From assembly GCF_000015225.1 (NCBI RefSeq), contig NC_008698.1, positions 960,001 through 992,000 on the forward strand: DNA of 32,000 nt, in the 5' to 3' direction. The position numbers were made by a program, and so were the translations under genes. This document shows, in pieces, positions 1-32,000 of this stretch. Source of the DNA: Thermofilum pendens Hrk 5. GTDB lineage: Archaea; Thermoproteota; Thermoprotei; Thermofilales; Thermofilaceae. Each line of letters opens with the position of its first letter. Position 1 is the first letter of the stretch. A model generated the notes under the pieces. The model was not told the DNA's origin and made no database searches. It saw only the letters and a list, made by a program, of their open reading frames with translations.

Positions 1-1096
1 GCGGGACTATGACCCCGCGGGAGACCTCCGAGAGGCTGTGCCCAGCCCTGCCCACCCTTTGCGCCAGCTTTATTGCCTGCCTGGGCGACCCGAACTGCAC
101 TACGAGCCTCGCGTACCCTATGTCCACGCCGAGCTCTAGGCTCGACGTAGCGACGATCGCGTCTACCCTGCCGCTCTTGAAGAGCCGCTCAGCCTCCTCC
201 CTCTCCTGGCGGGAGAGGCTCCCGTGGTGCACCCTCACGTTCAAGCCGTAGTCGCGGGCGAGAACCCTCCCGATGAACTCCGCTGTGTCGCGCGTATTGG
301 TGAACACTATCACGCCGCCGCCCCTGCACAGCTCGGCGACGCGCTTAACCCTCCCGGCGAGATCTCCCTCCTCGTCGATGTCCTCTACTACCAGCTCGTA
401 GGCTTTACGCTCGAACCACTCGACGACTGTCCCCACCCTCCCGCCTGAGAGTAGCCTGAGCGCCGCCTCAGGGTCCCTCAGCGTAGCCGAGAGCCCGACG
501 ACGCGGAGCCCCGGCGAGATAAGCCTAAGCCTCTCGAGCGCCAGCGATAGCTGCGCCCCCCTCTTGTCGTCGAGTAGCTCGTGCACCTCGTCCACTACGA
601 CCCACCGGGTATTCTTCAAGTGCTCCCTGTACCTCCCGTCCACCAGCAGGAACTGCGTAGTCTCCGGCGTGGTGATGAGCATGTGCGGAGGAGACTCGGC
701 TATCCTCCTGCGAACCCTCTGCGGCGTATCCCCGTGCCTCACTTCCGCCTCGAAGCCCAGGGCGCGAAAAAGCTCCACCATCCTGTCGTATATGTCCCTG
801 TTGAGAGCACGTAGAGGCGTGACGTAGAGCGCGTATATGGGCTTCCCACCCTTCTCGACGAGATCCCGGAGAACGGGCAGAACCGCCGCCTCCGTTTTCC
901 CGGCACCCGTGGGGGCGGAGATGAGCATGTTGGGGTACACTCTGGAGAGCTCTAGCGACTTCACCTGCACGTAGTTCAGCTCCCTGTACCCAAACCTGGA
1001 GAGAGCCTCGAGGATCCTTCCGGGTAGTAGGTCCCCGAGCTCCTCCAACCTACGGGAGCCTCCCCGATCCCTCCCCTTGACAACTTCGCCAAGCAT
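1..1096 (-). CDS. Lhr-type superfamily-2 (DEAD/DEAH box) ATP-dependent helicase. The N-terminal ~365 aa are in the window; the C-terminus lies beyond the window edge.
   Basis: My translation of the minus strand from ATG 1096 gives MLGEVVKGRDRGGSRRLEELGDLLPGRILEALSRFGYRELNYVQVKSLELSRVYPNMLISAPTGAGKTE... Helicase motifs are present in order: APTGAGKTE (I), TPLRALNRD (Ia), DEVHEL (II), SAT (III), HHGSLSRQEREEAE and QRVGRAGH (VI). This pattern is typical of Lhr-like helicases. It is absent from the ORF track because it is open at the window edge. The plus-strand ORFs at 9-827 are antisense shadows. Confidence 0.85.
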   Translation of the reverse strand, partial: MLGEVVKGRDRGGSRRLEELGDLLPGRILEALSRFGYRELNYVQVKSLELSRVYPNMLISAPTGAGKTEAAVLPVLRDLVEKGGKPIYALYVTPLRALNRDIYDRMVELFRALGFEAEVRHGDTPQRVRRRIAESPPHMLITTPETTQFLLVDGRYREHLKNTRWVVVDEVHELLDDKRGAQLSLALERLRLISPGLRVVGLSATLRDPEAALRLLSGGRVGTVVEWFERKAYELVVEDIDEEGDLAGRVKRVAELCRGGGVIVFTNTRDTAEFIGRVLARDYGLNVRVHHGSLSRQEREEAERLFKSGRVDAIVATSSLELGVDIGYARLVVQFGSPRQAIKLAQRVGRAGHSLSEVSRGVIVP

Positions 1097-1147
1097 CGAA
1101 CTCCCTTCTCCTTTCGCATGAACGCTAAAAAGGCTTTCAGCGCGCGT

Positions 1148-1163
1148 GTAGCTTGCAAGCTAC
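1148..1163. promoter_or_regulatory. Perfect 16-bp palindrome GTAGCTTGCAAGCTAC, a candidate operator in the divergent promoter region between the helicase and the 1236 gene.
   Basis: Read directly: GTAGCTTG/CAAGCTAC is self-complementary. It lies between a minus-strand TATA-like CCTTTTTAG (1125-1133) and a plus-strand TTTAATA (1203-1209). A second 10-bp palindrome, TTGCGCGCAA, is at 1192-1201. Confidence 0.4.
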
Positions 1164-1235
1164 CATGCAAGGCGCCCGCCCCCCTTTTGCGTTGCGCGCA
1201 AGTTTAATACCTTGAGCAGTGTAGTTTTAGCGTCG

Positions 1236-2018
1236 ATGGACGAGATAGAGGAGTACGCTAGGAGGCTTGGAGGGCTGATACGCGAGAAGGGTAGGCTAAC
1301 GGTAGACGAGATACTAGACTGGGGGCAGAGGGAGGGGCTCAACTCTCTCACTTTGTACATGGTCGTGGAGAGCCTCCTGGAGGACGCCTCCTTCAAGCCG
1401 AGCGGGGAAAGGAGGGTAATAGACTCCTACTTAAACCTGGAGCTCCCGGAGAAGGTTGAATACGTAGCCGCGAAGGCTGAGGAGAAAGCCGGGGAGGTCC
1501 CCGCGAAGGCTCCTCCGCGCCCCAGGGAGGAGAAGGGGAGGAAGCCCAAAAAGCAACCTCCACGCGTGAAGCCGTCGAGGGAGCGCTCCCTCCTGGAGTT
1601 CTTCGGGGAAGAGCGGGAGGAGCCCTCTCGGGAGGAGCCGGTCGAGCGGGGAGAAGAGGGCGGCGAGGAGCCTGAACGAAGGGAGGAGCCTGCCCCTGAA
1701 CCCGCGGCGGAGCCCCGGGCGAGCGTCGGGGTTCAAGAGGTAGACTGTAGCGAGGTCTCGGACCTGCTGGGGAACGAGGCTTACGAGAGGGCTTTAAGGT
1801 ACCTTTGCACGTACTGGAGCATCGGGCTCTTAAGGCTGATGGACGACCTGATTAGGATGGGGGTCAAGGAGCCGAGGAAGTTCCTGGCGGAGCTGGCGAA
1901 GAGGGGTCTCATAGAGGTGACGGAGCTGGAGGTCGTCAACGCGAAGGAGAAGCTCCTCAAGCTTTCCGAGTGCTTCGGCAAGGATAGAAGCACGCTTGTC
2001 GATCTACTACCTATCTAG
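1236..2018 (+). CDS. Hypothetical protein: two helical (winged-helix-like) end domains joined by a long K/E/P-rich, probably disordered linker.
   Basis: The ORF track gives 1212-2018. I prefer ATG 1236 (MDEIEEYARRL...) because TTTAATA at 1203-1209 is about 30 nt upstream, giving leaderless geometry. The central low-complexity stretch is AKAEEKAGEVPAKAPPRPREEKGRKPKKQPP...EEPERREEPAPEP. I recognise no family. Confidence 0.6.
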   Translation: MDEIEEYARRLGGLIREKGRLTVDEILDWGQREGLNSLTLYMVVESLLEDASFKPSGERRVIDSYLNLELPEKVEYVAAKAEEKAGEVPAKAPPRPREEKGRKPKKQPPRVKPSRERSLLEFFGEEREEPSREEPVERGEEGGEEPERREEPAPEPAAEPRASVGVQEVDCSEVSDLLGNEAYERALRYLCTYWSIGLLRLMDDLIRMGVKEPRKFLAELAKRGLIEVTELEVVNAKEKLLKLSECFGKDRSTLVDLLPI

Positions 2019-2353
2019 GCTTCCTTCTTGTGGCTCTTCGCAACGGGAACGTAGATCGGTACTCGGCTATTCTTATCGTAGGCAACAACGACGCCGCGCG
2101 ACTCCAGCTCTCTCAGCACTTTCTTAGCCCTGCTGAGCTTTAGAGAGAACTTCGAAGCCAGCACGTACGGCGTGACGTACTTGAGCCCCCTGATCTCCTT
2201 TATCACGTGCTCCAGCGATACCTCCGTAAGGTTGCCCGTAGAAGCTTCTAGCTTCATCTGGGGCTTCTTTCCTCCTTCCTCCTTTTTCTTCTCCTCCTTC
2301 GTTACCCTTTTCTCGAGCTGCGAGACCGTGGGCCTCTTCTTCCCTCCGCCCAT
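2015..2353 (-). CDS. rps25e: 30S ribosomal protein S25e
   Basis: 112 aa. It has a Lys/Glu-rich N-terminus (MGGGKKRPTVSQLEKRVTKEEKKKEEGGKK) followed by the S25e winged-helix core (YVTPYVLASKFSLKLSRAKKVLRELESRGVV). Confidence 0.9.
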   Translation of the reverse strand: MGGGKKRPTVSQLEKRVTKEEKKKEEGGKKPQMKLEASTGNLTEVSLEHVIKEIRGLKYVTPYVLASKFSLKLSRAKKVLRELESRGVVVAYDKNSRVPIYVPVAKSHKKEA

Positions 2354-2413
2354 TGCCTACACCCTCACAGTAAGCTCTAGCCTTCCTTAAAAAGCTTATC
2401 GCGCGCGGCGACG

Positions 2414-3496
2414 CTAGACGTCCGTGACTCCGTCCTCCGTTATCGCGAACGCTACCTCTTTCTCTGCGTGCTTCGGGCTGTCGATTATGCGGGCTATGCG
2501 CTTACCCTCCTTGGCTTTTCTAAGCCAGATCCTGTACGTGCACCCGTGCGCCATTATGTTTCCACCGGCGGGTTTCAGCGGGTTTCCGAAGAATATGTCG
2601 GGCGAAGCCATTACCTGATTTGTCACGACAACCGCTAGGTTGTAGAGGCTCGCGAGCCTGTGTAGCTGGCTTATATGCTTGTTGAGCTTCTGTTGCCTCG
2701 AGGCGAGGTTCTCTCTGCCCGGGTACTCAGCCCTGAAGTGGTTGATGAGGCTGTCGACTATGATTAGCCTGATGTTGTACTTTTCGATGTACTTCTTCGC
2801 CTCGTCTATTAGAAGCATCTGGTGGTCGCTGTTGTAGGCTCTCGCGTATATTATGTTTTCTAGTGTTTTTTCTGGGTCTAGGCCTCTGGCCCTTGCTATC
2901 TGTACTATTCTCTCGGGCCTGAACGTTCCCTCTGTGTCCACGTACAGTGCCCTGGCGTTGAGCCCTCCCTTATCCTTCGGCAGCTGGACCATCACGCTGA
3001 GCTGGTGGCATATCTGAGTCTTACCAGCACCAAACTCCCCGATAAACTCAGTAATACTACCAACCTCAATACCACCCTCAAGCAAATCATCAAGACTACG
3101 AACACCAGTACTGATGTACTCGATGTTCTTCCTCTTCTCGAACAGTGTCTTCGCGGTTATAAACTCCTCTCCCCTGTTCACCAGCCTCTGCGCAGACCTG
3201 ATTATAGCCATGGCTCTTTCCTCGGAGCCGAGGACTAGCGCTAGCTCGTGGGCAGAGGCAAACGCGAGGTCTCGAACAGTGTAGAACCCGGCCGCCCTGA
3301 GCTTCTGGGCCGTTATCCTTCCAACGCCTTCAAGGTCCTCCAGCCTTATCTCTCCCTCGGGTACCTCCTCGGGCGGGGCCTCCGCCGCGGCCTCGCCGAG
3401 GATATCCTCTACTAGCTCGTCTACGTTTACTTCCTCCTCTACCTTTTCCTCCTTCTCCTCTACCTCCTCGGTTTTCGCGCGTTTAGGCATCTTCAA
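2414..3496 (-). CDS. radA: DNA repair and recombination protein RadA, the canonical full-length copy.
   Basis: 360 aa. It has an acidic N-terminal tail, an HhH N-domain ([26 protein letters not shown]), Walker [10 protein letters not shown], Walker B LIIVDSL, and the L2 region [26 protein letters not shown]. Confidence 0.95.
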
Positions 3497-3621
3497 GCAC
3501 TATGAGAACTTCGCGGACCCTCTATTTATACGTTACGATACAGTACACCGAAAGTAAAACTCCGAGCGGAAGGGCTATACGCACGAATAGCTTTTTAACC
3601 CTAGAGGCTGTATTCCGGCAT

Positions 3622-4170
3622 ATGACGGTTGAATACCTGGACTTGAGTTCGATCAGGGAGGGGCTGTGGGTAGTCCTAGACGCCCTTGTAGGGCTTTGGC
3701 GCAGAAAGGGTTACAGGGCGTCCCAAGCGGGCATTCTCTCCGGGATGGGCTTCGACCAGCTTGACCCCTACTTGATAGTGTACGGCTACATTTCCAGAGG
3801 CTTACTGGCGAAGCGTAGTAGTGCCTTCCAGCTTACAAGGGAGGGGCTCGAGGCCCTGACAATAGTATCCGACGTCGCCGAGACGATAAGGGAGGACGCC
3901 GAGTTCCCGGAGTTCGACGGGGGCAAACTGCTGGGGGCAGTCGTGTACGCGCTCTACGACTGGCAGAACAGCTACCCGGGCGCCGAGGAATACCTGAAGT
4001 ACCTCGGGGAAGTCAGGGAGCGGGTAGCGAGGCTGAAGTCGGAGAACCCGAAAGCCTTCAAGCTCGTGGCGATGACTCTTCCCAGGCTGAAGTTCGACGA
4101 GGGATACACGGTTGAAAGGTTGCTAGACGCCGCCGAGAAGGTTGCATTGTCGCACGCGCACCCCTCCTAG
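3622..4170 (+). CDS. Hypothetical protein with a probable N-terminal winged-helix domain.
   Basis: The ORF track gives 3502-4170. I prefer ATG 3622 (MTVEYLDLSS...) because the upstream part crosses the radA promoter region and TTTTTAA sits about 30 nt upstream. A MarR-like segment is present: GYISRGLLAKRSSAFQLTREGLEAL. I recognise no family. Confidence 0.5.
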   Translation: MTVEYLDLSSIREGLWVVLDALVGLWRRKGYRASQAGILSGMGFDQLDPYLIVYGYISRGLLAKRSSAFQLTREGLEALTIVSDVAETIREDAEFPEFDGGKLLGAVVYALYDWQNSYPGAEEYLKYLGEVRERVARLKSENPKAFKLVAMTLPRLKFDEGYTVERLLDAAEKVALSHAHPS

Positions 4171-4236
4171 GCACGCGGTGCCCAGAACTAATCGTAGAAC
4201 ATATGAAGGTGCGGTGCGCAGGAGAACGGGGGAGCC

Positions 4237-5271
4237 TTGAAGAGGCTTAGAACGCTTGAATACGAGGTATTAAAGGCGGCTGTGGTCGCCAGGAGGTACG
4301 TGGACATAGCTAGGAGCACGGGTACCTCGCCTTCCTACGCCGCCCGCGTACTGGCGCGCCTCGAAGAGAAGGGCTTCAGGGTGAGGGGAGGCTTCGACTA
4401 CCGCGTCCTATCACTGCAGGAGACGTTCATACTGGCACCCTACTCGCCCTCCGTCTACGAGAAGGTAGTCCCGTTCGTAGTAGAGAAGGCTATTGTCGAG
4501 CCCTCCAAGAAGAGGAGGCTCATCGCGCTCCGCGTGCTCGTCCCCGTAGGCGCCGCGGAGGAGGTTCTCGACATACTGCAGCTCGAGCCGGAGGTCTTCT
4601 CGGAGGTAGAGCGCTTCACCTGGAACCCCTACGCCTCCCGCGCTACGCGCTTCGAAGCAGGCCTTTTATCCGTGGACCCCGAGGGGCTCTCGGAGCTAGT
4701 GGAGGGGGGCGCGTTCCACAGGCCGAGCCCAGCGGCGCAGCCGATCATTCCCGACGAGGTAGACTTGATGCTCGTAGCCGAGATTACGAGAAACCCCTTC
4801 CTCAAGCTGTCAAAGCTGTCCGCAGAGAGGGGTCTAAGCGGCCAGGTGCTCAGCTACCACTACGTGAAACACGTGAAGAACGCTAGGCTCGACAACGAAG
4901 TGCGCCTCGAAGCCCCCGGTGAAACCCCGGGAAAGCTCTTCGAGGTATACACGCCCCCTGGCTCCGAGGAGCGGGTAGCGTGGGCTCTCTCGAACCTCTA
5001 CTACACGCGGGAAGCCCTGGCGGCGCCCGGCAGGGGCTCTGTCTACGCCTTCACGTACCCGCAACCCTCGGAGGAGGGGGCCCTCTTGGACCTCCTGCGC
5101 AGGCACCCCTTGGTGGAGGATTACGCGTTCAGGGGCTACGTGTACGCCGCGCGGGAATACACGGTACCCTTCGGGGGAGTAGTGGGGGAGGGTGGCTACG
5201 TCCTCGACGCGATGTACGAGGCTCTCTACTCCCGGAGCAGAAAAACCAATTTCATAGTTTACGAGATCTAG
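4237..5271 (+). CDS. Putative transcriptional regulator with two HTH (Lrp/AsnC-like) modules in tandem.
   Basis: 344 aa with a TTG start. The first HTH is LEYEVLKAAVVARRYVDIARSTGTSPSYAARVLARLEEKGF. The second is DEVDLMLVAEITRNPFLKLSKLSAERGLSGQVLSYHYVKHV. Each is followed by a beta-rich segment. The assignment rests on motif resemblance only. Confidence 0.45.
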   Translation: MKRLRTLEYEVLKAAVVARRYVDIARSTGTSPSYAARVLARLEEKGFRVRGGFDYRVLSLQETFILAPYSPSVYEKVVPFVVEKAIVEPSKKRRLIALRVLVPVGAAEEVLDILQLEPEVFSEVERFTWNPYASRATRFEAGLLSVDPEGLSELVEGGAFHRPSPAAQPIIPDEVDLMLVAEITRNPFLKLSKLSAERGLSGQVLSYHYVKHVKNARLDNEVRLEAPGETPGKLFEVYTPPGSEERVAWALSNLYYTREALAAPGRGSVYAFTYPQPSEEGALLDLLRRHPLVEDYAFRGYVYAAREYTVPFGGVVGEGGYVLDAMYEALYSRSRKTNFIVYEI

Positions 5272-5708
5272 TAGGTACAGGGGTCTTCGCGCAACCCATC
5301 CCTGCACTTCAGCTCTTTAGCGAGCTCGCGTGCCAGCGAGTCCAGGTAGGCTGCCTCCATGGGGGCGAGTTTCAGGCGCGTAACCAGGTAGAAGATGGGG
5401 AAGAGCAGGGCTTCGCGTAACCCCCACCTGGCGAAGACGAACACGGCGAAGGGCTCCCACACGGCGAGGACGTAGCCTAAGGGAAGCCTGCAGAACGAGA
5501 CTTCTTCGTGCACGCGCTCGAGGAGCTCGCAGGGGAACGAGTATCTATCCTTACCGCACCCCCTCCTCAGCGACTCGTAGACCCGCCTAGCCTCCTCCTC
5601 GGGCATCTCGCTCAAGGTCTCGAAGCGCTCGCGCTCGAAGCAGTCGTCAAGCCACTCCCAGAAAACGGAGGACCTCAAACCGTACTCGCCGAGCAACACC
5701 CACCTCAT
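5268..5708 (-). CDS. Hypothetical protein (146 aa) with a central hydrophobic segment.
   Basis: This is the ORF-track ORF. It has its own TATA-like GTTATAAGG on the minus strand about 30 nt upstream of ATG 5708. I recognise no motifs. Confidence 0.4.
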   Translation of the reverse strand: MRWVLLGEYGLRSSVFWEWLDDCFERERFETLSEMPEEEARRVYESLRRGCGKDRYSFPCELLERVHEEVSFCRLPLGYVLAVWEPFAVFVFARWGLREALLFPIFYLVTRLKLAPMEAAYLDSLARELAKELKCRDGLREDPCTY

Positions 5709-5788
5709 GGCCCGCCACCAGTAGTACTAGGCGCCTTATAACGAGGTCGCGGGAGGAATCCGGGAGAGCGCCTCGAGGGCGCGCGAGT

Positions 5789-5820
5789 GAAAACGGAACG
5801 GGAAGAAAAACGGGTTTTTA
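5789..5820 (-). terminator. Oligo-T tracts (minus strand) immediately downstream of the 5828 stop; probable end of the RadA-paralog operon.
   Basis: The minus strand reads ...CTAAAAACCCGTTTTTCTTCCCGTTCCGTTTTCAC. T5 and T4 runs are the usual archaeal termination signal. Confidence 0.4.
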
Positions 5821-5827
5821 GGGGTGT

Positions 5828-6175
5828 TCAGCCTTCCTCCGCGATCTTGTTGAGCTCGCTCTGCACTATCGCCGGCATGACTATGGTGAACAGCCAGAAC
5901 ACGAGGAAGTAGAGCACTGCCGACTCCTTCTTCGTCACCTGCGCGAAGCCCTCGGCGTACTTGTAGAGCCAGTAAATGTTCGCTATGGGGATTATGATGA
6001 GCCAGCACGTCGGTATGCGCGCTCCGAGCGCGTTGAGCTCCCTCTTCGTCCAGACGAGCCAGAGGTAGAAGTAGACGCCGAACGTTAGAAAGATGAGCGC
6101 GTAGACCTTCAGCAGGCTCCTCTTCTCCGGCACTTTTTTCTGACCGGGGGTCGTTGCGCCCATACGGTTCAACAC
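5828..6175 (-). CDS. Small integral membrane protein, DUF4234-like.
   Basis: 115 aa with about 3 hydrophobic helices. The motif [22 protein letters not shown] resembles the GIYxxxW...EL signature I associate with DUF4234. Confidence 0.55.
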
Positions 6176-6202
6176 CTGCTCCGGGTCCGTATAAACCCAC
6201 CG

Positions 6203-6673
6203 CTACGTCGCGCGCAACGCGTCGAGGGCTAGTGCCTCCCAGTCTTTTACCTCGACCTCGCCGGAGGGCGTCTTGAGGCGTACCGACGGCTTGGTTGCAA
6301 AGTTGAGCTCTACGAGTAAGCCGTAGAGCGCCGCCTGCACCCTTTCCGCGCGCTTAACCGTGTCGTAGCTCTTCACCTCGTAGACCGCGACCGGCCTAGC
6401 TTTAACGAAGCGCACTAGGTCGGCGACACCGACGAGCCAGCCGAAGCGGAAGCGCCAAGCCAGGGGGAGCGGCGTCCACGCCTCCTCGAGCTCTAACACC
6501 CAGTCGAGGTCGCCCCAGAGCCTGCTGTGGTACTCTAAGCCGTGCTCCCTGCCGAGCCCCCTGCCGGGCGCAAGCCTAGACGAGACGCGCGTCACCGCTA
6601 CCCTAGGCTCCCCGGACACCAGCGCCCTCTCGAACCTCGCCAGGGCGCGGGACAGTAGCCTGTACTCCCTCAA
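6203..6673 (-). CDS. PD-(D/E)xK nuclease, RecB/Cas4-like, without the Cas4 Cys cluster.
   Basis: 156 aa. The TTG start is 3 nt after the RadA-paralog stop. Ordered motifs are GREHGLEYH, GVAD(85)LV, YE(99)VK(101)S and Q(113)AALY(117). Confidence 0.55.
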   Translation of the reverse strand: MREYRLLSRALARFERALVSGEPRVAVTRVSSRLAPGRGLGREHGLEYHSRLWGDLDWVLELEEAWTPLPLAWRFRFGWLVGVADLVRFVKARPVAVYEVKSYDTVKRAERVQAALYGLLVELNFATKPSVRLKTPSGEVEVKDWEALALDALRAT

Positions 6674-6676
6674 GGC

Positions 6677-7624
6677 TTAAACGTCACCCAGACCGTCGTC
6701 CCTTATCTCGAACTGCGCCGTCGCCCCCTTGGGTAGCCTCGGCGAGTCGAGAACCTCGATCAGCCACGAGTCCCCCGCCTTCTTCATGAGGAACCTGTGG
6801 GTGGAGGCGTGGGCGATTATGTTGCCGCCCGCCGGTAGCTTCACGGCTACGCCCCAGTTGCTCGGGACCGAGACTACCTGGTTCGTGATTACGACTACTA
6901 TGCTGTAGACCCTGGCGAGCCTCTTCAACCAGTCCAAGGCGTAGTTGATCCGTTGCTGCCTCATCGCGAGCCACTCGCGCCCCCTGAACTGGGCCCTGTA
7001 CAGCGCGATCACAGAGTCTATCACTACGAGCTTCACGCCGCCCTTGAGCAACGGCTTCAACCCCTTTATGACGAGCTCCTCCAGCTCGTCGACGCTGATA
7101 GGCCTCGCCACGTAGACTCCCTCCAGCGCTCCCTCCACGCCGAACCTCTCGGCGATCCTCTCTATCCTCGACGGGCTAAACGTCCCCTCGGTGTCCACGT
7201 AGACAACCTTGCCGCCGAGACCGCCCCGGCTCGGCGGTAGCTGCGCTGTGACTGACAGCTGGTGGCAGAGCTGGGTCTTCCCGGACCCGTACTCCCCGGC
7301 GAACTCGTAGATCTCCTGGGTTACGAGGCCCCCCTCTAGCAGCTCGTCCAGCGCCTTAACGCCCGTGGTGAGGGACTCCCGCTGAGAGAGTTGCGAGGCG
7401 TACTCGTCGCCCCTCACCGCCCTTACCTCCCAGCCCGCCAGCCGCCTAGCGGTCCTCACGAGCCTGAGCGCTCTCTCGAAGTCTATGCCGGCGAGCTCCT
7501 CGAGCTCCTCCGGGTTGTAGAGCACGAGGTCCTCCACGGTCTCTATGCCGGCGCTCTTCAGCCTGGAGATCGTGACCCTCCCTATGCCCTCCTCCTTCCC
7601 CAGCTCCTCAATAGGGATAGGCAT
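6677..7624 (-). CDS. Second full-length RadA-like recombinase (RadA paralog).
   Basis: The track ORF is 6677-7732. I start at ATG 7624 (MPIPIEELGKEEGIGRVTISRLKSAGIETVEDL) because this aligns with the HhH N-domain of the canonical RadA. Walker A is GEYGSGKTQ, Walker B is LVVIDSV, and the L2-like region is NQVVSVPSNWGVAVKLPAGGNIIAHA. Confidence 0.85.
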   Translation of the reverse strand: MPIPIEELGKEEGIGRVTISRLKSAGIETVEDLVLYNPEELEELAGIDFERALRLVRTARRLAGWEVRAVRGDEYASQLSQRESLTTGVKALDELLEGGLVTQEIYEFAGEYGSGKTQLCHQLSVTAQLPPSRGGLGGKVVYVDTEGTFSPSRIERIAERFGVEGALEGVYVARPISVDELEELVIKGLKPLLKGGVKLVVIDSVIALYRAQFRGREWLAMRQQRINYALDWLKRLARVYSIVVVITNQVVSVPSNWGVAVKLPAGGNIIAHASTHRFLMKKAGDSWLIEVLDSPRLPKGATAQFEIRDDGLGDV

Positions 7625-8177
7625 GGGGCTCACCGCACGGCTCGCCGTCCACGAAGCAAGCCCTCTCGGGGCCCTCTCGTATGCACGCGAACCTCCTGGC
7701 GTACCTCCAAAGCCCCTCCGTCTCCTCGTCACCGTACACTACGACGGGCACCCTGTAGACGCGGGCAACCCTCGAGAGTATGTCTAGCGCGTACAACACC
7801 CCCTCCCGGGCCCACCTGGTAAACCTCCTCGGCATATCCTCGACCACCACGGGCGCCCTCGCGCCGTCCAGCTCCCGGGGAAGGTCGAAGAGCAGGTACT
7901 CCAGGAACTCCTCGTCGAGGTACTCCGGGACGTAGGTACACCTCGGCACGGAGAGCGAGGCACCCCTCACGTGCGTTATGCCCGGTGGTAGCGAGTACCT
8001 GTTTCCGCAGAACTCGACCTCCACGGATAGGGGGCTGGAGAAGACGACGGTAGCCTCCGCCACCCTTGCCAGGTCCTCGGCTACCTCGCCGAATATCTCC
8101 TCCAGCTCTTCGCGCCGAAACACCTTCAAGTGCCTCCTCGAGAACGTCTCGCTACCCACGACTATCGTCTCGCTCAT
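7608..8177 (-). CDS. Hypothetical protein (189 aa), possibly a degenerate P-loop-less RecA-core-like protein.
   Basis: Its ATG overlaps the upstream wHTH stop (ATGA at 8174-8177), and its 3' end overlaps the RadA-paralog start by 17 nt. The segment APVVVEDMPRRFTRWAREGVLYALDILSRVARVYRVPVVVYGDE resembles the Walker B strand, helix and next strand of RadA. No GxxxxGK(T/S) is present. Confidence 0.5.
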   Translation of the reverse strand: MSETIVVGSETFSRRHLKVFRREELEEIFGEVAEDLARVAEATVVFSSPLSVEVEFCGNRYSLPPGITHVRGASLSVPRCTYVPEYLDEEFLEYLLFDLPRELDGARAPVVVEDMPRRFTRWAREGVLYALDILSRVARVYRVPVVVYGDEETEGLWRYARRFACIREGPERACFVDGEPCGEPHAYPY

Positions 8178-8575
8178 GCCGACACCCTCGGCCTAACCTT
8201 CTCCGCGAGAACCTTGAGCCAAGGATTATCCCTCGCGAAGCTCGGGAGCTCCGCGCCGGCAACTTCCGGCTCAGCCTCTTCTACGGGCTCCCCGGCGGGG
8301 CCCTCGCCGTACACAACCCTCTTCGCCATCTCTAGGTACCTGTACACCTCCAGCCCCTTGGGGCTGAGAGACACTATGCGTAGCCTGCCCTTCCGGCTTT
8401 CCCTGACGAGCCCGTACTTGGAGAGAAGGCTTATGACCTCCTTGGCCTTCTTCGTGTTCCTGGAGATCTCCGTGGCCAGAACCTCGGAGCTCCCTATCCT
8501 GTTGACCCACATAACTATGCGCGTGAATTCGTCCACGAGTATTCGCGGGAAAAACAAGTATAAATTCGTTTCCAT
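8174..8575 (-). CDS. Winged-helix transcriptional regulator; first gene of the RadA-paralog operon.
   Basis: 133 aa. The wHTH core is SSEVLATEISRNTKKAKEVISLLSKYGLVRESRKGRLRIVSLSPKGLEVYRYL, followed by an acidic/Pro-rich C-terminal tail. An alternative start is ATG 8512 (MWVNRIG...). Confidence 0.6.
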   Translation of the reverse strand: METNLYLFFPRILVDEFTRIVMWVNRIGSSEVLATEISRNTKKAKEVISLLSKYGLVRESRKGRLRIVSLSPKGLEVYRYLEMAKRVVYGEGPAGEPVEEAEPEVAGAELPSFARDNPWLKVLAEKVRPRVSA

Positions 8576-8603
8576 GGAGTAAAACTAAGTTATACGAGAA
8601 GGC

Positions 8604-8610
8604 AAATATT
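8604..8610 (+). promoter_or_regulatory. TATA-like box AAATATT for tmk, with leaderless geometry.
   Basis: It lies 29 nt upstream of GTG 8633, in a 57-bp divergent intergenic region shared with the wHTH operon. Confidence 0.4.
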
Positions 8611-8632
8611 CGCGCGTCTGTTTTGGGGCTCT

Positions 8633-9421
8633 GTGTCTGAAGGCTTAAGAGAGAGGGTGTTCTGCCCGAAGTGCGGCGACTACGTGAAGCCGAGGGTTGA
8701 GCGCTCGATAACGCCTACGGGGGAGCTGGTCATAGAGTACCACTGCCCCGTGCACGGGTTGCTCGAGACGGAGAAGAGGAGGATCTTCGGAGATAACAAG
8801 TCGAGGGTCGACGGGGGGCTCTACGTGGCTCTCGAAGGGATAGACGGGAGCGGGAAGACTACCCAGGCGGCGATGCTCTACGAAAAGCTCTCGGCGGAGG
8901 GGTTCCAGGTAGTGATAGTGCGGGAGCCCTGGGTTCCCGCGATAAAGGAGTTCCTCTACAAGCACGACCTAGACGTCGAGGCCGAGGTCTACCTCTTCGC
9001 CGCGGACAGAATAATCCTGCAGCGCGAAGTCGTGCTCCCATCGCTGAGAGCGGGAAAGATAGTGGTATCCGACAGGTCTGTCTTCGCGAGCCTAGCGTAC
9101 CAGTCCTCGAGGGGCGCGGACCAGGACTTCATACTCGCGGTAAACAAGTCCGTGAGGTTCCCCGACGTGGTCGTACTGCTGGACCTACCCGTCGAGGAGG
9201 CTATGAAAAGGCTTTCCTCGCGCGTAGCGCAGACACGCTTCGAGGACCCAGGGTACATGGAGAAAGTCCGCGCGAAGTACCTCCAGCTCGCCGAGGAGTA
9301 CCCCGAAAAGTTCATCGTAGTCGACGCCTCCAAGCCCCCGGAGGAGGTTAACCGCGAGATACTCAGGGAGATAGTAAGCATCGTGCGCTCAAGGATACGA
9401 AGCGAACCGGGAGAACGGTAG
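8633..9421 (+). CDS. tmk: Thymidylate kinase with an N-terminal zinc-ribbon extension of about 60 aa.
   Basis: The P-loop is LEGIDGSGKTTQ and SDRSVFASLAYQ is the DRY/H-like motif. The N-terminal extension carries C11-x2-C14 ... C38-P-V-H41. An in-frame GTG at 8825 could give a conventional short form. Confidence 0.85.
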   Translation: MSEGLRERVFCPKCGDYVKPRVERSITPTGELVIEYHCPVHGLLETEKRRIFGDNKSRVDGGLYVALEGIDGSGKTTQAAMLYEKLSAEGFQVVIVREPWVPAIKEFLYKHDLDVEAEVYLFAADRIILQREVVLPSLRAGKIVVSDRSVFASLAYQSSRGADQDFILAVNKSVRFPDVVVLLDLPVEEAMKRLSSRVAQTRFEDPGYMEKVRAKYLQLAEEYPEKFIVVDASKPPEEVNREILREIVSIVRSRIRSEPGER

Positions 9422-9489
9422 CGACGCACAAGGAGAAACGGAGAAGAGCGCACGTGAGGTTTTAAAGGGGGTTAAACGTTATACTAAGC

Positions 9490-10059
9490 GTGAAGAGGAG
9501 AGGCTTGTCCTCTGGGACTATAGCCGCCGTCCTCATATTAATGGCCCTAGCGTTCTACGCCGGGTACCAGTACGCCCAGAGAAGCCTGCCCACGGGCGTC
9601 GCCGTAGTTTCTCAGCCCCAATGCAGCATACGCGTGATAAACGACAGGGACTACTACCCAACGCTCCTAGACTACATCTCCCGCGCAAATAAGTCCATCT
9701 ACATAGCTATGTTCCAGTTTAAGAGCGATACGGACGTAATCTCGAAGATCGTCGAGCTACTCATATCGAAGAACAAGAAGGGGGTGGACGTGAAGGTAGT
9801 CCTGGAGAACACGATAGACGAGAACGAGCTCACGTACAGGAGGCTACTGGACAACGGCGTAGCAGTAAAGTTCGACTCGAGGTCCGTCACCACGCACGCC
9901 AAGCTCGTAATCATCGACGGTAGGTACGTCTTCGTCGGTAGCCATAACTGGAGCTACATGGCGATGATGAGGAACCACGAGGCAAGCGTGCTCATCGACT
10001 GCCCTTCCATAGCCGAGCAGGAGACGCAGTATTTCATGAATATCTACAGGGGAGGATAG
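9490..10059 (+). CDS. Phospholipase D superfamily protein: single HKD domain, Nuc-like, with an N-terminal membrane anchor.
   Basis: 189 aa. The N-terminal hydrophobic helix is GTIAAVLILMALAFYAGY. A complete HKD motif is present: HAKLVIIDGRYVFVGSHN (HxKx4Dx6GSxN). Confidence 0.8.
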   Translation: MKRRGLSSGTIAAVLILMALAFYAGYQYAQRSLPTGVAVVSQPQCSIRVINDRDYYPTLLDYISRANKSIYIAMFQFKSDTDVISKIVELLISKNKKGVDVKVVLENTIDENELTYRRLLDNGVAVKFDSRSVTTHAKLVIIDGRYVFVGSHNWSYMAMMRNHEASVLIDCPSIAEQETQYFMNIYRGG

Positions 10060-10063
10060 AGAG

Positions 10064-10342
10064 ATGGATAAGGACAGGGTTGCAGGCGCAGTCCTGCTCG
10101 CCGTGGCCGCCAGCCTAGGGTCTCTCTACGCGTACCTACTGTTCCTCGCCCAGCAGGAAGTACAGGTGCTCGTCATGAAGCTCACGGCGCTCTTCGTCGT
10201 GGAGACGTTCTTCCTCGTTGTGGCGTGGGTAGGGCTCACGCTGCTGACGTCTCCACCCGAGGCGAAGGTGAGGGAGATAGAGAGGAGGCTCGAGGAGGAG
10301 TACAGGAAGCTCAGGGAGCAGGGCTACCCGTTCCCGTGGTGA
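10064..10342 (+). CDS. Small membrane protein (2 predicted TM helices) with a charged C-terminal tail.
   Basis: 92 aa with two hydrophobic stretches. Its stop overlaps the next gene's GTG (GTGA at 10339-10342). Confidence 0.5.
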   Translation: MDKDRVAGAVLLAVAASLGSLYAYLLFLAQQEVQVLVMKLTALFVVETFFLVVAWVGLTLLTSPPEAKVREIERRLEEEYRKLREQGYPFPW

Positions 10343-11733
10343 CCCCGTTGGAGAACCGCCTCGGGAAGATCCCCCTAGCCGCGCTGCGGGAGCTTCTGCT
10401 CGGCGCTGGCGCCGGGCTCGAGCTGGACGCGAACCCCCTAACGGGAGACCTGCTCGTAACGACGAACCCGGCGATAGGCGTCCCGGAGGAGTGGCTCGGC
10501 TTCTTCGCCTACCACTACTCCGCATCCAACCTGGCTGTTAGCTTTGCGCGCCCGGAGCTAGCCGTGCTCAGCGCGGTGTTCCCGGAGGGCTACCCCGGCG
10601 AGGCGGTGGAGCGCGTACTGAGGTCTTTCGTCGAGGAGTGCAGGAAGTACGGGACCAGGCTCGTGGGAGGGCACACCGCCAGGTACAGGGGGCTGGAGCT
10701 ACCCCTCCTATCCTCGACCATGGTGGGCAGAGCCGGGAGGCGTAGGGAAAAGCCGGCGGGCGGCGACAGGGTAGTCATCGTCGGCGAGGTGGGCGCCGAG
10801 GCGGCGTGGCTCGCGGGCGGAGACGTAGACCCCTCGACCCTCACCCCGCTCCCCGCCGCCCTCGCACTACAGGAAGAACCATCCATCAAGCTCATGCACG
10901 ACGTCTCCGAGGGAGGGGTCATCGGCGCCCTTCTAGAGGTAGCCCAGAGGTACGGTGTAGCGCTGGAGGTCTCGTCGAGGGACGTAAAGGTGTTCGAAGG
11001 GCTCCCGCGAGGGGTGGAGCCTCTCTCGGCGCCGAGTTACGGAGCGATAATCGCTGTTACCGGCGACGCGGAAAGCCTGCTGAGCGCATGCGAGGAGAAA
11101 GGCCTCACGTGTAGCAACGCGGGAGTAGTGGCTGGGCCCGGCAACCCCCTGGTGGTAGTCGACGGGAGAGAGTACGCGGAGCCCCCCGTGAGCCCCCTCG
11201 TGTACCTTTACGGCGCGGAGAGAAGGTCGCCCGAGGAGGCAGCCGTCGCCCTGGCCGCCGAGGAGCTCGTAAGGATCTCCAGGCTGCTAGACGTGATACC
11301 GGAGGTCGGCGCTAACATCGCCTACGCGCCTGGCCCCGTCAGGAGCCCTAGAGACGTCCTAGCGCTCGACGGCAGGATAGTCAAGACGACGGAGGGGGCT
11401 AGGCTGTGCGGGAAGCCGCGCTACGGGGCATCGAGGCACCTCGCCGAGGTCCTCGCATCCGCCAGGGAGGCCGGCATGCCTTACAGCGCCGCGGTAAACC
11501 TCAAGTACTCCGAAGACCTCCTCGAAAAACTGAAGTCCATAGGCCTCCCGGTGTGCGACGCGACGCCCTACGAGGCCTCGTGCCCAGTCTCGGAGGCAAT
11601 AAGGTCCGGGTGTAGGGCGCAGGTCTACTTCTACGCCGGTAAGCCGGGGCTCGAAGCATCGATAGTCTTACTAGCACGCGACCCCCTAGAAGCCATAGAA
11701 ATACTGAGGAAAGTCGTCGAGCAGAAACGCTAG
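10339..11733 (+). CDS. Fusion protein: PurM/AIR-synthase-superfamily (ThiL/HypE-like) domain plus a C-terminal ThiN-type thiamine-phosphate synthase domain.
   Basis: The track ORF starts at 10225 but overlaps the upstream gene. GTG 10339 (or 10336) fits translational coupling. The N-terminal half has the PurM-superfamily layout (LLVTTNPAIG..., SASNLAVSFARP, RLVGGHT). The C-terminal half matches my recollection of ThiN: IPEVGANIAYAPGPVRSPRDVLALDGRIV...YGASRHLAEVL...SAAVNLKYSEDLL. Confidence 0.65.
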   Translation: MTPLENRLGKIPLAALRELLLGAGAGLELDANPLTGDLLVTTNPAIGVPEEWLGFFAYHYSASNLAVSFARPELAVLSAVFPEGYPGEAVERVLRSFVEECRKYGTRLVGGHTARYRGLELPLLSSTMVGRAGRRREKPAGGDRVVIVGEVGAEAAWLAGGDVDPSTLTPLPAALALQEEPSIKLMHDVSEGGVIGALLEVAQRYGVALEVSSRDVKVFEGLPRGVEPLSAPSYGAIIAVTGDAESLLSACEEKGLTCSNAGVVAGPGNPLVVVDGREYAEPPVSPLVYLYGAERRSPEEAAVALAAEELVRISRLLDVIPEVGANIAYAPGPVRSPRDVLALDGRIVKTTEGARLCGKPRYGASRHLAEVLASAREAGMPYSAAVNLKYSEDLLEKLKSIGLPVCDATPYEASCPVSEAIRSGCRAQVYFYAGKPGLEASIVLLARDPLEAIEILRKVVEQKR

Positions 11734-11787
11734 CCGGGTGCTTTTCCGGAAAGCTCGGCCCTGCTTTGCTTTTTTGCTTGCATAGAG

Positions 11788-11793
11788 TTTATA
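11788..11793 (+). promoter_or_regulatory. TATA box TTTATA upstream of the candidate C/D box sRNA.
   Basis: It sits about 27 nt upstream of the predicted 5' end (C box begins at 11820), in a 190-bp intergenic region. Confidence 0.45.
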
Positions 11794-11814
11794 GGCATGT
11801 GCCCGGTGGTTGTA

Positions 11815-11880
11815 GCGAAATGATGAGGCGATTGCCCCCCGGTGAACGTGTGAGCCGGATTACCGCGTGCTGATTCTGCG
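11815..11880 (+). ncRNA. Candidate C/D box sRNA (2'-O-methylation guide).
   Basis: The C box AUGAUGA is at 11820-11826 and the D box CUGA is at 11870-11873, 43 nt apart. Internal degenerate D'-like GUGA (11842-11845) and C'-like UGUGAG (11849-11854) are present. The flanks GCGAA / UUCUGC can partly pair, and a TATA box sits upstream. The roughly 15-nt spacers are longer than the canonical 12 nt. Confidence 0.45.
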
Positions 11881-11924
11881 CGCTGGGCGAAAAGCTAAAG
11901 AACCTCGGGGAGCCACCTATACCC

Positions 11925-12647
11925 ATGGTCAAGCTACTATTCCAGGAAGACAGCTACCTGAAGGAGTTCGACGCGGTTGTCACGCGGGTCTCGGGGAACA
12001 AGGTTTTTCTCGACCAGACGGCGTTCCACCCTGGTCCCTCCGGGGGCCTCGACACGGACAAGGGGTGGCTCGTGCTGCCGACGGGCGACAGGGTCGAGGT
12101 TGTCCAGGCCTTGGAGGAGGGGGGCGACGTCGCCCACGTGCTAGCCCGCGCGGTGAACCTGAAGCCGGGGGACAGGGTGCGCGGAGTCATAGACTGGGAG
12201 AGGAGGTACAGGATGATGAAGCTCCACACGGCGTCTCACGTGCTTGCAGCCGTGCTGTACAAGAAGTACGGCGCGCTCGTAACAGGTGGACACATACAGC
12301 CCGAGGAGGCGAAGGACGACTTCGACCTCTCCGGCGTCGAGGACTGGAAGGCAGCCTTTCAGCAGGCAGTCGAGGAGACAAACAGAATCATCGGTGGCTG
12401 CCTAGAGGTAAAGGTGTACTGGCTGAGCAGGGATGAGGCCCTGAAGATCCCAGGCATAGTGAAGCTCGCCGGCAGGTTGCCCCCAGAGGTGGAGAAGCTC
12501 CGCATAGTGGAGATACCCGGCGTCGACGTACAGGCAGACGGCGGACCGCACGTGAAGAATACCTGCGAGATAGGCGGGATAGTCCTGAAGAAGCTCGAGA
12601 GCAAGGGGGCGAAGAGGAAGAGGATCTACTACTCGCTCAAGGAGTAG
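11925..12647 (+). CDS. alaX: Alanyl-tRNA editing protein AlaX-M type (misacylated tRNA-Ala deacylase).
   Basis: 240 aa. The N-terminal barrel is DSYLKEFDAVVTRVSGNKVFLDQTAFHPGPSGGLDTDKG. The HxxxH motif is MKLHTASHVL. The second zinc motif reads DGGPHV, where I expect CGGTHV. Confidence 0.85.
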   Translation: MVKLLFQEDSYLKEFDAVVTRVSGNKVFLDQTAFHPGPSGGLDTDKGWLVLPTGDRVEVVQALEEGGDVAHVLARAVNLKPGDRVRGVIDWERRYRMMKLHTASHVLAAVLYKKYGALVTGGHIQPEEAKDDFDLSGVEDWKAAFQQAVEETNRIIGGCLEVKVYWLSRDEALKIPGIVKLAGRLPPEVEKLRIVEIPGVDVQADGGPHVKNTCEIGGIVLKKLESKGAKRKRIYYSLKE

Positions 12648-13340
12648 GTGCTCGCGCGGAGATGTCGCGCTATGCGCGGGCGGGGGATCCTGGAGCTTTT
12701 CAGCGAGGTAGCCGGGCAGTACGACTCCTGGTACGACTCGCCCGCGGGGAGAGTAGTCCTCGAAGTCGAAGCATCCATGCTCGACGAGGTGCTACCGAGC
12801 GGTATAGGCGTTGACGTCGGCGCCGGTACATGCCGCTTCGCGCCCTTTCTCTCCAGGGGGAGGGAGATAGTGTGCCTGGAGCCTGCTTACGGAATGCTCG
12901 TCTACGGATACGCTAGGGGGAGGTGCGAGCACCCCCTCTGCGCGACCTCGGAGAACGCCCCGCTAAGACCCTCCTTCGACTTCGCGTACATGGTCACTGT
13001 GCTCGAATTCCTGGAGGACCCGGCTCTCTCCCTGACGCGCATATGGGAGGCCTTGAAGAGCGGGGGCTTGCTGGCGGTTCTCTACGTTGAGCGCGACAGC
13101 AAGTGGGGGAAGCTGTACTCGGAGCTCGCAGAGAAGGGCGCAGACCCCGTGCTAGCGAGAGCTAGGTTCTACAGCCAGCCCGAAGTCGACAAGCTACTCT
13201 CGGCGGCGGGCTTCGAGGTAAGGGAGCACCTCAAGTCGCTCGACTACGAGCCCCTCACGGTCCCCGCGGAGAAGCCCAGGGTCTACAGGGAGAGTTGCGC
13301 CGACTGCGGCGTAACTTTGACCGTAGCCGTGAAAAAGTAA
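12648..13340 (+). CDS. Class I SAM-dependent methyltransferase.
   Basis: It has the SAM motif I GVDVGAGTCRF and an acidic post-I loop, in a Methyltransf_11-like layout (FDFAYMVTVLEFLEDP...LKSGGLL). The start is either GTG 12648, directly after the alaX stop, or ATG 12672. Confidence 0.75.
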   Translation: MLARRCRAMRGRGILELFSEVAGQYDSWYDSPAGRVVLEVEASMLDEVLPSGIGVDVGAGTCRFAPFLSRGREIVCLEPAYGMLVYGYARGRCEHPLCATSENAPLRPSFDFAYMVTVLEFLEDPALSLTRIWEALKSGGLLAVLYVERDSKWGKLYSELAEKGADPVLARARFYSQPEVDKLLSAAGFEVREHLKSLDYEPLTVPAEKPRVYRESCADCGVTLTVAVKK

Positions 13341-13411
13341 TAACCGCGAAGGACGCGCCTCAAAGGGTTGACCTCCTCAACCTTTATTAGCGTGGAGTTT
13401 TCTTCGAAGTT

Positions 13412-14626
13412 GTGGGCGAAGCTTCGAAAGTCCTCGTCGCCGCTACCACGCGGGACGGCCGCCTGGTCTACTTGTCTGCAGTTGCTAAGCCTCAACAGCC
13501 GGGGCTAGACGAGGCTCTCGCGAGCCTCCTGAAAAGCTTGGCGTACCACAGCTACGAGGAGCTCCAGGGAGACAGGGTCCTGCTGGAGGCGAAGAAGGCT
13601 TTATCGTCGCAGGGCTTCAAGGTGGAGGACCTCGAGCTCTCTGTTTCCTTCAGATGCCCCTCCTGCGGAGCCTCCATAAACTTCTCGCCTGAAACCGTCG
13701 TCTACGTGTGCCCCTACTGCGGGTGGAGCGGCGACGTGTACGGGAGGGAGCTACGCGTGAAGGCTTGGCCCCCGGGAGGCAGGGAGAAGCTGGAGGAGAT
13801 AGTCAGGGGTCTGGGGGGAGTCCTACACGACGCGGTTCTGCGCTACGTGCCCTTCTGGGTCTTCAAGGTGAAGGTAGAGGGCTCGTACGCGGGGACAGCG
13901 ACGTACACTGTTACCAGGACGGAGTACGTCACGGTGATCCATGAGGGCAGGCCCCGGCAGATCCCGACGACCAGGACGGAGGTTAGGAGGAAGAAGGTTG
14001 CGGGCCGCGTGAGCTTCTCTACGGTCAAGGGCGTGGGGGCGCGGGTACTCGCCGAGGTGTTCGGAGGGGAAGGCCTGAAGAGGTGGGTGGAGTACGAGTG
14101 GGAGAACAACCCTCCCCCGGAGCTGAGCGCCGAGCAGGTTAAGCCCGTGGCGCAGAGCTTCCTCTCGGCCGAGGTGGACGCGGGGGAGGCGCTCGGCATT
14201 GCTAGGAGGGAGATAGACTCCGAAATATACGCAGAGATAGAGAGATCGGCGCGGAGGCAGGTGGAAGGCTCCCTGAAGGAAGTTGCGGTCGAGTCCCTCT
14301 CGGTGGACCTCAAGGTAGTCGAGAAGAGCCTCGTCTTCGTCCCGTACTGGTTCTTCACGTACAAAGTGGAGGGAAACCTCTACGCGGGGGCCGTGGCGGG
14401 ACCGAAAGCCACCCTCCTGAAGGCCGAGCGTCGCATCTCGAACATCGAGAGGGCCGCGAGGCTCGCCGGAGCGTGGATAGCCGTGCTGGCCTCGGGCGCG
14501 CTGGCGCAGGTCTCGGTGGGTAGCGACCTCGGCTTCCCGGGCGTCCTAATGGCGTGGGCTATAGGGTTGGTAGGAGCCTACAAGCTCGCCGAGTCGGCGT
14601 TCGCCCCGGCGGAGGTGGTAGCGTGA
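13412..14626 (+). CDS. Zinc-ribbon protein with C-terminal transmembrane helices (YdjG-like architecture).
   Basis: 404 aa. The zinc ribbon is CPSCGASINFSPETVVYVCPYCG. A conserved YVPFWVF motif is present, and there are two C-terminal hydrophobic helices (AGAWIAVLASGALAQV, VLMAWAIGLVGAYKLA). CTTTATTA lies about 25 nt upstream of GTG 13412. Confidence 0.6.
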   Translation: MGEASKVLVAATTRDGRLVYLSAVAKPQQPGLDEALASLLKSLAYHSYEELQGDRVLLEAKKALSSQGFKVEDLELSVSFRCPSCGASINFSPETVVYVCPYCGWSGDVYGRELRVKAWPPGGREKLEEIVRGLGGVLHDAVLRYVPFWVFKVKVEGSYAGTATYTVTRTEYVTVIHEGRPRQIPTTRTEVRRKKVAGRVSFSTVKGVGARVLAEVFGGEGLKRWVEYEWENNPPPELSAEQVKPVAQSFLSAEVDAGEALGIARREIDSEIYAEIERSARRQVEGSLKEVAVESLSVDLKVVEKSLVFVPYWFFTYKVEGNLYAGAVAGPKATLLKAERRISNIERAARLAGAWIAVLASGALAQVSVGSDLGFPGVLMAWAIGLVGAYKLAESAFAPAEVVA

Positions 14627-15501
14627 CTCTGTGCCCCTACTGCGGTGCGAACGTCGAGAGGAACCCCGGGGAGGTCGTGCTCACGTGCCCCTACTGCGGG
14701 ACAGCCTTCACCGTCGAGGGCGGGGAGGTCGGAGAGCACCTGATGGGCAGGATTAACTACAGCGTGCAACAGGTATTCGAGAACTTCAAGTCGTGGGCAC
14801 TCAGGATGCCGGAAACACCGAACGACTTCCTGGAGAAAGCCCTCTTCAAGAGCTACGAGGTACGCTTCTACCCGTTCTGGGTGTTCGTGTTCCAAGCAAG
14901 GGTGAGCTACGCGGGCGGCTACGAGGACTTAACGCTACCAGTCCACGTACCGGGCCACACCTCGATGCTGGGCACCCCACTCGAGAAGCTACGCCCCACC
15001 CTGGGCGGAAAGGTATTCTACAGCCACAGGTACGTGGTAAACGCTGGCGCAAAGCTCGTCAACCCCGACGTGGGCCCGGAGGACGCCGAGAAGAAAGCCG
15101 TAGAGCAGGCTGGAGAAATGGCCCTCGAATCCCTCTCCATAAGGTTCGGCGGGAGGGCCAGGCTTAGGGTAGAGTCCCTCGCCGTGTCGGAGAGGAAGCT
15201 CGTCCACCACCCAGTTATCCACGCAACGTACACCTACTCCGGAAGGGAGTACAAATTCATGGCAGACGCCTCGGACTCCAGGATACTCTACGCCGAGATA
15301 CCGGTAGAGGCGAAGTTCAGAGCCGCGGCTGCCGCTGGCGGCCTCGCCTCGCTGGGACTCGCCCTGGCATCCCTCCTCGCCGCGAGAGACGCACCCATGT
15401 TCGCCGCCACATCACTACTAGGCTTCCTGGTCGTAGCCGGAGTCTCGCTCAGCAAAGCCTTCGCTCCCACAGCCGTCGTCACAAAATCCTTCGCTAGTTA
15501 G
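14623..15501 (+). CDS. Paralogous zinc-ribbon protein with C-terminal transmembrane helices.
   Basis: I start at GTG 14623, which overlaps the upstream stop (GTGA). The N-terminal zinc ribbon is CPYCGANVERNPGEVVLTCPYCG. It shares the FYPFWVF motif and overall layout with the upstream gene, and has two C-terminal hydrophobic helices. Confidence 0.6.
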   Translation: MTLCPYCGANVERNPGEVVLTCPYCGTAFTVEGGEVGEHLMGRINYSVQQVFENFKSWALRMPETPNDFLEKALFKSYEVRFYPFWVFVFQARVSYAGGYEDLTLPVHVPGHTSMLGTPLEKLRPTLGGKVFYSHRYVVNAGAKLVNPDVGPEDAEKKAVEQAGEMALESLSIRFGGRARLRVESLAVSERKLVHHPVIHATYTYSGREYKFMADASDSRILYAEIPVEAKFRAAAAAGGLASLGLALASLLAARDAPMFAATSLLGFLVVAGVSLSKAFAPTAVVTKSFAS

Positions 15502-15510
15502 AGGCTAACA

Positions 15511-15517
15511 TATATTA
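15511..15517 (+). promoter_or_regulatory. TATA box TATATTA for the 171-aa helical protein gene.
   Basis: It lies 24-30 nt upstream of GTG 15541, in a 39-bp intergenic gap. Confidence 0.4.
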
Positions 15518-15540
15518 GCCAGAACGGTGGAACTCATACC

Positions 15541-16056
15541 GTGTCCGACGTCTATAGAAGCGTTTCTAGCAGGCTCCGCCTACTGGAAAAGCTGGAGCTA
15601 GTGATACCGGGCTACAGGGGCTACAAGGAGAAGGAGCTCAGGCGCGAGGCGGACCGCCTGATCAGGAGCTACCTGCTCTCCAAGCTGGAGCCGGCGTACA
15701 GGGACTTCAAGGGCGCCATGAAGGTAGTCGCGGCGACGGGAGACCCCTCGCTGGCGGCTACGTACAACGAGGTCCAGGCGGTGTTCGACAGGGTGGTGTC
15801 GAAGCTGAAGACGATGAGCTACGGGTATACGGGGTTCTTCGACGCTGTGAAGATAGAGGAAAAGGAGCTAGACAAGATGCTGGAGCTCGACTGGAGCCTC
15901 GCCTCCTCCGTCGACAAAGTCGTGGAGAAGGCTAGGGCAGTCGCCGCCGCTGAGCCCTCCAAGGTTTCAGCGGCGCTGAACGACCTTAGAGGCGAGCTAC
16001 TAGCCTTCGAGGACTTGATAGTTAAGAGGGAGAACGCGATTAAGGGTATAGGGTGA
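15541..16056 (+). CDS. All-helical/coiled-coil protein of unknown family (171 aa).
   Basis: There are no TM segments and no Cys motifs. It is heptad-like and charged, e.g. GYRGYKEKELRREADRLIRSYLLSKLE and EEKELDKMLELDWSLASSVDKVVEKARAV. Its stop overlaps the start of the SPFH gene (GTGA at 16053-16056). Confidence 0.55.
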   Translation: MSDVYRSVSSRLRLLEKLELVIPGYRGYKEKELRREADRLIRSYLLSKLEPAYRDFKGAMKVVAATGDPSLAATYNEVQAVFDRVVSKLKTMSYGYTGFFDAVKIEEKELDKMLELDWSLASSVDKVVEKARAVAAAEPSKVSAALNDLRGELLAFEDLIVKRENAIKGIG

Positions 16057-17039
16057 GAGCGATGCCTCAAGTAATCGAGTGGGTCAACCCAGGGCCCGAC
16101 GACATAGTCTGGCGCTACCCCGACGAGAACATAACGTGGGGCGCGCAGCTCATAGTCCACGAGTACGAGGTCGCCGTCTTCTTCCGGGACGGCAAGGCGT
16201 ACGACGTGCTTGGACCCGGGAGGCACACGCTGACAACGCAGAACCTACCCCTGCTGACGAGGGTGCTGTCCGCCATCGCCGGCTACCCGACAACCCCGTT
16301 CAAGGCTACCGTCATATTCGTCTCAACGAAGCAGTTCAGAGGCTTGTTCGGTGGCAGGAGCCAGACGACGGAGCTAGCCCCACTCATGTTCAGGGGTTCC
16401 TACTGGTTCAGGGTCGGAGACCCCAAGCTCTTCGTAACCGAGGTCGTCGGAGGCCAAGGGAAGTATACCAGCGCCGAGGTAAACGAGTTCATAAGGGGCT
16501 TCATAAACGAGAAGGTAATAAAGCACCTCTCCGGGTACTCCTTGGCGGAGGCGTTCTCGAGCCTCGAGCAGGTATCCTTCAAGACGAAGGCCTTCCTCCT
16601 GGAGGAGGTGAGGAGGATAGGCCTCGAGCTCATAGACCTTAAGTTCGAAGCCATAGACACGACCCCCGAGTACAGGGACAGGCTCTTCTGGATAAAGCAG
16701 ACCGGCGCGGCTGGCTACGTGCTACAAATGGACACAGCGAAGGAAGTCGCCAGGGAGCTTGGCAAATCCCCAGGCGCAGCCGTAGGAGCAGGGGTAGTTA
16801 TGATACCCCCACTCTTCCAGCCCCCACCACAGCAACCCCTGCCCCAGCAACCTCCCGCCGCCCAGCCGCCGGCCACCAAGACCTGCCCACAGTGCGGGCG
16901 CCCGGTACCCTTAGACGCCCTGTTCTGCCCGTACTGTGGCTACCGATTCCAGCCCGCCACGAAGAAGTGCCCCAACTGCGGTAGAGAGGTACCGGCAGAC
17001 GCCCTCTACTGTCCGTACTGCGGTACGAAGCTCGCCTAG
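16053..17039 (+). CDS. SPFH/Band-7-like protein (COG4260, virion-core-protein-like type) with a P/Q-rich linker and a C-terminal double zinc ribbon.
   Basis: The N-terminus VIEWVNPGPDDIVWRYPDENITWGAQLIVHEYEVAVFFRDGKAYDVLGPGRHTLTTQNLPLL matches my recollection of the YdjI/Band_7_1 family. The C-terminus has CPQCGRPVPLDALFCPYCG and CPNCGREVPADALYCPYCG. Confidence 0.8.
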   Translation: MRAMPQVIEWVNPGPDDIVWRYPDENITWGAQLIVHEYEVAVFFRDGKAYDVLGPGRHTLTTQNLPLLTRVLSAIAGYPTTPFKATVIFVSTKQFRGLFGGRSQTTELAPLMFRGSYWFRVGDPKLFVTEVVGGQGKYTSAEVNEFIRGFINEKVIKHLSGYSLAEAFSSLEQVSFKTKAFLLEEVRRIGLELIDLKFEAIDTTPEYRDRLFWIKQTGAAGYVLQMDTAKEVARELGKSPGAAVGAGVVMIPPLFQPPPQQPLPQQPPAAQPPATKTCPQCGRPVPLDALFCPYCGYRFQPATKKCPNCGREVPADALYCPYCGTKLA

Positions 17040-18031
17040 CCCCTCGCGACAGCCTTCAACCCGAGTCTCGCGAAGAACGCGGGGTACCTCAGCGAGAACC
17101 CGAGAAGTTCCCTTGGCTCGACGTTCCCAGCTGTCACTCTCTCGAGGAGCTCCAGGGGCGCCGAGGAAAAGACCCTCACCCTCTCCTCCGGCGTCGATTT
17201 CTCCAGAAGGCTCAGTATCCTCAGCTGTAACTCCACGTTGAGAGCTAGCCCGCTAGTCTTCAGGTGCTCTTCGAGAGGCTTGCCCTTTGCTATGCTCTCG
17301 TAGACCGCTCTCGCGGAGATTAGCCCGGGGCGTATACCCTCGCCCGTCAAAGGCATCACGGCGCCCAGCGCCTCTCCCACGGCTAGCCTGCCTTTACCGG
17401 GCTTTAAGCCCCCGCTGGCTATCGGGGAACCGGATACCCGTACAACTTCGCCTCTGACTGTTCTAAGGAGCTCCGCGAGCCTCCTCTCGAGGAACTCCTT
17501 CCCAGCCAGCCCCCCTACCCCCACGTGCGCGGCGCGGTCCCCGGCCGGGAAGACCCAGCCGTACCCAACGAGGTCCGAGTAGAAGTACACCCATATCTCC
17601 TCGCGCGGAGGCTCCACCCTGACGGTAGCCTGGAGCGCTAGAGCTTTTCTCCCCGGGTACGCCGCGTGCCCCCTCGCGTCTACCACGAGGCTGTACTCCG
17701 AGAGCCTGCCGGGAGAAACGCCCACGTGCACCACGTCTACGCCTTCCAGCAGGTACCGTATGAACGCCTCCTTATCGACTATGTCTCCCAGCCTCCTACC
17801 GCTGTACTCGTGCAGGAGCCTCCCGTCGACGAAGATCCTGTACCCCCGCACGGTCTCGAGGACGGCGTCCCCGGGGATCCTGAGGACATCGTCGACCGAG
17901 TACGGGACTCCCCAGCCGCAGGGCTTCACGGCGAACTTCCTGTTAGCCTCGAAGACGGTTACGTCGTAGCCTTCCTCCGAGAGGAGCCTCGCGAGGTACG
18001 CCCCGGAGGGTCCAGCCCCGACTACGGCTAT
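17036..18031 (-). CDS. Geranylgeranyl reductase family FAD-dependent oxidoreductase; start codon unresolved.
   Basis: The track ORF 17036-17929 starts at a GTG, but the Rossmann motif RIAVVGAGPSGAYLARLLSEEGYDVTVFE is encoded in frame upstream, at 17930-18034. There is no ATG/GTG/TTG between it and the in-frame TGA at 18059-18061. The end coordinate 18031 is the only near-cognate candidate (ATA). KPCGWGVP resembles the conserved Cys region of this family. Confidence 0.7.
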   Translation of the reverse strand: MAVVGAGPSGAYLARLLSEEGYDVTVFEANRKFAVKPCGWGVPYSVDDVLRIPGDAVLETVRGYRIFVDGRLLHEYSGRRLGDIVDKEAFIRYLLEGVDVVHVGVSPGRLSEYSLVVDARGHAAYPGRKALALQATVRVEPPREEIWVYFYSDLVGYGWVFPAGDRAAHVGVGGLAGKEFLERRLAELLRTVRGEVVRVSGSPIASGGLKPGKGRLAVGEALGAVMPLTGEGIRPGLISARAVYESIAKGKPLEEHLKTSGLALNVELQLRILSLLEKSTPEERVRVFSSAPLELLERVTAGNVEPRELLGFSLRYPAFFARLGLKAVARG

Positions 18032-18058
18032 CCTGCCCCCCGTAGCCCCTCCCTTTTT

Positions 18059-18316
18059 TCACAGTTTCTTTATCTCTTCCTCGATTTCCTCTATTGATAG
18101 CTTGCTGAACTGTAGTATTACTTGTACTTTGTCTGGCTCTAGGAGCGTTATTATGGCGTCTTTGTACACGCCTTTAACCAGAGGCCCGTACCTAGCCGTA
18201 ACCTTCCCAGCCCTCTCAAGCCACTCGGCAACTCTACCCAAACACCCCTCCTCGACAGCGAGCAAGTATGTCTTACTAGAAGCGCAAACAAGGCTCCTAG
18301 ACTTAACCAGGCACAT
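18059..18316 (-). CDS. Hypothetical small protein (85 aa).
   Basis: This is the ORF-track ORF, and the overlapping antisense ORF looks spurious. It ends in a Glu/Lys-rich tail, SIEEIEEEIKKL. Its TGA stop is in the same frame as the downstream reductase. I recognise no family. Confidence 0.4.
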   Translation of the reverse strand: MCLVKSRSLVCASSKTYLLAVEEGCLGRVAEWLERAGKVTARYGPLVKGVYKDAIITLLEPDKVQVILQFSKLSIEEIEEEIKKL

Positions 18317-18403
18317 TGCGAGCCCACCGGGTTAACTATGCCTGGCTATAATAAATGCTTTATATAATGCGCGTTTTTAAGCTTCGGGCGCTTGAGGGGG
18401 GCG

Positions 18404-19756
18404 ATGAGCGTAAACCCTGTCGACGCGGCTGTAGGTGCCTCTATACTGCTCGTACCTTCGCTCGTTCTCGGCGTCCTGAAGAAGGACGTAGTTACGGCTT
18501 CCCTGGCTACGTTCGCTACCGTCGTCGCCGCGGCCCTACTGCAGTCCAAGGCCGGCGCCGTCTTCAGGGCTGCCCCAGTCGGCGCGTGGACGGGTGTCCA
18601 GATCTCGTTGCTAATAGTAGCCGCTATCTACTTCTACAAGGCGTACGAGTCCCTGGGCTACGTCGGGAGGCTCAGGGAAAGCCTGACCTCCGGGAAAGGC
18701 GTAGAGGTCTTCCTGGCAGTCTACTTCTCGGGATTCATCGAGAGCATGTCCGGCTACGGCGTCTCCCCCGCCGTGACGGCACCAATCCTGGCGGGGCTGG
18801 GCGTGGGAGCCGTGGAGGCAACGCTTCTGCCGATGTTCGGGCACGTGTGGGCAGTCCCCTTCGCCAGCCTCGGCGTCCCAACGCTCGTACTCTCGCAAGT
18901 CACGGGGGCTGACGCGGAGAGCTTAGCGGCGTTCACCGCGAGAATCCTCTTCGCCCCCCTCGTCTTGATCCTGGCGCTAGCCCTGCTGGTAGGTAGGGCT
19001 AGGCGGCGAGCGGCGCTCGTGGCGCTCGCGTCCTCCGCCCTCCTACCGCTGTTCGCCGTAGCAGGCACCATGGTCGCAGCCTTAACCGGGTTCGCTGGCC
19101 TAGTTCTAGGCCTCCTGGCTACCCAGGGCCTAGCCGCTACCCGTAGAACGCTTAGGCTGGTAAGCCCGTACGTTATGCTAGTCGCCTCGGTGATAGCTCT
19201 AGGCGCGCTGGGCGCCAGGGGCCTGCTCTGGGTGGCGCTCACCACGGTTGCGGTGTCCCTCGCCGTACAGCTCGCGCACAGAAGGTTCTCCCGGGAAGCG
19301 GCGGTATCGGCGTTATCCATGACGAAGAGGTCGGTGGTCGCCGTTATCCTCTTCTCGGCCGTGGCGGAAGTCTCGAAGCAGGCTGGCTACACGGTGGCGC
19401 TAGCCGAAGTAGTGGCGGTGACCGCTGGGAAGGCTTACCTCCCCCTCGTCCCCGTGGTCGCCGTTCTCGGAGCGTTCATAACTGGTAGCGCGACTAACAG
19501 CAACCTGCTCCTAGGCCTCTTGCAGAAGACTTTCGGCGAGCTAGCCGGGGTAGACCAGTCTCTGGTTCTCGCGCTCCAGAACGCGGGAGCGGGTCTGGGA
19601 AGCGGGATAGCGCCGGCGAAGATATCCGTAGCCGCCTCGACGACCGGTGGTAAACGCGTCGAAGCGGAGGTCTTCCGGCGCGTCGTCCCGGTGATCGCGT
19701 TGCTAGTAGCGCCCCTATCGATCCTAGCGGTGCTCGCGTGCATGGCTAAGGCTTGA
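18404..19756 (+). CDS. L-lactate permease (LctP) family transporter.
   Basis: The segment IVAAIYFYKAYESLGYVGRLRESL...GFIESMSGYGVSPAVTAPILAGLGVGAVEATLLPMFGHVWAVPFASLGVPTLVLSQVTG is collinear with the E. coli LldP region [24 protein letters not shown]...[24 protein letters not shown]...[22 protein letters not shown], which I recall from memory. ATG 18404 is preferred over TTG 18392 because TTTTTAA lies 30 nt upstream. Confidence 0.75.
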   Translation: MSVNPVDAAVGASILLVPSLVLGVLKKDVVTASLATFATVVAAALLQSKAGAVFRAAPVGAWTGVQISLLIVAAIYFYKAYESLGYVGRLRESLTSGKGVEVFLAVYFSGFIESMSGYGVSPAVTAPILAGLGVGAVEATLLPMFGHVWAVPFASLGVPTLVLSQVTGADAESLAAFTARILFAPLVLILALALLVGRARRRAALVALASSALLPLFAVAGTMVAALTGFAGLVLGLLATQGLAATRRTLRLVSPYVMLVASVIALGALGARGLLWVALTTVAVSLAVQLAHRRFSREAAVSALSMTKRSVVAVILFSAVAEVSKQAGYTVALAEVVAVTAGKAYLPLVPVVAVLGAFITGSATNSNLLLGLLQKTFGELAGVDQSLVLALQNAGAGLGSGIAPAKISVAASTTGGKRVEAEVFRRVVPVIALLVAPLSILAVLACMAKA

Positions 19757-19816
19757 ACCCCCGCTTCTCGCGCGAATGCTTAATAGGGCTCTCGGCGCAT
19801 CTAGACCGAGGTGTAC

Positions 19817-20455
19817 ATGAAGGCTTCGCGCCTGCTCGCCGCGCTTGCCGCGTTGCTGGCCGTGGTACTGGTAGTCGCAGTGCTTCAGACCGGGGAGAGC
19901 CCGGAGAAGGTTATCGTCGACGCTAGGAACAGGTTGCTCGGCTCTAAGGGCTGGGTCTTCGAGGAACGCGTGAACTTCACGAAGGGCTGGGTCAGGGTGC
20001 TCGTAAGCGGCACCGTGGATCTAGGGTCCCACACCTTAAACACCACGGTGGTTGTTTTAAGGGGGTCTCAGCCGTCCCTAAGCGTCATCTACTCGAACAG
20101 GAGCGTCACTCTGGTAAACCTGGGGGGAGGGTGGGCGAGGGCTGGGGAGGGGTGGAGGGTTAACGACACGGTCATTTACCGCCTCCTGGAGCTCGCGCGG
20201 GCCTCTCCGGAGAAGCACTTGAAGCCGTCAGCGAAGGGGTTTACGGTGTTCTTCGGGGGTGGGTGCACGGACACGTGCACGGGGCTCTACCAGTACTTGT
20301 TAAGGCTCGCTGGGCTGGAGGGCTCCAACCCCACCAGCTATAAAGGTGTTCTCACAGTGGAGGAGGGGTACCCCCGCGCAGTCTACGTGGAGTTCTACGA
20401 GGGAGGCGAGGCTACGTGTAGCCTCCTATACTCCCTGAGACCCCTAAATGTGTAA
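19817..20455 (+). CDS. Exported or membrane-anchored hypothetical protein.
   Basis: The N-terminal signal/anchor is MKASRLLAALAALLAVVLVVAVL. Several N-x-S/T sequons are present (NFT, NTT, NRS, NDT). I recognise no family. Confidence 0.5.
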   Translation: MKASRLLAALAALLAVVLVVAVLQTGESPEKVIVDARNRLLGSKGWVFEERVNFTKGWVRVLVSGTVDLGSHTLNTTVVVLRGSQPSLSVIYSNRSVTLVNLGGGWARAGEGWRVNDTVIYRLLELARASPEKHLKPSAKGFTVFFGGGCTDTCTGLYQYLLRLAGLEGSNPTSYKGVLTVEEGYPRAVYVEFYEGGEATCSLLYSLRPLNV

Positions 20456-20485
20456 AAATATAAGGGTGCGTGCCTCGATTAAGCG

Positions 20486-21334
20486 ATGGCGCCTTCCGCG
20501 AAAGATCTGCTGGAGCTCTTCAAGGTGAAGCAGACCGCGTTGCTACTAGTCACGGGGGTATGCGCTTACCTCGAAGGCGCGGGGAAACCAGACCCGGCTA
20601 CGCTTGTCTTAGCGTCTCTCTCCATGTTCCTGTCCATAGCTGGAACCACGGGCTTCAACATGGTCCTAGACGCCGACATAGACTCCGCGATGTTTAGAAC
20701 CAGGAACAGACCTCTACCCGCGAGGAGGATGAGCGCGAAGGACGCTGTCCTCGCCAGCTCAGCGGCCCTAGCCGCGGGCCTCGCCGCTGGGGTAGCGGTC
20801 AACCCCTACGTTTTCGTAGCGGGGCTCCTGGGCTTCCTGATAGACATAGCGGTGTACACCGTCCTGCTCAAGAGGAAGAGCCCTTGGAGCGTTGTCTTCG
20901 GGGGCTTCGCGGGCGGCATGCCGGCGCTGGGCGGCTGGGCGGCGGCCACGGGGGGATTCGGCTACCAGGGGGTGCTGCTCATGCTCCTCGTAGCGGTCTG
21001 GAGCTCCCTGCACATATGGACGCTGAGCACGTACTACTCCGAGGACTACAGGAGGGCTGGCGTCCCGATGCTACCCGCAGTCTACGGGGAGAGGGCGGGT
21101 GTTGTTGCTTCTCTTGCCGCGGCTGTCGCCGTGTTCCTAGTGGCATTCCTGGCGTTCAGGGCCGGCTTGATCTCTGCGGTGGGCTTCGCGGTGGCGGCAG
21201 TCCCCCTGGTACTGGCGGTGGCGGTGCTTCTGAAGGGTCTTGTCAGCGGGGAGTACAGGGAGAAAGCGTACAGGGCTTTCAAGCTTGTAAACATCTTCAT
21301 GGGGCTATTCTTCGTCTTGCTGGTGCTTACCTAG
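20486..21334 (+). CDS. ctaB: Protoheme IX farnesyltransferase (heme O synthase), UbiA family.
   Basis: 282 aa and polytopic. The motif is NMVLDADIDSAMFRTRNRPLPARRMS, with a second Asp-rich region around YYSEDYRRAGVPMLP. Confidence 0.85.
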   Translation: MAPSAKDLLELFKVKQTALLLVTGVCAYLEGAGKPDPATLVLASLSMFLSIAGTTGFNMVLDADIDSAMFRTRNRPLPARRMSAKDAVLASSAALAAGLAAGVAVNPYVFVAGLLGFLIDIAVYTVLLKRKSPWSVVFGGFAGGMPALGGWAAATGGFGYQGVLLMLLVAVWSSLHIWTLSTYYSEDYRRAGVPMLPAVYGERAGVVASLAAAVAVFLVAFLAFRAGLISAVGFAVAAVPLVLAVAVLLKGLVSGEYREKAYRAFKLVNIFMGLFFVLLVLT

Positions 21335-21795
21335 CACCCGTCGTACACGCTTAACTCGTACCTAAGCATTTTCTCGAACCCCCCGCTGAACCAGAACCTA
21401 CCGTACACGCAGCGCCCCTCCAAAACCCGAGGAAGCCACACCCTGTCGTCCTCCCACATCTCGTCGTAGGGTATCTCCCCCACTTTGAACCACGTCGGGA
21501 CAGCCTCATCGGAGGGTCTCGCTTCGCCCGCGAAATCCCTGGACACGAAGACGTGCACGATTATCTCGGGTTCCTCGCCGCCGGCGTAGAACTCCAGTAG
21601 ACCCCTGTAGGAAAGCCCCTTCACCTCAACCCCCGTCTCCTCGAGAACCTCCCTCATCGCGGCGCGCCAGATGTCCTCGCCTTCCTCGACTTTCCCGCCG
21701 ACGCCGTTGTACTTCCCCGCCCCGAATCCTCTTAGCTTGCGTATAAGCAGTACCTCGTCCCCCCTGAGCAGGTAGCATAGAGTAGCGATCCACAC
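21331..21795 (-). CDS. Nudix hydrolase (MutT-like).
   Basis: A complete Nudix box is present: GGKVEEGEDIWRAAMREVLEETGV (Gx5Ex7REUxEExGU). The start is GTG. Confidence 0.85.
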   Translation of the reverse strand: MWIATLCYLLRGDEVLLIRKLRGFGAGKYNGVGGKVEEGEDIWRAAMREVLEETGVEVKGLSYRGLLEFYAGGEEPEIIVHVFVSRDFAGEARPSDEAVPTWFKVGEIPYDEMWEDDRVWLPRVLEGRCVYGRFWFSGGFEKMLRYELSVYDGC

Positions 21796-21816
21796 GAGGG
21801 TGGAAGCGTCTTAAGG

Positions 21817-21834
21817 TATAAAAATCGATTTTTA
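21817..21834. promoter_or_regulatory. Perfect 18-bp AT palindrome ATAAAAATCGATTTTTAT; a combined T-tract terminator and TATA element between two minus-strand genes.
   Basis: Read directly. It overlaps the TAA stop of the prenyltransferase gene (21832-21834) and lies 22-39 nt upstream of the Nudix GTG at 21795. Confidence 0.4.
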
Positions 21835-22743
21835 TGCTCGCGCAACGAGGGTGCTTAACAGTATCCCGGCTATGTAGAGAAGCCCGAAGTTCTGCACGAG
21901 TTGCGCCGTGAGGGGGTCCGCAGTCTCCGGTATCTTCTCCCTGAAAGCCTTGCACAGCCTGAAGGCCTGCGGCAAGGAGAGGAGGGCTAGGAGGGAGCCG
22001 AGCGGTAGCACGCCGAGCAACACTAGGGCAATCGTTGCGGCGTAGGCCGAAAACACTTCGAAGGCGTAGAAAGCCAGCCCCCTAGAGCGTCCCAGCACGA
22101 CGGCGAGAGTTACAGCCCCCCTACTGGAGTCGAACTCTATGTCTCTCAGGTTGTTCGCAGTGAGCACTGCGGCCACCAGAAGGCCCACCGGGATGCCCGC
22201 TAGCACCGGTAGAAGGGAAAGCTCCCCCGTGAGCACGTAGAAAGTCCCCAGCCACATGAAGACGCCCCAGCTCAGGAATACTCCGAGCTCCCCCAAAGCC
22301 CTGTACTTGAGGCCGGGCGGACCCGAGTACGTGAAGAGTAGCACGACCCCGGTGAGCGCCAGCAGGACTACCACGACCTGGCGTACAAGCGCTAACGCAA
22401 AGGCGAAGGCAAGCCCACCCGCCATCAACGCCAAGCCGAAGTTACGCACCTGCCCCGCTGACATCTTCCCGGCGATGATGGGGTGCGGTCTGTAGCGAGT
22501 AGTCGGAGCCCCCTCGACGTCCACGCCCCTAACTGTGTCGTAGTAGTCGTTCAGCACGTTTGCAGACGCGTGGAGCAACGTTACCCCGAGAAGCGTGGCG
22601 GCGTAGAGCAAGGGGTCGAAGCTACGCGCAAGGTAGTACGTGTAAGCAGCCGCCCCCGTTATCGATATAGCCGTCATTACGAAGGACCATGGCCTCGTAA
22701 AGATGAAGAGTTCTTTCAGCCTCACGCCGCAGAAGACCTCCAT
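21832..22743 (-). CDS. UbiA-family aromatic prenyltransferase, MenA-like.
   Basis: The track ORF extends to 23082, but homology starts at ATG 22743 (MEVFCGVRLKELFIFTRPWSF). The Asp-rich motif is HASANVLNDYYDTVRGVD. It is polytopic. Confidence 0.75.
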   Translation of the reverse strand: MEVFCGVRLKELFIFTRPWSFVMTAISITGAAAYTYYLARSFDPLLYAATLLGVTLLHASANVLNDYYDTVRGVDVEGAPTTRYRPHPIIAGKMSAGQVRNFGLALMAGGLAFAFALALVRQVVVVLLALTGVVLLFTYSGPPGLKYRALGELGVFLSWGVFMWLGTFYVLTGELSLLPVLAGIPVGLLVAAVLTANNLRDIEFDSSRGAVTLAVVLGRSRGLAFYAFEVFSAYAATIALVLLGVLPLGSLLALLSLPQAFRLCKAFREKIPETADPLTAQLVQNFGLLYIAGILLSTLVARA

Positions 22744-22963
22744 GCATACATAAAACCTTTGCGTGCAAGAAGGGGAGAAAAAGAAAAGCCGGCTTTCTCG
22801 GGACTTCGTCGAAGAACCGCATAGAATGCGCCCTGCTAGGGCACGAGAATAAAGGGGTAAGAACCACCAGGGAAAGGCGCCCGGCCCTCTCCTTAGCGTG
22901 CTACACGAGGCGCGCGCAGCGTGTAAAAAAGTTTTAATTCCCGAGGGTTTTTCTCGTTTCCCC

Positions 22964-24220
22964 GTGGGTGGATGGCTGGGGAGGGTTAGGGAGTCCCTTG
23001 GAAGGGTTCCTAGGAACATCAAGGTGCTAGCGCTAGGCTGGCTCGTCTGGTCGCCGGTACAGGCGATGGCGGGGCCGTACACGCAGCTCTACGTTAGCCG
23101 CCTGGGGGCATCTCCCGAGGACATCTCGCTGGTGCAGTCAGCAACGCAAGTGGCGAACGCGCTTTCAAGGATAGTCGGCGGCTTCCTCTCGGACAGGTAC
23201 GGTAGGAAGAGGGTTCTGTGGGTGGGGACGTTCCTCGTAGCGCTCGCATACCTCTTGATGAGCGTTGCAACCGACTGGCGGAGCTACGCCATTGCCAGCG
23301 TGCTCAACGGCTTCGCCCTCTTTTACCAGCCTGCGCTCGAAGGGATACAGGCGGACTCGGTTCCCTTGCACCTCAGGGGGAGGATGAACGCACTCCTACA
23401 CCTGGTGCCGGGCCTGGCATCCTCGCTGTCCCCGCTCGGCGGAGCCGCATTGGTAAATGCTTACGGGCTCGTCGGCGGCGTGAGGGTGATATTCTTCCTC
23501 TCGTTCGTTACCGGCGTAGCCATCGCGGTTGCAAGGCTACTATGGATAGAGGAGACCCTCGAGCCGAGGGGCTCCGGGGTAAACATGCTCGAATCCTACG
23601 TGGACGCCTTGAGGCACGTGTCCCGCGATGTCTACACGCTGATAACGCTGGACACCCTCTTCAACCTCGTGGGCGCGATGTCCTTCCTCTCGAACTACTA
23701 CATGTACTACTACCTCGGGGTCGACAAGAGCGAGCTAGCCATGCTGGCCTCCCTGGGAAGCCTCGTGAACCTAGGCCTGCTGATACCCGCCGGGAGGGCT
23801 GTGGACACCAGGGGGAGGAACTTCTCGATAACCCTGGGCTTCCTGATGGGCACGCTGAGCCAGCTATTCTTCGTCCTCTCCCCGCCATCCTCCAGCTTCA
23901 CGCTACCGGCACTCATCGTCTCCACGCTTTTCGGAGCGGTGGGAGGAGCCTTCTACGGGCTCGCGTACTCGTCTCTCAGGGCGGACCTCGTAGCGAAAGA
24001 GTACAGGGGGAGGATCTACGCCCTCTGGGGGCTCGCGCCGGCGGCGAGCTGGAGCCTAGGCGCGTACATAGGGGGGTGGATGTACAGCAACCTGGGGCCC
24101 CAAACCCCCTTCGTTGCCAGCTTCATGCTCAGAGTCCTGCTCACCCCGCTCGCCCTCACCCTCTTCGGGAAGCTCACGAGGAAAGTCGACCTAGCGTTGC
24201 GAAACGTCGAGGGAAGCTAA
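22964..24220 (+). CDS. Major facilitator superfamily transporter.
   Basis: MFS motif A is GGFLSDRYGRKRVLWVG, with about 12 hydrophobic helices. GTG 22964 is preferred over the track start 22898 because AAAAAAGTTTTAATT lies about 30 nt upstream. Confidence 0.8.
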   Translation: MGGWLGRVRESLGRVPRNIKVLALGWLVWSPVQAMAGPYTQLYVSRLGASPEDISLVQSATQVANALSRIVGGFLSDRYGRKRVLWVGTFLVALAYLLMSVATDWRSYAIASVLNGFALFYQPALEGIQADSVPLHLRGRMNALLHLVPGLASSLSPLGGAALVNAYGLVGGVRVIFFLSFVTGVAIAVARLLWIEETLEPRGSGVNMLESYVDALRHVSRDVYTLITLDTLFNLVGAMSFLSNYYMYYYLGVDKSELAMLASLGSLVNLGLLIPAGRAVDTRGRNFSITLGFLMGTLSQLFFVLSPPSSSFTLPALIVSTLFGAVGGAFYGLAYSSLRADLVAKEYRGRIYALWGLAPAASWSLGAYIGGWMYSNLGPQTPFVASFMLRVLLTPLALTLFGKLTRKVDLALRNVEGS

Positions 24221-25023
24221 ACCCCCACCTTGATCACGTAGGGAGGCCTCCTCTTGTGCTCGCTCCTCCTGTGGAGCTCGAGAACTCTCTCCACGAGCTC
24301 CCTGCCGACGCCCAGCATGCCCGGCACTTCGGATGGGTCTACCCCCCTGTCGAAGAGCAGGTAGAGGATCTTGTCTGCAACCTCGTAGGTGAGCTTCAGC
24401 TCCTCCTCGGCTACGTGCCCGGGCCACAGCCGCGGGCTACTCGGCTTGAATGCTATCCTCTCGGGTAGCCCGAGGTGCAACCCGAGCCTGCGGACCTGCG
24501 TCTTGTAGAGGTCCCCTATCGGGAGCACGTCGACCCCGCCGTCGCCGTACTTCGTGAAGTAGCCCAGGAGGAGCTCGCTCTTATCCCCCGTGCCGATAAC
24601 CAGGCTGTTCCTCCTGTACGCCCGCGCGTGGAGAATGCACATCCTCACCCTAGCCGCGAGGTTCCCCCTCTCAACCCTTGTGAGCGGGCCCAGGCTCTCC
24701 TCGAACCTGGACAGTATAGGCTCTATGTCGACTGTCTCCACGTTCCCGCCGGGTAAACCGGCGATCCTCACGACCTCGTAGGCATCGCGCAGATCCTCCT
24801 CCGGCGTCGCGCTCGAAGGCATGATCAACGCGTAGGTATTCTCGGGCCCCAGCGCCCTCGCAGTCAGCAACAAGGTTACGGCGCTGTCAACCCCTCCGCT
24901 GACGCCGACAACTCCCCCGCTCTTCCCAGCCTCCTCGAAGACGTACCGCCTAAGCTCCCGGGTTATAACCTCCTCTACTACCCTCCAGTCGAGCTCCGGC
25001 AAGACGCCTCCCGAGACACCCAT
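24217..25023 (-). CDS. nadE: NH3-dependent NAD+ synthetase.
   Basis: The PP-loop is GVSGGVDSAV, followed by GTGDKSELLLGYFTKYGDGG. Confidence 0.9.
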   Translation of the reverse strand: MGVSGGVLPELDWRVVEEVITRELRRYVFEEAGKSGGVVGVSGGVDSAVTLLLTARALGPENTYALIMPSSATPEEDLRDAYEVVRIAGLPGGNVETVDIEPILSRFEESLGPLTRVERGNLAARVRMCILHARAYRRNSLVIGTGDKSELLLGYFTKYGDGGVDVLPIGDLYKTQVRRLGLHLGLPERIAFKPSSPRLWPGHVAEEELKLTYEVADKILYLLFDRGVDPSEVPGMLGVGRELVERVLELHRRSEHKRRPPYVIKVGV

Positions 25024-25199
25024 ACAGGCTCCCGGACCATCATAGATCCTGGGGACGTATATAGGTAGCGTGCGCGCGCTGAGCCAAGGGGACAGTCTTT
25101 CTGGTTGACGAGAAACGTTGAGCGCGCGTCACGCTTAGAGTTGCTCGGTACCCCAAGCCTTTTTAAGCGGCGAAGTGCGAAAAATGACTTGGTAGGAGG

Positions 25200-25496
25200 A
25201 TGTCGCGCGTCAGCAGGGTTAACCTGGAGAAGTTGAGGAGTTTCACCTCGAAGACTGGGCTGTACTCGTGGGAGGAGAGGGAGGGCAGGGTCACCGTTAC
25301 GTTCTCGTCTGTCGCGCTGGAGGAGGTTCTCGGCGAGAACGCCGAGATAAAGATCAGCGGCTTCAAGGAAGGAGAGGACCTCGTGGTGGACAGGGTTGTA
25401 ATCGTGCGTGGGGGGCAACGGGAAGAGGTGGATCCCAAGGTTCTCGAGGGGTGGCTGAGGTACATAGAGCAGAGCGAGAAGCGCGGTGTGACTTAA
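25200..25496 (+). CDS. Hypothetical small protein (98 aa).
   Basis: This is the ORF-track ORF. GGAGG lies directly upstream of the ATG, and CTTTTTAAGC is about 35 nt upstream. I recognise no family. Confidence 0.4.
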   Translation: MSRVSRVNLEKLRSFTSKTGLYSWEEREGRVTVTFSSVALEEVLGENAEIKISGFKEGEDLVVDRVVIVRGGQREEVDPKVLEGWLRYIEQSEKRGVT

Positions 25497-25546
25497 CGGT
25501 AAGTTTTACACTGCTTATTTATAACCGGCCAAGGGTTATTTCCTTG

Positions 25547-26827
25547 ATGAAGCTGGTATACCTGGTATTGGACGGCGTTGCTGACAAGCCGGAGGATGGT
25601 CCAACGTCGCTCGAGGTTGCCAGGAAGCCCGCCCTCGACGGGGTCGCCTCCAAGTCTGCGTGCGGCCTCGTATACACGGTGGGCAGGGGGGTTGCGCCGG
25701 AGAGCGACGCTGCCGTCTTCTCCATACTGGGCTACGACCCCCACACCGAGTACACGGGTAGGGGGCCCATAGAGGCTGTGGGCGCCGGCCTAGAGATAAG
25801 GGAGGGCTTCGAGGTCGCCTTCAGGGCAAACTTCGCGACTGTAGACCCCGAAACGAGGAGGATTATCGACAGGAGGTGCGGGAGGAACCTCTCGAGCGAG
25901 GAGGCCCGCGAGCTCGCGCGGGCACTGGACGGCGTGGACCTCGGGGTGCACGACGGGTACGCGCGTGTAGTGGCGACGGTCGGGCATAGAGCTGTCGTCG
26001 TCATCGGGAGTAGGTCGAGGAGGCTCTCGGACAACGTGGGCAACACGGACCCCGCTTACGAGAAGAGGGGCTACGTATCCGTAGCGAAGCCCAGCTTTGA
26101 GCCGTTCGTGGCGGAGGCGCGCCCCCTCGACGACTCGGAGGAGGCTAGGCGGACGGCGGACCTCGTGAATGCCTTCACCGAGCTCTCCATAAGGGTTCTC
26201 CGAGGCCACCCCGTGAACATGGCGAGGGCCAGGGAGGGGAAGCTACCGGCGAACGCGATACTCTTGAGGGACTCCGGGGGGAGGCTTCCGAGGCTCCAGA
26301 GGATAAGCGAGAAGTACGGGTTGCGCTTCGGCGCAGTCGCCGAGATGCCCGTCGAGATAGGCATTGCGCGGATACTGGGGATGGACATGGCGAGCGTCCC
26401 GCCGCCCAGCGAGGACAAAGCCAAGGACTACGCCGACAGGCTTGAAGCCACCCTGAAGCTACTCGAGAGGAACGACGTGGTATACGTCCACCTGAAGGGG
26501 CCCGACGAGCCGGGCCACGACGGGGACCTTAAGAGGAAGGTTGAAGCAATAGAGGCTATCGACAAGTACTACCTGGCGCCGCTCCTAAGGGAGATAGACC
26601 CCGCCACCACGGCGCTACTCGTAACTGCAGACCACGCCACGCCTTACACCAGAAAATCCCACACGGACGACCCGGTACCCCTAGCCCTGATGGCTCCCGG
26701 AGTAACGCCCGACGGCGTCCCGAGGTTCACGGAGAAAGAGTGCTCCCGAGGCTCCCTCGGAGTCTTCGAGCACGGCTACGAGGTGCTCCCGCGGCTCCTG
26801 GAGAGGCTTAGGAGGGTCTACGCTTAA
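25547..26827 (+). CDS. apgM: Cofactor-independent phosphoglycerate mutase, archaeal type.
   Basis: I start at ATG 25547 (MKLVYLVLDGVADKPEDGPTSLEVARKPALDGVA...GVAPESDAAVFSILGYDP...YTGRGPIEAVGAG). TTATTTATAA lies 25-30 nt upstream. The 5' extension in the track ORF (25268) is rejected. Confidence 0.9.
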   Translation: MKLVYLVLDGVADKPEDGPTSLEVARKPALDGVASKSACGLVYTVGRGVAPESDAAVFSILGYDPHTEYTGRGPIEAVGAGLEIREGFEVAFRANFATVDPETRRIIDRRCGRNLSSEEARELARALDGVDLGVHDGYARVVATVGHRAVVVIGSRSRRLSDNVGNTDPAYEKRGYVSVAKPSFEPFVAEARPLDDSEEARRTADLVNAFTELSIRVLRGHPVNMARAREGKLPANAILLRDSGGRLPRLQRISEKYGLRFGAVAEMPVEIGIARILGMDMASVPPPSEDKAKDYADRLEATLKLLERNDVVYVHLKGPDEPGHDGDLKRKVEAIEAIDKYYLAPLLREIDPATTALLVTADHATPYTRKSHTDDPVPLALMAPGVTPDGVPRFTEKECSRGSLGVFEHGYEVLPRLLERLRRVYA

Positions 26828-27623
26828 GGTGGGTCTCGCAGTACTCGTCTCCCCTCAAGACGCACTTCTTTTCCTCAACCCAGACCTCCCCGTACGGTGC
26901 GCCCCAAAGCCCGCTGACAAGCCCTGCGAGCATCCCCTTCGTTATGAACTCGGCTGGGACCTCCGTCCCCTTCAAGGCCTTCGCCTCCGTGCCGTCGTAG
27001 ACCTTTACCACCACTTCTCTCTCGCTGTAGCTGGAAACCTTGAACACGCCTAAACCGAAGACTCTCAGAATCTCCTCTACGAGGAGGAGCCTGTCCTCCA
27101 GCTTGCTACTCTTCGGGGCTATGTACTCGTCGAACACCCTCCTAGCCGCCTGGAAGGACGAGTAAAAGAGTATACCGCCGTAGCCGTCTCCAAGCTTCCT
27201 CCACCCACCCAGTATGAACCCCCTCAGGAACTCCTCGTCGAAGAAGACGACCCTCTTCTCGTCGAAAAGCAGAGGGAAGCTCCACAAGTCCATCGCGAAG
27301 CCGTCGAATAGCGGCGGCGCAGTCTCCACACTGAGGACGTGGGGCAGGGAGCTGAGGGAGGATACGAGGTCGCGTAGCTCCCCCATCCTACCGGTCAGGT
27401 CGGCCGCCAACACCACCCTTCCGGGCTCGCTGATACCCGGGCGGCTACCCGAGACTTTAAAAGTTAAGATGCTAACGTTTGCCCTCCTGAATACTTCCAA
27501 TATTCTCTCCAGGACGCCTACTTCCTCCAGTGCCGCGGGGCTTAACGAGATATTGAAGAAGACAGGGGTTTTACCCACGGCATAAACGGTCCTACCCACC
27601 CGGTAGGGTTTGTATTTCTCCAT
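26808..27623 (-). CDS. ACT-like domain plus V4R (4-vinyl reductase-type small-molecule-binding) domain protein.
   Basis: The N-terminal beta-alpha-beta ACT-like segment is VFFNISLSPAALEEVGVLERILEVFRRANVSILTFKV. The C-terminal V4R-like end carries the paired Cys motif KKCVLRGDEYCETHL. Confidence 0.6.
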   Translation of the reverse strand: MEKYKPYRVGRTVYAVGKTPVFFNISLSPAALEEVGVLERILEVFRRANVSILTFKVSGSRPGISEPGRVVLAADLTGRMGELRDLVSSLSSLPHVLSVETAPPLFDGFAMDLWSFPLLFDEKRVVFFDEEFLRGFILGGWRKLGDGYGGILFYSSFQAARRVFDEYIAPKSSKLEDRLLLVEEILRVFGLGVFKVSSYSEREVVVKVYDGTEAKALKGTEVPAEFITKGMLAGLVSGLWGAPYGEVWVEEKKCVLRGDEYCETHLKRRPS

Positions 27624-27753
27624 ACGTTACATTGTTTTAGCGACGTTGCTTATAAATTTTTTATGAGCTTTAACTTATGTAAACGGTAAGAATCTCGAAG
27701 TTTTAGCGTTAGCTATGCGCGTTACCGCGGAGACCCCTAGCCTACGCGTACTG

Positions 27754-28194
27754 CTACAGTATCTTCAGCTTTTTCCCGGTCACTATGCCCGGCAGGAAGG
27801 ACTTCTGGAGCTTCTCGGCTGCCAAGTTGCAGTCGTCGAGGAGGAGGCGTATTCTCTCCCTCTTCTCCGGCATTTTTTCGAGCTCGCGTATAAGCGGCTT
27901 GATATCTTGTTCAAGCATTCTCCTAGCGATTTCCCCCACGAGGTCCGTGATATTTTTCTCAGAGTAGTAAAGCTTCTTTCTACCGCTCCTAACGAACGAC
28001 ACAAACCCCAGCCCCGTTAAGAAGGCGAGAGCCGAGCTAACCTGGCTCAGGCTGTACCCAGTAGCCTTGACCAGCTCTAGCTGTGAAAGCGGGTGCTCGG
28101 AGAGGACTAGCACGGCTAGAACCTTGGACGCCGCCTCTCCAAGCTCGAGCCTGGATATAAGCCTGGCCAAGAGGTTTACAGCCGCGTCGGGCAT
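27754..28194 (-). CDS. Winged-helix transcriptional regulator (TrmB/MarR-like).
   Basis: The wHTH core is ASKVLAVLVLSEHPLSQLELVKATGYSLSQVSSALAFLTGLGFVSFVRSGRKKLYY, followed by a helical C-terminal domain. Confidence 0.65.
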   Translation of the reverse strand: MPDAAVNLLARLISRLELGEAASKVLAVLVLSEHPLSQLELVKATGYSLSQVSSALAFLTGLGFVSFVRSGRKKLYYSEKNITDLVGEIARRMLEQDIKPLIRELEKMPEKRERIRLLLDDCNLAAEKLQKSFLPGIVTGKKLKIL

Positions 28195-28446
28195 CGAGAC
28201 TCGAAAGAAAGACCCCGGAATCCTTAATATGTTTTTAGGTCTATGCCTTAGACGCGTGTGTACGCTTAATCCTAGTCTTCTCGCGCGTGGTTAGATCAGC
28301 CCCAGCCTCCTGAACTCCTCGGCGTCCTCCTCGACGCCGCCGTCAGTCCTCGCACTCCGCTTTAGGCTCCAGGCATGCATTGGCAAAACAGCCAGGAAAA
28401 AACGCCGCCTATTTTTCCCACTAGAAGCGCGCCATACGGGGGATGG

Positions 28447-28474
28447 AAAAACCTTTGATTGTGAAGAGGTTTTT
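28447..28474 (-). terminator. Hairpin with a T5 run directly downstream of the 28482 stop.
   Basis: AAAAACCT (28447-28454) pairs with AGGTTTTT (28467-28474) around a 12-nt loop. A second hairpin, GGAAAAA/TTTTTCC, is at 28395-28418. Confidence 0.35.
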
Positions 28475-28481
28475 CGCTTCT

Positions 28482-29057
28482 CTAAGCTTCGCGTATGTAG
28501 TGGAGGGTTGCCACGATTGCGCTTGCGCCTATGAACAAGGCACCGGCGAGCTCGAGTATGGCTACGGAGGGCCAGCCTACCGTCGCTTCAATGAGTGTTC
28601 CCAGCGGTACGGGGACGAGCCCTAGTGCGAGCAGAGCCGTGCCTACAGCCTTTCTACCGCTCAGGAGTAGGGCTATGCCGAGAGCCGTTGATGCGATGAA
28701 CGACTGCAAGTAGAACCAGAGGCTCACGAACGTGTGTGGCTTCGTGCCGCTCGGGTAGTACCCTATCAGGAAGAGGAACACGCCGGCTACGAATAGTAGG
28801 CCCGCGGCGAATGACTCGTACTTGGTCTTCGAGGCTAGGAGCACCCCGAACGAGTAGACGACGACCAGAAGCCCCATAGCCATGAGCCCGTAGTTGAATA
28901 TCCACGGATTCGCCGCCCTGGGGCCTCCGAGGTCGCTGAAGGCATGCTTGTAGAGGCTCCACCAGGGGTTGCTGGACGCCGAGAAGTACACGACGACTGG
29001 GAACGCTGCGAATGCTAGGGGGCCTGCCAGTAGCAGGGTTTTTACGAGGTTTTTCAC
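28482..29057 (-). CDS. Polytopic membrane protein, DUF998-like.
   Basis: 191 aa with about 6 hydrophobic helices. The motif AFSDLGGPRAANPWIFNYGLMAMG resembles the DUF998 signature as I remember it. The start is GTG. Confidence 0.5.
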   Translation of the reverse strand: MKNLVKTLLLAGPLAFAAFPVVVYFSASSNPWWSLYKHAFSDLGGPRAANPWIFNYGLMAMGLLVVVYSFGVLLASKTKYESFAAGLLFVAGVFLFLIGYYPSGTKPHTFVSLWFYLQSFIASTALGIALLLSGRKAVGTALLALGLVPVPLGTLIEATVGWPSVAILELAGALFIGASAIVATLHYIREA

Positions 29058-29108
29058 ATAAACAAGTTAAACTAAAGAATCTTAAATCTTTCCGCGCGCC
29101 TCGCACCC

Positions 29109-29819
29109 GTGAAGCCCAGGAAGTCTCTAAGTGTGTCCCTGGTAGCGCTCTGCGCCGCTCTCTACGCGGTGTTAGGCTACCTGACCTACCTAGGGCTCTT
29201 CGCCCCCGTGATAGGGACAGTCAGGTTTTGGCCCTCGGTCTTCGTCCCGGCGACGTTCGCGGTAGCCTTCTCCCCGCTCATAGGAGGGCTGGGCGCCGCT
29301 ATAGGTATATTCATAAGCGATATGGCGGTGCACGGTAACCCCTTGCTGAGCCTGTCCGTGGGGGTTCCGGCGAACTTCCTCGGATTCTACGCGGTGGGGG
29401 CGGTCTACAGGCTCGCCAGGGACGAGCGGAGGGTACTGGCCGGGATAGCGGTGGAGCTCGTGGCCACGGTCCTAGCCCTGTCGGCGCTGTACTACGCGCG
29501 CATCCTCGACGAATCCTTCGTCGTCGCGTCTGCCGTTGCCCTAGCCTTCACGGTGACCCCCATGGTCGTCGCGAGGCAGAGCAGGAGGATAGTGTTCGCG
29601 GGGTCGACGGGGCTCATGCTGGGCTCGGCCATAATAGGGGTCGGCGTGTGGGCCTACAGCCAGTTCTTCGTGCTCCCCACGGGGCAGGCGCAGCTACCGG
29701 CGTGGGCGGCGCTGGTATGGTTCGTGTGGACCTACCTCACGGAGATACCCTTCATAGCCCTCTTCGTGCCCCCGACCGTCAGGGTTCTCGAGAAGGCGGG
29801 GCTGGTGTTCGAGGAGTAA
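29109..29819 (+). CDS. Polytopic membrane protein, possibly a vitamin-uptake (ECF S-component-like) transporter.
   Basis: 236 aa with about 6 TM helices. It ends 4 nt before the pantoate kinase ATG. The family assignment is by general resemblance only. Confidence 0.45.
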   Translation: MKPRKSLSVSLVALCAALYAVLGYLTYLGLFAPVIGTVRFWPSVFVPATFAVAFSPLIGGLGAAIGIFISDMAVHGNPLLSLSVGVPANFLGFYAVGAVYRLARDERRVLAGIAVELVATVLALSALYYARILDESFVVASAVALAFTVTPMVVARQSRRIVFAGSTGLMLGSAIIGVGVWAYSQFFVLPTGQAQLPAWAALVWFVWTYLTEIPFIALFVPPTVRVLEKAGLVFEE

Positions 29820-29823
29820 GGCT

Positions 29824-30714
29824 ATGAGGTGCGCGAAGGCGTGGAGCCCCGCCGGGCTAAGCGGGCTCTTCGAAACCCACATAGTGGAAGGCGACTACCT
29901 GGCGACGGGGGCTAGGGGGGCGGGGCTAGCGCTGAAGAAAGGAGTCCTCGTCGAAGCGTGCCTGACGGGCGGCGAAGGGGTAAGGGTAGAGGTCAGCAAC
30001 GGAGTTAGGATCATGCCGACCGTGGAGACCGTGGCGCGCGACCTTTTGGCGAGGGCGGGGCTGAGCGGGGGGCTAGAGGTCAGGGTTGACGTATCGGTCC
30101 CCGTGGGCGGAGGCCTGGGGACTAGCGGTGCGAGCGCGCTCGCAACGGCTCTAGCGCTGGGCAAGCTCCTCGGGTTAAAGCTCGGCTACATGGAGCTCGC
30201 GAGGGTCGCCCACGTAGCGGAGGTAAAGAACAGGACGGGCCTGGGGACGGTATCGGGGCTAGTGGTGGGAGGCGCCGTCGTAGTCCTGAAGCCCGGGGCC
30301 CCGGGCTTCGACGCTGTAGACAGGATACTCTTCGACGACGTAAAGGTCGTAGTGGGCTTCTTCGGCGCGGTGCCGAAGCCCAGCATACTCTCCTCGAAGA
30401 ACCTCGCGGAGATAGACCGGGTGGGGAGAAGGCTCGTAGACGAGCTAGCCCGAGAAATGACTATCGAGAAGTTCGCCGAGGTCTCCAAGAGGTTCTCGCT
30501 CGAAACCGGGCTCGCGACGCCCAACGTGAGGAAAGCCTTCAAGCTCGCAGAAGAACTGGGGGCGGTGGGCGCCGGGCAGGCACAGATAGGGGACACGGCG
30601 TTCCTCCTGGTCTACGAGGACAAGGTGGAGCGAGCCTCGCGCGCCCTCTCGGAGATGGGCGCAAGGGTCGTTGTCTCGGAGATAAGCTGGGAGCCTGCGC
30701 ACGTGCTCGCGTAG
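29824..30714 (+). CDS. Archaeal pantoate kinase (GHMP kinase superfamily).
   Basis: GHMP motif 2 is [20 protein letters not shown]. The N-terminus [12 protein letters not shown] resembles the pantoate-kinase HITGFF region. Size is 296 aa. Confidence 0.75.
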
Positions 30715-30805
30715 CGAAAGCCTTTTTTCCCTCGGCGGGCTACTTAAGGAGAGGTGGTCTGCCATCGCTGTTGGTAGCGGTGTTTCGGGGCGTGGCCAGC
30801 GCCTC

Positions 30806-31078
30806 GTGAGGGCGCACATATACGTCTCGGGTCTCGTTCAAGGGGTGTTCTTCAGGGCGTCGATGCAGGAGGTGGCGAGGAGCCTCGGCGTGAACGGCTG
30901 GGTCCGCAACCTGCCGGACGGGAGGGTGGAGGCTGTGCTGGAAGGCGAGGAGGGCGCGGTTCTCAAGGTCATCGAGTGGGCGAGGCGGGGACCGCCGCTG
31001 GCTAGGGTGGAGCGCGTGGACGTCGAGTGGGAGGAGTACAGGGGAGAGTTCAGGGACTTCTACATCAAGTACAGGTGA
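30806..31078 (+). CDS. acyP: Acylphosphatase
   Basis: 90 aa, with [41 protein letters not shown]. Confidence 0.9.
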
Positions 31079-31093
31079 CGCGGTATTAGGGAG

Positions 31094-32000
31094 TTGCACA
31101 GCGTCGGCAGGGTTCTCGGGGAGGTTTCCGGCCTCCTCTCCCGGCCGCCCGCAGAGAGCGTGCCGGTCCTCGACTCTCTCGGTAGGTACTCCGCCGAGAC
31201 CGTAGTGTCGTCCTTCAAGCTCCCCCCTGCCCCGAAGAGCGTGGTAGACGGCTACGCCGTCAGAGCTGAAGACGTGGAGCCCGCGTCTCCGGGCGCCCCG
31301 GTTACCCTGAGGTTGCTGGAAGGAGTCCTGAGGCCCGGCTCAACCGAGGGGTTCGAGTTGCCGAGGGGCTCCGCGGTAAGGGTTGAGACGGGCGCTCTTC
31401 TACCGGTGGGCGCGGACGCCGTCGTGCCCGTCGAGGACGCCTTGGAGGAGGACGGCAGGGTCCACCTGTTCAGGAGGGTCGCGAGGTACGAGAACGTCTC
31501 CCTGCCGGGCGAGGAGTACGAGGAGGGAGTCCCCATAGTTAGGGTGGGCGACCGCATCCAGCCGCACCACCTCTCGGCCCTCGTGCTCGAGGGGAGGAGC
31601 CACGTGAACGTGTTCAGAGTCGAGGCGAGCATCCTCAACGTGGGCGACGAGATAGTGGGGGGCACGTACTTCAGGCCGTTCACGCACTTCCTCGTAGCCT
31701 CCTGGCTGAGGAGCCTGGGCTTCAGGGTGACCGACGTCTCCGTGGCCCCCGACTCCCCCGAGGCAGTGGCGGAGTGGGCGGGGAGCAGGGGTGAGTGGCT
31801 CGTCGTGATCCTAGGCGGGACCTCGATGGGTGGGCACGACTTCACCGTTAAGGCGCTCGAATCCCTAGGGCCCGAGTACATCGTGCACGGGCTCGCGCTT
31901 CAACCGGGCAAAACGGCTTGCGTAGCCGTGAAGGGCGGCCGCCTCTACCTCGCAGCTAGCGGGCTCCCCGTGGCAGCCCTCTCCACGCTCGAGGTCTTCC
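31094..32000 (+). CDS. moeA: Molybdopterin molybdenumtransferase MoeA; N-terminal ~300 aa, continuing beyond the window end.
   Basis: My translation from TTG 31094 gives LHSVGRVLGEVSGLL...PAPKSVVDGYAVRAEDV...VRVETGALLPVGADAVVPVED...ILNVGDEIV...VILGGTSMGGHDF...LALQPGKT. It is not in the ORF track because it is open at the window edge. The 209-aa minus-strand ORF at 31252-31881 is an antisense shadow. Confidence 0.85.
   Translation, partial: MHSVGRVLGEVSGLLSRPPAESVPVLDSLGRYSAETVVSSFKLPPAPKSVVDGYAVRAEDVEPASPGAPVTLRLLEGVLRPGSTEGFELPRGSAVRVETGALLPVGADAVVPVEDALEEDGRVHLFRRVARYENVSLPGEEYEEGVPIVRVGDRIQPHHLSALVLEGRSHVNVFRVEASILNVGDEIVGGTYFRPFTHFLVASWLRSLGFRVTDVSVAPDSPEAVAEWAGSRGEWLVVILGGTSMGGHDFTVKALESLGPEYIVHGLALQPGKTACVAVKGGRLYLAASGLPVAALSTLEVF

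Follow-up and report, generated by a model that had tools for sequence, protein, structure and literature searches.

A conserved four-gene operon of Thermofilaceae encoding a full-length RadA paralog, a putative ATPase-dead partner and a predicted Cas4-like nuclease

Layout of the locus

The window that we analysed is a 32,000-nucleotide stretch of Thermofilum pendens Hrk 5 DNA, and all positions given here are counted from its first letter. Five open reading frames are packed on its minus strand: 8174-8575, 7608-8177, 6677-7624 (lying inside a longer frame, 6677-7732), 6203-6673 and 5828-6175. The first two share an ATGA overlap (8174-8177), the second and third overlap by 17 nt (7608-7624), and gaps of 3 nt and 27 nt separate the third frame from the fourth and the fourth from the fifth. 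The frames encode, in this order, a winged-helix (wHTH) protein, a 189-aa protein, a RadA paralog that we call RadA2, a predicted PD-(D/E)xK nuclease and a DUF4234 membrane protein. An earlier note on this DNA had placed the frames, overlaps, gaps, motifs and T-tracts just where the sequence has them, and had described the block as a self-contained five-gene operon. The block is indeed a conserved unit, as it recurs in syntenic loci, but the count of five genes does not hold.

The DUF4234 gene (5828-6175, minus strand; probable start ATG 6163) is co-oriented with the operon, and its product passes the gathering threshold of PF14018 (27.4 bits, threshold 25.3). No such gene lies downstream of the nuclease gene in the related loci L001-L013, where an orf344 homologue or an unrelated gene is found instead. 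Because the DUF4234 gene is missing from every related locus, the conserved unit is one of four genes, those for the wHTH protein, the 189-aa protein, RadA2 and the PD-(D/E)xK nuclease, and the DUF4234 gene is a T. pendens-only addition with a promoter-like box of its own. This box, TTTATA at 6190-6195 (minus strand), lies 26 nt before ATG 6163 and is probably a separate DUF4234 promoter. The oligo-T tracts at 5789-5820, which follow the DUF4234 gene and where the minus strand reads ...CCCGTTTTTCTTCCCGTTCCGTTTTC, likely act as an archaeal terminator; genes 1 to 4 have no comparable T-tract between them.

Another TATA-like box, TTTATA at 8559-8564 (minus strand), 22 nt upstream of GTG 8536, probably serves as promoter for the four operon genes. 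In L001, L002, L007 and L009, where gene 1 starts with GTG-GAC-GAG, a box of the same kind precedes this start by 21-22 nt, and L001 and L007 share the T. pendens spacing. In T. pendens, gene 1 most likely begins at the corresponding GTG, which gives a product of 120 aa, rather than at ATG 8575. With this start and this box, the operon promoter falls inside what the earlier note had taken for the first reading frame, and not only in the region 8576-8632, which it had described as an AT-rich promoter region and which has 44% GC. The window contains the hexamer TTTATA 10 times (3.2 expected), and none of its minus-strand occurrences lies between 6196 and 8558. The operon genes overlap or abut behind the single upstream box, and their transcript would have little or no leader.

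Canonical radA (2414-3496) is encoded on the same strand, 3.2 kb from the operon. Its product scores above the cut-offs of both NF003301 (483 bits) and TIGR02236 (452 bits) and carries the FxxA motif as EFITA. Two conserved genes on the plus strand, orf222 and orf344 (3502-5271), occupy the space that separates radA from the operon; orf222 matches no family, and orf344 contains an HTH_24 domain (Pfam, 5.8e-6). Homologues of these two genes take up the corresponding place, flanked by radA and the nuclease gene, in L002-L004, L006, L009 and L011. The T. pendens window contains no tRNA, no integrase signature, no match to a PADLOC system and no CRISPR-like array, and the proteins scanned in it match no cas family other than the sub-threshold Cas4 matches described below.

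RadA2 and the proteins encoded beside it

RadA2 (6677-7624, minus strand) is a full-length RadA paralog of 315 aa, with matches to Rad51 (PF08423, 1e-67) and HHH_5 (1e-8). It is 43% identical to the canonical RadA of T. pendens, its best PDB sequence match is the RadA of S. solfataricus (2e-63), and PGAP names it RadA. Among the curated models, it exceeds the cut-off of NF003301 (287 bits, cut-off 259) and falls short of that of TIGR02236 (263 bits, cut-off 361). The clade to which it belongs comprises more than 119 protein clusters in five subclades and retains the N-terminal HhH fold unit, the Walker A/B motifs, L1/L2 and the ATP cap. Depending on the motif, 110-119 of 119 clade members have the core residues of Walker A, DTEGTF, Walker B, TNQ, PAGGN and DSP. 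Between species, the conservation of RadA2 comes close to that of RadA itself (72% and 79%, respectively, between the L004 and L002 orthologues).

The FxxA polymerisation motif is absent from all 119 members, with no Phe at that column and no FxxA in the linker; RFKTA of the S. solfataricus protein aligns with RAVRG of T. pendens RadA2. In RadA polymerisation, the invariant Phe of FxxA goes into a pocket of the neighbouring monomer (PMC5480776). In place of FxxA, RadA2 has a conserved [AV]-[VFY]-x-[GA] element, which might still allow self-polymerisation.

As canonical radA is a same-strand neighbour at a distance of just 3.2 kb, one could take RadA2 for a recent, strain-specific duplicate with chance neighbours. 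The 43% identity, the more than 119 clusters, the synteny and the neighbour-joining tree, where none of 200 bootstraps joins RadA2 and Thermofilaceae RadA as sisters, refute this explanation, and we leave it practically no probability.

The 189-aa product of gene 2 (7608-8177, minus strand) matches nothing in Pfam, NCBIfam, PHROG or PADLOC. A word-indexed search yielded 19 homologues, and all those named to a taxon come from Thermofilum or Infirmifilum. The AlphaFold2 (AF2) model has a pLDDT of 92.4, and the top 47 Foldseek matches to it in the PDB are all Rad51, Dmc1 or RadA structures (E from 1.5e-4, moderate TMq of 0.34-0.59), including 9q29 and 9svx, in which paralog complexes cap RAD51 filaments. 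Together with the hhalign comparisons, these matches assign the protein to the RecA-core alpha/beta fold. The hhalign match to the RadA2 profile (79% probability, E 1.6e-5, 31% identity) is much stronger than that to canonical RadA (17.5% probability, 15% identity). None of the 19 family members has a Walker A motif ([GA]xxxxGK[ST]), the L1 stretch is missing (hhalign opens a gap of 9 residues there), and the L2 region is much shorter. By the hhalign comparison, the protein looks like a degenerate, RadA2-derived copy. We regard it as a putative ATPase-dead partner of RadA2 on the basis of adjacency, co-occurrence and apparent common descent.

Gene 4 (6203-6673, minus strand) encodes a predicted 156-aa nuclease of the Cas4/RecB family. 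Profile matches are just below the cut-off for PDDEXK_1 (E 2e-4, 21.8 bits, cut-off 22) and far below it for the cas4 model TIGR00372 (E 4.5e-4, 20.1 bits, cut-off 65). The protein has the ordered RecB motifs of Cas4 (GxhD, hhExK, QhxxY), and all 36 sequences compared have H49, D85, E99, K101, Q113 and Y117. Its AF2 model (pLDDT 88) finds SSO0001 Cas4, the Cas4-Cas1-Cas2 complex, MGME1, AdnAB and Exo5 as the best PDB matches in Foldseek, with moderate TMq values of 0.36-0.52. The predicted core fold and the D...(D/E)xK signature thus point to the PD-(D/E)xK superfamily. The four conserved Cys of Cas4, a TIGR00372 score above the cut-off and a cas or CRISPR context are all lacking: the T. pendens protein has no Cys, and the family has 0 to 6, none of them conserved, so that no Fe-S cluster is predicted.

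Gene 1 (8174-8536, minus strand) encodes a winged-helix DNA-binding protein whose C-terminal tail, NPWL, is conserved. Its Pfam matches to wHTH families are weak; a profile of seven homologues matches the wHTH structures of MarR-family proteins, AF_1382 and AspA (E 1e-3 to 2e-2). The gene lies directly upstream of gene 2 in L001, L002, L004, L007, L009 and L014.

Distribution among Thermofilaceae

Infirmifilum lucidum shares the four-gene order, as do metagenome-assembled genomes (MAGs) of Infirmifilum and Thermofilum, with the same flanks: tmk, PLD, ThiN and AlaX at one end of the operon, and orf344 and radA at the other. Across these two genera the operon is syntenic and usually no more than 3-4 kb from canonical radA, which is found a few kb away in L002, L003, L004, L006, L009 and L011. 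Wherever the contig is long enough, RadA2 is a second copy beside canonical radA. RadA2 and the nuclease form the most persistent pair (subclades i, iii and v). The parts of the operon are separable, since subclade ii keeps genes 1 and 2 with RadA2 and has no adjacent nuclease, and subclade iv has RadA2 alone.

In sister subclades, the RadA2-nuclease pair adjoins SWIM proteins with a CxC...CxHxxA motif or sits in mobile-element-like islands. This motif is the signature of Shu2/SWS1, the partners of Rad51 paralogs (PMC6316741), and the SWIM neighbours offer, by analogy, a parallel that would support a Rad51-paralog-type reading. Infirmifilum sp. SLHALR2 has two copies of the pair, both in ORFan-rich islands whose contents include ParB_N, wHTH, P-loop ATPase, HerA-like DUF87 ATPase and TnpB-like genes, and one MAG has the nuclease gene twice (L008 and L010). 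In IMG/VR, there are no relatives of the nuclease, of proteins with the RadA2 signature or of the gene 2 product. The PHROG matches are to generic RecA-superfamily phage families only, such as UvsX-like recombinases and DnaB-like helicases.

The assignments in the earlier note are borne out by these results. It had called gene 1 a wHTH protein, as the seven-homologue profile does; the 189-aa protein RecA-like without a P-loop, in agreement with the AF2 fold, PDB matches and hhalign; the paralog a full-length RadA with HhH domain, Walker A/B and L2, as the domain matches and the 119-member motif count confirm; and the 156-aa protein a RecB/Cas4-type PD-(D/E)xK nuclease without a Cys cluster, on which motifs, AF2 and Foldseek concur. 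It had also proposed several checks. Profile and structure searches gave a Rad51-like fold for the 189-aa protein, nearer to RadA2 than to canonical RadA, and a PD-(D/E)xK fold with Cas4-type matches for the 156-aa protein; phylogeny placed the paralog in a clade of its own rather than as a strain-specific copy; and the neighbourhood survey found the four-gene order kept across Thermofilum and Infirmifilum, with no viral relatives in IMG/VR. As more than 10 loci share the neighbourhood, the block is a genuine unit rather than a chance assembly, as the note had held. It knew of no described system with such a gene set, and our literature search likewise found no paper describing the wHTH, 189-aa, RadA2 and nuclease set. 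The clade-wide lack of FxxA in RadA2, the kinship of gene 2 to RadA2 and the persistence of the RadA2-nuclease pair had all escaped it.

Proposed function and relation to known systems

We put a probability of about 55% on the reading that the four genes form a vertically inherited accessory homologous-recombination operon of Thermofilaceae, encoding a paralogous recombinase, its pseudo-ATPase partner and a nuclease for end processing, as sequences and structural models suggest. The module is probably a variant of RadA/Rad51-paralog systems that has so far not been described. In the proposed mechanism, the Cas4/RecB-like nuclease would process DNA ends or gaps and so expose 3' single strands. 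RadA2, a predicted ATPase, would bind these strands, a step that we propose because its DNA-binding loops and ATP cap are intact. As it lacks the Phe 'ball' of FxxA, it would not be able to lengthen a filament of the canonical RadA type through this contact. By analogy to Rad55-Rad57, Csm2-Psy3 and RFS-1/RIP-1, RadA2 and the ATPase-dead 189-aa protein may form a heteromer, which would nucleate, cap or stabilise canonical RadA filaments or would itself perform pairing in a specialised pathway. The wHTH protein might regulate the operon or tether the complex to DNA. A more specific version, which we hold only tentatively, is that RadA2 and its ATPase-dead partner (with a Shu2/SWS1-type SWIM protein in sister lineages) are an archaeal counterpart of the Rad51-paralog/Shu complexes, operon-encoded with an end-processing nuclease and capping or nucleating canonical RadA filaments via an FxxA-independent interface. 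If true, recombinase-paralog mediators would have in this module a prototype that is prokaryotic and genetically compact.

A different and rather unlikely explanation is that the locus derives from an autonomous exonuclease-recombinase module of the mobile-element type, like lambda Exo/Beta, RecET or the rudiviral genes, captured by or exported from the Thermofilaceae chromosome. RadA2 would then work independently of canonical RadA, for instance in recombination-dependent replication or element maintenance. The persistence of the RadA2-nuclease pair in subclades i, iii and v, the two island copies in SLHALR2 and the duplicated nuclease of L008 and L010 are consistent with this, and RadA2 has every catalytic and DNA-binding motif expected of an autonomous recombinase. 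However, the missing FxxA speaks against ordinary filament formation, the operon of the T. pendens type sits by radA in a stable, syntenic housekeeping context in many species, IMG/VR is devoid of relatives, the PHROG matches are generic, and the window has neither an integrase nor a tRNA.

It is also improbable that the nuclease acts late, as a structure-specific, Hjc-type endonuclease on joint molecules made by RadA2 instead of in end resection. Its 156 aa and D...E-V-K core would suit a minimal PD-(D/E)xK endonuclease, and the TM-scores to Cas4 reach just 0.36-0.52, but the invariant QxxxY and the best structural matches (Cas4, MGME1, AdnAB, Exo5) place it in the RecB/Cas4 exonuclease family, and no Hjc or Hje structure is among the top 50 Foldseek matches. 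Still less probable is anti-virus or anti-plasmid defence by a recombinase-like ATPase and a nuclease effector. Nuclease, ATPase and wHTH protein make a common defence layout, Infirmifilum sp. has island copies, and there are weak PADLOC matches of RadA2 to mad8 (2.2e-7) and of gene 1 to a CARF-wHTH model (1e-3). These matches, however, are generic for P-loop and wHTH proteins and recover no system; the place by radA and tmk is conserved and is no variable island, and RadA2 still has the complete set of recombinase motifs, L1, L2 and the HhH domain among them. Between repair or recombination and action against mobile elements, the syntenic setting among housekeeping genes and the absence of PADLOC system matches tilt the balance towards the former.

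Canonical RadA/Rad51 and RadA2 share the order of HhH domain, linker and RecA core, with Walker A/B, L1, L2 and ATP cap conserved. In contrast to canonical RadA, RadA2 has no FxxA, has xVDELE in place of the YNSDHQ region after strand beta3, lacks the acidic N-terminal extension and scores under the TIGR02236 cut-off. RadB of Euryarchaeota and aRadC/SsoRal1 of Crenarchaeota are, like RadA2, derived from RadA, but they are not known to have the N-terminal HhH domain, which RadA2 retains. To our knowledge, neither has been described with a pseudo-ATPase partner and a Cas4-like nuclease. Both have been proposed or shown to be recombination mediators for RadA (PMC5480776). RadB is a core-only, euryarchaeal protein of ~210-240 aa without an N-terminal domain that scores at least 172.4 bits with TIGR02237; RadA2, with 315 aa, an HhH domain, 113.5 bits and a crenarchaeal host, is not a RadB. 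Neither is it an aRadC/KaiC-like paralog, as it has the HhH domain, its KaiC-type matches stay below 35 bits, and the KaiC_arch models give at most 32 (cut-offs above 240).

The gene 4 product resembles the Cas4/RecB nucleases (SSO0001, AddB, AdnAB, MGME1, Exo5) in its ordered GxhD, ExK and QxxxY motifs and its predicted fold. Unlike Cas4, it has no four-Cys Fe-S cluster, is ~40-50 residues shorter and is encoded in a window without cas genes or a CRISPR array. The rudivirus SIRV2 has an operon for a ssDNA-binding protein, an annealing ATPase and a Cas4-like nuclease, and lambda Red and RecET are viral exonuclease-annealing/recombinase modules. In these systems, as in the RadA2 loci, the genes for a nuclease and for an ATPase that pairs ssDNA lie side by side, and mobile-looking islands contain some of the RadA2-nuclease pairs. 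The RadA2 operon differs in having a true RadA-family ATPase, no IMG/VR homologues and, in T. pendens, a chromosomal, syntenic copy.

Among eukaryotic systems, Csm2-Psy3 is Rad51-like and is not known to have a working ATPase. Its subunits are Rad51 paralogues (PMC3632125). Like the proposed T. pendens module, Rad55-Rad57, the Shu complex (Csm2-Psy3-Shu1-Shu2/SWS1), RFS-1/RIP-1 and BCDX2/CX3 combine a RecA-fold paralog with a more degenerate RecA-fold subunit alongside a true recombinase. The likeness is one of analogy, and we claim no orthology to the eukaryotic paralogs. RadA2, unlike this comparison set, keeps an N-terminal HhH domain and all DNA-binding loops. Further differences from these complexes are that the T. 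pendens module belongs to a prokaryote and is encoded in an operon, which includes its own nuclease and wHTH protein.

A conserved four-gene operon beside radA

All five minus-strand open reading frames (ORFs) that had been proposed as one operon, with their overlaps and gaps, were reproduced exactly in the sequence. Genes 1-4, which encode a winged-helix (wHTH) protein, a 189-aa RecA-fold protein, a second full-length RadA (RadA2; 6677-7624, minus strand) and a 156-aa PD-(D/E)xK nuclease, occur in the same order in Infirmifilum lucidum, an Infirmifilum MAG and several Thermofilum/Thermofilaceae MAGs. The flanks are the same at each locus: dTMP kinase (replaced by an MFS transporter in some loci), PLD, ThiN, AlaX and methyltransferase genes on one side, and an HTH_24 protein gene, orf222 and the canonical radA (2414-3496) on the other. 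The operon is therefore a real and conserved feature, but only part of the earlier "five-gene operon" stands. The last of the five ORFs, which matched DUF4234 in a family scan, is preceded by a promoter-like TTTATA of its own and, together with the adjoining 146-aa ORF, was found in T. pendens only among the loci compared. Hence, the conserved operon consists of four genes, inherited with the chromosome. The window itself is T. pendens chromosome; its RadA2 and nuclease are each 100% identical to entries of this species in the database.

For the 189-aa protein and the nuclease, a word-indexed search returned 19 and 71 homologues, respectively, most of them unnamed metagenome sequences; all those with a named taxon belong to Thermofilum or Infirmifilum. 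GTDB genomes were scanned for the nuclease profile by a single peptide pattern; this gave at least eight loci and undercounts the distribution.

Homologues of gene 1 begin at GTG-GAC-GAG, and the equivalent codon in T. pendens is the GTG at 8536. A TTTATA box (8559-8564) lies 22 nt upstream of it, and four other species show this distance or one that is a nucleotide shorter. A second TTTATA (6190-6195) precedes the ATG of the DUF4234 gene (6163) by 26 nt. The hexamer occurs 10 times in the window (3.2 expected) and is absent from the minus strand inside genes 1-4. Judged by sequence, this pattern would be expected if genes 1-4 shared a single leaderless transcript and the DUF4234 gene were transcribed from its own start. 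Gene 1 itself gave weak wHTH matches in family scans, and a profile of seven sequences reached wHTH structures (MarR-type regulators, AF_1382 and AspA, E 1e-3 to 2e-2), in agreement with its description as a winged-helix protein; six of the seven aligned homologues carry an NPWL motif in the C-terminal part. A near-palindrome, AACATTGTT or AACAATGTT, just upstream of the operon TTTATA in four species (loci L001, L002, L004 and L009) could act as operator for the wHTH protein; no such element stands out in the T. pendens window.

Two plus-strand genes separate radA from the operon. One is orf222 (3502-4170), which is divergent from radA, has a TTTATA at 3525-3530 and gave no family match; the other, orf344 (4237-5271), carries HTH_24. 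Both are kept in this position in six other Thermofilaceae loci and may therefore be part of the same recombination neighbourhood. In L002, L004 and L009, radA and orf222 are inverted as a pair with respect to the operon. The 146-aa ORF (5268-5708, minus strand), located between the DUF4234 gene and orf344, gave no family match and has no positional counterpart in related loci; an unrelated 154-155-aa gene adjoins radA in L002, L004, L009 and L011. Beyond the other end of the operon, the divergently transcribed dTMP kinase (8633-9421, plus strand) carries ~60 extra N-terminal residues, among them a CxxC...CxxH zinc-ribbon-like motif, and its orthologue in L001 is of similar length (258 aa).

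RadA2, an old paralog that lacks the polymerisation motif

RadA2 matched both Rad51 (1e-67) and HHH_5 (1e-8) in family scans. Its best 120 database matches are all of the RadA2 type (53-100% identity), and those with a named taxon are from Thermofilaceae, Thermoproteales or Thermoprotei. RadA2-type proteins form five subclades (i-v). Of the 119 full-length members, 110-119 retain the core residues of Walker A (GxGKTQ), DTEGTF, Walker B, TNQ and PAGGN and of the DSP ATP cap. The clade as a whole keeps the HhH N-domain and Walker A/B that had been described for the paralog. The first and last arginines of the DNA-binding loop L1 do not vary, nor does the RQQ motif; the middle arginine is present in 59/119.

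RadA monomers polymerise by docking an invariant Phe in a pocket of their neighbour (PMC5480776). No RadA2-type protein (0/119) has Phe at this column or an FxxA motif anywhere in the linker, and the element aligned with FxxA reads [AV]-[VFY]-x-[GA]; the Phe is present in 64/103 diverse RadA/Rad51 representatives. Furthermore, the stretch after strand beta3 is changed from the canonical YNSDHQ to xVDELE. From our own mapping onto human RAD51, this stretch would contribute to the acceptor pocket.

On the RadA family model NF003301, RadA2 proteins score 267-313 bits and canonical copies 411-483 bits. The former values are just above the cut-off of 259 bits, which explains the annotation of RadA2 as "RadA"; the second RadA model, TIGR02236, is not passed. 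Between the same genera, RadA2 is 72% identical versus 79% for RadA, and the sequences indicate that RadA2 is under strong purifying selection. An 18-nt imperfect tandem repeat (3.2 copies, 3416-3469) within the 5' end of radA encodes a Glu/Lys-rich N-terminal extension that is present in canonical Thermofilaceae RadA and absent from RadA2.

RadA2 is not a recent tandem duplicate of radA, as the two are only 43% identical and RadA2 grouped with Thermofilaceae RadA in 0/200 neighbour-joining (NJ) bootstraps. It grouped instead with three more divergent proteins, with a bootstrap of 89% that applies to this wider group only. The NJ tree is too crude for the deep branching; under Kimura distances RadA2 alone was never a clean bipartition, as the divergent proteins P0215, P0225 and P0231 intrude. 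The grouping thus makes the paralog old, and it may predate the Thermofilaceae. One of the three divergent members represents a 150-member cluster (P0225) that includes one protein named Pyrobaculum sp., from a MAG, which has no FxxA and shares the ALYRA and xYxxDWLRR signatures with RadA2. At 191 bits on the RadA model (cut-off 259) and without FxxA, this 311-aa protein is not the canonical RadA of its genus. P0378 (L018:5001-5936), from the same cluster, is a more divergent full-length paralog of 311 aa that scores 191 bits, lacks FxxA, has GKS in Walker A and DVP for the DSP cap, and falls within the 89% group; it adjoins a ParA/CbiA-type ATPase gene, with no nuclease at that locus.

The 189-aa protein and the nuclease

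The 189-aa protein had no match in Pfam, NCBIfam, PHROGs or PADLOC, and its profile found only a marginal RadB match (E 1.3) and a spurious HisF match among PDB sequences. The 47 highest-ranking PDB matches of its AF2 model (19-sequence alignment, pLDDT 92.4) are without exception Rad51, Dmc1 or RadA (E from 1.5e-4, TMq 0.34-0.59). In profile-profile comparison, residues 93-154 align with a helix, the Walker B strand, L1, a helix and a strand of RadA2. Against RadA2 alone the probability is 79% (E 1.6e-5, 31% identity), with YALDILSRVARVY paired with YALDWLKRLARVY; against canonical RadA the same region gives a probability of 17.5% and 15% identity. The protein thus has a Rad51-type fold and resembles RadA2. 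Walker A is absent from every member of the family, as expected of the RecA-like protein without a P-loop that the earlier note had described. The L1 stretch is a gap in the alignments with RadA profiles, and, by eye, ~12 residues replace the L2 region of ~28. In our reading, RadA2 was duplicated and the copy degenerated, losing the ATPase and DNA-binding loops and being retained as a structural partner; we infer that it interacts with RadA2. In a subclade ii genome, RadA2 is preceded by a 116-aa version with the C-terminal half only.

Family scans of the 156-aa protein gave a near-threshold PDDEXK_1 match and a sub-threshold Cas4 match, and the family profile found nothing useful among PDB sequences. 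H49, D85, E99, K101, Q113 and Y117 show no variation across 36 sequences, and the best structural matches of the model (pLDDT 88) are SSO0001 Cas4, Cas4-Cas1-Cas2, the DinG nuclease domain, MGME1, AdnAB and Exo5. The family has no conserved cysteines, and neither cas genes nor a CRISPR-like array were detected in the window. Gene 4 is predicted to be a minimal RecB/Cas4-family nuclease without an Fe-S cluster, much as had been proposed from its motifs.

Variants in the wider clade and interpretation

The gene set varies among subclades. In subclade ii, wHTH, short gene 2 and RadA2 occur with no adjacent nuclease; in subclade iv, RadA2 is alone; and in subclades iii and v, RadA2 and the nuclease occur without genes 1 and 2. 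Three of the latter RadA2-nuclease pairs adjoin a gene for a SWIM zinc-finger protein of 125-144 aa (L012:6442-6819, L013:2258-2680 and L010:2587-3021, all minus strand), with no homologue among window ORFs of 60 aa or more. These proteins carry CxC...CxHxxA, the signature of Shu2/SWS1, partners of Rad51 paralogs (PMC6316741), and they link this signature to RadA paralogs in archaea.

The four-gene set points to an accessory homologous-recombination module, a reading based on its stable position beside radA and nucleotide-metabolism genes, the purifying selection on RadA2 and the absence of a defence-system match in PADLOC, which also leaves a known defence system without support. As a Cas4-like nuclease is encoded alongside, the module may prepare its own ssDNA substrate. 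RadA2 may assist canonical RadA or work on its own. An autonomous exonuclease/recombinase of the mobile-element type is unlikely, and it is kept alive by island-borne RadA2-nuclease copies. Infirmifilum sp. SLHALR2 (CP182482) has two diverged subclade v copies, at ~1.11 Mb (L019) and ~0.60 Mb (L020), in blocks of ParB_N, wHTH, a 203-210-aa P-loop ATPase, a 227-229-aa Zn-ribbon/wHTH protein, RadA2 and nuclease. Both are in ORFan-rich islands, one within >20 kb of co-oriented ORFans and the other beside a HerA-like DUF87 ATPase and a TnpB-like gene, and they resemble integrated mobile elements or variable islands. Among the viral sequences of IMG/VR, scans found no relatives of the nuclease, of RadA2-signature proteins or of gene 2.

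As far as could be checked, the operon has not been described: full-text literature, with many subscription papers out of reach, yielded nothing on a second full-length RadA, the gene set or the 189-aa family, in line with the earlier note, and a Cas4 phylogenomics paper does not mention RadA. To our knowledge, the loading and control of RadA in Thermoproteales-type archaea are essentially unknown. Two kinds of archaeal recombination mediators are the only ones described so far: RadB and, in Crenarchaeota, the aRadC/SsoRal1 type (PMC5480776). The plain "RadA" annotation conceals a separate clade of >119 clusters, and the 189-aa family, not covered by any Pfam or NCBIfam model, gains a fold and a likely origin. 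As a defined, small and thermostable four-protein set, the operon could allow paralog-assisted filament control to be tested directly in vitro. In summary, the proposed accessory recombination module, with its inferred mechanism, is best filed with the RadA/Rad51-paralog systems, and the closest likeness to its combination of an intact, ball-less recombinase paralog and an ATPase-dead RecA-fold copy is found in the eukaryotic Rad51-paralog heteromers.

Follow-up and report, generated by a model that had tools for sequence, protein, structure and literature searches.

The window analysed here is a stretch of 32,000 nucleotides from Thermofilum pendens Hrk 5, in which four plus-strand genes, termed g1 to g4, form a compact module (Table 1). 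All four open reading frames are present at the coordinates given by a first-pass annotation, and the GTGA start/stop overlaps that it had described at 14623-14626 (g1/g2) and at 16053-16056 (g3/g4, if g4 starts at its GTG) can both be read in the sequence. The GTG start of g2 is confirmed by the N-termini of its homologs (MTxCPYCG). As for the second overlap, its letters are there, but g4 more likely begins downstream of it. Indeed, since 47+16 homologs begin with MPQ(V/I)IEW, the true start is most likely the ATG (MPQVIEW...) that lies 5 nt past the g3 stop. With either start the g3-g4 coupling is tight, and g3 is translationally coupled to g4.

Table 1. Coordinates of the genes and TATA-like elements of the module
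Feature	Position	Strand	Length	Description and basis
TATA-like TTTATTA	13383-13389	+		Centred ~26 nt 5' of the g1 GTG; sequence read and A/T-rich 8-mer scan
g1	13412-14626	+	404 aa	ORF; YdjG/SamG-like paralog A
g2	14623-15501	+	292 aa counted from GTG	ORF; YdjG/SamG-like paralog B
TATA-like A/T-rich element ACATATATTA, wider TAACATATATTAG	~15508-15517, wider 15506-15518	+		~27 nt 5' of the g3 GTG
g3	15541-16056	+	171 aa	ORF; predicted helical-bundle protein, family without Pfam model
g4	16062-17039 from probable ATG (16053-17039 from GTG)	+	328 aa from GTG	YdjI/SamI-type SPFH protein

The element upstream of g1 is a candidate promoter for what would be a leaderless g1-g2 transcript. The second element sits in the 39-nt gap between g2 and g3 and is a candidate internal promoter for g3-g4; no longer A/T-rich cluster exists between 13200 and 17300, and nowhere else is the module as rich in A/T. 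Both are only suggestive, since the window has a comparable A/T-rich 8-mer every 360 nt or so; the gap and its A/T-rich element are as first described. With such an element in the gap, g1-g2 might be transcribed separately from g3-g4.

The most readily classified product is that of g4. A profile search matches residues 19-233 to Pfam Band_7_1 (5.6e-29; 101.7 bits, with the cut-off at 24), a P/Q-rich linker follows, and the C-terminus carries two CxxC..CxxC zinc ribbons, which DZR/zinc-ribbon models match twice (DZR 3.6e-17). A search of g4 for transmembrane (TM) segments found none. Moreover, residues 4-299 align end to end with residues 8-322 of Bacillus subtilis YdjI (BLASTP, E 6e-15). These results agree with the earlier description of a COG4260/YdjI-type SPFH protein carrying a P/Q linker and a pair of ribbons, and g4 is a soluble Band_7_1 SPFH protein of the YdjI/SamI type; because it is only ~20% identical to YdjI, it belongs to a different subfamily.

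Among the four proteins, TM segments are found in g1 and g2 only, and the two are similar to each other (BLASTP 7e-11). In g1, an N-terminal extension of ~75 residues precedes a CxxC..CxxC zinc ribbon (residues 82-104; weak matches in the profile search), followed by two repeats with the beta-hairpin motif PFWVF/PYWFF and by C-terminal hydrophobic segments comprising at least one TM segment (351-369); orthologs of equal length are present in two Thermofilaceae loci (L005 and L006, 3e-115). The g2 protein, whose AF2 model has a pLDDT of 90.6, consists of an N-terminal zinc ribbon, two repeats of a helix and a long beta-hairpin, and a C-terminal TM hairpin (230-253, 258-280). It matches B. subtilis YdjG (BLASTP 5e-7), a bathyarchaeal ortholog does so over its full length (4e-11), and phmmer with YdjG matches 56 of the surveyed loci. 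Two archaeal YdjG-like members match PepSY weakly, which fits the account of YdjG in the literature as zinc ribbons plus a YpeB-related domain and a TM segment (PMC11237479). The proposal of two zinc-ribbon/TM paralogs with a YdjG-like layout was thus upheld, and g1 and g2 are paralogs and true homologs of YdjG/SamG. The predicted topology puts the zinc ribbon and both alpha/beta repeats in the cytoplasm, with the C-terminal TM hairpin holding the proteins at the membrane.

The remaining protein, g3, has no match in Pfam, and its match to the NCBIfam family LIMLP_15305 (7.7e-11) falls below the cut-off. It belongs to a family of 1,887 representatives (~1,900 clusters at 50% identity). Its AF2 model (pLDDT 87.8) is all-helical and a TM segment search of g3 found none, in keeping with a predicted soluble helical bundle. 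Two aromatic/glycine loops, PGYRGYKEKELRRE (residues 23-36) and SYGYTGFFD (residues 93-101), are invariant, as are E32, R35, D38, R42, D83, D117 and R163, and one conserved end of the bundle carries these residues and both loops. The domain also occurs fused to DUF4178.

With its all-helical model and its YdjG-like and YdjI-like gene neighbours, in a locus that lacks pspA, g3 could be read as a divergent PspA/ESCRT-III substitute, i.e., a polymerising protein recruited by the SPFH scaffold for membrane remodelling or sealing in an archaeon that has neither Cdv nor PspA. Thermoproteales-type crenarchaea have been reported without the Cdv/ESCRT-III division system, which would fit this reading. 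However, we consider it very unlikely. No match of g3 to PspA_IM30 or Snf7 was found at E<=1, 39 g3-family members together matched 134 Pfam families, of which the 25 commonest include neither, and an hhalign comparison of the g3 profile with B. subtilis PspA yields a probability of 0.17%. In parallel, Foldseek of the model against the PDB returned no match at E<=1e-3; the best match was IncA (TM 0.49), CdvB2 reached E 0.34 and TM 0.28, and no PspA/Vipp1 entry was among the top 50. The helices of the model, 23-36 residues long, pack into a compact bundle and do not form the long hairpin of ESCRT-III. The absence of a recognisable PspA motif had been correctly noted, while the claim that g3 takes the position of PspA did not hold: g3 sits at the place of ydjH, directly 5' of the SPFH gene, and not at that of pspA. 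Finally, in two apparently bacterial metagenomic loci (L091 and L093) the order is g3-pspA-Band_7_1. Since a genuine pspA there lies between g3 and the SPFH gene, which argues for partnership, the g3 family accompanies PspA and does not replace it. The TPM-domain component YdjH is absent from the locus; g3 is neither PspA nor YdjH.

What g3 does have is a constant neighbour. In a survey of 84 loci from Archaea and Bacteria, a Band_7_1 gene homologous to g4 lies directly 3' of the g3 homolog in 81, in both domains, and the gap between them is -1 to +5 nt in 75/82. Of 12 contig look-ups, 11 had the pairing, bacterial contexts included (counting the two loci with pspA in between); the twelfth, P0158, is a ~1-kb contig without a downstream gene. 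With g4 homologs directly after g3 homologs in 81/84 loci, the arrangement is far beyond chance, and g3 and g4 are co-inherited across Archaea and Bacteria. The new elements here are the g3 family itself and the near-obligate character of the link between this family and the SPFH subfamily of g4; as first proposed, the neighbourhood is conserved and the T. pendens locus has no PspA.

The YdjG-like genes are less constant companions: 57 loci have them, in three arrangements (pair upstream, single copy upstream, pair downstream), and 27 lack them, as do the bacterial loci with the dyad. Together with the TATA-like element in the g2-g3 gap, and with the genes that intervene between YdjG-like genes and g4 in Brockarchaeota-type loci, this variability would suit two unrelated units, a zinc-ribbon membrane pair and an SPFH dyad, that happen to lie side by side in Thermofilaceae. 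Such a juxtaposition is unlikely, as the three arrangements are independent; moreover, YdjG and YdjI share one operon in Bacillus, where ydjG, like ydjH, is needed in vivo for the membrane localisation of YdjI (PMC8581546). The core of the module is the g3-g4 dyad, with the YdjG-like anchors a lineage-specific addition in Thermoproteota. Since most surveyed bacteria have the dyad alone, without any YdjG-like gene, membrane docking by g1/g2 cannot be the general mechanism.

Taken together, and as judged from homology and gene context only, the locus probably encodes a membrane-associated SPFH scaffold module at the cytoplasmic membrane face, a PspA-less and YdjH-less relative of pspA-ydjGHI (samGHI). 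By analogy with the Bacillus work, the g1/g2 pair would dock the g4 oligomer at the membrane. The synteny, the pattern of conservation and the fusions suggest that g3 may bind g4 as a stoichiometric partner through its conserved bundle end, and that it may act on the assembly or output of the SPFH protein as adaptor or regulator; where a lineage has pspA between both genes, g3 is probably what connects the scaffold with PspA. The likely physiological role would be to sense and maintain the integrity of the membrane under stress. A PspA-free version is plausible, because SamI restrains SamGH signalling in a manner for which PspA is dispensable (bioRxiv 10.64898/2026.02.06.704340). To call the locus a novel membrane-remodelling system is speculation.

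g3 and g4 both lack TM segments, zinc ribbons recur across the components and at the N-terminus of some g3 homologs, and the zinc-ribbon type of YdjG is known from DNA-binding proteins (Popp et al., bioRxiv 10.1101/2021.02.15.431232). The dyad might therefore be a cytosolic complex whose ribbons have nucleic acid or some other soluble molecule as their target, with a regulatory or chaperone role instead of one in membrane integrity. This is quite improbable given its recurrent membrane-protein neighbours (a 4-TM protein in 52 loci, YdjG-like proteins with their TM anchors, DUF2207, and small 2TM+ZnR proteins) and the N-terminal TM helix of the g3 homolog P0144. Moreover, those members of the SPFH family that have been characterised act at membranes, as is established and as the Bacillus papers cited here show. 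Some conflict systems contain SPFH and zinc-ribbon proteins, and on a small Butyrivibrio plasmid a gene resembling g4 has restriction-modification and toxin-antitoxin genes in its vicinity. The module may therefore also be considered as anti-virus defence or as a piece of a mobile element, though with the slightest likelihood of all. PADLOC gives no family-level match for the four proteins, just weak ones at zinc-ribbon level, and PHROGs matches are at ribbon level only. The flanking genes are housekeeping ones (thiamine, tRNA-editing, methyltransferase, permease, UbiA), GC content is uniform, the locus is stably syntenic with lysS and an FAD oxidoreductase in Bathyarchaeia, and g3 turned up on none of 72,556 plasmids.

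The scaffold module proposed here is closest to B. subtilis pspA-ydjGHI (pspA-samGHI), and both the YdjG and YdjI homologies were confirmed against the actual Bacillus locus (L085). In Bacillus, YdjG/YdjH recruit soluble YdjI, and through it also PspA, to the membrane; in a two-hybrid screen YdjI interacts with YdjH and PspA, and YdjG with YdjH (PMC8581546). The two loci share a TM-less Band_7_1 SPFH protein with a low-complexity linker and C-terminal zinc ribbon (YdjI/SamI, g4), a protein with zinc ribbon, YpeB/PepSY-like region and C-terminal TM (YdjG/SamG, g1 and g2), and tight packing on a single strand. In contrast, T. pendens has neither pspA nor the TPM-domain ydjH, and two YdjG paralogs instead of one; g1 and g2 have one ribbon each and a TM hairpin where YdjG has two ribbons and a single TM, g4 has two ribbons where YdjI has one, and for the new helical protein g3, whose gene immediately precedes that of the SPFH protein, an HMM search of the Bacillus locus found no counterpart. 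The TPM protein YdjH is the proposed direct anchor of YdjI/PspA in Bacillus, and its absence counts against the proposal. Thus, of the suggested archaeal counterpart of PspA-YdjGHI, the YdjG-like and YdjI-like parts are borne out, while YdjH is missing and g3 is no stand-in for PspA.

The L091/L093 operons share with T. pendens the g3 family (profile E 2e-34 and 1.5e-32) and a Band_7_1 SPFH gene in one gene string. They differ in the PspA_IM30 gene between the two and in having no YdjG-like genes; their g3 proteins end in a DUF4178 domain or a long P/G-rich tail, their SPFH proteins in DZR or SHOCT, and L093 has DUF2207 membrane proteins upstream. Band-7/DUF4178/DUF350/polyamine operons, in which Ravi et al. 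(PMC11237479) see variants that replace PspA, likewise have an SPFH protein of the Band_7_1 type in a membrane context that resembles PSP. Their partners, as in the Ralstonia example (L090), are different ones (DUF350, a ZnR-DUF4178 protein, SpeD); the g3 domain was not detectable in that locus by HMM search, and the YdjG-like repeats of g1/g2 show no detectable relation to DUF4178 (hhalign 0.12%), zinc ribbons alone matching. In the pairs HflK/C-FtsH, stomatin/QmcA-NfeD and FloT-YuaF, an SPFH scaffold gene is tightly coupled to that of a dedicated partner. Unlike these, g4 itself has no membrane anchor, and g3, a predicted soluble bundle, has no similarity to NfeD, FtsH or YqiJ/YuaF as judged from the general features of those families and the lack of a Pfam match; the logic of a scaffold gene with a dedicated partner gene is nonetheless the same in g3-g4.

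The four genes of the module (g1 to g4) comprise two paralogs with the layout of YdjG, a helical protein of 171 residues (g3) and an SPFH protein (g4), and the part of this arrangement that recurs most widely in the g3 loci surveyed is the g3-g4 pair. All four plus-strand ORFs and both GTGA overlaps reported in the first-pass annotation are present in the sequence. The N-terminus MPQ(V/I)IEW is shared by 63 of about 80 g4 homologs, which makes ATG 16062, at a gap of 5 nt after the g3 stop, the most likely start of g4, rather than GTG 16053, the codon that opens the ORF and overlaps the g3 stop (window 16053-16064). The 39-nt gap between g2 and g3 contains, about 27 nt before the g3 start, the module's longest A/T-rich stretch (ACATATATTA), and a TTTATTA element is located 26 nt 5' of the g1 start. 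By position, both fit archaeal TATA boxes of leaderless mRNAs, and the A/T-rich stretch is a candidate for the TATA box first proposed for the gap. An antisense ORF of about 100 aa (window ~16700-16880, minus strand) faces the P/Q-linker and ribbon region of g4 and recurs at the equivalent position in 71 related loci; almost certainly this ORF is no gene but a consequence of the high GC and proline-codon content of the sense strand.

Module genes in the window, and two metagenomic loci in which pspA lies between a g3 homolog and an SPFH gene
Feature	Position	Strand	Content
g1	13412-14626	+	ORF
g2	14623-15501	+	ORF
g3	15541-16056	+	ORF
g4	16053-17039 (ORF from GTG)	+	ORF
L091	702-4039		g3(+DUF4178) - PspA_IM30 - Band_7_1+DZR
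L093	5001-8134		g3(+P/G-rich tail) - PspA_IM30 - Band_7_1+SHOCT

The module is a discrete chromosomal unit and not an island, in a region of even GC content, and its neighbours encode ThiN/AIRS, an AlaX-like editing protein, a methyltransferase, a lactate permease and UbiA. A defence system or mobile element is disfavoured by these flanking genes, by the stable synteny and by the absence from plasmids, and PADLOC and phage libraries give matches at the level of zinc ribbons only. Among the neighbours, a 502-aa protein (window 10225-11733) carries AIR-synthase-related domains of the ThiL-like family fused to a ThiN thiamine-phosphate synthase domain and is apparently a bifunctional thiamine-biosynthesis protein. 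On the other side, a convergent ORF of 297 aa (window 17036-17929, minus strand) overlaps the g4 stop region by 4 nt at its end (17036-17039). Its sequence, which has no Pfam match at 1e-4, suggests a truncated or divergent protein of the geranylgeranyl-reductase type, devoid of GxGxxG and with an FAD-reductase-like C-terminal part.

The SPFH protein g4 matches Pfam Band_7_1 over residues 19-207 (E 5.6e-29, 101.7 bits for a cut-off of 24) and also Pfam Band_7, and its P/Q linker is followed by two zinc ribbons (DZR 3.6e-17), as had been noted before. On the Band_7_1 model B. subtilis YdjI reaches 146.9 bits, and by BLASTP g4 aligns with YdjI in full length (g4 residues 4-299 against 8-322, E 6e-15, 20% identity). 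Thus the COG4260/YdjI-type identity of the first reading holds, and g4 is, as judged from these alignments, a YdjI/SamI-type SPFH protein of a distant subfamily, below an ortholog-level match. There is no transmembrane (TM) segment in g4, the top Kyte-Doolittle 19-mer scoring 1.1, and no match among PDB sequences. The Bacillus pspA-ydjGHI locus used for comparison was taken from a metagenome contig via the published ydjG primer sequence (PMC8581546); in Pfam terms it encodes PspA_IM30, a zinc-ribbon (ZnR) protein, TPM_phosphatase, and Band_7_1 plus ZnR.

The paralogous g1 and g2 (7e-11) have the N-terminal ribbon, the YpeB/PepSY-related alpha/beta domain and the C-terminal TM part that characterize the YdjG family. 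In the AlphaFold2 (AF2) model of g2 (pLDDT 90.6), the N-terminal zinc ribbon is followed by two repeats and a C-terminal TM hairpin; in each repeat a helix packs against long beta hairpins with the P(F/Y)W motif. Homology to YdjG itself is detected for g2 (5e-7, spanning the ribbon and the first repeat) and, more strongly, for a TM-less bathyarchaeal ortholog in full length (4e-11, residues 2-247 against 48-312), and YdjG as a phmmer query matches 56 loci (best 1.7e-14), so that the YdjG-like layout proposed for g1 and g2 is retained. YdjG has been described as zinc ribbons, a YpeB-related domain and a TM segment (PMC11237479), a description with which the architecture of g2 and the weak PepSY matches of two archaeal YdjG-like members (0.003 and 0.037) agree. 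The g2 fold has no significant match in the PDB, where the YpeB C-domain appears only at rank 41. DUF4178 was considered as the core domain of g1 and g2 and rejected: the phmmer match to a Ralstonia DUF4178 protein is restricted to the zinc ribbons, and hhalign gives 0.12%.

The first-pass annotation had read the module as an archaeal counterpart of the PspA-YdjGHI cluster, with g3 in the position of PspA. No Pfam family accounts for g3, and its sole database match is NCBIfam NF047596 LIMLP_15305 (residues 35-165, E 7.7e-11), at 42.2 bits and thus below the curated equivalog cut-off of 210 bits; g3 is accordingly assigned, on sequence grounds, a relationship at superfamily level, outside the Leptospira equivalog. 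The AF2 model (pLDDT 87.8, pTM 0.83) shows two short N-terminal helices followed by four more (31-66, 69-91, 107-135 and 142-168) that form a compact bundle, with no TM segment. Two loops, P23-G24-x-x-G27-Y28 and Y94-G95-Y96-x-G98-F99-F100, and the charged residues E32, R35, D38, R42, D83, D117 and R163 are invariant; the up-down topology of the model predicts that these residues lie together at the same end of the bundle.

That g3 is an analog of PspA is disfavoured by sequence, by fold and by genomic context. PspA_IM30, Snf7 and TPM profiles give no match to g3 at E<=1, in keeping with the earlier remark that no PspA motif is recognisable, and all three are outside the 25 most frequent of the 134 Pfam families matched by 39 g3-family members; hhalign against B. 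subtilis PspA gives a probability of 0.17%. The g3 model does not show the ESCRT-III fold (a long alpha1-alpha2 hairpin with alpha3-alpha5 packing or opening), and Foldseek returns nothing from the PDB at E<=1e-3, its list being headed by generic helical bundles (IncA, TM 0.49), with CdvB2 at only E 0.34 and TM 0.28. Together with the co-occurrence of g3 and pspA in two loci, this makes g3 an unlikely stand-in for PspA. Two further identities were rejected. A relationship to YdjH/TPM, suggested by gene position, is opposed by an hhalign value of 0.08% and by the lack of a TPM_phosphatase match and of a TM segment. LemA is usually found in DUF2207 and TPM contexts, and such contexts raised the idea of a LemA-like g3; it is unsupported because there is neither a Pfam LemA match nor a LemA structure among the fold matches. 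Searches of solved structures by sequence or profile yield noise only (TorS sensor 0.021, iron-binding protein 0.079), and nothing significant is found among viral structures.

Among 1.84 billion cluster representatives (50% identity clusters), profile searching retrieved 1,887 g3 relatives, of which 1,088 score at E<=1e-10, and a scan of one genome per species gave at least 574 g3 loci. The best 80 of these genome loci, three earlier loci and the window make up a survey of 84, anchored on g3 (alignment A1); the 80 are biased towards Thermoproteota and T. pendens relatives, being mostly from Thermofilaceae, Bathyarchaeia, Brockarchaeota and Nitrososphaeria, with few bacteria. Within this g3-anchored survey the neighbourhood is conserved, a g4 homolog lying directly 3' of the g3 homolog in 81 of the 84 loci; for 75 of 82 the distance between the two genes is from -1 to +5 nt. 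Band_7_1 also follows g3 in 11 of 12 contig look-ups, clearly bacterial contexts and the two loci with an intervening pspA included, the twelfth (relative P0158) being a contig of about 1 kb without a downstream gene. Band_7_1 genes are also found without g3, for instance on plasmids and in Bacillus, so that the presence of g3 is the mark of one subfamily among SPFH loci. Other g3-family members carry fused N-terminal zinc ribbons, an N-terminal TM helix or acidic tails. One 309-aa relative (P0318), apparently a response-regulator receiver fused to a g3 domain, has an arginine-rich, out-of-frame-looking linker and was for that reason excluded as a probable frameshift or assembly artefact of two neighbouring genes.

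YdjG-like genes accompany the pair in 57 of the 84 loci in three arrangements: a TM-bearing pair upstream in Thermofilaceae, a single TM-less copy upstream in Bathyarchaeia, and a TM-bearing pair downstream in the Brockarchaeota type. The recurrence of this association, together with the Bacillus precedent, argues against g1-g2 and g3-g4 being two independent gene pairs. In 52 loci, mostly bathyarchaeal, g4 is followed by a gene for a protein of about 112 aa with four TM segments. Neither the window nor the Thermofilaceae loci have this gene, and there g1 and g2 bear TM hairpins of their own; one lineage may thus provide the membrane anchor in trans and the other in cis. The 112-aa protein has a KYER..FST loop motif (e.g., L001 7533-7871, L018 7506-7859, and L002 5500-5889 on the minus strand). 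In Brockarchaeota-type loci (L012 7973-9650), two genes separate the SPFH gene from the YdjG-like pair: a 424-aa archaeal-ATPase-like gene and one for a 4-TM protein of another kind (114 aa), and this 4-TM gene overlaps the start of the first YdjG-like gene. The bacterial loci examined have the g3-g4 pair without YdjG-like genes. DUF2207 membrane proteins are encoded ahead of g3 in three loci, two of which also have a small protein with two TM segments and a zinc ribbon. The DUF2207-type proteins before bacterial pairs have glycine-rich tails (L092 2050-4440, L096 939-3410, L093 178-4341), those of L092 and L096 being 47% identical, and in these two loci a protein of about 172 aa also precedes g3; the L096 copy, the one read, has two TM segments and a C-terminal CPxCG...CPYCG ribbon like that of YdjG. 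A similar protein is divergently encoded in an archaeal locus (L002 5082-5429, minus strand). A purely cytosolic, nucleic-acid-binding role is disfavoured, as membrane-protein neighbours recur.

No PspA homolog, the mark of a PSP operon, is encoded in or near the module, PspA_IM30 being absent from the four module proteins and the eight flanking genes scanned (9490-21334), as the first reading had it; phmmer with B. subtilis PspA finds nothing within +/-6 kb in 83 related loci, and with Bacillus YdjH nothing in any surveyed locus. In two metagenomic loci, L091 and L093, a bona fide pspA (8e-22 and 3e-18 against Bacillus PspA by phmmer) is bracketed by g3 and the SPFH gene, and these operons are the first direct genomic link of the g3 family with PspA. 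DUF4178, fused to g3 in L091, is itself encoded in polyamine operons linked to PspA and to Band-7 (PMC11237479). The two loci and the DUF4178 fusion therefore place the g3 family within the PSP/SPFH contextual network, and gene order points to a partner of PspA rather than a replacement.

The soluble YdjI of B. subtilis depends for its localisation on the membrane proteins YdjG and YdjH, which recruit it, and YdjI in turn recruits PspA to the membrane; these properties have been shown for the B. subtilis protein only (PMC8581546). SamI (YdjI) has also been described as a higher-order oligomer that restrains SamGH signalling, PspA being dispensable for that phenotype (preprint 2026, 10.64898/2026.02.06.704340). 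By homology, g1 and g2 would hold a scaffold of oligomeric g4 at the membrane, on its cytoplasmic side. The g3 protein is presumably produced in concert with g4, and the two are conserved together in Archaea and Bacteria; on the simplest reading g3 would be a stoichiometric SPFH-binding adaptor or regulator that contacts the scaffold through the conserved end of its bundle. In loci that include pspA, g3 may form the link from scaffold to PspA; the T. pendens module would function with no PspA, at least none encoded locally. A bolder proposal, possible in our opinion but rather unlikely, is that the g3 family is an ancient, near-universal partner of one Band_7_1 subfamily, an adaptor coupling SPFH scaffolds to PspA/ESCRT-III-type effectors, and that without PspA the g3-SPFH pair and YdjG-like anchors form a self-sufficient membrane-integrity system in Archaea and Bacteria.

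The locus thus bears on how SPFH scaffolds connect to membrane-repair machinery, and it offers in g3 a concrete, testable candidate SPFH adaptor or regulator. The g3 family, with about 1,900 clusters at 50% identity and no Pfam model, is co-inherited with an SPFH subfamily in both domains and would define a new domain family deserving a Pfam entry. To our knowledge, Bacillus YdjGHI/SamGHI is the only case of the Band_7_1 class studied so far. Full-text literature on the LIMLP_15305 family name, COG4260, Band_7_1 and archaeal SPFH proteins with zinc ribbons comprises Bacillus work and two PSP comparative-genomics papers and describes no g3-like partner; ESCRT has been linked with SPFH-CC-ZnR proteins in some methanogens (Makarova et al., PMC10936438). 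What appears to be new here is a YdjG plus YdjI core that exists in Thermoproteota without PspA or YdjH, and its widely conserved partner family.

Compared with known systems, the module differs from the B. subtilis operon in that YdjG has two ribbons and one TM segment, whereas g1 and g2 each have one ribbon and two TM segments, and in that YdjI has one zinc ribbon and g4 two. For PspAB (PspA-associated domain B; Ravi et al.), the published gene context of metallopeptidase and PspAA differs from that of g3. On a Ralstonia solanacearum megaplasmid (L090 3530-7122), a Band_7_1-like SPFH gene without g3 lies between DUF350 and ZnR-DUF4178-ZnR-DUF4178, followed by speD. This locus corresponds to the polyamine-linked, PspA-replacing context of Ravi et al.; the core domain of its DUF4178 protein does not match that of g1, but its zinc ribbons resemble the g1 ribbon (E 1e-6).
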